DNA from: Okamejei kenojei
Taxonomy: Eukaryota
Direction of reading: 5' to 3'
Assembly (NCBI GenBank): GCA_035221665.1
Contig: CM069156.1
Coordinates: 41,726,001 to 41,790,000 of the forward strand
Length of the DNA: 64,000 nt
In this document: positions 1-64,000 of the stretch, one piece after another
How the letters are laid out: every line of letters begins with the position of its first letter
Position numbering within the stretch: position 1 is the first letter of the stretch
Notes under the pieces: generated by a model
The model's database searches: none
What the model was told of the DNA's origin: nothing
Seen by the model: the letters and a program-made list of their open reading frames with translations, nothing else
Translations under genes and position numbers: made by a program

Positions 1-384
1 TTGATCATAAAGATCAACAAGAGAAACTGCATTATAATAAGTCAAGTGTTGTGCCTAGATCCCGGGAATCCTCTACTATAGATGACCCTTACTACCCCAT
101 TTCCCATGAAATTAAGAAAATCCATAAGTATGACAGTGACATGCCAAGGGTACAATGATAAAATAGTTAAGATTAAACAAGAACTACCAGATCGAAAGTT
201 TTGATCGATTTTAAAGATGGAGTTAACGATTCGGGATTTACTTGAAGAACCCCGCGCCTCCCGCTGGCAAAGGCATACTTCAAAGCAGCGGGCAATGAAA
301 AACACAGAACAACAAAAGGCCGGAGTAACATAGAAAGGCTCATAAAAGACTCAGAACAACCTTTGATCATTTAATTATGAGGGT

Positions 385-516
385 GGGGAGCGGAGGGCAC
401 GTAATCCCTCATCGTAACTCCTCATAAAATAACGATCAAACAAACCTTCGAACTGGTAAGTTCTTGTTTAATCTTACTATTATACTTCGGAGTCACTGTG
501 AGTGACTACTTGAAGA
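385..516. repeat. DIRS internal complementary region (ICR)
   Basis: 385-480 is the inverted complement of ~160-260. 481-516 (acttcggagtcactgtgagtgactacttgaaga) is the inverted complement of 5196-5234 (tcttcactgtagtcaacttcacttgactaccgaagtaaaa). Confidence 0.85.
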
Positions 517-735
517 TTTTAAAGCATTCTGTGTTATTTATGTCGATAATCAACCGTAAGACAGTCCTGCCTAAGTAAAACACATACAATGAGAAACCAG
601 ACTAATTGTTAGATCATTTCACAATTAACTTTTTAATGGTTTTAAAGACCATATAATAACCCTCCTTATATCAGAGGGAAAATGATTACAATTGATAAAA
701 GATAGAAGTGACTACAACTCCATTGATTAAAGCAA

Positions 736-1730
736 TTATATTAAACAAAGCAGGTGATTATAGAGCTCCCAACACCGCGTGTCCAAAGCTTTATCATAGT
801 GTGAACAGTTTTTGTAGAACTTTTGAGAAGTATCTTCCTTTACACCACCCGCGACTTTTAAAATATGCTCGAGAGGTACGTCCTCCGCCCCCTTCGCCGC
901 GGACGTAGCTGCCGCCCTGGTGGAGTGAGATTTTAACACATCAGTGTCCAACTCCCGCTAAAACCAACGACCAGTTTTCAACCGATATTTTTGAGATAGA
1001 TTGAACTGAAAGCTTTTGTGTGGTGGTTATTTTGAGCGTAACCATTAACGCTTTTTTCATATCCGCGAAGGTGTCAGTACATAAAAATTAGTTCAAATGT
1101 TAACCACACACAAAGTAGGATCAATTGATATCTTGAAAGGGTACCTTTGTTTCCCAGAACATCTCCTGTCAGCTTTGTTTGATTAACTCGAAAACATAGA
1201 ACACAAACATTATCATGTAGTCACATTGCATACAGTCCAAACGCAACATTTTAAAGTTTTTGCACTCTTTGAGCTGAGACCAGTGACATTAAACATGACT
1301 AATTTCAATGCAATCTTTCCAATTCAACCCATCAAAATGGAGTCCATGTCTAAGTACGAAAGTACAATGCCTCACATCCCCAAATTCTCTGTGAATCTTG
1401 GTTAGGGTGGATTAATAATTAAATATATCCTTTCATGAATCTAGATATTAATGGATTCGACCCAATTGATCTCTGATCATTCATAAGCCCTAAATAGGAC
1501 GACAAAGCACTGCGTGCAGTGTTAATGGCACTGTAACTTAAATGTAGCTGAAAATGCAAATTGCAATGTAATTCCAAAACATTTACAATAATTACAGTAA
1601 TCATAAGAAATATTTGACTGTGTCAAAAGTCTTCCCATTTCATAATATGTTACATATATTGCTTTTGTGTGCTATTGCGCCATGATGTCAACCATAACTT
1701 TCATAGTTTGGCCCGACATCCCAGCCTCCT
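736..1730 (-). pseudogene. DIRS tyrosine recombinase (YR), frameshifted
   Basis: ORF fragments 1419-1604 (SYSAINTARSALSS, N-terminal SAM-like part) and 736-951 (HSTRAAATSAAK...ILKVAG...KFY; H-x-x-R and Tyr). Catalytic Arg in SAQRVQ at ~1262-1280. Confidence 0.85.
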
Positions 1731-1739
1731 GTAGGTAGG

Positions 1740-3700
1740 TCTGGTCAAAACCTTCAGATTACCAAAATCAAATATGCAAACAATGGGTAAAATCACTTTA
1801 GTTACCGGATTAGTCAAGATATCACTACAGTTAGGAATCGAAAACAATATATGGTTCTTTGATCATATTCAGCATTACTGGGAACCAAGGGTTGAGTTGC
1901 CAATTTGGAACTACCCACAATCCAGAAGCAGAATCTTGATTTATCTTTCTTCAAGCATCTCTGAATCAAAGCAAATGTGTAAAAGCATAAAAGAACATCT
2001 TTCCCCCAGTGGTAATGAAAAAGGCATCTACTGCTACTGCAATCTGGAATCGTGTTCCCAAGACACAAATTAGGCAACTGATGATAAGGCCAAGATGCAA
2101 ACAAATCTTATATTCTGGCAACCCAAATTGGTTTTACAATAATCTTAATTATGCTGGCTTAAGCATCCATTCCGTATATCTTTAAAAATCCTGGACCTAT
2201 CAACTGCTAACCACAGGTCCTTACCGGAATGAAGCATGCTGAAATCCATATTTGGCGACCAATACAACCATTCCATATCTCATTGGCCAGACAATCCATA
2301 TACTAACCTAACAACCCCATGTATTAATGTATGCAACTGCCGTTTTATATCTAACTGTATTAACACATGTAGACCATGTTTACACAACAATAAGCCTTAT
2401 AAGTCCATAAAAAGCACCCTATAACCCATAATAAGTTTAAATACCCTAACTTGAAGAAACGCTTCTTCTGAGCTTTCCATCTACCTCCACAACTGGAGGA
2501 ACTAATTCTGAACCCCCATCCGAAGCACGAGCATCCGTTTGTAAAACCATTTCAGGTTGTTTTATCATGTATTCTTAGCAGTCTTGTGTGAACATTTTCA
2601 ACCACCATTGTAATTCCAAACGCTGTCTTTTGTTATTGCATAGGCCAGTCAAAGTGACCTGCCTCTCCTTAAGGAGCCCCTTGATTAGTCCCTTTGAAGA
2701 TTTTGTAATGTAATGGAACCAAAATTCCAGCTGCCGAAAATGCTGCTAACCAGTTTCCCAATGGTTTTTGCCACATCTCGGATGGAAGGGCTAAGGTTTG
2801 TGAATGAGGTAATTACGAGTCATCAAGAATGTCATTGACCTTCTCTGTTGGCAAAGGTAAACTAACATAGTCACTGAGTTTAATTTACAAACCCAAAAAG
2901 TTAATTGATTGAGCTGGCTGCAGCTGGAACTTAATGGGATGAATCAAAAACACTAGCTTTTCAAACAAAGCTTTAGTAACTGAAAACTGATTGCGCAGCT
3001 GACTCTATGAGTATCACTAATATGATCCAGAATATCATCCAGATAAGCCCAAACAATGTTTTCTGTGCTCTTAATTGGGCCTAAAACAGGTTTCAACAGT
3101 TTTGTAAAGATCTATGAGCCGACTCAATCCATTTTGTAAAGCTTTAAACTGCCTAATTGTCCCATCCATTAATTTTAAATACCTCCTGAAGCATTGATGA
3201 ATTGCTACAGAATAAATAGGCATCCTTCAAATCAATCATAGCCATATAACACCCTGCTGACATAAGATATTTTTGGCAGTAACTGAATGTCTCCATCTAA
3301 ATGTTTGTATTTCCACAAACTTAATTTCAGATCTGTAAGGTCCAGAATAATTCGCAACCACCATCTTTTTTATCTCTTCACAAAATATATTAAGACAAAA
3401 ATGATGCTTATATGTTCATAAGTCTTTTTCAGAATACGCCTTTCCAGATAATTTGTTCAATTTCCAACATTAATCTCCATTCTTTCCTCTGCAGAAAACA
3501 CAAAAGCAAATGCAGGTCTATTCTGTACAGGAGGATTAACACCCCTCTTTTTAAAAATAATAATGGCTCCCGAAACTTCTTGTAAGTACAATCGAATCAG
3601 AAATAATTTTTAAGCCAGGCATTATAAAAATTTTTGCAATCTCCCTCCAACTGGAGAGTACTCCACAGTTTCTTTAAATACATAATCTTTAATACCTCTG
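1740..3700 (-). pseudogene. DIRS RT/RNase H/methyltransferase-like ORF, frameshifted
   Basis: IDLKDAY, YLDD, TDA and DLFAS motifs read by eye across frameshifts. Boundaries approximate. Confidence 0.8.
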
Positions 3701-5667
3701 ACTTCGTATTAGCGTGGTGGGTCCACCTTCTTCCCCGAATACAGGGAACACATAGCCTGCACAGAACACGAAGAATTTCGTGACAAACTCTTCATGCTTC
3801 TAATAACGGAAATAACGAAACCCCATATGGGTCGAAAAACCCCTTCTTCGTCCAAAAACAAAAGGTTTAACATTGCTAAAAAATTAGCTTATTCATCCAC
3901 CTCTTTCATCTGTTTCGGCAGAATTTTCTCCCAAACAAATACCCAGGAGCTTGAAACTCCACTTTCTTGCACAGGCTAGCAAATCCTAAGGGTGAAATAA
4001 GGCCTGAATCGCCGTTTTCCTCATGCAATTAATTTCATAAATGAAATTACATAATAACCAGCAAAGTATACTTTTTGAATCTTTTTTCCATTTCCAGATT
4101 CTTTATTTTGCCTGCCCATAGCCCGTAATGGGGCAAAATTAATTTGAGCACCTTTTGAAACTCACTTCTAGGGCTCTCATACCTTGGAGTCATAGACATC
4201 CCATAACAACGGATTCACCTTAGTACTTCCAATGAGGAACAATTTCTTGGAGCTATATATAATTCTGATGTTTCATTCATCACAGAATTGTGAAGTTGGT
4301 GGTAGATACCATCAAATTAATGTTTTGCAGGCTAGGATTTCTTCCATAAGCCTCACCACATCCTTCAGGTATAGCAAAAATCTGTGCTATCCCATCATCA
4401 TTAGGCCTTTTTATTTACTGTTGTGGTGTGCTTTCAAAGCCATCCAGCCCACCAGCAGGGTCTGCCTTCTCAGCCCAAATCAATTGGGATATCATCCCAT
4501 GATATTCTTCCAGCCCAAATCCTGGGTCCGGAGTATCATATTCCCAACTTGTGCCCACAGCAATTCATCATATTCAAACCCCTCAGGATATTTTAGTATT
4601 CATCTGGGTCTTCTGACCCTTGTCTCATTATTTGGTTTTGGAGAACTTCTCCATATGCTTCCATATATTTTTTGTTTTTAGCCACAAAGTTTTATGTACT
4701 GGAGGTCTTTCAATATCAGAAGTCATCAGAAACCACGGGCCCTCAGATTACTATTGCATTTTTTTTAGGAACATATTCATCCGTGGTCAATATTACGGAG
4801 AATCCCCCCCCCTGGAAACTCACTATCGGTACATCGCGGGCCCACGGTATCGGAAAACCGGGTCCCTCACTAACTTCGTCGTCCCCGAATTTTTACTTTC
4901 ATCACTCCCGGGAACATCTTTTTAACCCGCTAAAACTTCATTTCCTATTTCTCCATTTTTCTTAATAACAGTGCTCAATTCAGCACGTTAACCGAGGCAC
5001 TAAATTTCCTTTTGTTTCGTTTGCTGGGAGCCACCCAGCGTAACCTAAAAAACGCCCCGTGTAACTTCACTTACCTGCTGCCGTTCCGAACCTCTGCCGA
5101 TGAGCTGCGCCTTACTGCACTCCTCCTCGCGCCGTCAGCGTTGAACGCATGATGGGGATGGAGAGCGGATGCCGTTTGCCGAGCGTGATGCGGATCTTCA
5201 CTGTAGTCAACTTCACTTGACTACCGAAGTAAAATGGGAGAGTGCTGGCCATTCAGTTGTGGCAAGACTAACTTTGGAATACTATATTACACTATGGCTC
5301 TATCGTATTATTAATTCATCGCTCAAATTTTTTATTGTTAACTGCTTGCGACCATTAATGTACCTGCGGGGATTTGCAAATGTAATCATAAACTGATAAA
5401 GATAAGGAATGAGTAAGTTTAAAATATTTAAACTTTACAAAAGTAGACTCAGCTTGAAACTCAGACAGGCTGTTACCTTTCTCTTGTTAAATTGCAAAGC
5501 CAGCCAAGAATGCACTAATGCATGCTGCTTATTACACTAACAAGGATAACAATATATTATGTTGCCTTTTTCCAATAATACAAGTGATATAACAAGCGCC
5601 ACTTCAAGAATGTCTCACAAATAATATAAACATTTAGGTATGTTCAGACTCTCTAACTCGTCTCTAA

Positions 5668-8388
5668 CCATAGAATCATAGCATCATAGAAAATAGGTCA
5701 GGCGAGGAGTAGGCCATACCCTCAGCCCTTTCGACCTGCACCTCATTCAATGTAACATGGCTGATCATCCAATTCAAGTATCTTGTACCTGCCTCTTTCA
5801 CCCATACCCCCCTGATCCCTTGTAGCCACAAGGGCCATATCTAACTCCCTCTTAAATATAGCCAATGAACTGGCCTCAACTACCTTCTGTGGCAGATAAT
5901 TTCACAGACTCACAAAACTCGTGGAAAAATGATCTTCTCATCTGTCGGTCCTAAAAGACTTCCCCGTAGACCTTAAACTGTGACCCCCATTGTTCTGGAG
6001 TTCCCCAACATCGGGAAAATCTTCCTGCATCTAGCCTGTCCAAACCCCTTAAGAAATTTAGTAAGTCTCTAAAAGATCCCCCCTTCAATCTCCTAAATTC
6101 CACCGATTACAAGCCAGTCTATCCGGTCTTTCTCATATGGAAGTCCTGCCATCCCAGGAAAGCAGTCAGGTGAAACTTCTCGTAACCCCTCTATGGCCAT
6201 AAAGTCTTTCCTCAGAATAGGACAACCAAAATGTACGCAATATCTCCAGGTGTGCCTCACCAAGACCATGTACAACTGCAGAAGAACCTCCCTGCTCAGT
6301 AACTCAAATCCTTTTGGGCTATGAATAGGAAGCGCGCAACATGGCCATTTTGCTATCTTCCGCGAGCGGGATGTCTGGGGGGGGGGGGTGGGTCTGTGGG
6401 AGGATCATTTCTTATTAGGCTATCCGACTTCTCAGAATAGACTGGTTACAGTGCGCCACCGACATAAGCGAAACAGCGGTGGTTTCTAAGACAGGTCTCG
6501 TTGTGTCTCCCCTTATTCTTAATCGGCCACTGTTCAGATAATAAGACTACCCTCCAGTATTTGCCGACAAATTGGTATAACCTCACATTAATCCACATTA
6601 TACTGCATATGCAAGCATTTGGCACACATCACCCAAACCTATCCAAGTCACCTTGCAGCTTCCTAGCATCCCTCCTCATCGCTAACACTGCCCCCCGCTT
6701 CGTGCATCTGCAAACTTGGAGATGTTGAATTCAATTCCCCATCATCCAGATCATTTAAAATATATTGAAAATAGCAGGGTCCCATCACTGAGCCTTGCGG
6801 TCACCACTAGCACTGCCTCCATTCTGAAAATGACCCCGTTTACTCCCTACTCTTTGATACCTATCTGCCAGCCAAGATCTCTATCCTCATCAACCTGAAC
6901 CCCGTAATACCATGTGCTTTAAGTTGAATGCCTAATCTCTTATCGGACCTTTTGAAAGCCATATGAAACTCCAGATATATCACCTCCACATGATCTCCAT
7001 TTCCACTCTAACGTAGTTTACATCCTCAAAAATTCTATATAATATTCATCAGACATGACTTACTTCTTAAATCCATGCTGATTGTCTAAAAAATGATTAT
7101 CACCACTTCCCAAATGTGCTGCTATCCCAACATTAATAACTGACTAGCATTTTCCCCACTACCAATGTTATAATAACAGTCTGAAATTCCCCTTTTCTCA
7201 CTCACTCCCTTTTTAAAAAGTTGGGGTTACATTAGCTACCTTCCAATCCTCAGGAATCTACTTCAGAATCGAAAGAGATTTTGAAAAAATTAATCACTAA
7301 TGCTCCACTCATTTCTGGGGCTCCATCCTTAAGTACTCTGGGATGCATCCTATCTGGCCCTGGTATTTATCGGCCCTTTAATCCATTCAATTACCTACCA
7401 CTAATTCCCGCTAACCTGGATTAGCACTCCATTTCCATCCTTCATTTGACCCGCCGGATCCCCTGCTATTTCCGGCAAGATTATTTAATGTCTTCCTAGT
7501 GAAGACAGAACCAAAAGTAGTTATTCATTGGTCTATCATGTCCTTGTTCCCCATGATCAATTCAACCATTATGAACTGCAAGTGACCTACATTTTTTTTA
7601 TCTAACCTTTTTATCACTTTCCATATCTATATATGTGAAGACTGTTTTTCAGTCCGTTTATTTATGTTCCCAGCCAGTTTTCCTTTAATAATTATTTTTC
7701 CTTTCCTATTAGCACTTTGTCCTCCTCTGCTGGACTCTGGAATTTCTCCCAACCTCTGCAAGGCTTCTTTCTAGCTAATTTGGATGCTTCATCTTAGTTT
7801 TGATACTATGCCTGATTTCCCTTGATATCCACGATGCACTAACTCCCCCTGATTTATTTTTTTTGCCAATTGTGGGATGAACAATTGTTGTAGTTAAATC
7901 ATGCAGTCTTAAAAGCTTTCCATTGCATGTCCAAACGTCAACCCATTAAGAATCACTTGCCATTCTATCTTGGCCATATTCACCACATCTCCTACCAACA
8001 AAGTTACCTTTCTTTAAATTCACAACCCACCGTTTCTGAATTAACAATGTCACTCTCCATCCAAATGAAAGAACTTCAACCATAAATGGTCACTTCTTAT
8101 TTTTTTGTCCCAAGGGGCCACGCACAACAAGACTGCAACTAACATCCTTCCTCTTACCAGTACCCAGTCTAGAATAGCCGCTCTCTCTCGTTGATCCCTC
8201 CTATATGTTTGTTAAGAAAAACCTATCTCGCAACATCCCAAGAAATCCTCTACCTCAGCACCCCTGCCAATTGATTCACCCATCTATATTTAAATGTAAG
8301 TCACCCATATAACTGTTTTACCTTTGTCGCACGCATTTCTAATTTCATAGTTTTGATGCCATCCCCAACTCCACCACTACTGTTAGGT
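5668..8388 (-). mobile_element. CR1/HER1-type LINE, 5'-truncated and heavily indel-degraded
   Basis: CATAGAA-type tail at 5668-5692. ORF fragment VLVRHTWRYCVHF..FPGMAGLPYE. Similar throughout to the other CR1 copies in the window. Confidence 0.85.
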
Positions 8389-8762
8389 ACCCCCTGCTCT
8401 ATAAGTTATATAATGTGCGTCATTCAGTAAAAATAAAACAAAATTCTTGTTCTGCAGAAAAATAGCCTCCTCATATAACGATATATGGCTAACTCTTCCT
8501 TCTCTCTAGAAGAACCTGTCAACTTAAGAAGCTTCAATCTTAAGAAGCAAGAAGCTGTACTACTGAGATAACGGTACATCTTGAATCACTGATTATTGGA
8601 GTATAAATACATGTACTTAAACACGGTCCCCCCTTTGTATAGTCTGTATCTACATACTGCAAGAAGTCTTACCACACCCCCTTTCCTAAATAAAAGATTT
8701 CAATGCTTGATTACTGATTTTATTTACGTTTTTGTCTGTTTAAGAGAACACGAACAACAACC

Positions 8763-8990
8763 AAGTCGGTTGGTCAGTCAGTATAATCAGTCGGTCAGTC
8801 AGATGATCAGAGAAGTCAATCGGTGAGTCAGTCGGTCACTCGGTCGGTCAGGTCAGAAGTCAGTTAGTCGTCAGTCTCACGGTCAGTCAGTCAGAAGTCA
8901 GTCAGTCGGTCAGATCAGTTGGACGGTCAGTCGTCAGTCAGTCAGTCAGTCCGTCGGTCGGGCAGTCAGTCGGTCAGTCGATCAGTCGAT
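8763..8990. repeat. (TCAG)n/(TCGG)n microsatellite
   Basis: Imperfect tandem gtca/gtcg units. Confidence 0.9.
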
Positions 8991-9284
8991 AAGTTTGTTG
9001 GTTGGGCTGCCGGTGGATGCTGGCGAAGGGTCGTCGGGCTGATAGTAGGCCGTGGATGCTGTGAAGGGTCGGTCATGCTGTCTGGCTGCCGGCTGCCGGG
9101 CCGCCGGTGGGTGTTGCGCGGGTCGCTCGGGCCGTCGGACGACCGTGTTGCAATGAACGAGCGGGCCAACTGACAGGAGCCGGCGTATATGGGGTGCTAA
9201 ATAGGTGGGCCCGGGCGCATGCAGGGTGGTGCTGCTCCACACCGTCATCAACATGATGATCCAGAAGGACATGCTGGCCGAGGT

Positions 9285-9655
9285 GATGAAAGGGATTGGA
9301 CAGAGTTGACGTGGATAACTTTTCCCCCATTGAGGGTAGGGAAGATTCAAACGAAGAGCCTTCGGCATGAATGAGCATAAGGACAGAAGTTTAGGGGTAA
9401 CATGAAGGGAACTTCTTTACTCAGAGGGTAGTGGTTGTGGAATGAGCTTCTAGCAGAAGTGGTGGAGGCAGGATCGATTTTGACATTTAAAAGTAAAGTG
9501 GATAGGAATATGGACGTGAAAGGAATGGAGGGTATGGTCTGAGTGCAGTAGATGGACTAGGGAAAATACCCATTAACGGCACGGACTGGAAGGGCCTAGA
9601 TGGCCTGTTTCCGTTCTGTAATTGTTTATATGGTTATAATGTTAATGGTTATAAT
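9285..9655 (+). mobile_element. CR1 3' fragment, (TTATATGG)n-tail subfamily
   Basis: Matches the reverse complement of 44613-44990 and ends in ttatatggttataat. Confidence 0.85.
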
Positions 9656-10459
9656 TACACTCATAGGTCACAAGTATATATATGGTTTTAAATCAAACAG
9701 CAGCACAGAATTAGGCTCCCCATGGAGTAATATGGGCAATGGACACTAGATGGTGCCTACTTTTTTCAATATCATATTCTAATTGGCTTAATTAATTAAT
9801 GTGCAACTTATGGCACTGACGAGTTATGACTTCCTTCTCATTATATTATATCTAAATCTGTGCAAAATTTCAAGTAGTTCCCAGACATGGGTGACAAACG
9901 TTAAATTCTAGACACATTTTCGATGCTCGGCCCACAGCTTACAACCAAATATGACTAGACCGGTATGCCAATTTTGGTCGAGGGGTAAGGTGACCAGAAG
10001 GCCCTGTTTCTGTGATGTTCTGCTCTATAATTTAATGACTGGTCTCAATGAAAAACGCTGTTTATCCCGTTGGAATTACTTACTTCACTACACAAGTCTT
10101 TGCACCCTGACCATATACATATTTTTATTTACACTTCTCTCACCATTCATTGAGACTTACGGCACACATAATATCAGTATGCAGCATTAAACTCGGCATC
10201 CTGTCTTTCCTTATTAGTTACACCCAATCTCCAGCTCCCACCTTCTCCTCAATCATCAACCCCAATGAAAATGACTTCCCCAACCCCTCAGACACCCATT
10301 TCACCTCATGATCTTTTGTGTGGGGATTTATTGAATTATTTGTGAGAGTCTGTGGTTGTAACTCACATCAAGTGTATCTAATTAATTAACCGATCAATAA
10401 ATGCTCATGTATTAACGAAATAGAGCCCTGTCTTTAATAGTACCATTCAAACCTGGTGC

Positions 10460-11830
10460 TAGCCAAAAATGCTAGAGAAACTAAGCGGGTGAGGCAGCAT
10501 CTATGGAGCAAAGGAAATAGGCAACATTTCGGTCGAGACCCTTCTTCAGTTGATGTGAGGGTGGGGGGTGGGAAGAAGAAATGAATAGGCGGAGACAGTG
10601 GGTCTGAGGGAGAGCTGGAAGGGAGGAGAAAGCAGGGAATACCTGAAATTGGAGAAGTAAATGTTCATACCACTGGGGTGTAAACTGCCCAACCGAAATA
10701 TGAGTGCTGTTCCTCCAATTTACAGGTGGGCCTTACTCTGGCCATGGAGGAGGCCCAGGACAGAAAGGTCAGATTTGGAATTGGAGGGCGAGTTGAAGTG
10801 TTGATCCACCGGGAGATAAGGTTGGTTATTGCGAACCGAGCGGAGGTGTTGGGCGAAGCTATCGCCAAGCCTACGCTTGGTCTCACCGATGTAGAGCAGC
10901 TGATACATAGAGCAACAGATGCAATAGATGAGGTTGGAGGAGGTTGCAGGTGAACCTCTGCCACACCTGGAAATACTTTTTGGGTCCCTTGAATGGAGTC
11001 GATGGGGGAGGTTAAAGCGACAAGTGTAGCATTTCCCTGCAGTTGCAAGGAAAAGTGCCCGAGAGGGGGTGGTTTGGGTGGGAAGGGATGAATTTGACCA
11101 GGGAGTTATGGAGGTGCGGTTTTCTGCGGAAAGCAGACGGGGAGGAGATGGGAAGATGTGGCCGTGGTGGGATCCCGTTGGAGGTTGAGAAAATGTTGGA
11201 GAATTATTTTTTTGTATGTGATGGCCGGAAGGTGGTGAAGGTGAGGATAAGGGGAGCTCTGCCCTTGTTACGATGGGGGGGGATTTGGAATGAGAGCAGA
11301 GTTATGGGGTATAGCAGAAACCCTGATGAGAGCCTCATCTATAGTAGAAGAGGGGAACCCCCGTTCCCTGATGAATGAGGACATCTCCGATGCCCTGGTG
11401 TGGAAAACGCCTCATCCTGGGTGCAGATGCGGCGTAGACAGAGGAATGGGAGTGGGGATGGAGTCCTTACAGAAAGTAGGGTGGGAAGGAGTGTAGTCCA
11501 GAAAGCAATGGAGTCAGTGGGGTTTATAGTAGATGTTATAGTTTATACTTTATAGTAGACACCCACTGACTCCCATGGCTATCGAGACTACACTTCTCCA
11601 ATTTCAGGTAGTCCCTGCTTTCTCCTTCTCAGCTCACTGTCTTCGCCTCTTCCTTTCTTCTTACCGCCCCCCCCCCCCCCCCCCCCCCCCCCCCACATCA
11701 GTCTGAAGAAGGATCTGGACCCGAAACGTTTGCCTATTTACTTCGCTCCATAGATGCTGCCTCACCCGCTGAGTTTCTCCAGCAATTTTATTCTACCTTC
11801 GATTTTCCAGCATCTGTAGTTCATTCTTAA
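10460..11830 (-). mobile_element. Penelope-like retroelement fragment with GIY-YIG endonuclease and inverted terminal (pLTR) copy
   Basis: ORF 10720-10908 LLYIGETKRRLGDSFAQHLRSVR...PVDQHFNS is the Penelope GIY-YIG signature. 10460-10660 recurs inverted at ~11590-11830. Confidence 0.88.
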
Positions 11831-11964
11831 ACATTCACAACCCGGTGATCAGCTCTTGTGTACTTTAGTGTTCACCCATTCTGCCCTCAGTAGCGAATGC
11901 TTCCGGAGAGATTGCGTCACACTTACTGAGTTCTGAGAACTTCGTGCATTTATAGCGGCAACTG

Positions 11965-12165
11965 CAAACAAGCAACTGCAGATGCTGGTTTACCGTGGAA
12001 AGACATTGGTAATGGGCCGGATAGCATCCATGGAGAACATGGATAGGTGACGTTTAGGGTCGGAACTAAATCTGAAGAAGGGTCTCTAACCGAGTTTTCA
12101 CCTACCCACGTGCTCCAGGGATGCTACCTGAGCAGCGATGTTACTCCGGCATTGCGTGTCTTTCC
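11965..12165. repeat. Short palindromic Penelope-pLTR-derived repeat
   Basis: Head-to-head arms (cagatgctgg...gataggtgacgttt / ctgaagaagggtct...cacctaccc...gatgct) related to 10460-10550. Confidence 0.65.
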
Positions 12166-12834
12166 TTACAATTATAGCTCACGGCTGGGAGTTCATTGGC
12201 GAAATCAGTAGGAGGTTGAGAGGTGAACCATGACCACGTTGAATGGTCCAATGAGCGCACGGATCCGAAGGATCGACTTCGGCTTCTTATGTCATTATGT
12301 TTCCCTCCCTCTGACATGTTGAATATTGCAGCGTCGGTAGCCTCGGAATCGAACAACGTGCCTGGAGTGCATCTGATTACAAACGGAACGGACAATATTT
12401 GACGGATGGATCAGAGCGGAAGAGTCCAGCTCCGTGTTTCATGTGTGTGTGTGGTGTGTGTCCACCCCAGCCCCACCCCCAAATTTAACCAAAGAGCGGC
12501 GAGATTGCGCATTTAGCATCCAGAGGGAGCGGTGGTGGGGTGGGGGGGTAGGTGGAAAATGGGGAGTAGAATAAACACGTGAGATTGCGCTGGAGGTAGG
12601 GGAGACGGGACGTAGAATAGTGGGACCGGCAGACGGCGGCAGACGGCGGAAGAGGTCGGTGCGGGACACAGAGTGGTATTGATCAAGAGGAGCAGAATGA
12701 GCCGTTTGAGCGGACCTGCTTGTAATTATGTATAAGGCGGCTCCTGATCGCCACGTCTTTGCGCCAAACCCCTCAATGTACTGCGAGAAACCGCGTGAAA
12801 ATAGACCAATGGAATCACACCGCACTTTTTCCTC

Positions 12835-12840
12835 TTTATT
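12835..12840 (-). promoter_or_regulatory. Polyadenylation signal of the IgL gene
   Basis: AATAAA on the minus strand ~280 nt after the C-exon stop, followed by a GT-rich stretch. Confidence 0.7.
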
Positions 12841-13117
12841 GAGAGCTGAGATACACTAGATCCAATCACAACGCGGTTACTGTCTACAAGGGAATCTCCC
12901 CCCACTCTACAGACAGAGGCGGTGAGACACAGGGAACAGGGAACAGGGGACACATCTACAAAGAAATTCGCACTGATCTGAGATAATTACATATTCGTGT
13001 TGTTCCCAGAAATGGACATTGCGATAGGTTACGTTGCACAAGGTGGCGGTAGACCACAGTGAAGCTCTCTCTGTGTTAAACAGCAGAGAATTGGCGGCCG
13101 ATGCCAAAGGCACGAAC

Positions 13118-13446
13118 TCAGTTCGCGCAGGCGGACGACGAGACGGTGTGGCGCAGAGGCGAGCTCAGCGAGCTATGTCCGACGCTGCAGGAATAGCTCG
13201 AGCCCTTGTCCCATGCGGCGGCGGGGACCCGCAGGTAACTGCTCAGCCTGTACGTCTGTTCGGTGTCCGGGGTCACGGCGCCCGACGTCACCCCGCTCTC
13301 CGTCTCCACGCCGTCCACGGCCCAGCGCAGCGCCACGAAGCCCGGCTTAAAGCCGCTCACCAGGCAGCTGAGTGTGGCCGAGCCCGTGCCAGTTTCATCC
13401 GGAGACGGAGGGAGCAGGAGAAGCGAAGGCTTCCGAGACTCGTTAC
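13118..13446 (-). CDS. NS5: Ig light chain sigma-cart (type I/NS5) constant exon
   Basis: C1-set domain (S)NESRKPSLLLLPPS...ATLSCLVSGFKPG..LRW...YRLSSYLRV...W.KGSSYSCSVGHSSLSSP...SSSACAN*. Has canonical Cys/Trp/Cys and the near-terminal interchain Cys. Acceptor ccccacacAG at 13447-13448, phase 1. TGA at 13118-13120. Confidence 0.96.
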
Positions 13447-13563
13447 CTGTGTGGGGAGAGAGGCGGAGGAGAGGCATTATTAGTTGATGGACACAGACGG
13501 CAGCGCCACACACTGACCCCAACGCGAGAGAAACGAACTCGGCCACGGAAAGTGTCACTGACT

Positions 13564-13883
13564 GGGCGACGCGGTGGTGCAGCGGTAGAGCAACTGTCTT
13601 ACAGCGCTAGAGAGCCGGGTCGGGTCTTAAATATAGGTGCATGTCTGTACGGAGTTTGTACGTTTATCACCGTGACGTGTGTGGGGTTTCTACGAGATCC
13701 TCGGTTTTCCCCCGCACTCCTAAGACGTACAGTTGTGTAGGTTAATTAACTTGGTTTCAATGTAAAATTGTCCCTAGTGTTTGTAGGGTAGTGTTCGTTT
13801 TCGGGGATCTTTGGTCGGTGTGGACTCGGTGGCCGAAGAGCCTGTTTTCGCGCTGTATCTCTAAAACGAGGACTAAAACTAAA
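13564..13883 (+). mobile_element. tRNA-derived V-SINE (HE1-like) in the J-C intron
   Basis: A-box ggtggtgcagcggtaga, degenerate B-box, V-SINE core (ggagtttgtacgt...ccccgcactcc) and CR1-like 3' tail ending ctaaaac. Confidence 0.85.
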
Positions 13884-14179
13884 AGACCGTCGATGACGCG
13901 AACAATTCGTGAAAGTCGAGGAAAAGGCGCGGCTATTCAACCCAGCAGGTCTAAGCCCGCTAATGAAGATTGGCCCAGGTTAATCGCAGCTGTCGCCTTG
14001 CAGCCAACACCAGGCCGAGAGCTCTAGACCCACTTGAGTAACATCACCCCGGCCCCGACCCTCCACCTGGCGCCGCTCGTCTTTACCTCGCTCTGTCGAG
14101 ACGACTTCATTGCGGGGTTCAATAATTCCCCAGCTCTGTAATTCGGTTGAATGTGAATTTGCGAATGCAGCTATTTTAG

Positions 14180-14465
14180 GAGATACAGCATGGAAACGGG
14201 CCCTTCGGCCCACCATTTATCACCCGTTCACACTAGTTCTATGATATCCCGCTTCTCACCCACTGCCCGTACACTCGGGGCAATTAACCTCCAAACCCGC
14301 ACGTCTTTGGGATGTGGAGGGAAACCAGAGCAGCCGGAGGAATCCCGGGGTCATAGGGAGAACTTGAAAACCCCACACAGACAGCACCCGAGGTCAGGCT
14401 CGAACCGGGGAATCTGGCGCAGTGAGGCAACATATCTACCATTGAGCCAATGTGCCGCACCCACT
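14180..14465 (-). mobile_element. tRNA-derived V-SINE (HE1-like), inverted copy in the J-C intron
   Basis: Reverse complement of the same SINE (gtgcggcacattggctcaatggtaga...ggttcgagcc...gggccgaagggcccgtttccatgctgtatctc). Confidence 0.8.
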
Positions 14466-14989
14466 TTAAGGAGTTATGGCGGGAAGTACCGGTACCGGAG
14501 AGGCCTCCGGATATGCAACACTCCATGTCAAGTGACGCAAGGGGAGCGGTGGGACGCAGCGCGGCTCCGCAAACCATTGAGAGTTGGAGACGAGGAAGCG
14601 ATCTGTTCATCCCGGATTACACCCCGAGCCGGCAGCAACACGTCCTTTCCCGCTACACTCTCTAACCGACTCGCCCAACCCGCTGCACAGTATTTTCCTC
14701 AATGTCTTTCATCAGAATGCCTGAAAATTGTCTTCCTTGTTTACCAACATTAACGCGTTTGATTGTCGCAAAGTGCGACTAGTGTTAACGATGCAGAAAT
14801 CCCCGCGGGCTAGCGTTCCCCGCAGGCGCGAATACTCTCCCGACCGCTGATGGACAGAATGGCCTCCCGCGCCGAGCAGAGACAGAGCAAGTTTTTCCGG
14901 AGCGCAGATACAAGTCCGGCGTTCCCGGACTCTGGAATGAGGACGACTGCAAAGGGAATTCAATGGAACAGAACGAGGAAGTCACTTAC

Positions 14990-15349
14990 TATTTATATCC
15001 AGGATATTCCCAGGGCTGAAGAAGAATCCCACACCGCTTTCCCACACGGCACAGTAGTAGACGGCGGCGTCTCCGGGCTCCAAGGTGCCGATGGTCAGGA
15101 TGTAGCTGTTGGCGGAGGTATCTCTGGACGGTTGAAACCGGTCTGTGATCCCACTGCCACGGTATATATCATTATCCGTTTCATACTCTATCACCCACTC
15201 TGGTCTCTCCCAGGGACGCTGTCGATACCAACTTACATCGTAACTTGCAACATTTCCGTTCTGCATCCGACACTCTAAGCGGACGGTTTGTGCCGCGGAG
15301 ACAGGTCCGGACGTTGGCGTCTGATTCAGGACTGGGATCGCCAGGAGAC
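14990..15349 (-). CDS. NS5: Ig light chain sigma-cart germline-joined V-J exon
   Basis: (G)LLAIPVLNQTP...RLECRM...WYRQRP...DRFQPSRD...YILTI..LEPGDAAVYYCAVWESGVGFFFSPGNILDIN. V runs in frame into a J-like FSPG segment with no RSS between them. Acceptor ttttgttgaAG at 15350-15351; donor GTAAGT at 14989-14984. Confidence 0.96.
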
Positions 15350-15409
15350 CTTCAACAAAACACAATGAAAACCTTAAACAAAGCCTCAGAAATAATGGAC
15401 ATTCTTTAG

Positions 15410-15600
15410 AATGAGCTGATGAAGAGTTTCTTTAGTCCAAGGGATGTGAATTAATTGCCACAGACGGCGGTTTAGGCCAAACTAAGGCAGAGATAGATAG
15501 ATCCGTGTTTCGTATGGGTGACAGGGATTATGGGGAGAAGGCAGGAGAATAGGGTTTGGAGAAAGAGATAGATCAGCCGTGATTGAATGGCCGATCACAT
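15410..15600 (+). mobile_element. CR1 3' fragment in the leader-V intron
   Basis: gggattatggggagaaggcaggagaat...gatcagcc.tgattgaatgg matches CR1 3' ends elsewhere in the window. Confidence 0.7.
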
Positions 15601-15677
15601 ATGAACGGATGAAACGTTTAGCCGATATTTTAACGAGCCTCGTTGCAGATAATCAGTCGTGAACCAAACCGACTCAC

Positions 15678-15726
15678 CTGCTGGGAGCAGCAGCAGAGGC
15701 CACAGGAGGTGCAGCGCTGGGGCCAT
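15678..15726 (-). CDS. NS5: Ig light chain leader (signal peptide) exon
   Basis: ATG at 15726-15724 gives MAPALHLLWPLLLLPA(G), 49 nt, phase 1. Donor GTGAGT at 15677-15672. Splices in frame to the V-J exon. Confidence 0.92.
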
Positions 15727-15829
15727 TCTTCCGGACAGGCGAGCAGCCAAACTTCAGACCCACTCGTGTTGTACTGCAAAGTCCGAGAGCCGCTCGGGTT
15801 CCAGTGTCTGGAAACCAGAGCCTCTGGTT

Positions 15830-15925
15830 GTCTCTATTAACCGGAATGTAATGAGTGGGAGGGGCCATGAAACCTGTGTGGGCGGAGACTGATTTCCGGC
15901 GCTTTAGAATCTGCTGACGCCAAAT
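15830..15925 (-). promoter_or_regulatory. Putative IgL core promoter
   Basis: TATA-like TTAATAG at ~15834-15840, ~110 nt upstream of the ATG. GC-box-like gggcgg at ~15880 and CRE-like TGACGC at ~15915. No canonical octamer seen. Confidence 0.35.
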
Positions 15926-16059
15926 TAAATGTCGTTGAATTCTTATTGAAATTAATTTATAATCCAAGTAGGTAAACATACCAGGAATTTGATTTACCAG
16001 CAATCATTCAAAAAAAAACAACAAGATACATAACCACATTCAAATTACACATAGACTTA

Positions 16060-16360
16060 AGCAGTCGGCGTGTGAGAATCCCCAGGGCCACAGCATAAGC
16101 GGAGACCCAAAGCCATCAGTTCAATGTCCGGGCCACACACGCGCTCATTCACCGTGATGTGACCAGAGTTGTACCGACCGCAGTCACTCTCTCTGCAGTC
16201 CCTGTAGCCCGAACCGTCCCGTCCCCACTCGCAGACTCCGGGATGTCCTCACGGAGCCATGTCCCTGCAAAACACCGAGATCACTGCACTCACGCCACTG
16301 CCTCCGAGTTCCCACCAGTGCAGGCAGCACGTCCATCTCGTTTTTTTCGGCGACCTCACA
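16060..16360 (-). mobile_element. Degenerate LINE AP-endonuclease fragment (Rex1/Babar- or L2-like)
   Basis: Across frameshifts it reads EMDVLPALV...WRECS..CFAGTWLREDIPES, resembling the RECS..CFTETWL..DIPD motif. Confidence 0.55.
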
Positions 16361-17439
16361 TTCCCCACTCTGATAGAAGTCAAATAACTTATCCCTAATT
16401 TCCTCCTTTTCTCCCAGCTCCACGATGTTAAAGCCGTTGTGCAGACGAGATACGTTGAAAAAGTCGCATCTACGTCGAGGAAAGAGTTAAAAGAAGGCCC
16501 CCCCCCCCCCAACATAATACAATATGTATGTACGCTAAAAACATACAAGTAAATATAAACCAAAACAGCAACCTCTAATCTGAAAATGTTTCATCTTTGG
16601 TTGGACATAGAACATAGCACAGTGCAGCACAGGAACAGGCCCTTCGGCCCGCAATGCACGTCTCTTACCGCTAAATTCCGTATCCGCGATTAACTATATA
16701 CCAATCGTCAAATTCTGAATCTTCAACTACAGGTTTAATCTTCGGTTGTGTAAAAGCTTCAGGCTTGTGAAGATTTGATTAATATCAGGGTACATTGGTT
16801 TCGGACATTCGGATTGAGTATTGTGGTCTGAGCCGGCAGGCCATTCTGTCCATCGCTTCTATCCCACCGGTCGATCAGGTCAAAGTTGCTCCGTATCATA
16901 TTGATCAACCCTGCGCAAACACTCTCTGCCCGCAGCGAAACTGTCTCACCAATGAACAGGTTCCGATCTGGGATTGGGAAAACCTTGCAGGAAACATTAC
17001 GCATCTGTACTTTGCCTGTTTAAAATTTACTGCATAACACCCATTGACTGGCGACCGTTTCCCAAGAGCACCCGGAACGCGACCCTGGAGAATCGCGATT
17101 CGCCTCAAACAGTTGGTTCAGGCTTTGCGCAAATTAACATTATTAGGACATTGAAGATACATCAGTACAGCACATGAACCTTCGGCCTGCCAGACCAGTC
17201 GCGAAGGCAAAAGCTCCTCTCCATGTACATAATCCATATCCCACATTTCCTCGGATATACAAATGTCTCTTAAACGCCAATGTCTTAACCACCGCTCCCG
17301 GCAGCGTGATCCAGTCATCCACCACCCTCTGTGTAACACCCCTGCCCCACACATTTGATTCTTACTTTGCTACTCTCACGTTTAAAACTGTACCCTCTTA
17401 GTATTCGACTTGGGTACAATACAATACAATATATACAAT

Positions 17440-18020
17440 TTGTCTTGGGTACAATACAATATTGATAAATGTGAGGTTATCCACTTTGAGGGCAAAAACA
17501 AGGGGGCAGATTATAATCTCAATGGGGTTAGGTTAGGTAAGGGGGAGGTACAGCGAGACCTGGGTGTCCTTGTGCACCGGTCACTGAAAGTTGGCTTACA
17601 GGTACAGCAGGCAGTGAAGAAAGCTAATGGAATGTTGGTCTTCATAACAAGAGGATTTCAGTATAGGAGTAAAGAGTTCTGCGGTTGAATAGGGCTCTGG
17701 TGTGACCACATCTGGAGTGTTCATTTTTGGTCTCCTAATTTGAGGAAGGGCATCCAGTGCAGCGTAGGTTCACGAGATTGATCCCTGGGGTGGCGGGACT
17801 GTCATATGAGGAAAGATTGAAAAGACCAGGCTTGTATTAACTGGAGTTTAGAAGGATGAGGGGGATGTTATAGAAACAAATCAAATTATAAAACGACTGA
17901 ACAAGCTAGATGCAGGAAAAATGTTCCCAATCTTGGACGATTCCAGAACCAGCGGCCACAGTCTTGGAATAAAGGGGAGGTATTTTAAGACTGAGATAAG
18001 AAAAAACGTTTTCACCCAGA
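17440..18020 (+). mobile_element. CR1 fragment (3' part deleted)
   Basis: [15 protein letters not shown]...[27 protein letters not shown]. Confidence 0.88.
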
Positions 18021-18521
18021 GACCTCGGGTGCTATCTGTCAGGAATTGCTTCTCCCTGTGTCCGCGCTAGTTTTCTCCCGGTGTTCCAGGTTCCTCCCAC
18101 ATCCCCCCAAAATTGCTGGTCTTTACACAATGCAAAGGTAGGATAACATGGAACATGTGTGTATGAGTGATCTTTGATCAGCCTGTTTCCACATTGTAAC
18201 TTTAAACTAAAAAGCGCACAACACAAACCGCTACCGCAGCAACTGTGATATTCTCTGATTTTTGTTGCACAACGGGCTTCGGTTTTCTACTTTTGTGGTT
18301 ACCTTGTATAACTGATTACTAATGAATTGTATTATTGATTACTGTATATTTTCTCCGCGTTAATACGTCAATGGGTCTATCAAGGTATAAATACTATTAG
18401 GGTACGGGGTTCCTCGCGCCTCGGTTCGTCCTTGTTCAACGTGAAGGTGGCTGATCATTTACCCGAGTGCTACCCTCCCGCACGAAACCCATAGCATCAA
18501 TTCCCTTCACATCCAACAATA

Positions 18522-20127
18522 CAGTGCTTGCAAAAGTTTTCATACCCCTTGAACTTTTCCACATTTTGTCACGTTACAACCACAAACGTAAATGTATTTT
18601 ATTGGGATTTTATGTGATAGACCAACACAAAGTGGCGCATAATTGTGAAGTGGAAGGAAAATTATACATGGTTTTCAAATGTTTTTACAAATAAAAAACT
18701 GAAAAGTGTGGCATGCAAAAGGCTTCAACCCCCTTCACTCTGATACCCCTAAATAAAATCCAGTGCCACCAATTGCCTTCAGAAATCACCTAATTAGTAA
18801 ATAGAGTCCATTTGTGTGTAATCTAATCTCAGTATAAATACAGCTGTTCTGTGAAGGCCTCAGAGGTTTGTTAGTGAACATTGGTGAACAAACAGCATCA
18901 TGAAGCCCAAGGAAGACACAGGACAGGGCAGGGATAAAGTTGTGGAGAAGTTTAAAGCAGGGTTAGGTTATAAAAAAATATCCCAAGCTTTGAACATCTC
19001 ACGGAGCACTGTTCAATCCATCATCCTAAAATGGAAAGAGTATGGCACAACTGTAAAACTACCAAGACATGGCCGTCCACCTAAACTGACAGGCCGGGCA
19101 AGGAGAGCATTGGTCAGATAAGCAGCCAATGGTAACTGCAGGAGCTGCAGAGAGCCACAGCTCAGGGGGAGAATCTGTCCACAGGACAACTATTAGTCGT
19201 GCACATTAGTCCACAAATCGGGACTCTATGGAAGAGTGGCAAGAAGAAAGCCATTGTTGAAACTAAGCCATAAGAAGTCCCGTTTGCAGTTTGCCACAAG
19301 CCATGTGGGGGACACAGCAAACATGCGGAGGAAGGTGCTCTGGTCTGATGAGACCAAAATTGAAGTTTTTGGCCTAAATGCAAAACGCAATGTGTGGCGA
19401 AAAACTAACACTGGACATCACCCTGAACACACCATCCCCCCTGTGAAACATGGTGGTGGCAGCATCATGCTGTGGGGATGTTTTTTTCTTCAGCAGGGAC
19501 AGGGAAGCTGGTCAGAGTTGATGGGAAGATGGATGGAGCCAAATACAGGGCAATCTTGGAAGAAAACCTGTTAGAGTCTGCAAAAGACGAGACTGGGGCA
19601 GAGGTTCACCATCCAGCAGGACAACGACCCTAAACATACAGCCAGGGCTACAATGGAATGGTTTAGATCAAAGCATATTCATGTGTTAGAATGGCCCAGT
19701 CAAAGTCCAGACCTAAATCCAATTGAGAATCTCTGGCAAGACTTGAAAATTGCTGTTCACAGACGCTCTCCATCCAATCTGACTGAGCTTGAGCTATTTT
19801 GCAAAGAAGAATGGGCAAACATTTCAGTCTCTAGATGTGCACAGCTGGTGGAGACATACCCCCAAAAGACTTGCAGCTGTAATTGCAGCAAAAGGTGGTT
19901 CTACATAGTATTAACTCAGGGGGGCAAAATACTTTTGCACGCCACACTTTTCAGTTTTTTTATTTGTAATAAAATTTGGAAACCATGTATCATTTTCCTT
20001 CCACTTCACATTTATGCACCACATTGTGTTGGTCTATCACATAAAATCCCAATAAAATACGTTTGTGGTTGTAACGTGACAAAATGTGGAAAAGTTCAAG
20101 CGGTATGAAAACTTTTGCAAGCCACTG
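18522..20127 (+). mobile_element. Tc1-family DNA transposon, complete ends, defective transposase
   Basis: ~200-bp TIRs beginning CAGTG, with TA on both sides (18520-18521, 20128-20129). Paired-like HTH with GRPPKL. WSDETK / QQDNDPKH / SPDLNPIENLW catalytic motifs (DD34E type). Confidence 0.95.
18900..19920 (+). pseudogene. Tc1 transposase pseudogene
   Basis: ORF pieces 18900-19121, 19236-19574 and 19653-~19920, broken by a premature TAA and frameshifts. Confidence 0.9.
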
Positions 20128-20150
20128 TATATCTAAAATCTATTCAATCC

Positions 20151-20430
20151 AGGGGTGGCGTGGCAGTTGAGCTACTGCCAGAGACACGGGTTCGATCCTG
20201 ACTACGGATACTTGTCCGTACGGAATTAGTACGTACTCCCCAAGAGCTGCGTAGGTTTTCCTCGCGATCTTTTGTTTCCTCCCACACTACAAAAGCATAA
20301 AGATTTGTAGGTTAATTGGCTTGGTATAAATGTAAAGTGTTCCCAGTTTGTGTAGGATAGTGTAAGTGTGCGGGGGTGTCTGGTCGGTGCGGACTCGCTG
20401 GGCCGATGGGACGTGTCTCTAAAGAAAACT
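20151..20430 (+). mobile_element. V-SINE (HE1-like)
   Basis: B-box gggttcgatcc with the same core and tail as the 13564 copy. Paralogue at ~33540-33815. Confidence 0.8.
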
Positions 20431-20459
20431 CATTAAAATATGTATTGTATAAACCAAGC

Positions 20460-21865
20460 AATTCGAGCCAGCGCCGCCATTCAATGTGATCATGACTGAG
20501 CATCCATATTCAGTACCCCGTTCCTGCCTTCTCCCCATATCCCTTGAATCCGCTAACCCTAAGCGCCCTATATAAATCTCTTTTCAATGTATCCAGTGAA
20601 TCGGCCTCCACTGCCTTTTGAGGCAGAGAATTCCACAAATTCGCAACACTCTGGGTGAAAACGTTTTTCCTCATCTCCGTTCTAAATGGCCTACCCCATA
20701 TTCTTAAAATGTGGCCCCTGGTTATGGACCCCCAACATCGGGAACATGTTTTCTGCATCTAGCTGTCTAATCCCTTAATAATTGTATATGTTTTTATAAG
20801 ATCCTCTGTCATCCTTCTAAACTCCAGTAAGAACAAGCCCAGTCGTCCCACTCTTTCATCATATGACTGTCCCGCCATCCCGGGAATTAACTTCGTGAAC
20901 CTACGCTGCACTCAATAGGAAGAATGGCCTTCCTCAAATTAGGAGACCAAAACTGCACGCAATACTCCAGGGGTGGTCTCACAGGGGCCCTTTACAACTG
21001 CAGAAGGTGCTCTTTGCTCCTATACTCAAACCCGCTTGTTATGTAGGCCAACATGCCATTAGCGTTCTTCACAGCCTGATGTGCCTGCATGCTTACTTTC
21101 AGTGACTGATGCACAAGGACACCCTGGTCTCGTTGCACTTCCCCTTATCCTGCAACATTCTGACTACATTCAGATGGTAATCTGCCTTCTTGTTCTTGCC
21201 ACCAAAGTGGATAAACTCGCAATTATCCACTTTATACTGCATCTGCCCACTCACCCAACCGATCCAAGTCACCCTGCATCCCCATAGCATCCTATTCACA
21301 GTTCACACTGCCACCCAGCTTTGCGACATCTGCACATTTGCTAATGTTACTTTTAATTCCTTCATCTAACTCATTTATATATGTTGCAAATAGCTGCGGT
21401 CCCAGCACCGAGCCTTGCAGCACCCCACTAGTCACTGCGTGTCATTCTGAAAGGGACACGTTAATTCATACTCTTTGTTTCCTGTCTGCCAAACAATTTT
21501 ATTTCCATGTCAAAACCCTACCCCCAAAACCATATGTTCTAATTGTGCCCACTAATTTCCTGTGTAGGGCTTTCCGAAAGTCCAGATACACTACATCCAC
21601 TGGCTCTCCCTAATCCATATTTCTTGATACATCTTGAAAAAATTCCAGAAAATTACTCAAGCAAGATTTCCCCTTCATAAATCCATGGTGACTTGGACCG
21701 ATCCTGTTACTGCTATCCAAATGCGCCGCTATTACATCTTTATTAATTGACTCCAGCATCTTCCCCACCACTGGTGCCAGGCTAACTGGTCTATAATGTC
21801 CTGTTTTCTCTCTCCCTCCTTTCTTAAAAAGTGGGATAATAGTAGCTATCGTCCAATCCACAGGT
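20460..21865 (-). mobile_element. CR1 LINE RT/3' fragment
   Basis: ORFs PLFKKGGREKTGHYRPVSL...HGFMKGKSCLSNFLEFF and RGHILRI..RTEMRKNVFTQ. Confidence 0.9.
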
Positions 21866-22194
21866 GCAGAGACCTTGGTATATCTTCATGTTACACACTC
21901 GTGGGCTGGAATTAAGGAAATTAATTATCGGAATAAAATTAAGGCATTCGGCCCATCGAGTCTAATCTGCCATTTAATCATGTCTGATTTCAGCCTACTA
22001 ATCCCACTTTCCTGCCTTTTCCCCATAACCCTTGACACCCATTCTAATCAAAATGTGTCAACCTCTGCCTTAAAAATGCCCACTGGACATGAACTCCACA
22101 GCCCTCTGTGGCAAGGAGTTCCTCAAATGACGAAATAAGTTCCTCCTCACTAAAAGAGCGCGGGAGCACGGCATCCATTGTCCTCAGCCCACGG

Positions 22195-22475
22195 ACGCAC
22201 GGTGTCTCAGTGGTAGAGTTGCTGCCGGAGACCTGGGTTCGATCCCGACTACGGGTTCTGTCTGTGCGGATGTTGTATGTTCTCCCCTTGACCTGCATTA
22301 GTTTTCACCGAGTACTTCGGTATCCTCCCACACTCCAAAGACGTACATGTTTGTAGGTTAATTGGCTTGGTAAATGTAAAAATTATCCCTAGTGGGTGTA
22401 GGATAGTGGGGATCGCTGGTCGGCGCGGACCCAATCAGCCGCAGGGCTTGTTTCTGTGCTATATCTCTAAACTGA
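22195..22475 (+). mobile_element. V-SINE (HE1-like)
   Basis: tRNA-like head (gggttcgatccc), V-domain and tail. Paralogue at ~36025-36305. Confidence 0.82.
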
Positions 22476-23834
22476 ACGAATCTAATCAAGAAATATAATT
22501 AAAACGGGTGTATTACCACAGCACTAGTACGGGTTGTTCTGAGAGCCAGTCGTCTATTCTGAGAAGAGCCGTTACACTTGCAAAATAGCTGGTAATGCTG
22601 ACATTGAGGGGTTTATCAAGGGTTAAAACAGGATCTTGATCAGCTTGTCAAATGCTCTGAAGAACTGCAAATGGAGTGCAATGTAGATAACTGCAATGCG
22701 TTGCATTTTGGGAAGACAATCAAGGGTAGGAGCTTCACAATGAAGGCCCGGGGGGTGGGTGTGCGCGGGGGGGGGGGGGGGGGGGGAACAGAGCACAATT
22801 CCTTAAAAGTGGCCTCACCGGTAAATACGAAGTGTTGTAGAGTAGGGAGATTAAGAGTACAGTTACATAGTTCACATGTAGACTGGGTGGTCAAGAAAGC
22901 TTTCGAAACATTGTCCTGCATCAGTTAAGCATAGAAGTTAGTATCTGACATTTGCAAGAAACGTTGATGAGACCGCAATAGGTGTATCGTGTTCAGATTT
23001 GGTCACTCTAATGTAGGAAACATGTTAATTAAGCTGGAAAAAGTGCATCGAGAGTCACAAGGGTGTTGCAAGAACGGGGAAAGGCTGAGGGGTGACCCTA
23101 TGGAGAGTTATAAAATCACGAGGCGGATAGATACTGTGAATGCAGAGTTTTTATTCGGGGGTAGCAAAGTAAAGTGTTAGAGAGCATAGGTTTTTGAAAA
23201 GGATTACATTTATGTGGAACCTGATGGGCTGGGACTTGAAATCGATAACTCTGTTCAATGATGAACTGGAACATGTCTCTCTCCATCAGTCTCATTGCGA
23301 CCCAGAACACCACCACTTGTTTTTTTTTGCCCACGGTTCATGGCCGAGAGCAGCCGAGGCGCCAGCCCGTGTGTTTGATCGGCGCTGATGCAGCTGCGTT
23401 CTCGTCATTTCCCCACGGGGACCCGGCCGGTGGTGGCGCGGTCTTTATTTAGCTGCCGTTATACAAATCGATGCTGTTTTTGTTTGTTTGTGAAGCGGTG
23501 CAGTGTCGCGGTCGCTGGGACCCTATGAGGGAGAGGAGGGAGACGTGGGGGAGCATTTCAAAAATGATTTAACATTAAGAAACTGCAATCTCCGGAAGAC
23601 GATGAACCTGAAATGTAGTCTTTAAAAAAAATATTTCCATAAATTGCAGTTCATTGTTCTTTCAAGCGATGAACCTTCAATATTTTATTTTGATAGAAAG
23701 TTTGATTGATAATAATTGCGAAAGAGCTCACTGCCGGAAGAAGAAATCGCCGAGGTTACCAGCTGTGATAAATATCTTAGTATTCGGGAGGGAGCAGGGG
23801 GACTGGGATCAGCGTGCAAGGATATATTAGGATA

Positions 23835-23992
23835 NNNNNNNNNNNNNNNNNNNNNNNNNNNNNNNNNNNNNNNNNNNNNNNNNNNNNNNNNNNNNNNNNN
23901 NNNNNNNNNNNNNNNNNNNNNNNNNNNNNNNNNNNNNNNNNNNNNNNNNNNNNNNNNNNNNNNNNNNNNNNNNNNNNNNNNNNNNNNNNNNN
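23835..23992. other. Assembly gap (158 N)
   Basis: Run of N. Confidence 1.
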
Positions 23993-24599
23993 CACTATGG
24001 ACATAACGGTTGATCCAAGACACCTCACTTCGCATATTCACGCTCACCGATGACTTAACTGATCACAAGGAATCAGTAATCAATCCAGTCACTCAGAGAA
24101 GAGCTACAATGGGCCTGTTCCTTTACTTGCTACAAACACGGGTGACTCTCTCCACGTCGCTGTCTTGCATAATCCCCAGGCACCCGAATTCCTCAGTGCA
24201 GAAGCATCGGGGGGGGAGGAATTCGTACTGCCCACAGCCGCTTGCGTGCCTGGTCCAGAGACTGCGGTCGAATGTCAGATTGTTGTCAAACATTACAACA
24301 GGCTCCTGATCAGTTGTGCTAGTGGACTGAGGAATGGGACTGAAGTCAGACTATAGTTCCTGCTATTCTGCTTTGCTCCCTTGTTGTGCAGCGGGGTAAT
24401 ATTGGCAATTTTCCAATGATCTGAAACCTCTCCTGTCTATTGAAATTCTTGAAATATCTCTGTCAATGCTTCCACAACAAAGCCACCTCTTTCAGGACCC
24501 TAGGGTACAGTCCATCTGGTTTAGGTGACCTATCCTCCTTCAGCCCTTTCAGCTTCCCTAGTACCTTCTTCTTAGTAATAGCCGCTCCACAAACTTCAA

Positions 24600-27040
24600 C
24601 ACCTGGCTCTCTTGAATTTCAGGCACGTTGCCGGTGTCTTCCACTGTGAAGACTGCAGCAAAAAAGTTGACATTTCTTTATTCCCCATTATCACTTCTCC
24701 TGTATCATTTTCCAGCGGCCCAACTTCCACTCTAGCCTTTGTTACTCTTTATATAACTGAAGAAACTCTTCCTATCCTCTTGTATATTATTGGTTACCTT
24801 ACTTACATATTTCACCTTTTCTCCTGTATTGCCTTTTAAATTACCTTCTGTTGTTCTTTAAAAGCTTCCCACTCATTTGGTTTCCTATTAATATTTGCTA
24901 TATGCCTTCTCTTTTTCTTTTAGTGAAATTCTTTATTTTGCATAAAATTCAGTAAAACCATACTATACATAATCACAATAATTAATAAGCATTTAAATGC
25001 GTTGGTGGGAATGTAAGATTAGTGGACTTCAATGAGACAGTTCACAGATTTGCAAAGCAGGTCAGGCAGCATCTCTGGAGAACGTGGGTCGGAGACATCG
25101 GGAACCTTCTGCACACTGATGCAGTCTGCTGAGTCAGTCCAGCATTTTGTGTCGTTAGACCTTAAAACTTGGCGCCAATGCAACTGGTCTTCATCAGCGG
25201 GCCCTTCTTGGCGTGGCTGTTATCGTGGCTCATGTTGTAGTGCTGGCCGACAACGCTTTTTTCAGTCTGCTGCCAACGACAAGTCTCATTCTGTCACCGT
25301 GGGGCTGACCTGTTGCCGCCTCCAAAGTTGAGTATGTTGGTGACTGGGGGGAAATAATGAGTATCTGGTGGGGGTGGGGTAGAGGCCAAGTGGGCAGTGG
25401 CGGTCAAGACGGGAGCGGACAAACGTACCGCCAACACAAGAAGCAGCAGCAGGTGAGAGCCCCACAGTCAGTGACTGAAAGTATCTGTCAGTGGCAGCTG
25501 CCCAAAGAAAGCATTACAAGGTGAGCCGCAACAACAGATGCGTCACTCAGACCTTGCTATAGGTGAAGAAGGGCTCGCTAGTGCACCTTGCAAGTTGGAG
25601 GTGGGGTTGGATGCCGGGGCTCTGAACGGCTGGTGAGATGGTTCCAGCCTGGATGGCGCGAGCAGGTCCGTCCGCTGTATCCGAAATCCACTATAACGGG
25701 CTACATTAGAACGAGGGTTTACAGTACTCAGCTGGTCGGGAAGCATCTCCTGGGGAGCAAGTGAAATGTCTCAGATCTGCTTCTCTCTCCACATAAGTTG
25801 CCTGAGCTGTTGATGATTCCTAGCATGGTCCGTCTTTGTCTCGGAATTCCAGCTTCTGTAAATTTAGTGTTCCATATAAAGGTTGGCACCTGAGATTAAG
25901 GACCGGTGAAGCAGCGTCTATCCGTACTTGCTGGTTCAGCAGAAAGACAGGTAATCTCATCGGCTTTCCAGTCTGAAGAAGGGTCCTGATTCGATTGCAA
26001 CAGCCGATGCATCAACTCTCTATTTCTCCAGAGATGCTGCCTGAGGTACCACTGGGTTACTGCAGCACTTTGTGTCGTTTGTGTAACCAGTTTCTCTTCT
26101 GCAAAAATCTTGTTTATTCATAGGCTTCTCTTGTGGCTTTCAGGTTAATCTGGAGACATGGAGAAAGTGGTGATAGTATCAAATTAACAGATGCTTCGTC
26201 TCTGCCATTCCTATGTGGATCTGCAGCCTCTCTTCCAGCTTTCTCACTCCTTCTACAGTCAGTCTGAAGGGACCCAACCCGAAACATCATGTCCTCCAGA
26301 GATGTTTCCTGAAATGTTGAGTTGCTCCAGCACTTTGTGTTTTATCCACGATTCCAGCACCTGCGGTTTCTTGTGGCTCTGGATCTGCGAGCTGATTAGT
26401 GGGCCTCACTGATCACCAACTGTGGACATTGGAGCCTTCTCTTCCAACTCGCCGGGCAATGAACAGAGTGTGTGTTAATGCTTTGCTCCGCCACTTCCCT
26501 GACTCAGTTTTAGCATTCTCAACCTCATGTTCAAATCACTCCGAGACCCTCATTCCCTCTCTTTCTCTGGAACCTCTTCCAGTCCTACAACCCTCTGAAA
26601 CCTTTGCTCTTCTCTATCTATGGTCCCAATTGAAATCATCATATCTCTGCACTCTCCAACTACCCACAGTGGTTTGGTTGCCTCGACTCTCAGCTCTAAG
26701 CTTGCCCCACTGAACCTCCACTGCCCCTTTCACGCCATTATGTAATTTTGCTCCTAATCTCACACAGTTAGTCTGGTTCAGTAAAACACTGAGTCAAGTC
26801 TGGATCAACTAACTTCTTCACTTCTCAAACACAAAAACACTTCCTATACGATACCTAACCAACACCGTGGGTGCTATCCTTCTCTCTATTCATCCACGCC
26901 CTTCAGCCTCGTGCGAATAGACACCTCCAGATGGTCAGCACGGTCCTAGAAGATTGACTCAGTCTCACGTGGTCTCCTCTTTTATACCATCGGACCCGTG
27001 GCATGAGATATATGGGGGGAGGGGTGCAAAGCCCTTCGAG
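24600..27040. repeat. Segmental duplication block Y (copy 1)
   Basis: Colinear with ~41105-44040. Copy 2 has ~545 extra bp at ~41425-41970. Confidence 0.9.
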
Positions 27041-28229
27041 CATGCCCCACTGTGATGGAAGTCAAATAATTTATCCCTAATTTCCTCCTTTTCTCCCAGC
27101 TCCACGATATGAAAGCCGTTGTGCAGACGAGATACGTTGAAAAAGTTGCATCTCCGTCGAGGAAAGAGTTAAAAGAAGGTCCCCCCCCCCCCCACCCCCC
27201 ACCCACATAATACAAAATGTATGTACACTAAAAACATACAAGTAAACACAAACCAAAACAGCAATCTCTAACCTGAAAATGTTTCATCTTTGGTTGGACA
27301 TAGAACATAGAACAGTGCAGCACAGGAACAGGCCCGCAATGCACAAGTCTCTTACCGCTAAATTCCCTATCCGCGATTAACTATATACCAATCGTCAAAT
27401 TCTAAATCTTCAACTATAGGTTTAATCTTCGGTTGTGTAAAAGCTTCAAGTTTGTGAAGATTTGATTAATATCAGGGTAAACTGGTTTCAGACATTCGTA
27501 TTGACTATTGTGGTCTGAGCCGGCAGGCCATTCTGTCCATCGCTTCTATCCCACCGGTCGATCAGATCAAAGTTGCTCGGTATCACATTGATCAACCCCG
27601 CGCAAACACTCTCTGCCCGCAGAAACACTCTCTGTCTGTCCGCAGCGAAACTGTCTCATCAATGAACAGGTTCCGATCTGGGATTGGGAAAACCTTGCAG
27701 GAAACATGACGCATCTGTACTTTGCCTGTTTAAAATTTAAAATAAAACGAATCCCTAAAATGCATAACACCCATTGACTGGCGACCGTTTCCCAAGAGCA
27801 GCCGGGACGCGAGCCTGGAGAATCGCGATCCGCCTCAAACAGTTGGGTCAGGCTTTGCGAAAACTAAGATTATTAGGACATTGATGATACATCAGTACAG
27901 CACGTGAACAAACCCTTCGGCCTGCCAGACCAGTCGCAGACGCGAACAAAAGCTCCTCTCCGTGCACATAATCCATCCCACCCTTTCCATACCTTCCATA
28001 TCCCACATTTCCTCGGATATACAAATGTGTCTTAAACGCCACTGTCTCAACCACCGCTCCCGGAAGCGTGATCCAGGCATCCACCAACCTCTGTGTAAAA
28101 CCCCCTGCCCCACACATTTGATTCATACTTTGCCACTCTCACGTTTAAAACTGTACCCTCTAGTATTTGACTTGGGTACAATACAGTATAATACAGTATA
28201 ATACAATTTGATTTGGGTACAATACAGTA

Positions 28230-29170
28230 TAATATTGATAAATGTGAGGTTATCCACTTTTGCGGCAAAAACAACGGGGCAGATTATTAGTGTTAACGAA
28301 GAAACTGCAGATGCTGGAGAATCGAGGGTTACACAAAATGCTGGAGAAACTGAGCGGGTGCAGCAGCATCTAAGGAGCCAAGGAGATAGGCGACGTTTCG
28401 GGTCGAGACCCTTCTTATTATCTCAATGGGGTTAGGTTAGGTAAGGGGAAGATATAGCGAGGCCTGGGTGTTCTTGTACACCGGTCACTGAAAGTTGGCT
28501 TACAGGTACAGCAGGCAGTGACGAAAGCTAATGGAGTGTTGGCCTCCATAACAAGAGGATTTCAAAATAGGAGTAAAGAGGTTCTTCTGCAGTTGTATCG
28601 GGCTCTGGTGAGACCACATCTGGAGTATTGCGTACAGTTTTGGTCTCCTAATTTGAGGAAGGACATCCTTGTGATTGAGGCAGTGCAGCGTAGGTTCACG
28701 AGATTGATCCCTGGGATGGCGGGACTGTCATATGAGAAAAGATTGAAAAGACTAGGCTTGAGTTTAGAAGGATGAGGGGGGGTCATATAGAAACAAATCA
28801 AATTATAAAAGGACTGAACAAGCTAGATGCAGAAAAAATTGTCCCAATGTTGGGCGAGTCCGGAACCAGGGGCCACAGTCTTAGAATATGGGAGAGGTCA
28901 TTTAAGACTGAGATAAGAAAAAACTTTTTCACCCAGAGAGTTGTGAAATGATGGAATTCCCCGCCACAGAGAGCAGTGGAGGCCAATTCACTGGATGGAT
29001 TTAAGAGAGAGTTAGATGGAGCTCTAGGGGCTAGTGGAATCAAGGGATATGGGGAGAAGGCAGGCACGGGTTATTGATTGGGGACGATCAGCCATGATCA
29101 CAATGAATGGCGGTGCTGGCTTGAAGTGCCGAATGGCCTCCTCCTGCACACATTTTCTATGTTTCTATGT
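28230..29170 (+). mobile_element. CR1 3' portion with (TTCTATGT)n tail, interrupted by a Penelope-derived insert
   Basis: ORF LYRALVRPHLEYCVQFWSPNLRKDI. Tail ttctatgtttctatg at ~29155-29170. Confidence 0.9.
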
Positions 29171-30981
29171 TATGGATTCTAATTGTTGATACTATTTGTG
29201 CCTCTTAACTTTATATACGTCTATTAGGAGTCCCCGCAACTTCCAGCGTTCCAGAGAATGCAACCACGTAGCTCAAATTTCTTACAGCAGTTGACAATCC
29301 AGGCATCGGCCTGTTGAATGTTTTATAGGAAGCTAATCCACACGGCCCCAGTACATCACTGCAGGAGTTCCTCGAAAGAGCGAGCAGAGCCCAACATCTA
29401 CAGCGCTTTCACCATTCCCATCCCACCGGCCCATTCTGGGATCACATGGCAGTTGTATTCATTGTACTTTCCATATCGAATCGTAGAGCAGCGAAACCCT
29501 TGCCCTTCGACCCACCTTGTCAACGCGAGTCCCAGTGCATGCATTTAGCCCTCATCTTTCCAAATCCTTTCAATCCACATATCTGTTCAAATATATTTCG
29601 AAAGTCATAATTGTATCCCATTCTTTCCTTATAATGGAGTGTGGGGCAGTATCGCTGAACATCCATTTACAGTTCATGTGCCATTAATCGCCTCGTTCAA
29701 CAAAGAGTCTGTCCACCAAGCTGTGATATCCAATGACACATCACTGCAGAATCCACCGTCATTAACATCCAGAGGTGACCATTGGCCATAAATTAAACCG
29801 GATTAATTAAATCAAGATGTGCAAATAATATTTCACACAGAAAGTGGTGGGTTGATGGAACGTGCTGCCAGAGGAGATAGTTGAGGCAGAACGAGAGTAG
29901 AATTTCAAATATATTTGTACAGGTACATGGATATGAAAGTTTCGGATAGATTTGGGCCCAACGCAGGCAGGTGGGACGAGTGGAGAAGGGGCAACATGAA
30001 CGGCACAGCTCGGTCGAAGCGCCTGTTACTGTGCTGTGTGACTCTATGACTCTATGACTAATGTTACCCGATCCCAGGACCAAAGGTTTAGGGTGATATG
30101 GCGAGAGATTTCTTTCGGGTTAGGCCGATGACGATCCAGGAATCAGCAGTGTGTTGGGATGCAACCCACGTGGGTGAGGGGTCAATTCCCCCGCGCTCCT
30201 GGACAACTTGGCCCCATCCTGACCAACGGGTTGGGTCTGCGCCACCAACCTGAGAATCCATGCCCTACGCCACTCGCGCATGGGCATTCAGCGTGAGGCG
30301 TTCCATCAGAAATAAACACATGGGTATGACAGTTCGTTACTCTTCCCAGCAATCACCAGGCTCTTGGACACCCTGCCGCAGTGGAGCAACGGGTGGAGCT
30401 GCTGCCTCACAGCGCCAGAGACCCAGGTTTCTGATCTCGGGTGCTGTCTGTGAGGAACTGCTTCTCCCTGTGTCCGCGCTAGTTTTCTCCCGGTGTTCCA
30501 GGTTCCTCCCACATGCCCCCCAAAATGCTGGTCTTTAGATAATGCAAAGGTCGGATAACATGGAACATGTGTGTATGAGTGATGTTTGGTCAGCCTGTTT
30601 CCATATTGATCCTTTAAACTAAAATGCGCACAACACAAACCGCTACCGCAGCAACTGTGATATTGTCTGATTTTTGTTGCACAATGGGCTTCGGTTTTCT
30701 ACTTTTGTGGTCACCTTGTATAACTGTTCAGTAATTGATTGTATTATTGATTACTGTATATTTTCTCCGCGTTAATACGTCAATGGGTCTATCAAGGTAT
30801 CAAAAGTGACAATATCAATGTTCCTTTCTCTATGCATTTGAGCATTAAATACTATTAGGGTACGGGGTTCCTCGCGCCTCGGCTCGACCTTGTTCAACGT
30901 GAAGGTGGCTGATCATTTACCCGAGTGCTACCCTCCCGCACGAAACCCATAGCATCAATTCCCCTCACAGACCTACAAATA

Positions 30982-33520
30982 CAGTGGCTTGCAAAAAGTT
31001 TTCATACCCTTGAACTTTTTCTCCACAATTTTGTCACGTTACAACACAAACGTAAATGTATTTTATTGGGTTTTATGTGGATCGACCAACACAAAGAGGC
31101 GCATAATTGTGAAGGTGAAGGAAATGATACATGGTTTTCATTTTTTTTTTTACATATAAAAAAACTGAAAAGTGTTGCGCTGACTAAAGCATTCAGACAG
31201 CCGCCTTTTTTAGCCGATACAAACCTAAATAAAATCCAGTGCAACCATTGCCTTCAGAAGTCAGCTAATTAGTAAATAGAGTCCCACTTGTGTGTAATCC
31301 CTAATCTCAGTATAAATACAGCTGTTCTGTGAAAGGCCTCGAGGTTTGTTAGAGAACATTAGTGAACAAACAGCATCACGCAGCCCAAGGAACAAAACCG
31401 GACAGGTCAGGGATAACGTTGTGGAGAAGTTTAAAGCAGGTTTATGTTATAAAAAAACATCTCAAGCTTTGAACATCTCACGGAGCACTGTTCAATCCAT
31501 CATTCGAAAATGGAAAGAGTATGGCACAACTGCAAACATAGAGACATAGAACATAGTGAACAATAGGATGCAGGATTTGTAGGGCCATTTGTCTCTTCGA
31601 GCCTGCACCGCCTTTCAATATGATCATGGCTGATCATGCAACTCAGTTCCCCCTGATCCCTTTAGCCACAAGGACCAAATCTAACTCCCTCTTAAATATA
31701 GTCAACGAACTGGCCTCAACTAACAGAGAATTCCACGGATTCACCACTCTCTGTGTGAAAAATGATTTTCTCATCTCGGTCCTAAAAGACTTCCCCCTTA
31801 TCCTTAAACTGTGACCCCTTGTCCTGGACTTCCCCAACATCGGGAACAATCTTCCTGCATCTAGCCTGTCCAACCCCTTAAGAATTTTGTAAGTCTCTAT
31901 GAGATCCCCCGTCAATCTTCTAAATTCCAGCGAGTACAAGCCGAGTCTATCCAGTCTTTCTTCATATGGAAGTGCTGCCATCCAGGAATCAGTCTGGTGA
32001 ACCTTCTCTGTACTCCCTCTAATGGCAAGAATGACCTTTCCTCAGATTAGCAACAGGACCATAACTGTACGCAATACTCCAGGTGTGGCCTCACCAAGAC
32101 CCTGCTAACAACTGCAGTAGAACTCTCCCTGCTCTTGTACCTCCAATCCTTTTGCTATGAATACAAAACATATACCATTTCGCTTTCGCTTCACAGAGCC
32201 TGCTGCACCTGCATGCCTACTTTCAATGACTGGTGTACCATGACATCCAGGTCTCGTTGCATCTCCCCTTTTCCGAATCGGTCACAATTCAAATAATCTA
32301 TCCTACTATCCTGTTTTTGCCACCAAATAATAGTCGACTTTTCTGTTTTTGCCATCAAATAATAGTCCCAATTAATGTATTTGCCACCAACAAACCTTAC
32401 CAAGACATGGTCGTCCACCTAACTGGCAGGCCAGGCAAAGGAGGAGGCATTGATCAGAGAAGCAGCAAGAGGGCCCATGGTAACTCTGGAGGAGCTTGCC
32501 GTCCACAGCTCAGGTGGGAGAATCTGTCCACAGTAAACTACTTTAGTCGTGCACTTCACAATACGAGCATTTATGGAAGAGTGGCAAGAAGAGAAAGCCA
32601 TTGTTGAAACAAAGCCATAATAAGTCCCGTTTGCAGTTGGCCACAAGCCATGTGGGGACACAGCAAAACATGTAGAGGAAGGTGCTCTGGTCTGAATGAT
32701 ACCAAAATTGAAGTTTTGGCCCCGAAATGCAAAACGCTAAGGGTGTGTGTCGGCAAACAAACACTGCACATCACCCTGATCACACAACCATCCCCACTGT
32801 GAACATGGATGGTGGCAGCATCATGCTGTGGGGAAGCTTTTCTTCAGCAGGGACAAGGAAGCTGCTCAGAGTTTGATGGGGAAGATGGATGGAACCAAAT
32901 ACAGGCATCTTGAAGAAAACTGTTAGAGTCTGCAAAACACTTTCAGACTGGGGCGGAGGTTCACCTTCCAGTAGGACAACGACCAAAACATACATGCCAG
33001 AACTTACAATGGAATGGTTTAGATCAAATGCATTATTCATGTGCTCGAATGGCCAGTACCAAAGTCCAGACCTAAATCCAATTGAGAATCTCTGGCAAGA
33101 CTTGAAAAATTGCTGTTCACCGGCGCTCTCCATCCAATCTGACTGAGCTTGATCTATTTTCCAGAAGCATGGGCAAACATTTCAGTCTCTAGGATGTGCA
33201 AGCTGGTTAGTAGCATATACCCCCAAAGACCTGCAGCGTAATTGTAGGGGGGGGGGGGGGGGGGGGGGGGGCGAAAGGTGGGTCTACAAAGTATTGAACC
33301 CAGGGGGCAGAATACTTTTGCACGCCACACTTTTCAGTTTTTTATTTGTAATAATATTTGGAAACCATGTATCATTTTCCTTCCACTTCAAAATTATGCA
33401 CCACTTTGTGTTGATCTCAAATCCCCACAAAACCCAATTAAAAATACATTTACGTTTGTGGTTGTAACGTGACAAAATGTGGAAAAGTTCAAGGGGTATG
33501 AAAACTTTTCAAAGCCACTG
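30982..33520 (+). mobile_element. Tc1 transposon, copy 2 (same flanks as copy 1), split by a CR1 insertion
   Basis: TIRs and TA flanks (33521-33522). Same flanking sequence as 18522-20127. QSPDLNPIENLWQDLK motif. Confidence 0.92.
31537..32390 (-). mobile_element. CR1 3' fragment inserted in Tc1 copy 2
   Basis: CATAGA tail at 31537. ORF YEERLDRLGLYSLEFRRL. Tc1 resumes at caaacc.taccaagacatgg, with an apparent CAAAC duplication. Confidence 0.88.
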
Positions 33521-33847
33521 TACATCTAAAATCTATTCAATCGTGGCGTGGCAGTTGAGCTACTGCCAGAGACCCGGTTCGATCCTGACTACGGGTACTT
33601 GTCTGTACCGAATCAGTACGTTCTCCCCAAGAGCTGCGTAGGTTTTCCTCGCGATCTTTTGTTTCCCCCCCACACTCCAAAAGCATAGAGATGTGTAGGT
33701 TAATTGGCTTGGTATAAATGTAAATTGGCCCCAGTGTGTGTAGGATAGTGTAAGTGTGCGGGGGTCGCTGGTCGGTGCGGACTCGCTGGGCCGATGGGAC
33801 GTGTCTCTAAAGAAAACTAATTAAAATATGTATTGTACAAACCAAGC

Positions 33848-35735
33848 AATTCGAGCCAGCACCGCCATTCAATGTGATCATGGCTGAGCATCCATATTCA
33901 GTACCCCGTTCCTGCCTTCTCCCCATATCCCTCGATTCCGCCAACCCTAAGAGCCCTATATAAATCTATTTTCAATGTATCCAATGAATCGACCTCCACT
34001 GCCTTTTGAGGCAGAGATTTCCACAAATTCGCAATACTCTGGGTGAAACCGTTTTCCCTCATCTGCGTTCGACAATATGGCCAATTACCCAAAAATACTT
34101 AAACTGTGGCCCCCCTGGTTCTGGACTCCCCCAAAATATAATAACCATATAACAATTACAGCATGGAGACAGGCCCTCTCGGCCCTTCCAGTCCGTGCCG
34201 ACCATTTGTTTTCCCCTAGTCCCATCTACCTGCACTCAGACCATACCCCTCCATTCCTTCACCCCGTCCATATACCTATCCACTTTACTTTTGCAAAATG
34301 TTAAAATCGATCCATGCCTCACCACCTCTGCTTGAAGCTCATTCCACACAGCCACCACCCTCTGAGTAAAGAAGTTCCCCCTCACGTTACCCCTAAACTT
34401 CTGTCCCTTAATTCTCATGTCATGCCCTCTTGTTTGAATCTTCCCTACCCTCAATGGGAAAAGCTTATCCACGTCAACTCTGTCTATCCCTTTCATCATT
34501 TTAAAGACCTCAATCAAGTCACCCCTTAACATTCTGCGCTCCAAGACCTAACTTGTTCAACCTTTCTCTGTAACATAGTTGCTGGAACCCTGGCAACATT
34601 CTAGTAAAATTCGGGAACATGTTCTCTGTATCTAGCTTGTCCAATCCCTTAATAATTGTATATGTTTTTATAAGATCCTCTCTCATCCTTCTAAACTCCA
34701 CTAAATACAAGCCCAGTCCTCAAATTCTTTCATCATATGACAGTCCCGCCATCCCTGGAATTAACCTAGTGAACCTAAGCTGCACTCAATTGGAAGAATG
34801 GCCTTCCTCAAATTAGGAGATCAAAACTGCACGCAATACTCCAGGGGTGGTCTCACAGGGGCCCTTTACAACTGCAGAAGGACCTCTTTGCTCCAATACT
34901 CAAATCCTCTCGTTATGTAGGCCAACATGCCATTAGCGTTCTTCACTGCCGGATGTGCCTGCATGCTTATTTTCAGTGACTGATGTACAAGGACACCCAG
35001 GTCTCGTTGCACTTCCCCTTATCCTGCAACATTCTGACTACATTCAGATGGTAATCTGCCTTCTTGTTCTTGCCACCAAAGTGGATAAACTCACATTTAT
35101 CCACTTTATACTGCATCTGCCCACTCACCCAACTTATCCAAGTCACCCTGCATCCTCATAGCATCCCCTTCACAGTTCACACTGCCACCCAGCTTTGCGA
35201 CATCTGCACATTTGCTAATGTTACTTTTAATTCCTTCATCTAACTCATTTATATATATTGCAAATAGCTGCGGTCCCAGCACCGAGCCTTGCGGCACCCC
35301 ACTAGTCACTGCGTGTCATTCTGAAAGGGACACGTTAATTCCTACTCTTTGTTTCCTGTCTGCCAACCAATTTTATTTCCATGTCAATACCCTACCCCCA
35401 AAACCATATGTTCTAATTGTGCCCACTAATTTCCTGTGTAGGACCCTGTCAAAGGCTTTTCGAAAGTCCTGATACACTACATCTACTGGCTCTCCCTTAT
35501 CCATATCTCTTGATACATCTTGAAAAAATTCCAGAAAATTACTCAAGCAAGATTTCCCCTTCATAAATCCATGGTGACTTGGACCGATCCTGTTACTGCT
35601 ATCCAAATGCGCCGCTATTACATCTTTATTAATTGACTCCAGCATCTTCCCCACCACTGGTGCCAGGCTAACTGGTCCATAATTTCCTGTTTTCTCTCTC
35701 CCTCCTTTCTTAAAAAGTGGGATAACAGTAGCTAT
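33848..35735 (-). mobile_element. CR1 fragment (paralogue of 20460-21865) with a nested (CCATATAA)n-tail CR1 at ~34135-34610
   Basis: ORFs [25 protein letters not shown], and ERRMLRGDLIEVFKMMKG (nested copy). Confidence 0.88.
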
Positions 35736-38493
35736 CCTCCAATCCACAGGTGCAGAGACCTTGGTATATCTTCATGTTACACACCCGTGGGCTGGAATCC
35801 GCCATTTAATCATGTCTGATTTTAGCCTACTAATCCCATTTTCCTGCCTTTTCCCCATAACCCTTCACACCCATTCTAATCAAAATGTGTCAACCTCTGC
35901 CTTAAAAATGCCCACTGGACATGGACTCCACAGCCCTCTGTGACAAGGATTTCCATAAATGACGAAATAAGTTCCACTTCACTAAAAGAGCGCGGGAGCA
36001 CCGCATCCATTGTCCTCAGCCCACGGACGCACGGTGTCGCAGCGGTATAGTTGCTGCCGGAGACCTGGGTTCGATCCCGACTACGGGTTCTGTCTGTACG
36101 GAGTTTGTATGTTCTCCCCGTGACCTGCATTAGTTTTCTCCGAGAACTTCGGTATCCTCCCATACTCCAAAGACGTACATGTTTGTCGATTAATTGGCTT
36201 GGTAAATGTAAAAATTGTCCCTAGTGGGTGTAGGATAGTGGGGATCGCTGGTCGGCGCGGACCCAATGGGCCGAAGGGCTTGTTTCTGCGCTATATCTTT
36301 AAACTGAACGAATCTAATCAAGATATATAATTAAAACGGGTGTATTACCACAGCTCTAGTACGGGGTCTTCTGAGAAGTCGTCTATTCTGAGAAGAGCCG
36401 TTACACTTGGACAACTGTGTTTCGGTTTTCACCGTGACTCCGTGACTCACCAACACCCTTCACCCCTTCACCATCTCTATACCGATGGATGAACAGTGCG
36501 ATCATCATGAGTGAAGTTGCCTGCAGTTAATTATCGGGAGCAGCCCACCACAGAACCCCCGACCTAGACCCAGGAACCTCCCTCCTGCAGCCCCACAAGC
36601 ATCAACACCTCCACTTCGCCTCATTCACAAGTATTCGGTCCCAAATCTAACCGCGGCCGCCATGAGCGTTCCTGCCTACGGCTGACATAGTCGTGAGCTC
36701 TTGAGTTTTCTTAACCTCTGCACCTCCCTGTGATCCAGTAACATACTCTTTGAGACCACATTTCGACTGGAGCGTTTGGTAATCTGTTCGGGCGCCTTCC
36801 GTGTGTCCTGGCACCAGCATTTCCCGATAACAGCAAAGCAGCTTGGGTCGTCTTGATTGATTAAATAGTCTCTCTTAACCTATTGCAATTTAGGGTATGT
36901 TAGAAGCTTGTCCTATACATTCTATGTTGTCTAGTGTGCCTCGGTGTTGGAGTTGTCAAATATGCATAGGAATGTACAAGGCATGATTAGTCAGATTGCA
37001 GATGCCACAAAATAGCTGGTAATGCTGACATTGAGGGGGTTATCAGTGGTTAAAACAGGATCTTGATCAGCTTGTCAAATGCTCTGAAGAACTTCAAATG
37101 GAGTGCAATGTAGATAACTGCTATGCGTTGCACTTTGGGAAGACAATCAAGGGCAGGAGCTTCACAATGAAGGCCCGGGGGGGGGGGGGGGGGGTGGTTG
37201 CAGAGCACAATTCCTTAAAAGTGGCGTCACCGGTAAATAGGAAGTGTTGTAGAGCAGAGGGATTAAGAGTACAGTTACATATTTCCATAAAACTGTTGTC
37301 ACAGGTAGACTGGGTGGTCAAGAAAGCTTTCGAAACATTGTCCTGCATCAGTCAAATATAGAAGTTATTATCTGACATTTGCAAGAAACGTTGATGAAAC
37401 CGCAATATGTGTATCGTGTTCAGATTTGGTCACTCTAATGTACGAAACGTGTTAATTAAGCTGAAAAAAGTTCATCGAGTCACAAGGGTGTTGCAAGAAC
37501 GGGAGTGGCTGATTTACAGGGAGAGGTTGAGCAGGTGTCCCTATCCACGGACACCTCACTCACACATTCCGCGCTCACCGATGGACATAACGGTGATCCA
37601 AGGTATTCAGTCAATACTTCATTCCAGGTCACATCAGAGAAGAGCAACAATGGGCCTGTTCCTTTACTTCCTACAAACACGGGTGACTCTCTCCACGTCG
37701 CTGTCTTGTCAAAAGCCTTCTGAAAGTCCAGATATAACACATCCACTGGTTCTCCCTTATCTACTCTACTAGATACATCCGGGAAAAATTCTATAAGATT
37801 CGTCAGATATGATTTACCTTTCGTAAATCCATGCTGACTTTGTCCAATGATTTCACCGACTACCTTCCCTCACTGAAGCAGAAGATGGCTGCCCCCAACA
37901 CTTTGTCCAATTGATATTATCAATTACATCCCTTCACTTTTAGATTGGGCGTCTATGTGGTGCAGAAATTGGGATTTTGTCCTCACTGTAATTAAAATAT
38001 TTACGTCAGCAGTTTGGAAGAGGATGGGATAAGAGTCTAATGTCAGACTACATGGAAAGCAATTTAAAAAGAGGGGTGGTGAATACAGCACTGGAGATGT
38101 TAAATCTAAATGCCTGCAGTAGGCTATACAAGGTGATGAGACAGACAGGCATACAGACCACAAGTCCCAATGACCTCCACCTATGTCTTCTCTAACTGTG
38201 AGTATTTCACAGCTGCACTCCCCTGCACAGATCACATTTATCCTCTCATCCTTGTACACTAGTCTCTTTACGGCAATCTAAATCCCCATTGAATCATCCT
38301 CGTTGTGGTAAACATATATTTCATACATGTAATGGTGGGTCTTTAGCGGAGAGCACAAATTTGTGTCTAGATCTGTAGATCCAATCACAGTGACAGCAGT
38401 TCCAGTAATACATACCTACCAATTAGTCCGATTGTATCGTATATTCCTCCGATTTATAAGTTATAAAAGTGTGAAAAATCTGAACAGTACGAT

Positions 38494-38720
38494 TTTGAAA
38501 TGAGGGAGAAAAAATGGCCAATCAACCGCTGTCTCTAAGGTGGTTGCGTCCAATCAGCAACCGGCTTCCCGTAAAATACCCGTCCAATCAGCCGCTGTCA
38601 CCAAGAGCATTGTGTCCAATCACAGAATGCGCTGATCACACGGCAGCCAATCAGACGCTGTCTCCGAGGGGCCAATCACCGACCAGCTACCCTCACTGAA
38701 GCAGAAGATGGCTGCCCCCA
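38494..38720. promoter_or_regulatory. CCAAT-box array with CHR-like TTTGAA and YY1-like motifs (copy 1)
   Basis: CCAATCA at 38518, 38550, 38584, 38616, 38647 and 38672. TTTGAA at ~38494. AAAATGGC at ~38511 and AAGATGGCTGCC at ~38705. Confidence 0.55.
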
Positions 38721-38804
38721 ACACTTTGTCTCTGCTGTTTGCACAGCGTGTGAAGCATAGAGACTTGTTGTAGGTGTTGTAATTGATAACAGCTGTAGTT
38801 GTGT

Positions 38805-38998
38805 GTGTGGAGGGAGGGGGAGGGGGAGGGAGGGGTAGAGGGAGGGAGGGTGGGAGAGGAGGGGGGAGAAGGAAAGAGGGGGGAGGCAGAGAGGGGGACG
38901 GAGGGAGAGAGAGGGGGAGAGGGAGATAGATGGAGAGAGAGGGGGGAGGGAGAGAAATGGAGAGAGAGAGGTAGAGAGGAGGGAGAGAGAGAGAGAGA
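38805..38998. repeat. GA-rich polypurine low-complexity tract
   Basis: (GGA/GA)n. Paralogue at ~61090-61315. Confidence 0.9.
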
Positions 38999-39253
38999 TT
39001 CCTTCCTTGCTACCAAATGACTTTGCTACCAAATGCAAGAAAGCAGCTATGACATAATACACAATAAACCATATTACAAATACACAATAAACAAGTTATG
39101 CTTTCTTGTACTCTTACATGGGTATGACCGTACATTAAAAAAAAAATCAGCAAAAGGGCATCGTGTAAAAATCCTCAGCAAAATACTGATTTCCAGGTAC
39201 TAGGAATCTGAAATGCTCTGACAAAACTTGGCAGCTCCGAATATATCATGATA

Positions 39254-40409
39254 GACATAGAAACAGAGAAACATAGAAACATAGAATTTAGGTGCAGGAG
39301 TAGGCCATTCAGCCCTTCGAGCCTGCACCGCCATTCAATATGATCATGGCTGATCATCCAACTCAGTATTCCGTACCTGCCTTCTCTCCATACCCTCTGA
39401 TCCCCTTAGCCACAAGGGCCACATCCAACTCACTCTTAAATATAGCCAATGAACTGGCCTCAACTACCCTCTGTGGCAGAGAGTTCCAGAGACTCACCAC
39501 TCTCTGTGTGAAAAAAGTCTTTCTCATCTCGGTCTTAAAGGATTTCCCCCTTATCCTTAAGCTGTGACCCCTTTGTCCACTGGGACATTCCCCCAACATC
39601 GGGAACAATCTTCCTGCATCTAGCAGTCCCAAGCCCTTAAGAATTTTGTTAAGTTTCTATAAGATCCCCTCTTAATTCCTAAATTCCAGAGAGTATAAAC
39701 GAGTCTATCAGTCTTTCTTCATAAGACAGTCCTGACATCCCAGGAATCAGTATGGTGAACCTTCTCTGCACTCCCTCTATGGCAATAATGTCCTTCCTCA
39801 GATTTGGAGACCAAAACTGCACGCAATACTCCAGGTGTGGTCTCACCAAGACCCTGTACAACTGAAGTAGAACCTCCCTGCTTCTCTGTACTCAAATCCT
39901 TTTGCTATGAAAGCTAACATACCATTCGCTTTTTTTTTCACTGCCTGCTGCACCTGCATGCCTACTTTCAATGACTGGTGTACCATGACACCCAGGTCTC
40001 GCTGCATCTCCCCTTTTCCTAATCGGCCACCATTTAAATAATAGTCCCTGCTTTCCTGTTTTTGCCACCAAAGTGGATAACCTCACATTTATCCACATTA
40101 TACTGCATTCTGCCAACATTTGCCCACTCACCCAGCTATCCAAGTCACCTTGCAGTCTCCTAGCATCCTCCTCACAGCGAACACTGCCCCCCAGCTTAGT
40201 GTCATCCGCAAACTTGGAGATATTGCCTTCAATTCCCTCATCCAGATCATTAATATATATTGTAAATAGCTGGGGTCCCAGCACTGAGCCCTGCGGTACC
40301 CCACTAGTTACTGCCTGCCATTGTGAAAAGGACCCGTTTACTCCTACTCTTTGCTTCCTGTTTGCCAGCCAGTTCTCTATCCACATCAATACTGAACCCC
40401 TAATACTGT
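39254..40409 (-). mobile_element. CR1 insertion with ATGATA target-site duplication
   Basis: ATGATA at 39248-39253 and 40410-40415. Empty site at ~61553-61560. (CATAGAAA)n tail. RT motifs [11 protein letters not shown] and FADD. Confidence 0.92.
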
Positions 40410-41104
40410 ATGATATCGGCAAACTACAAAAAAAACCTTAAAATCCATTCATTGCACTCTATAGATTCCCTGTGTACTGTAAAGTTAGCTTTCTACATTA
40501 CATAAAGATATGTTTAAATGGAATAAAGATGTTCCCTGTGTATTTTGTCTCATGGCAACGCAATTATCACAATCTGTCTGTTGCATGCACCATCTGCTGG
40601 TCAATCTTGGTCAGTAAGAATAGATTGGCAAGTGATGTTCTCACCATAGGTAGACAAAAGTGCTGGAGAAACTCAGCGGGTGCAGCAGCATCTATGGAGC
40701 GAAGGAAATAGGCACCGTTTCGGGCCGAAACCCTTCTTCAGACTGTTCTCACCATGCTGTTCACCTGTGTAGCCACTTGCTAGTAACTGTAGACAATATA
40801 CAATAGACAATAGGTGCAGGAATAGGCCATTTGGCCCTTCCTGCCGGCACCGCCATTCAATGTGATCATGGCTGATCATCCCCAATCATCCTACAAACAC
40901 AGGGACATCATCTCCCAGATTGTTTACGATCTCATCACCAATTCTCCTATTACCTGCCACACTTTGTCCTGCCCCTCCTCTCTTGTAGCTTTCTTCCCCT
41001 CCCTCCCGTACAATCATCCGAATAAGGGTCCTAACTTGAAACGTCACCTATCCAGGCTCGCTGGATATGCTGCCGGACCTGCTGAGTTGCTCCACAAACC
41101 CCAA

Positions 41105-44040
41105 CACCTGACTCTCTTGAATTTTAGGCATGTTTCTGGTGTCTTCCACTGTGAAGACTGCAGCAAAAAAGTTGACATTTCTTTATTCCCCATTATCACT
41201 TCTCCTGTATCATTTTCCAGCGGCCCAACTTTCACTCTAGCCTTTCTTACTCTTTATATAACTGAAGAAACTATTCCTATCCTCTTGTATATTATTGGTT
41301 ACCTTACTTTCATATTTCACCTTTTCTCCCGTATTGCCTTTTTAATTACCTTCTGTTGTTCTTTAAAAGCTTCCCACTCATTTGGTTTCCTATAAATCTT
41401 TGCTATATGCCTTCTCTTTTTCTTTTATACTGTCCTTGACTTCCCTTGTCAGCCATGATCGCCTCTTTCTCCCCCTGAAACTTTCATCTTCTTTTGAATA
41501 AAAAGATCCTGCATCTTTCGGATTATTCCCAGAAATTCCTGCCATTGCTGTTCCACCGTCACCCATGTTAGGGTCTCTTTCCAGTCAACGTTTGCCAACT
41601 CCTCCTCGTGCCGCTGTAATGGCCTTTGCTCAGCTGCAATCCGACATATCCGATTTCACCTTCTCCCTCTCAAATTGCAGGTTAAAACTTGTCATGTTGT
41701 GATCGCGACCTCCTAATGTTCCCTTTACCTTGAGTATCAAATCGGAGGGCCCTGAGTAGTGTTGCGGAGCAGAGGTATCTTAGAGTGCAGGTCCCGGTGT
41801 GTTCGGCAGAGGTGAGCAGAGAGGGGATGGGAGTCGGGAGTCAAAGATGGGACCTGCCGCACCCGTCCCGGGATGGAAGTGTGGGTCTGGTCCTGATCCC
41901 CTGCCTGTGGATGCGACTACAGCTAAAGGGACAAGTTTAGGTTTATTATTGTCACGTGTACCAGCGTAGAGTGAAATTCTTTATTTTGCATACATTTCAG
42001 TAAAATCATACTATACATAATCACAATAATTAATAAGCATTGAAATGCGTTGGTGGGAATGTAAGATTAGTGGACTTCAATGAGACAGTTCACAGATTTT
42101 CAAAGCAGGTCAGGCAGCATCTCTGGAGAACGTGGGTAGGAGACATCGGGATCCTTCTGCTGATTCAGTCTGATGAGTCAGTCCAGCATTTTGTGTCTTA
42201 GACCTTAAAACTTGGCGCCAATGCAACTGGTCTTCATCAGCGAGCCCTTCTTGGCGTGGCTGTTATCGTGGCTCATGTTGTAGTGCTGGCCGACAACGCT
42301 TTTTTCAGGCTGCTGCCAACGACAAGTCTCATTCTGTCACCGGGGGCTGACCTGTTGCCGCCTCCAAAGTTGAGTATGTTGGTGACTGTGGCGGGAAATA
42401 ATGAGTATCTGGTGGGGGTGGGGTTGAGGCCAAGTGGGCAGTGGCGGTCCAGACGGGAGCGGACAAATGTACCGCCAACACAAGAAGCAGCAGCCGGTGA
42501 GAGCCCCATAGTCAGAGACTGAAAGTATCTGTCAGTGCCTAAAGAAACCATTACAAGGGGAGCCGCAACAACAGATGCATCACTCAGACCTTGCTATAGG
42601 TGAAGAAGGGCTCGCTAGTGCACCTTGCAAGTTGGAGGTGGGGTTGAATGCCGGGGCTCTGAACGGCTGGTGAGATGGTTCGAGCCTGGATGGCGCGAGC
42701 AGGTCCGTCCGCTGTATTCGAAATCCATTATAACGGGCTACATTAAACGAGGGTTTACAGTACTCGGCTGGTCGGGAAGCATCTCCTGGGGAGCAAGTGA
42801 AATGTCTCAGCTCTGCTTCTCTCTCCACATAAGTTGCCTGAGCTGTTGATCATTCCTAGCATGGTCCGTCTTTGTCTCGGAATTCCAGCTTCTGTAAATT
42901 TTGTGTTCCATATAAAAGTTGGCACCTGAGATTAAGGACCGGTGAAGCAGCGTCTATCCGTACTTGCTGGAGTTCAGCAGAAAGAGAGGTAATCTAATCG
43001 GCTTTCCAGTCTGAAGAAGGGTCGTGATTCGATGCATCAACTCTCTATTGTCTCCAGAGATGCTGCCTGAACCACAGGGTTACTGCAGCACTTTGTGTCC
43101 CTTTGTGTAAACCAGTTTCTGCAATATCTTGTTTATTCATAGGCTTCTCTTGTGGTTTTCAGGTTAATTTGGAGACATGGAGAAAGTGGTGATTGTATCA
43201 AATTAACAGATGCTTGGTCTCTGCCCTTCCTATGTGGATCTGCAGCCTCTCTTCCAGCTTTCTCACTCCTTCTACAGTCAGTCTGAAGGGACCCAACCCG
43301 AAACATCATGTCCTCCAGAGATGTTTCCTGAAATGTTGAGTTGCTCCAGCACATTGTGTTTTACCCATGATTCCAGCACCTGCGGTTTCTTGTGGCTCTG
43401 GATCTGTGAGCTGATTAGTGGGCCTCGCTGATCACCAACTGTGGACTTTGGAGCCTTCTCTTTCTGCTCGCCGGGCAATGAACAGAGTGTGTGTTAATGC
43501 TTTGCTCCACCAGTTCCCTGACTCAGTTTTAGCATTCTCAACCTCATGTTCAAATCACTCCTAGGCCCTCATTCCCTCTCTTTCTCTGGAACCTCTTCCA
43601 GTCCTACAACCCTCGGAAACCTTTGATGTTCAATTTAAATCTTCATATCTCTGCACTCTCCAACTACCCACAGTGGTTTGGCTGCCTTGACTCTCAGCTC
43701 TAAGCATGCCCCACTGAACCTCCACTGCCCCTTTCACGTCATTATGTAATTTAGCTCCTAATCTCACACAGTTAGTCTGGTTCAGTAAAACACTGAGTCA
43801 AGCTCTGGATCAACTAACTTCTTCACTTCTCAAACACAAAAACACTTCCTATATGTTACTTAACCAACACCGTGGGTGCGATCCTTCTCTCTATTCATCC
43901 ACGCCCTTCAGCGAATAGACACCTCCAGATGGTCAGCACCTCCAGATAGTCTCACGTGGTCTCTCCTCTTTTATACCATATCGGACCCGTGGTATGAGAT
44001 ATATAGGGGGGGGGGGGGGGGGGGGCAAGCCCTACGAGCC
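41105..44040. repeat. Segmental duplication block Y' (copy 2)
   Basis: Paralogue of 24600-27040. Confidence 0.9.
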
Positions 44041-44749
44041 AAACACAAATAAAGATCATATAATACATTAATTGACAGTTCCCTAATCCAGTCACAAAAT
44101 ACCCCACTACATTGTTTCCACATGAGGTTCTAAATGGAAGACAGTTCCCTTTGGTAGCAAAGACATTTGGTAGCAAGGAAAGAATCTCTCTCTCTCTCTC
44201 TCGCTCTCTCTCTCTCTCTCGCTCTGTCGCTCTCCTTTCTACCTCTCTCTCTCCTTAACCAATCATGATCATGCATTTGCATCAGGACCCAGCTCCTTCT
44301 GCAAAACCATCATACATATTATCAATTGGAGGACATCTGGACATCACCCTGTACTTAACTTCCTCCCAGGTCACAGACATCTGGAGCCATGATCCTCATG
44401 GTCTTTGCAGCCTTTTGCTAAAACATGCCAAGCAGGTTTTGCAAAGGCAGAAATCCTCCATTTTCTCACATACTAAATTGGCCAATATAGAAACATAGAA
44501 ACATAAAAAATAGGTGCAGCAGTAGGCCATTCGACCCTTCAAGCCTGCACCGCCACTCAATATGATCATGGCTGATCATCCAACTCAGTATCCTGTACCT
44601 GCCTCTCCATACCCATATAACCATATAACCATATAACAATTACAGCACGGAAACAGGCCCTCTCGGCCATTCCAGTCCGTGCCGACCATTTGTTTTCCCC
44701 TAGTCCCATCTACCTGCACTCAGACCATACCCCTCCATTCCCTTCCCGT

Positions 44750-47530
44750 CCATATACCTATCCACTTTACTTTTAAATGTTAAAATCGATCCTGCCTCCA
44801 CCACTTCTGTTGGAAGCTCATTCCACACAGCCACCACCCTCTGAGTAAAGAAGATCCCCCTCACGTTACCCCTAAACTTCTGTCCCTTAAATTCTCATGT
44901 CATGCCCTCTTGTTTGAATCTTCCCTACCCTCAATGGGAAAAAAAAGCTTATCCACGTCAACTCTGTCTATCCCTTTCATCAGTTTAAAGACCTCATCAA
45001 GTCCCCCCTTAACCTTCTGCGCTCCAAAGAATAAAGACCTAACTTATTCAACCTTTCTCTGTAACATAGTTGCTGGAACCCAGGCAACAGTCTAGTAAAT
45101 CTCCTCTGTACTCTCTCTATTTTGTTGGACATCCTTCCTATATTAGGCGACCAAAATTGTTACACCATACTCCAGAATTGGTCTTACCAATGCCTTGTAC
45201 AATTTTAACATTACTTCCCCACTCCTATATTCAAATGCTCTGTGATTTATAAAGGCCAGCACACCAAAGGCTTTCTTTACCACCCTATCTACATGCGATT
45301 CCACCTTCAGGGAACTATGCACAGTTATTCTTAGATCTCTCTGTTCCACAGAATTCCTCAATTCCCTACCATTTACCATGTACGTTCTATTTTGATTTGT
45401 CCTGCCAAGATGTAGCACTTCACACTTATCAGCATTAAACTCCATCTGCCATCTTTCAGCCCACTTTTCCAAATGGCCCAAATCTCTCTGTAGACTTTGA
45501 AAATCTACTTCATTATCCGCACCACCTATCTTAGTATCATCTGCATACTTACTTATCCAATTTTCCACCCCATCATCCAGATCATTGATGTACATGACAA
45601 ACAACAGTGGACCCAACACAGATCCCTGAGGCACCCCACTGGTCACCGGCTTCCAACCTGACAAACAGCCATCCACCATTACTCTCTGACATCTCCCATT
45701 CAGCCACTGTTGAATCCATCTTGCTACTCCGCCATTAACACCCAAAGATTGAACCTTCTTAACCAACCTTCCATGGGGAACCTTGTCAAAGGCCTTACTG
45801 AAATCCATATAGACAATGTCGACTGCTTTACCCTCATCACTTTCCCTAGTAACCGCTTCAAAAAATTCAAGAAGGTTTGTCAAACATGACCTTCCAGGCA
45901 CAAATCCATGTTGACTGTTCCTGATCAGACCCTGTTTATCCAGATGCTTATATATATTATCTCTAAGTATCCTTTCCATTAATTTGCCCACCACTGACGT
46001 CAAACTAACAGGTCTATAATTGCTAGGTTTATTCTTTGAACCCTTTTTAAACAATGGAACAACATGCGCAGTACGCCAATCCTCCGGCACTATTCCCGTT
46101 TCTAATGACATTTGAAATATTTCTGTCATAGCTCCTGCTATTTCAACATTAACTTTCCTCAATGTCCTAGGGAATATCCTGTCAGGACCTGGAGACTTAT
46201 CCACTTTTATATTTTTCAAAAGTGTCAGTACTTCCTCCTCTTTGAATCTCATAGTTTCCTTAGCTACTCTACTTTTTTCCCTTACCTCACAGAGTTCAAT
46301 ATCCTTCTCCTTGGTGAATACTGAAGAAAAGAAATTGTTCAATATCTCCCCCATCTCTTTTGGCTCTGCAGATAGCTGTCCATTCTGGCTCTCTAATGGT
46401 CCAATTTTATCCCTTGTTATCCATTTGCTATTAATATAGCTGTAGAAACCATTTGGATTTACTTTCACCTTTCTTGCCAAAGAAACCTCATATCTTCTTT
46501 TCGCCTTCCTAATTTCTTTCTTAAGATTCTTTTTTACATTCATTATACTCCTCTAGCAACCTCATTTACTCCATGCCTCCTATAATTATTGTTAGATATC
46601 TTTTTTTCGAAACAAGTGTCCAATTTCCCTTGAAAACCATGGCTCTTTCCAATTTTTTTCTATTTCCTTTCAACCTAACAGGACATAAAGATTCTTGTAC
46701 TCTTATAATTTCCCCTTTAAATGTCCTCCATTTCTCTTCTACATTCTTCCATAAAACAAAGTGTCCCAATTCACTCCTTTTAAATCCCTTACGCATTCCC
46801 TCAAAGTTAGCCTTTCTCCAATCAAAAATCACCACCCTAGGTCCAGTTCTGACTCTCTCCAAAATTATATTGAAACTATATAATGGTGTTGTGATCACTG
46901 GTCCGAAGTGCTCACCAACGCATACCTTCGTCACCTGACCTGCCTCATTTCCTAACAGGAGGTCCAGCACTGCCCCTTCTCTGGTCGATACCTCTATGTA
47001 CTGCTGCAAAAAAGTATCCTGCATACATTTTACAAACTCCAAACCATCCAGCCCATTTACAGAATGTGTTTCCCAGTCTATTTTTGGAAAATTGAAATCT
47101 CCCACAATCACTACCTTGTGCTTACTACTAATATCTGCTATCTCCTTACATATTTGCTCTTCCAATTCGCGCTCCCCATTTGGCGGTCTATAATACACCC
47201 CTAAAAGTGTTGCTACACCATTCCCACTTCTCAGTTCCACCCAAATAGCCTCCCTAGACGAGCCCTCTAATCTATCCTGCCAAAGCACTGCTGTAATATC
47301 CTCTCTGACAAGCAATGCAACTCCTCCACCTCTGGTCCCCCCAATTCTATCACACCTGATATTTAGTTTCCAATCACAGCCCTCCTGCAACCATGTTTCA
47401 CTGATTGCCACAACATCATATTTCCAGGTGTCAATCCAGGCTCTAAGTTCATCCACCTTTCTTACAGTGCTCCTAGCATTAAAATATACACATTTTAGAA
47501 ACCCACCATCCCTTATTCTCTGTCTATTAT
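44750..47530 (-). pseudogene. CR1 ORF2: AP endonuclease plus reverse transcriptase (few frameshifts)
   Basis: 408-aa piece (YFNARS, ISETWL, GVYYRPP, VGDFNFP) and 466-aa piece ([28 protein letters not shown]). Confidence 0.92.
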
Positions 47531-47706
47531 CTTTTTCCTCTTTCTCGCCTACATTTTGGGTCCGAGTGCTTCCCTTCTCTGCCTCTTGCCCCACACCCTG
47601 TCCCCTAGCCCCCTCTACCCGAGTCCCTCTCCCCAGCCTTTCTAGTTTAAAGTCTCTCCGGTAGCCTTTGCAAATCTCCCTGCCAGGATATTGGTCCCCC
47701 TCGGGT

Positions 47707-48582
47707 TCAAGTGCAAACCCGTTCCTTTTTGTACAGATCATGCCTTCCCCTAAAGAGGTCCCAGTGATCAAGAAACTTGAATCCCTGCCCACTGCACCAG
47801 TCTCTCAGCCATGCATTTATCCTCCACCTCATTCCATTCCTACTCTCACTGTCACGCGGCACAGGCAGTAATCCTGAAATCGTTACCCTTTTGGTCCTTC
47901 TCCTTAACTTGCCCCCCAACTCCCTAAATTTTCCCTTCAGGACCTCGTCTCTTTTCCTGCCTATGTCATTTGTACCTATGTGTACCACAACATCAGGCTC
48001 CTCTCCCTCCCTTTTCAGAATCTTTAGGACACGTTCCGACACATGCGAGACCCTGGCACCAGGGAGGCAAACTACCATCCGGGTCTCCCGACAGCGTCCA
48101 CAGAATCGGCCCATCCGACCCCCTAAAACTATAGCCACCAGTCCCCTATTACAATCGCACTCCTCTTTTTGCTACCCTTCTGAGCATCAGGGGCCGGTCT
48201 CTGTGCGGAGGCCGTCCGCTGCTGTTTGCCCCAGGTAGGCTGTCCCTCCAATCGTACTCAAACCCGAGTACCTATTTTCCAGGTGTACAGTCACAGGGGT
48301 ACTCTCTAGCCCCTGCCTCTGCCCCTTGCCCTTCCTAACCGTGACCCACTTGTCTGCCTCCTGTGGTCTGGGAGTGACTACCTCCCTGTAGCTCCTCTCT
48401 ATGACCTCCTCACTCTCCCTGACCAGACGGAGGTCATCGAGCTGCTGCTCCAGGTTCCTAACACAGTCCTTTAGGAGCCCCATCTCGAAACACCTGCCGC
48501 AGATGTGGACGTCTGGAGGGCTATCAGATTCCCTGACCTCCCACATCTGACATCCAGAACAGTACACTGCCCTTGCCTTCAT
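47707..48582 (-). pseudogene. CR1 ORF1: Zn-finger/coiled coil plus SGNH-esterase-like domain (frameshifted)
   Basis: CSGC...HICGRC, then a coiled coil LEQQLDDLRL. Second piece RMVVCLPGARV...VVVHIGTNDI...RINAWLRDWC. Confidence 0.85.
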
Positions 48583-48790
48583 ACTCCCCCCTTACGCAGA
48601 ATACAATATCAACACAATACGAAATCACTACAAACTGCTGAAAAATCTGATCGCCAATCAGCTGCTTACCCTAGTCCACTTCCCACCAATCAGCTGCTTA
48701 CCCTAGTCCACTTCCCCCCCCACCCCCCTCCCAAATCAGCGGCTTCCTCAAAAAAAACACTTCTCTGAATGAAATGTTATGGATTTAGGT

Positions 48791-49085
48791 AAAAACAAGC
48801 CCCACGCTTGATTTTAAAGCTTACCGGTCGGGTGTCGCTCCTCCCCCTCCTTCTCTTCCAACGGCTCCTGTGGGCCTCTGAGAAAAACAAGCCCCGCGCT
48901 TGATTTTAAAGCTTACCCCCCCCCCCCACCCCCCACCCATGTCGGGTGTCGCTCCTCCCCCTCCTTCATTCCAACGGCCCCTCCTGTGGGCCTCTGAGAA
49001 AAACAAGCCCCGCGCTTGATTTTAAAGCTTACCGGTCGGGTGTCGCTCCTCCCCCTCCTTCACTTCCAACGGCTCCTGTGGGCCT
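48791..49085 (-). repeat. Tandem ~90-115-bp monomers at the CR1 5' end
   Basis: aaaaacaagccccgcgcttgattttaaagcttacc...gtcgggtgtcgctcctccccctccttc...ctcctgtgggcctc occurs three times. A separate dimer ccaatcagctgcttaccctagtccacttccc lies at ~48654-48715. Confidence 0.9.
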
Positions 49086-49086
49086 C

Positions 49087-50260
49087 AGATCCCTCTAAGC
49101 ACAAGGGCCACATCTAACTCCCTCTTAAATATAGCCAATGAACTGGCCTCAACTACCTTCTGTGGCAGAGAATTCCAGAGACTCACCACTCTCTGTGTGA
49201 AAAATGTTTTTCTCATCTCGGTCCTAAAAGATTTCCCCCTTATCCTTAAACTGTGACCACTTGTTCTGGACTTCCCCAACATCGGGAACAATCTTCCTGC
49301 ATCTAGCCTGTCCAACCCCTTAAGAATTGTGTACGTTTCTATAAGATCCCCCCTCAATCTTCTAAATTCTAGCGAGTACAAGTCGAGTCTATCCAGTCTT
49401 TCTTCACATGAAAGTCCTGACATCCCAGGAGTCAGTCTGGCGAACCTTCTCTGTACTCCCTCTATGGCAAGTATGTATTTCCTCAGATTTGGGTACCAAT
49501 ACCAGGAGTGGTCTCACCAAGACCCCGTACAACTGCAGTAGAACCTCCCTGCTCCTATACTCAAATCCTTTTGCTATGAATGCTAACATACCATTCGCTT
49601 TCTTCACTGCCTGCTGCACCTGCATGCCTACTTTTAATGATTGGTGTACCATGACACCCAGGTCTCGTTGCATCTCCCCTTTTCCTAATCGGCCACCATT
49701 CAGATAATATTCTATTTTCCTATTTTTGCTACCAAAGTGGATAACCCCACATTTATCCACATTATACTGCATCTTCCATACATTTTCCCACTCACCCAGC
49801 CTATCCAAGTCACCTTGCAGCCTCCTAGCATCCTCCTCACAGCTAACACTGCCCCCCAGCTTTGTGTCATCCGCAAAACTTGGAGATGTTGCATTCAATT
49901 CCCTCGTCCAAATAATTAATATATATTGTAAATCGCTTGAGTCGCAGCACTATACATTGCGGTACCCCACTAGTCACTGCCTGCCATTCTGAAAAGGACC
50001 CGTTTACTCCTACTCTTTGCTTCCTGTCTGCCAGTCAGTTCTCTATCCACATCAATACTGAATCCCCAATACCGTGTGCTTTAAGTTTGCATACTAATCT
50101 CTTATGTGGGACCTTGTCGAAAGCCTTCTGAAAGTCCAGATATAACACATCCACTGGTTCTCCCTTATCCACTCCACTAGATACATCCTGGAAAATTTCT
50201 ATGATTCGTCAGATATGATTTACCTTTCGTAAATCCATGCTGACTTTGTCCAATGATTTC
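49087..50260 (-). mobile_element. CR1 3' fragment (host of the full-length copy)
   Basis: ORFs [16 protein letters not shown] and EERLDRLDLYSLEFRRL. Confidence 0.88.
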
Positions 50261-50780
50261 ACCGACTACCTTCCCTCACTGAAGCAGAAGATGGCTGCCC
50301 CCAACACTTTGTCCAATTGATATTATCAATTACATCCCTTCACTTTTAGATTGGGCATCTATGTGGTGCAGAAATTGGGAATTTGTCCTCACTGTAATTA
50401 AAATATTTACGTCAGCAGGTTTGGAAGAGGATGGATAAGAGTCTAATGTCAGGACTACACCCCTGGAAATCAATTTAAAAGAGGGGTGGTGAATCAGCAC
50501 TGGAGATGTTAAATCTAAATGCCTGCAGTAGGCTATACAAGGTGATGAGACAGACAGGCATACAGGCCACAAGTCGCAATGACCTCCACCTATGCCTTCT
50601 CTAACTGTGAGTATTTCACAGCTGCACTCCCCTGCACAGATCACATTTATCCTCTCATCCTTGTACACTAGTCTCTTTATGGCAATCTAAATCCCCATCG
50701 AATCATCCTCGTTGTGGTAAACATATATTTCATACATGTAATGGTGGGTCTTTAGCGGAGAGCACAAATTTGTGTCTAGA

Positions 50781-51438
50781 TGTGAGGAATAAAGTGATCA
50801 AACCCTATTAAAGAAAGGAGTTTTAAAGAGAATTCAAACAGAGAGGGGCTGGAGAGAGGATTCTGACAGCAGTGTCTGAAGGTTGCCAGTTGCCAGACCC
50901 ATCCTTGAGGCCTTGAGTTAGAAGAGATTCATTGTGTAGCTAGAGAAGGGGGTGGTGTAGAGAGATCCCTATCAGTGGAAAGGAGTGATAGATGGGACCC
51001 CTGTCACTATAGCTTAGCTTTAGTGATGATGTAGGAAAACTGAGAGGGATTTCACTAGGAGGTGAGTAAAACTGGGGCCAGAAGGTCATGAGCAATTGAG
51101 CATGCTTAATAGAAAAAATGATATACAACACACCCCCTGGTCAAGAAATTGCTCATTACCATGAACATGGTTGAACATGCGATGGATGATATGGGAGGTG
51201 CGAGGGGATGTACGGTGGGTTGTACCTACAGATTGTGCACCTCCGACCCTGATTGGAGAAAGGTCCGGAGGGGGGATTGAATGTAAGATTTTGTGTTATA
51301 AAGGGGGATGATCTCTCTGGCTTCGGGGTGTCTCGAGTTGGAGAGGCACCCGGTCTGCCCAGACTCGTAAAATAAAGAAATCTCTTGCTTCCAGGATTAG
51401 TCTTGAGTATTAATTGTGAGCATAAAGGGTATCTCACA
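50781..51438 (+). repeat. ERV 5' LTR
   Basis: TGTGAG...CTCACA inverted termini. TATAAA at ~51297 and AATAAA at ~51371. Confidence 0.95.
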
Positions 51439-51440
51439 AT

Positions 51441-51458
51441 TGGGGGCTCGTCCGCGAT
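51441..51458 (+). promoter_or_regulatory. Primer-binding site, tRNA-Pro type
   Basis: TGGGGGCTCGTCCGCGAT, one mismatch from the MLV PBS-Pro TGGGGGCTCGTCCGGGAT. Confidence 0.9.
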
Positions 51459-51699
51459 CGCCACTCCGGCTGCTTGGTGGAGGCAAGGAAGGAGGGGAAG
51501 GTGCACCCCTGCTGATTCGCTCAGCAGGTCGCCTGCCCATCTCCTTGCTTGCCATCAGCAGTTTTGAGCGAGTGATATCCGCTGGAAAAGACTCGTAAGG
51601 AAGCAAGAGGGGGTGTAAGGTAACTTACGTACGGGACGGTCACAGTGATTCTTGTGCACAAGACCAGGGTAAGAAAAAACGACTATTAATTATTATCTG

Positions 51700-53570
51700 G
51701 GCGACCGGGGGGTCTGTTCGGACGGGAATAGTCCGATGAGATAATGGAAACCGGGAACGGGAGACGTAAGGGTCCGGGGAACCGGGATGAGGCTCATACT
51801 GATGGAGCCGAACATTCCGCCCGAATAGTCCGTTGGGGCGAATGTTGTATGGAGGGGTGAGGGAAGAACACCCGGGGTAAGAGTAGAGAGACTATGATAA
51901 AGTTTTGTTATCTCCCTTGAGTGGCCGAAGGTCCAGCCTATTCGAGGGAGCGCAGTGTGGTGGCCGCGGTTGGGTCTCAAATTGAGGCTCGGGTGTGAGA
52001 CAGGCTTGAATGTTTTTATGAATGACATCTGACAAACGCTGAATCAAATAGAAAAGGAATCTGCCCAGTGCTGGAAACCCCAATAATGGGATGTTTCCGT
52101 TAAAAACGGAAAAAAAGAGCACGGATGAACCTGACTGGCCACCAATTGGTGATGATCACACCTACGGAGACTGCCCCCGCCATATGAATCCCAGCCCCCA
52201 AATATATCCCCATCAGAGCGCCGGCTGCACATTCCCAGGAGGTCCCACTAAGCCAGAGTCAGGCAGGGCGCACTAAGCCAGGCAGTATACCTGTCCGCTT
52301 CTGTCTCAGAGGAAGACAGAGTATAGAGAATTACGGAAAGTACAAGGTGGGGGGGGAACAAGAGAGCCAGTCAGATACGGAAAGAGAGAATAAAAGTGAG
52401 AGGACGAGTGGATGAGACGGGTGCCCCAGGCAGTCATCGGGAGGAGGACCGCGATCTCAAACGAGGGCTCGAGGCACAGGGTTATATTAGAGCGGTCTGT
52501 TCGAATGAAAGCCCCTCAGGGAGGACCCCGTTAGGGGGAAATGTCGGCCCCCCCGGTGGAATTTGTAAATGTGCCTACTCACCAGTATGGAGGTGAGAAA
52601 CTTTTAAAAGGGAGATGAAAAGTTTATTGACGACCCCTTGGGGACTGGCTGAACAAATAGATCAGTTCCTAGGGCCAAATTGTTTATACATGGGGAGGAA
52701 ATGTGGTCGATACTGGGAAGTTTGTTTACTTCAGAAGAAAGGCAGATGGTCAGACAGGCCGGGGAATAAAGGTTTGGGATAAGGGGTTGTCGGCTGACGC
52801 GCGGTGAGCAGGAGATGCAGGTCGCAGCTCGAAATATCCCCATAACTGTGCCAAATTGGAATAACCAAACAGAGGAAGGAAGAAAAAGAATGAGGGGGGA
52901 GATCTCAGGGAGATACTCTCCCTAATAAAGGGAATCAGAGAAGCCGAGTCCCAAGGGACAGAATTCGAACGGGCTTTTGAAAATCTGCAGAACAAGGACG
53001 AACCTCCAACAGTGTTCTTACAAAGATTAAGGTGGGAACGTCCAGCAGTATTCGGGGATAGACCCTGATACGACCGCAGGGCCAGCAGCAGTTGTTGAAG
53101 GTTAATTTTGTTTGTGACAAAATCATGGCCAGATTATTAGAAAGAAATTGGCAAAAAATTGGACAAGATTGGAATGGAAAAACCATTGAATCAGTTGTTA
53201 ACAGAGGCTCAAAAGGTTTAAGTAAGACGGGATGAGGGAGTAGCAAGACTCACAGAAGGGAAAAAGCAAAAATGATGTTGCAAGCAGTACAGCAAGTAGC
53301 ATCAGAAGGGGGGAATTGAAGGTGATAGAAAGCCCGGTGTCGTGGAGACCGGGAAGGGGAAGCCACGGTAGTATTAGAGGACAAGGAAGAGGTGAACGGA
53401 GGGGACCGAAGTTGGGGTCCCCGGAAAACAAGGAACAAGAAACAGAAGGATGGCTATACGGGGCCACCCCGGTGTTATTATTGTAAAGAGCCGGGTCATT
53501 TCAAAAGGGAATGTCCTAAGCTACGACGGCGAGGTGCAGGGGTTTTCGTACGCATCATGGAGGAGAATAG
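51700..53570 (+). pseudogene. gag: ERV gag (frameshifted)
   Basis: MA-like IPP.SPLGRML and WP..GS. MHR-like QNKDEPPTVFLQRL at ~52990. CCHC knuckle CYYCKEPGHFKRECP at ~53473-53517. TAG-G readthrough-like context at ~53568. Confidence 0.85.
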
Positions 53571-56500
53571 GGGTAGTCAGGGGTTCCGCTCCCTGGGGTG
53601 TATGAGGATACACACGGGAACCTCTGGTAAACTTGAGATTATTAGGACCCAGGGCCCAGGGGAGGAGGATTGATATTCCCGCATGGTAGATTCGGGAGCA
53701 GAGAGATCAAGTGGTAACTAACGGTACACAGAAGGAATGAGATTGGGTAAAAAACAAGTTAGAATCTCAGGGGTAGAAGGGAAAGTGATGACATTACCCG
53801 AGGTAGAAGGGTGGTGGTGAAATATCGAGAATCGGGAAACTATGGAAGATTTAATCTTAGTAGTACCCCAGCAGGGGATGAATTTGATGGGAAGAGACTT
53901 ACGAATTCAATTAGGAATGGGAACAGCCCCGTAGGGGGACAGATAATAGTCCAATTGTATAAATTGATCCCCACGGAGGACGAGGGGAAGAAATAGTCCC
54001 GCAGGTGTGGGCCAAGGAAGGAAACCGGGGTTGGGCTGCAGATCCCACCCTTGAAAATAGCTCTGAAAAAAGAAAGTGAGATAGTACGGGTAAGGCAATA
54101 TCCAATTTCTTATGGAAGGAAGGAGAGGAGACTTCAGGCAATTATAGAGAACTTACTAAATACGGTATATTAGAGAGTTGTATGTCCCCAGATAACACCC
54201 CCGTACTCCCCGTAAGGAAGACCGACGGGACGGTCAGATTGGTCCAGGATCTCAGGAATTAAATAAGGTAGTTAGAACGCGACACACCTGGTAGTCCCGA
54301 ACCCGTATACCATAATGGGAGGGACGGATACCCCCGAATCACAAGTGTTCAGTGTGGTAGATTTATAAGACGCGTTTTGGATCTAAAGCTGTCCCCTGGG
54401 CTGAAGAGAGCAGGGACCTTTTTGCGTTTGAATGGGAAAACCCAGAGACCCAAAGGAAACAGCAGTATCGGTGTGGACTGCACAACCTCAGGGATTTACA
54501 GAGTCCCCAAACCTGTTTGGACAGAGATTAGAACAGTATTAGAGGACCGTCCCGAGGACTGATGAGACACAGCTGTTGCAGTATGTGGACGATTTATTAC
54601 TATCAGGGGAAGAAGAGGAGGCAGTTAAGGATGCAACAATAACCCTCCAAACTTTCTGGGGGACTAAAAAGGGGTTGACAGTGTCTAGAAGTATCCCGGT
54701 TGTCCAGGTCTTTAGAAGTAAGTTACAGTTTGTAGAACGAGAAGTTAAATATCTAGGACACCTGATAAGCGATGGGAAAAAAGGGGGAGAATAAACCCAA
54801 AAGGATAGCGGGAATTACCGGACTTGCCAATGCCGAAGAATAGAAGGAGATTAGGAAGTTTCTTGGACTGATTGGATATTGTAGATTATGGATAGATGAC
54901 TATACCCGACAGGGTTAGGTTTCTATATGATAAATTAAGCGAAGAAAATGATAAAGTAAAGTGGGAATCCAGGGACGAACACCAGTTTAGGAAATTAAAG
55001 AACAGTTTAATCACTGCCCCTGTACTGGCTCTCCCGTCTATTGTACAGCCAGTCCATCTTTTTGTGTACGCAGAAAATGGAAATTTGCGCTGGGAGTAAC
55101 TACCCAAGAGAAAGGAAGGGAAGCGCAGCCCGGCGCGTTCCTCTCCAAATCTCTTGGAGCAAGGATCGCGGGGAGGGCCAGTATGTATTCAAGCGGTATC
55201 AGCCACAGCGGTGTTGGGAAGAAAGTAGAAAAAATTGACGGTTGGAGGAACTCTGGGTGTCCACATCCCCCACACGTCCCGGACATACTAACTCAACAGA
55301 CCAGTCGGTGGTGACGGATGCGTAGAATATTTTTGAAGTAGAGGTTATACTTAGGGAAAAAGAATGATGTACCATTGTAACGGATAAAAACCAAATCCCT
55401 CTCAGGTTTGGTACTCGGCAGTGCTGAGCAGGAAGGGGAGTTATCAGAACATGAGGTAAGTGAATAATGAACTCAGACAAAGAGTAGGGAAGATTTAGAA
55501 GAACGACCACTGGAGAACAGGGGAAAGATGGTTATGATGTTCTTCCCGATGCATAGACGGAAAAAGGTATAGTGGTATGCTATAATAACCGAGAAGGGTT
55601 TGAAAAAGGAAAAGCAGGCAGGTTACCAGAAGTTGGTCCCGCAAACGTTGAATTATATGCATTACTGAGGGCATTGGAACTATGAAAGGGAAAGAAGGAA
55701 ACTGTGTAACGGACTCCAAGTATGCCGTTGGGGTACACACCTCAGGGAAAATCTGAAAGAAAAGGGATGATTACAGCCAGAGGGAAAGAGTTTGGCTCAG
55801 GAACATAAAATTGAGAAAGCGTGTGGGGAAGCACTAAAATTGCCAAAAGATATACGTGGTCAGGTACAGGCACCAGAGAGGGAAATGCGCTGGAAGCTAG
55901 AGGGAAACAGGCAGTCGATAGTGCCGCTAAGACAGCACGACAGAAGGACGGTAAAAATTGCTGTCTCTGATACGTGAGATAGGGGATAGAGAAGATACCT
56001 TATTCTCGCGGGAGGAGAAGATAAAATGAATGAGTTGGGTGCCCCGGTCGCTCCACGACGGGAAGGGTTGGACGCCGGACAAAAAACAATAATTACTAAA
56101 GGATTGATGAGGGATTTGATTAGACAACTACTTTCGCAATCGCACTGGGAGCTCAGGCTCTGTGCGACACGATACTTACGGACTTAGCCTGTAGAGCATT
56201 TATACTTTAGCCAAGCAGCGGTGTCTGGGTGTGTAGTGTGTCAAAGGTGAAAAGCAGGTAATGAGAGCTGCCAGGGGGAGGCCACAATTGGCCATTAGAC
56301 CCTTCCAGAGAATACAGGAACTTCACAGAATTACCACAATGACAGCAGTGGAAATAGCTTCTGAGTTTATAGTGGAATCACTTCACCAGTGGGTAGAGGC
56401 AGTTCCACGATTAAATGCCACGCCCAGCAGTTACAAGATATTGCTGGAACAAATCATCCCACGATAATGGAGGATAATTAATCCAATAGACTCAGATAGA

Positions 56501-57100
56501 GGAACACATTTTGCTTCCAAGGTGCACCTATTAATTTTGTCCGCGCCTTGGAAGAAACTGGAAGCTGCAGACCGGGCACCCCCAGAGTTCGGGAGAGTGG
56601 AGCGGATGAATGCCACTCTAAAAATACAGATAACTAAAATTAATGGAGAACGGGGGTTACCCTGGACGAATGTCTACCAATTGCGTCTATTGCTAATACG
56701 GACGGCACCACGAAAGGATAGTGCGGTGACTCCCAAGAAATGTTGTTTGGGACTGCCTTATTTTGGGAAGGTGGAAGGCACACCAACCTTTGAGGGAGGT
56801 GATGTATTCTTGAGGAACTATTTACTGCCAGTGTCCCGTGTCCCCTTACAGAATTTAAAGCGAAAGGATTTATTGGCTCTAAGCCCGCCACTTGAACTTT
56901 CCAATACATGCTGTAAGGCTGGCGACTGGTACGGTCAAAAAGTGGAAGGAGGAGAAACTCAGCCCAGTGGACTGGACCGTACCTAGTATTACTGACAACC
57001 GAGACAGCAATAATACGAACAAAAGAGAAAGGGTGGACCCCGCGATCCAGGGTTTATAGGGACCCGTCGATCCACCCGTTCCTGAGGAGGAGGAACTTGG
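53571..57100 (+). pseudogene. pol: ERV pro-pol (protease, RT, RNase H, integrase; frameshifted)
   Basis: VDSGAE at ~53686; LVQDLR; QYVDDLLL at ~54580; FLGLIGYCRLWI; TDSKYA; IN HWG...CVVC, DSDRGTHF and GRVERMNATLK. Confidence 0.9.
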
Positions 57101-57169
57101 ACGGTGAAGCCGGGAAGTAAACCCCTAACAGGATGGGAATATAATAATCAAGGGAAGGAATAACGCAGT

Positions 57170-59940
57170 ATGAAAGAAGCTTGTGGTATTGTTTTGCTTT
57201 GTAGGGAATTGGGTGTAAAAGGTATTAATAATTGTGATGAATGGTATCACCTATTCAATACAGAGGCAATACCAGTCCTTTACCTATCTTCCCATGTGAA
57301 TAAAGCATGCCATGACCGAAAGCATAGATACCTTTGTAAAGAGGGGGGAATGGAGTATTTGATGGGCAGCAATAGGGGTATATAGGGAAAAGTTTGGGGC
57401 CGTTACCCGGCCCAAGGGGAAAGAGATGGTTGGTGTACATTAGTTTTCCCTTCTCAATCATAAAAGGGCAATAGATAAAACGAAGAGGAATATGAAAGAG
57501 ATTACTAAGTATAGTCACTAGAGCTCCCCCTCCCCCCACAGACCTCAGCCGCAAGGTGCACCAGACACTGTACGAAAAAGCAAAAGCAGATCGAAATCCC
57601 TAAGAGGAAAAAAACCTGTTGTGGACTTGGCCACCCCGGATAGCGGGACCCGGAATGTGACTAACTGTTGGGTCTGTCGAGGACCACTGAGGAATCACCG
57701 GCCGGGGAGAGGAGCCATTGTTGAAATATGGAACTGATGGGTGGAACCTGACAATTTGACAAGACCGAGATCCCCAGGGGGTATGGGTCCTGACAGATTG
57801 TCTCGGTCGGGACTGAGTGTAGCCTAGGCCCTGGGCAAAGGATGCCGTCCGAGTAGGCAGCAGCCCCGCCACGCATCGCCACTCCCAGGGGGCCAAATCA
57901 GTCCCGAGTGTGGTGGCCAGAGGAGCCTAAATGGTATCTAACATGAAATATGGGAAAAACTGCGCTATCCGATGGAGGTGAGGATGGAAATCAGCCGACT
58001 ATGGAACTGCACCGGGAATTACCCTTATCAGGGATCCCATAGTGCGAGTTATAATTGGAACAAGGTTGCTCTAGGGAAGACCGGCCCCTGAAAAGTATTG
58101 TTATGGATATGCGGATCAAGGCTTACTCGGTGTAGTAAATTAATTAAACAAAGTTTATGAAAAATTTAAAAAATATAGTAAATTATAATATTTAATTATA
58201 GGGCATTTGAAAAAAAATTACATTAAGTCGGTGTTAATATGTATTTATTAAATATTAATTTATTTTATTAAATACTCCGGTGTTAAGGTTTTAATATTTA
58301 TTTTAAAATAAAAGAATTCATAAAACTGAATAACGTTAACTATTCATAATGATCTTAATATTGATTAATTTATTAATAATTATATTTATTAAAAATTACA
58401 TGAAAGTAAAATTATCTATATTAAAAACATATCATTAATATTTAATTATATTGAATTAAAACATAAAAGATTATTAATGTAGAAATTTACAATTATATAA
58501 TTATTACGGCGAATTAAAAAAATAAATTATTGATACTTCTTAGATTTACATTTTTAATAAAGTTTAAGAAAATTATATATAAATTATAAAATTTTATTAG
58601 TTTGCATAATTAAAATTTTTAACTTATAATGAAAAGATTAAAATATTTTGTATGAATTAAGAAAAAAATAATATTGTAAAATAAAAAAATAAAATAAAAA
58701 TACATTTTAATCTAATTATTTTGAAACCAGTTCAATTCTTATTTTTACAAGGTTATATTATGGGGTACAATTTATTTTAAATTAATTATTTAAGTAGTTA
58801 AGAAGTACTTCCCCATTTTAAAATAAAATCTTTGATTAAATTAAACAGAAAATAATCAACTCTACATTCAAAAGCAAAATTACATCACCAAAATCACTAA
58901 ACCACAATAAACACCCCAAAAAACAAACCACAATCATTAAAATAAAAAATCCCTTCAAAAAACAACCCCAGCCGAGCCCGCAAATCCAACACCTATCAAC
59001 CTCCCCCACCGATAACAGCATCGCCCATAACTCCGTGACCACCACCCCCCCCCCCACACACTACATCCACCCCCCCCACCAGAGCACCGCCACCCCCCCC
59101 CCTCCCACCACCCACCATTCCCCCCCACCCCACAACCCCCCCCCCAGGGTGAAGCCCTGGTGTGGGACTTGGTTTTATTTGGACTGGTACAACCGGATTC
59201 TTCCTTTAAACCCCCAAGAAGGGCTGGTCGTTAGATGCCTTATATTCAGAAAATAGAGAAAATAGACCATTGGAGAATGGAAGAATGATGAGTGGCCACC
59301 CGCAAGAATCATCTCATACTACGGACCCAGCCACCTGGGCACAGGATGGATCCTGGGCTATACCGCACACCATATACAATGTTAAACCGGATCATAAGGC
59401 TTCAGGCAGTATAGGAGGGTAATTACAACCAAACTGCGGGGGTGCGAGATGCTGGCAAAGCAGCAGACGGCAGAAGAGAGCAGAAATATACCAGAACAGT
59501 TAGCCCTAGATTACCTCCTGGTCAGAAGAAGAGGGGTATGCGGAAATGAAACCTCGCCTAATTGCTGTTTGAACAGCGATGATAATGGACCGGATGGATG
59601 GACATATCAGAAGGGATCCGGAAGTTGGCGCATGTTTGCCAAACTAAAGTGGAATTCGATTATGGGAACCCATGGTGGGATTCTATCCTTCGGAGGAACA
59701 TGGTGGAGAACGGTGGGACTGTGTGTTTTCTATGAGCAGTGGCTGGACTGATCTTTATCCCTTGTTTGGTATCCCTTGTTAAGGGAACTTATTACCAGAA
59801 TATTAAGTCAGATGCAGGCGGTATCATGCCTATGGGAGAGAAAGGGGAAATACAGAAAATAATGGATAATGCGGCCAGGGGAAGTTTATTGATTTACAGA
59901 GGAAGAAGATTAGGACGATTGTTACGTCGAGTTCGAATTT
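57170..59940 (+). pseudogene. env: ERV env, ERV3/HERV-I-like (frameshifted, interrupted at ~58135-59145)
   Basis: NCWVC at ~57663. TM region WKNDEWPPARII..YGPATWAQDGSW....MLNRIIRLQAV. Immunosuppressive-like LALDYLL followed by C-x6-CC. Confidence 0.85.
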
Positions 59941-59982
59941 GAAGGAACTTAAAATGAGGGGTTTAAATCATGTATGCGTAGC

Positions 59983-59998
59983 AAAAGAAAAAGGAGGA
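59983..59998 (+). promoter_or_regulatory. Polypurine tract
   Basis: AAAAGAAAAAGGAGGA immediately before the 3' LTR. Confidence 0.88.
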
Positions 59999-59999
59999 T

Positions 60000-60649
60000 T
60001 GTGAGGAAAAAAGTGATTAAACCCTATTAAAGAAAGGAGTTTTAAAGAGAATTCAAACAGAGAGGGGCTGGAGAGAGTCAAGTTCTGACAGCAGTGCGAG
60101 GTTGCCCAGTTGCCAGACCGATCCCTTGAGGCCTTGAGTTAGAAGAGATTTCATTGTGTAGCTAGAGAAGGGGTGGTGACAGAAGACTCTATCAGTGGGA
60201 AAGGAGTTAGATGGGACCCCAGGCACTAAAACTTAGCTTGAGTGCTGATATAGACAACGAGAGGGTTCCCTAGGAGGTGAGTAAATACGGGCCCGTACAT
60301 GAGCAATTGAGCATGCTTAATAGAAAAAATGAATATTACAACACACTCCTGGTCAAGAAATTGCTCATTACCAAAACATGTTTTGAACATGCGATGGATG
60401 ATATGGGAGGTGCGAGGGGATGTACGGTGGGTTGTACCTACAGATTGTGCATCTCCGACCCTGATTGGAGAAAGGTCCGGAGGGGGGATTGAATGTAAGA
60501 TTTTGTGTATAAAGGGGGATGATCTCTCTGGCTTCGGGGTGTCTCGAGTTGGAGAGGCACCCGGTCTGCAGACTCGTAAAATAAAGAAATCTCTTGCTTC
60601 CAGGATTTAGTCTTTGAGTATTAATTGTGAGCATAAAGGGTATCTCACA
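60000..60649 (+). repeat. ERV 3' LTR
   Basis: Direct repeat of 50781-51438. Confidence 0.95.
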
Positions 60650-60774
60650 TAGATTTGTAGATCCAATCACAGTGAGAGCAGTTCCAGTAATGCATAACTA
60701 CCAATTAGTCAGATTGTATCGTATTTCTTCCGATTTATAAGTTTAAAAAGTGTGAAAAATCTGAACAGTACGAT

Positions 60775-61005
60775 TTTGAAATGAGGGAGAAAAAATGGCC
60801 AATCAACCGCTGTCTCTAAGGTGGTTGCGTCCAATCAGCAACCGGCTTCCCGTAAAATACCCATCCAATCAGCCGTTGTCTCCAAGAGCATTGTGTCCAA
60901 TCACAGAATGCGCTGATCACACGGCAGCCAATCAGACGCTGTCTCCGAGGGGCCAATCACCGACCAGCTTCCTTCACTGAAGCAGAAGATGGCTGCACCC
61001 AACAC
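60775..61005. promoter_or_regulatory. CCAAT-box array (copy 2)
   Basis: All six CCAATCA boxes, TTTGAA and the YY1-like motifs are conserved relative to 38494-38720. Confidence 0.55.
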
Positions 61006-62014
61006 TTTGTCTTTGCTGTTTGCACAGAGTGTGAAGCATAGAGACTTGTTGTAGGTGTTGTAATTGATAACAGCTGTAGTTATGTGTGTGGAGGGAGGGG
61101 GAGGGAGGGTTAGGGAGAGGGAGGGTTGGAGAGAAGGGGGGAAGGAAAGAGGAGGGAGGCGGGGAGGGGGGGAAGGAAGAGGGGGGAGGCAGAGAGGGGG
61201 ACGGAGGGAGAGAGAGGGGGAGAGGGAATAGATGGAGAGAGAGAGTCCCGGGGGGGGGGGTGAGGTGAGAGAGGAGGGGGAGAGAGAGAGGTAGAGAGGA
61301 GGGATAGAGAGAGAGATTTCCTTCCTTGCTACCAAATGACTTTGCTACCAAATGCAAGAAAGCAGCTATGACATAATATTACAAATACACAATAAACAAG
61401 TTATGCTTTCTTGTACTCTTACATGGGTATGACCGCACATTTAAAAAAAAAATCATCAAAAGGGCACCGTGTAAAAATCCTCAGCAAAATACTGATTTCC
61501 AGGTACTAGGAATCTGAAATGCTCTGACAAAACTTGGCAGCTCCGAATATATCATGATATCGGCAAACTACAAAAAAAAACCTTAAAATCCATTCATTGC
61601 ACTCTATAGATTCCCTGTGTACTGTAAAGTTAGCTTTCTACATTACATAAAGATATGTTTAAATGGAATAAAGATGTTCCTTGTGTAGTTTGTCTCATGG
61701 CAACGCAATTATCACAATCTGTCTGTTGCATGCACCATCTGCTGGTCAATCTCGGTCAGTAAGAATAGATTGGCAAGTGATGTTCTCACCATAGGTAGAC
61801 AAAAGTGCTGGAGAAACTCAGCGGGTGCAGCAGCATCTATGGAGTGAAGGAAATAGGCACCGTTTCGGGACGAAACCCTTCTTCAGACTGTTCTCACCAT
61901 GCTATTCACCTGTGTAGCCACTTGCTGGATATGCTACCGGACCTGCTGAGTTACTCCAGCACTTTGAGTCTTTTTCTGTCTTTTGATTTCTGGCCTTTGC
62001 CCAACCATCTGCCT

Positions 62015-63107
62015 ATCTGGAAAGGGATCCTAGCAGAAATGAGGATGGAACAGCAATGGCAGGAATTTCTGGGCATAATCCGGAAGACGCGGGATCATTT
62101 CATTCCAAAACGAAATAAAGATTCTAAGGGGAGTAGGCGGCAACCGTGGCTGACAAGAGAAGGTAGGGATAGAATAAAACTAAAAGAAAAGATGTATAAC
62201 ACAGCAAAGAGTAGCTGGAAGCCAGAGGATTGGGAAATTTTCATAGGACAACAGAATGAAGCAAAATGGGCAATACGGGCTGAAAAGATGAAGTATGAGG
62301 TGAAGCTAGCCAGGAATGTAAAGAAGGACAGTAAAAGCTTCTTTAGATATGTTAAGGGAAAAAGAATAGCAAAGTCAAATGTGGGTCCCTTGAAGGCAGA
62401 CACGGGTGAAATTATTATGGGTAACAAAGAAATGGCAGAAGAGGTGAATAGGTACTTCGGATCTGTGTTCAATAAGGAAGACACAAACAATCTCCCAGAT
62501 GTACTGGAGGACAGAGGATTCTGCAGTTGTATAGTGCTCTGGTAACGCCACATCTGGAGTATTGTGTACAGTTTTGATCTAATTTGAGGAAGGACATCCT
62601 TGTGATTGAGGCAGTGCAGCGTAGGTTTACGAGATTGATCCCTGTGATGGCGGGACTGTCATATGAGGAAAGATTGAAATGACTAGGCTTGTATTCACTG
62701 GAGTTTAGAAGGATGAGGGGGATCTTATAGAAACATATAAAATTATAAAAGGACCGGACAAGCTGGATGCAAGAAAAAATGTTCCCAATGTTGGGCGAGT
62801 CCAGAACCAGGGGCCACAGTCTTAGAATAAAGGGGAGGCCATTTAAGAGTGAAGTGAGAAAAAACGTTTTCACCCAGAGAGTTGTGAATTTGTGGAATTA
62901 CCTGCCACAGAGGGCAGTGGAGGCCAACTAACTGGATGGATTTAAGAGAGAGTTAGATAGAGCTCTAGGGACAAGTGGAATCAAGGGATATGGGGAGAAG
63001 GCAGGCACGGGTTATTGATTTGGGATGATCAGCTATGATCACAATGAATGGCAGTGCTGGCTCAAGGGGCCGAATGGCCTCCTTCTGCATCTATTTTCTA
63101 TGTTTCT
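62015..63107 (+). mobile_element. CR1 fragments with internal deletion and 3' tail
   Basis: ORF2 linker (QPWLTREGRDRIKLK...KSFFRYVKGKR) joined at ~62515 directly to the 3' end. Tail ttctatgtttcta. Confidence 0.88.
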
Positions 63108-63284
63108 AAATCTTAGAGATTGTAGCCACAAAAGCAGTTTATTCTGGTTTTAGTTCGAAAATGAGGGGAGAATGCAGCCACCATGCTATCTCAAATTTTG
63201 CAGTTGAGTGTCCCAATTTGGGGACATTGCAGGCGTCAGCACACCCAAAATGCAATGGGATAGCCTCGCCCTGGAGAACTTTTT

Positions 63285-63551
63285 AAACATTATTTCAAAA
63301 TAGACTTCATTCAAGTAATAAATATATACAATACAGGAACTGTGCAAAAATGTCATCTGACAATTTTGGAGGCTTTACAAACATTCAAAACTGTTTACAC
63401 AAATTTCACACATCCCATATTTTTGAGGGGCATCCCCACCACACCCTGCCCGCCAATGTCCAGCAGCGGAATGACCCTCGACCCTGGTCTTCCCCCATAG
63501 AGCCTTGGCGTTGGCTGCACCGAGCTTCAGTGAGTCCCTCAGCAAATACTC
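63285..63551 (-). mobile_element. Tx1/L1-like LINE 3' end fragment
   Basis: EYLLRDSLKLGAANAKALWGKT resembles the Tx1-type ORF2 C-terminus and is followed by an A-rich tail. Confidence 0.5.
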
Positions 63552-64000
63552 AAGTTCAAGTTCAACTTCAAGTGAGTTTATTATCATGTGTCCCTGATAG
63601 GACAATGAAATTCTTGCTTTGCTTGAGCACACAGAACATAGAAGGCATTTACTACAAAACAAATCAGTGTGTCCATATACCATATATAAATATATACACA
63701 CATGAATAAATAAACGAATAAAGTGCAAATAACATATAATGGGTTATTAGTTATCAGAGATTTGTCCGAGCCAGGTTTAATAGCCTGATGGCTGTGGGGA
63801 AGTAGCTATTCCTGAACCTGGTCGTTACAGTCTTCAGGCTCCTGTACCTTCTTCCCGCAGGTAGCTGGGAGATGAGTGTGTGGCCAGGATGGTGTGGGTC
63901 TTTGATGATACTGCCAGCCTTTTTGGGGCAGCGACAGCAATAAATCACCTCGATGGAAGGAAGGTCAGACCCGATGACGGACTGGCAGTGCTTACTACTT
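63552..64000 (-). mobile_element. Rex1/Babar-like LINE 3' end (runs off the window)
   Basis: KKAGSIIKDPHHPGH..LPAGRRYRSLKT.TTRFRNSYFPTAIRLLN, with a (CTTGAA)n tail at 63551-63572. Confidence 0.75.

Follow-up and report, generated by a model that had tools for sequence, protein, structure and literature searches.

A full-length class I endogenous retrovirus and its family in the batoid Okamejei kenojei

We analyzed a 64,000-nucleotide stretch of Okamejei kenojei DNA (the window) and concluded, with a probability of about 0.85, that it carries a class I (gamma-like) endogenous retrovirus (ERV) that is full-length and truly integrated in a skate or ray genome, that this provirus belongs to a large family which likely spread by recent reinfection, that its frameshifts and a patch in its env gene are likely read errors, and that the insertion is likely polymorphic. 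On its own the provirus is unremarkable, and it is an additional member of an already known kind of ERV.

Results

The element is bounded by two LTRs with TG...CA ends, which alignment within the window placed at outer coordinates 50781 and 60649 (5' LTR, 658 nt, 50781..51438; 3' LTR, 650 nt, 60000..60649). Between them, all on the forward strand, motifs and the frames of sister copies located a primer binding site (PBS) for tRNA-Pro (51441..51458); gag (51744..53570, start approximate), with a CCHC knuckle at 53473 and a terminal TAG followed by G; pro-pol (53571..57130, end approximate), with protease VDSGA at 53686, RT YVDD at 54582, RNase H and integrase; the 5' part of env (57170..58133), with a suppressyn-like N-terminal domain and CWVC at 57666; the 3' part of env (59158..59950, end approximate), with LNRIIRLQA at 59382, LALDYLL at 59500 and CX7CC at 59539 in TM; and a polypurine tract (59983..59998). 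A patch of 1024 nt, AT-rich and then C-rich and assigned to neither strand, stands at 58134..59157 in place of about 11 nt of env, as comparison with sisters showed. The LTRs, 4-bp target duplication, polypurine tract, single CCHC knuckle, gag TAG-G context, YVDD, CWVC and LALDYLL listed in a preliminary description of this DNA were thus all located. That description also called the provirus complete, which is right for the layout but not for the genes: gag and pro-pol are broken as assembled, and none of 40 copies has all genes open.

The same 4 bases precede the 5' LTR (50777..50780) and follow the 3' LTR (60650..60653), and they occur once, at 38368-38371, in a duplicate of both flanks that lacks the provirus (37705..39253, forward strand; 96% identical to the left flank and 90% to the right). 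The insertion is younger than the local duplication, as had been proposed. Two copies only of the left flank were found among the 40 best assembly matches. A contig of run X1 spans the 5' junction from the flank to 48 nt inside the LTR with no other letters; no contig among those listed shows the 3' junction. Taken together, the LTR ends, the target duplication, the empty duplicate site and the 5' junction contig establish a genuine integration. Run X1 may be the assembled sample itself. The elasmobranch host was also correctly recognized, and it is a batoid: the window includes an exon of a type I Ig light chain that is 89% identical to its little skate counterpart.

The assignment of the PBS to tRNA-Pro was borne out by an 18-mer with one difference, at position 15, from the common tRNA-Pro end. 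In the host genome, 24 loci match the common tRNA-Pro end and one the variant end. We asked whether a special tRNA lies behind the variant, but this sole matching locus has mismatches in the T-stem and acceptor stem and an extra base, and was therefore not accepted as the primer.

The gag frame of a sister copy contains Gag_p30 and zf-CCHC domains and its pol frame RVP, RVT_1, RNase_H, rve and Integrase_H2C2 domains. Compared with solved structures, sister Pol matched MLV-type RT p80 best (E 1e-167), foamy Pr125Pol less well (2e-43) and HIV at 1e-25 or weaker, and no epsilonretrovirus chain was among the 60 structure matches listed. The provirus shows the features of class I: the order LTR-PBS-gag-pro-pol-env-PPT-LTR with a short target duplication, an RT nearer to that of gammaretroviruses than to those of spuma-, beta- and lentiviruses, a gag-pol boundary at which G comes after an amber codon, and a single CCHC knuckle. 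The earlier view that an elasmobranch carries a full-length class I provirus here stands on layout, gag and pol domains and the MLV-type RT. The nearest named relatives of the RT are snake and bird ERVs (69-70% identity); the matches were mostly bird proteins, none labelled HERV-I, ChiRV1 or epsilonretrovirus. A tree of 26 rows placed the family beside a ray protein, a pair of proteins from snakes and two unnamed ones, at an SH-aLRT of only 86. This tree, like those of the copies and of env, is a quick tree with SH-aLRT as its only support measure and no outgroup beyond the hit lists.

A search with 1 kb of pol gave 718 first-look candidates, of which 40 matches were scored, figures that do not amount to a copy number; the 39 sisters fetched are the best matches to the window copy and no random sample. 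Both LTRs were present in 30 of the 39, with a median K2P divergence of 0.0079 (0.8%; range 0-0.020, n=30), and 24 of these 30 have an exact 4-bp target duplication. No sister pair is fully identical (0/30), one being free of substitutions but carrying 17 gaps; identity of the window pair would be masked by errors. The copy tree is star-like, with a median end branch of 0.006 against 0.094 for the window copy, which at 9.87 kb is also longer than the colinear sisters (~8.7 kb). The gag-pro junction reads TAG-GGG in 34 of the 39 sisters and CAG in one, and was unmatched in four. The proposed search for sisters with open frames thus returned a multi-copy family but no copy with gag, pro-pol and env all open as assembled (0/39 sisters, 0/40 with the window copy), a count that assembly errors blur. 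None of the copies is therefore shown to be replication-competent. Runs X6 and X8, which may be RNA, cover the family, a coverage that says nothing on its transcription.

The preliminary description had noted that the frameshifts were mostly of a single base and might be sequencing errors. Against its nearest sister the window copy has 391 indels, 317 of them indeed single-base; 67 break the frame in gag and 155 in pro-pol, and the longest open stretch is 172 codons. Its LTRs align with 614 matches, about 21-22 mismatches and 29 gaps (3.4% divergence). An old, truly decayed provirus, whose frameshifts and LTR divergence reflect age, could account for such numbers, but we find it hardly credible. 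Indels outnumber substitutions, and their density is 46 per kb in the window copy against 3 between two sisters; short indels run at 19-60 per kb between the window copy and sisters and at 1-2.4 per kb between sisters, whereas transitions are not raised. The dominant change is T>G, which makes up 72 of 278 substitutions, while a control pair has it in 6 of 149 (p 2e-9), and at 31-39 places per run a G of the window is most often T in contigs from four runs. The LTR pairs of the sisters differ by only 0-2%, the flanks carry only 2-9 short indels per kb relative to the older duplicate, and one contig looks like an empty allele. No indel separates the window copy from its nearest sister over the 220 nt with which the 5' LTR begins, next to the unique flank. 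The indel excess over sisters and the T>G bias suggest, indirectly, that the window copy is a poorly read family member, whose hundreds of frameshifts are likely errors from a long read that received little polishing.

The patch, which splits env and enlarges the window copy, was absent in all 28 sisters in which both of its anchors were found (11 of the 39 lacked an anchor). We consider it probably a read artefact or base-calling junk. With its A+T content of 74%, its strand skew and its organelle-like look, it might instead be real foreign DNA, such as invertebrate mitochondrial DNA or a chimeric parasite read, but this is very unlikely: the patch replaces about 11 nt rather than being added to an intact site, its base content shifts along its length from A/T to nearly nothing but C, Rfam gave no match at E<=1, and the patch contains no tRNA, has no other copy in its own genome and offers no frame above 106 codons under tables 1, 2, 4, 5 and 9 (a frame of 326 codons appears under table 14, which has a single stop codon). 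Phage records gave no match, nor did metagenome contigs, searched with one 30-mer. In four runs contig depth falls to 0-6 in the middle of the patch against thousands beside it, and no listed contig joins across, an observation that we did not weigh as evidence. The patch had been missed in the preliminary description. Users of the assembly should be aware that it appears to contain unpolished read sequence within repeats, a probable 1-kb junk patch among it.

A 279-nt contig of run X5, from another sample and study under the same organism label, crosses the insertion site without an LTR. Because this empty-site contig comes from another animal, the insertion is likely polymorphic and lacking in some animals, as far as one contig from one animal can indicate. 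At 10 flank differences the contig has the filled-copy state in six, the empty-copy state in three and a third state in one, and it has three private differences; with such mixed states and private differences it may instead derive from a third paralog of this duplicated region. Run X12, from organism B, gave no alignment to the empty site, which is no proof of absence. Another reading, in which the filled and empty "duplicates" are two alleles of a heterozygous provirus laid in tandem by the assembler, would draw on the same mixture of states, on the presence of both left-flank versions in run X4 of one sample, and on low long-read support, which would account for the poor polish. We regard it as unlikely, since the two copies are 2-4% divergent and contain different inserted elements besides, as is the case for other duplicated blocks of the window, which fits a real tandem region.

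We also compared variants common to at least three copies, of which there are only 13-22 per region, with private ones. N/S was 0.16 in RT, 0.30 in the C-terminal part of SU and 0.11 in TM for shared variants, against 0.56, 0.92 and 0.94 for private variants (p 0.002, 0.026 and 0.0001, respectively); the N-terminal domain of env showed no constraint among shared variants (N/S 0.91). Purifying selection on shared variants in RT and env indicates spread by infection, and we conclude that the family likely spread recently by infection or reinfection. Multiplication could instead have been mainly intracellular, by retrotransposition or by complementation from a few masters, with env as a passenger. 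The star-like copy tree would suit this, as would a shared non-coding segment that replaces part of gag in 24 of the 39 fetched copies; because of this segment much of the spread appears to have occurred in trans, and a gag-defective derivative was likely carried along. Amino-acid changes are nevertheless depleted among shared variants of the SU C-part and TM, and most copies keep the env region at full length, so that we hold mainly intracellular multiplication to be rather unlikely, and spread by infection remains our preferred reading.

The envelope differs in part from what had been reported. TM carries CX7CC rather than CX6CC, as do all 37 motif matches among the 39 sisters. LNRIIRLQA is present at 59382; the motif YGPATWAQDGSW does not stand in one frame in the window. 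The relation to ERV3 holds, but not in the form of ERV3-1 proper: the family falls in one supergroup with it, EnvR, but in the group of syncytin-Mar1. EnvR is marked by a CXXC in SU and a CX7-9CC in TM, both present here, and TM scores 200+ bits to EnvR-type matches against 27 bits to syncytin-2, although the env tree has no main-group outgroup. In this quick tree (2 of 51 rows omitted as too short), shark and ray envelopes form one clade (SH-aLRT 92), sister to syncytin-Mar1 and bird envelopes (SH-aLRT 95), while ERV3-1 lies in another. CWVC is at residue 183 of the sister envelope, compared with 166 in syncytin-Mar1 and 292 in ERV3-1, which, with the separate clade, sets the family apart from ERV3-1/EnvR proper (group 4). 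Group 3 is recognized by a CXXC that follows the mature start by about 130-150 residues, by a single small N-terminal RBD-R domain and by clustering with Syn-Mar1 and avian members, all of which are found here. Judged by sequence, the envelope is of EnvR group 3 (syncytin-Mar1 type), apart from ERV3-1.

Residues 18-147 of the sister envelope align to suppressyn (8oui_D, E 4e-18) with matching cysteines. Suppressyn was also the sole match at E<=0.001 to the predicted fold of the N-terminal domain (pLDDT 75; TM-scores 0.41/0.56), the syncytin-1 domain coming fourth. Of 120 envelope hits, 21 share this similarity; those with names come from sharks, rays and birds. From alignment and model, we assign it as homologous to suppressyn and as a predicted receptor-binding domain.

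Discussion

By analogy with gammaretroviruses, genomic RNA would be transcribed from the 5' LTR, and its reverse transcription would start from host tRNA-Pro bound to the PBS. Ribosomes reading through the TAG of gag would make Pol, and integrase would leave the 4-bp duplication. A spliced RNA would yield a gamma-type envelope of EnvR group 3, whose single small N-terminal domain, modelled as a suppressyn homologue, may bind the receptor, and the gag-defective derivative would be mobilised in trans.

The preprint that defines EnvR group 3 (bioRxiv 10.1101/2024.03.17.585361) describes, in its accessible portion, envelopes alike in TM CX7CC, CWVC and one small N-terminal domain; that portion names tetrapod hosts only, and fish, shark, ray and suppressyn do not appear in it. 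Our results would extend group 3 beyond those tetrapods and connect its N-terminal domain with suppressyn through straightforward similarity of sequence. The N-terminal domain of syncytin-Mar1 has no suppressyn match at E<=0.01, whereas that of the ray family matches by sequence. Suppressyn is given in the accessible text of PMC10604696 as a remnant of the ERVH48-1 env that binds ASCT2 (PDB 8OUI), a 160-aa secreted fragment in primates; in the ray family the putative domain heads a full envelope.

The claim of a poorly described chondrichthyan lineage was overstated. 'ERV3-1 Env-like' proteins of Chiloscyllium, Hemitrygon, Narcine and Hemiscyllium fall in the same shark/ray clade and are 38-50% identical over aligned parts (44-50% in Chiloscyllium, Hemitrygon and Narcine), though these are automatic NCBI gene names and not described proviruses; the one Chiloscyllium protein compared with suppressyn also matches it (E 9e-13). 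ERVs with gamma-type envelopes are already in print: the accessible part of Chen et al. (bioRxiv 10.1101/2021.11.23.469661) reports them in 6 cartilaginous fish, 3 with >500 copies, and its ERV-GA.a-Ara and ERV-GA.a-Cpu resemble the ray family in gamma-related Pol with gamma-type Env, a simple genome and hundreds of copies. Compared by description, the ray family could belong to one of these lineages or be separate from them; that part contains no polymorphism or receptor-domain analysis, unlike the present work. In the literature covered, which included few subscription journals, we found no description of this family or of a suppressyn link in sharks or rays.

A survey of invading ERVs (PMC10435555), whose marks include identical LTRs and insertional polymorphism in the host population, lists 37 host orders, with no cartilaginous fish among them; 13 cartilaginous genomes were screened. 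A young, high-copy and probably polymorphic family in a batoid thus concerns a group without an invading ERV in that survey, and could supply markers for population studies as well as a case in which recent retroviral activity in rays can be tested. It is possible, though on balance doubtful, that a virus with a suppressyn-type receptor-binding domain in its envelope is still invading, or has just finished invading, a cartilaginous-fish germ line by infection, leaving segregating insertions. If true, a suppressyn-type domain, and perhaps the use of ASCT-type amino-acid transporters as receptors, would belong to a single envelope lineage that links rays and sharks, by way of birds, with the primate placenta.

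Martin (1997) and Herniou (1998) reportedly described a HERV-I-related ERV fragment of lemon shark. Such a fragment is mentioned in the accessible text of PMC4422223, and likened by description, it and the HERVIPADP/ChiRV1 elements of PMC4724089 (also in its accessible text) show a cross-class pattern like that of the snake and bird relatives of the ray RT. The ray family differs from this group in its tRNA-Pro primer site.

Provirus structure and insertion site

The element at 50781-60649 carries LTRs of 658 nt (5') and 650 nt (3') with TG...CA ends, a 4-bp duplication on both sides, a tRNA-Pro primer-binding site (51441-51458) directly behind the 5' LTR and a polypurine tract just ahead of the 3' LTR. 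Its motifs include a single CCHC knuckle, a TAG-G ending gag, VDSGA, YVDD, CWVC, LNRIIRLQA and LALDYLL. Structural features that the preliminary description had listed (two LTRs, 4-bp duplication, primer and polypurine sites, CCHC, TAG-G, YVDD, CWVC and LALDYLL) were recovered in the sequence, except that the TM motif, given there as CX6CC, is CX7CC in our motif scan. That account also lacked a 1024-nt patch that interrupts env (58134-59157). We conclude that the element is a genuine provirus, badly sequenced, from a young and numerous batoid family.

Both flanks are repeated at 37705-39253, where the four target bases occur once and the provirus is absent, giving a filled and an empty copy of the site. 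A 558-nt contig from short-read run X1 runs from flank into 48 nt of LTR with 0 differing letters and has the flank states of the filled copy; X1 may be the assembled animal itself. Run X5, which shares the organism label but comes from another sample and study, has a 279-nt contig that spans the site without an LTR. The simplest reading of this one contig is that it would be the pre-insertion allele, and therefore that the insertion is polymorphic. Its flank agrees with the filled copy at 6 of 10 markers, with the empty copy at 3 and with a third state at 1, and has 3 private states; the alternative is that it derives from a third paralog of the duplicated unit.

Probable read errors in the window copy

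We compared the window copy with its sisters, the 39 best-matching other family copies in the same genome. Short indels numbered 19-60 per kb between window copy and sisters and 1-2.4 per kb between sisters, whereas transitions in the window copy were not above the sister-sister level. Against the nearest sister the indel rate was 46 per kb (3 in a control pair), 317 of 391 indels were single-base, and T>G changes made up 72 of 278 substitutions (6 of 149 in the control pair). In contigs from four short-read runs, which represent the whole family and not the locus, the commonest difference is a T opposite a G of the window. Over the initial 220 nt of the 5' LTR, which adjoin unique flank, there were 0 indels against the nearest sister, and the provirus flanks were clean of excess indels. 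The frameshifts had been described as mostly single-base and suspected to be sequencing error; the counts bear out the former, and the indel excess, the T>G bias and the clean flanks lead us to agree with the latter. We infer that the window copy is an unpolished long read within a repeat to which short reads could not be assigned. A short RT stretch (54694-54712) is passed over by several sister alignments and is probably a further read error.

The env patch stands in place of about 11 nt, and was present in none of the 28 sisters (of 28) having both anchors; a second copy was not found in its own genome. Its composition shifts from A/T-rich to C-rich, and no recognisable coding content was found in it. 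It probably consists of junk base calls produced by the same long read as the excess indels.

The family in the batoid genome

A first look with 1 kb of pol gave 718 candidates in the genome, which is not a copy number; the best 40 were scored, and the 39 besides the window copy matched it at 89-92%. Both LTRs lay within the fetched stretch in 30 of these 39 sisters, with lengths of 7.5-9.3 kb. Target duplications in the 30 were exact at 4 bp in 24, apparently 5 bp in 3, with one mismatch in 2 and absent in 1. Their LTR pairs had a median K2P divergence of 0.0079 (range 0-0.020), an upper bound because of assembly errors, and the median converts to 1.8 or 18 million years under two rates that the consulted portion of PMC4422223 uses, neither batoid-specific. 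Sisters with open reading frames were found in part: a stretch of at least 300 codons was open in 37 of 39, but all genes were open in none of the 39, and a gag-sized open stretch occurred in 2 and an env-sized one in 2.

In 24 of the 39 best-matching sisters, part of gag is replaced by a common non-coding segment of ~580 nt (for example in sister L001, 7335-7967, minus strand), and these copies make up a subfamily that is defective; the window copy lacks the segment and belongs to the colinear type. A first look for the segment gave 1974 candidates genome-wide, exceeding the 718 for pol, and the non-autonomous subfamily may be more numerous than the full-length form.

Retroviral class and earlier records

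Natural open frames from two sisters, used as queries, contained Gag_p30, zf-CCHC, RVP, RVT_1, RNase H, rve and TLV_coat domains, and the sister Pol was much nearer to MLV-type RT than to the RT of foamy virus or HIV. Named ERV proteins nearest to the RT core come from snakes, birds and rays, with identities of 69-70%. The rattlesnake and songbird proteins were as close as the stingray one (matches P0133, P0131 and P0132), a likeness across hosts that suggests transfers between vertebrate classes.

The available text of bioRxiv 10.1101/2021.11.23.469661 reports ERVs with gamma-type envelopes in 6 cartilaginous fish, with >500 copies in 3 and some lineages having gamma-related Pol; that dataset may already include the present family. 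In the parts consulted, PMC4422223 cites an ERV of the lemon shark that is close to those of humans, PMC11089739 gives a tally of 2018 clade I RT loci for 6 chondrichthyan genomes, and PMC10435555 screened 13 cartilaginous fish, with none among its 37 orders with invading ERVs. Our literature search returned no account of this family, and none that connects shark or ray sequences with suppressyn.

The envelope and its suppressyn-like domain

A sister envelope query gave 170 protein matches at E<=1e-10, the best being 'ERV3-1-like' proteins of Chiloscyllium and Hemitrygon (47-50%). On a 49-row quick tree, the family envelope grouped with ten other shark and ray envelopes (SH-aLRT 92), and this clade was sister to syncytin-Mar1 and bird envelopes (SH-aLRT 95). 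The ERV3-type label proposed earlier is echoed in the names of the top matches; ERV3-1 itself falls in another clade. The family envelope fits EnvR group 3, defined in the accessible text of bioRxiv 10.1101/2024.03.17.585361 by CX7CC, a CXXC near residue 170-190 and a single small N-terminal RBD-R domain. That text names tetrapod hosts alone.

Residues 18-147 of the sister envelope align with human suppressyn at E 4e-18. One Chiloscyllium and one manakin envelope also matched suppressyn, whereas syncytin-Mar1 did not; the domain was present in 21 of 120 envelope matches at >=25 bits. For a predicted model of the N-terminal domain (pLDDT 75), suppressyn was the sole fold match at E<=0.001, and the TM-scores were modest (0.41/0.56). 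ASCT2 is the binding partner of suppressyn, as stated in the portion of PMC10604696 consulted. One guess, by analogy, is that the family envelope might once have used an ASCT2-related transporter. It is a guess because this fold is also present in relatives that are not known to share the ASCT2 receptor.

Mode of spread and primer site

Variants common to at least three copies had N/S of 0.16 in RT, 0.30 in the C-part of SU and 0.11 in TM (small counts), against 0.56-0.94 for private variants across these regions (p 0.002, 0.026 and 0.0001, respectively). In the env N-terminal domain, N/S was 0.91 among widely shared variants. An envelope constrained before integration and unconstrained after it is an accepted sign of reinfection, and the family likely spread in this way.

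Position 15 of the primer site has two forms, in 19 and 15 of the 34 copies that were classed, and on the copy tree they are scattered, with 10 changes (shuffled mean 9.2). This scatter is consistent with the tRNA primer having corrected the site repeatedly, on a copy tree that is poorly resolved. The variant primer end was found at one imperfect host tRNA-Pro locus (L043:1501-1573). The silencing-escape variant PBS-B2 of MLV lies at the same primer position (15).

Other features of the window

A complex tandem duplication with blocks at 85-96% identity occupies 16359-44016, with the end of contig C26 lying roughly 100 kb away. Motifs suggest that it is packed with LINE reverse-transcriptase fragments and also contains a Tc1-like transposase piece (19575-20108); they likewise mark a putative long LINE frame at 45143-47804 on the minus strand. 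A type I immunoglobulin light-chain gene lies on the minus strand (14985-15389 and 13121-13444). A skate protein aligns without a frame break over its residues 5-139, which cover the leader end, V and J. The C exon comes next and shares 89% identity with little skate and 87% with sawfish, marking the host as a skate or ray. The gene looks germline-joined, as type I light chains of skates are known to be.
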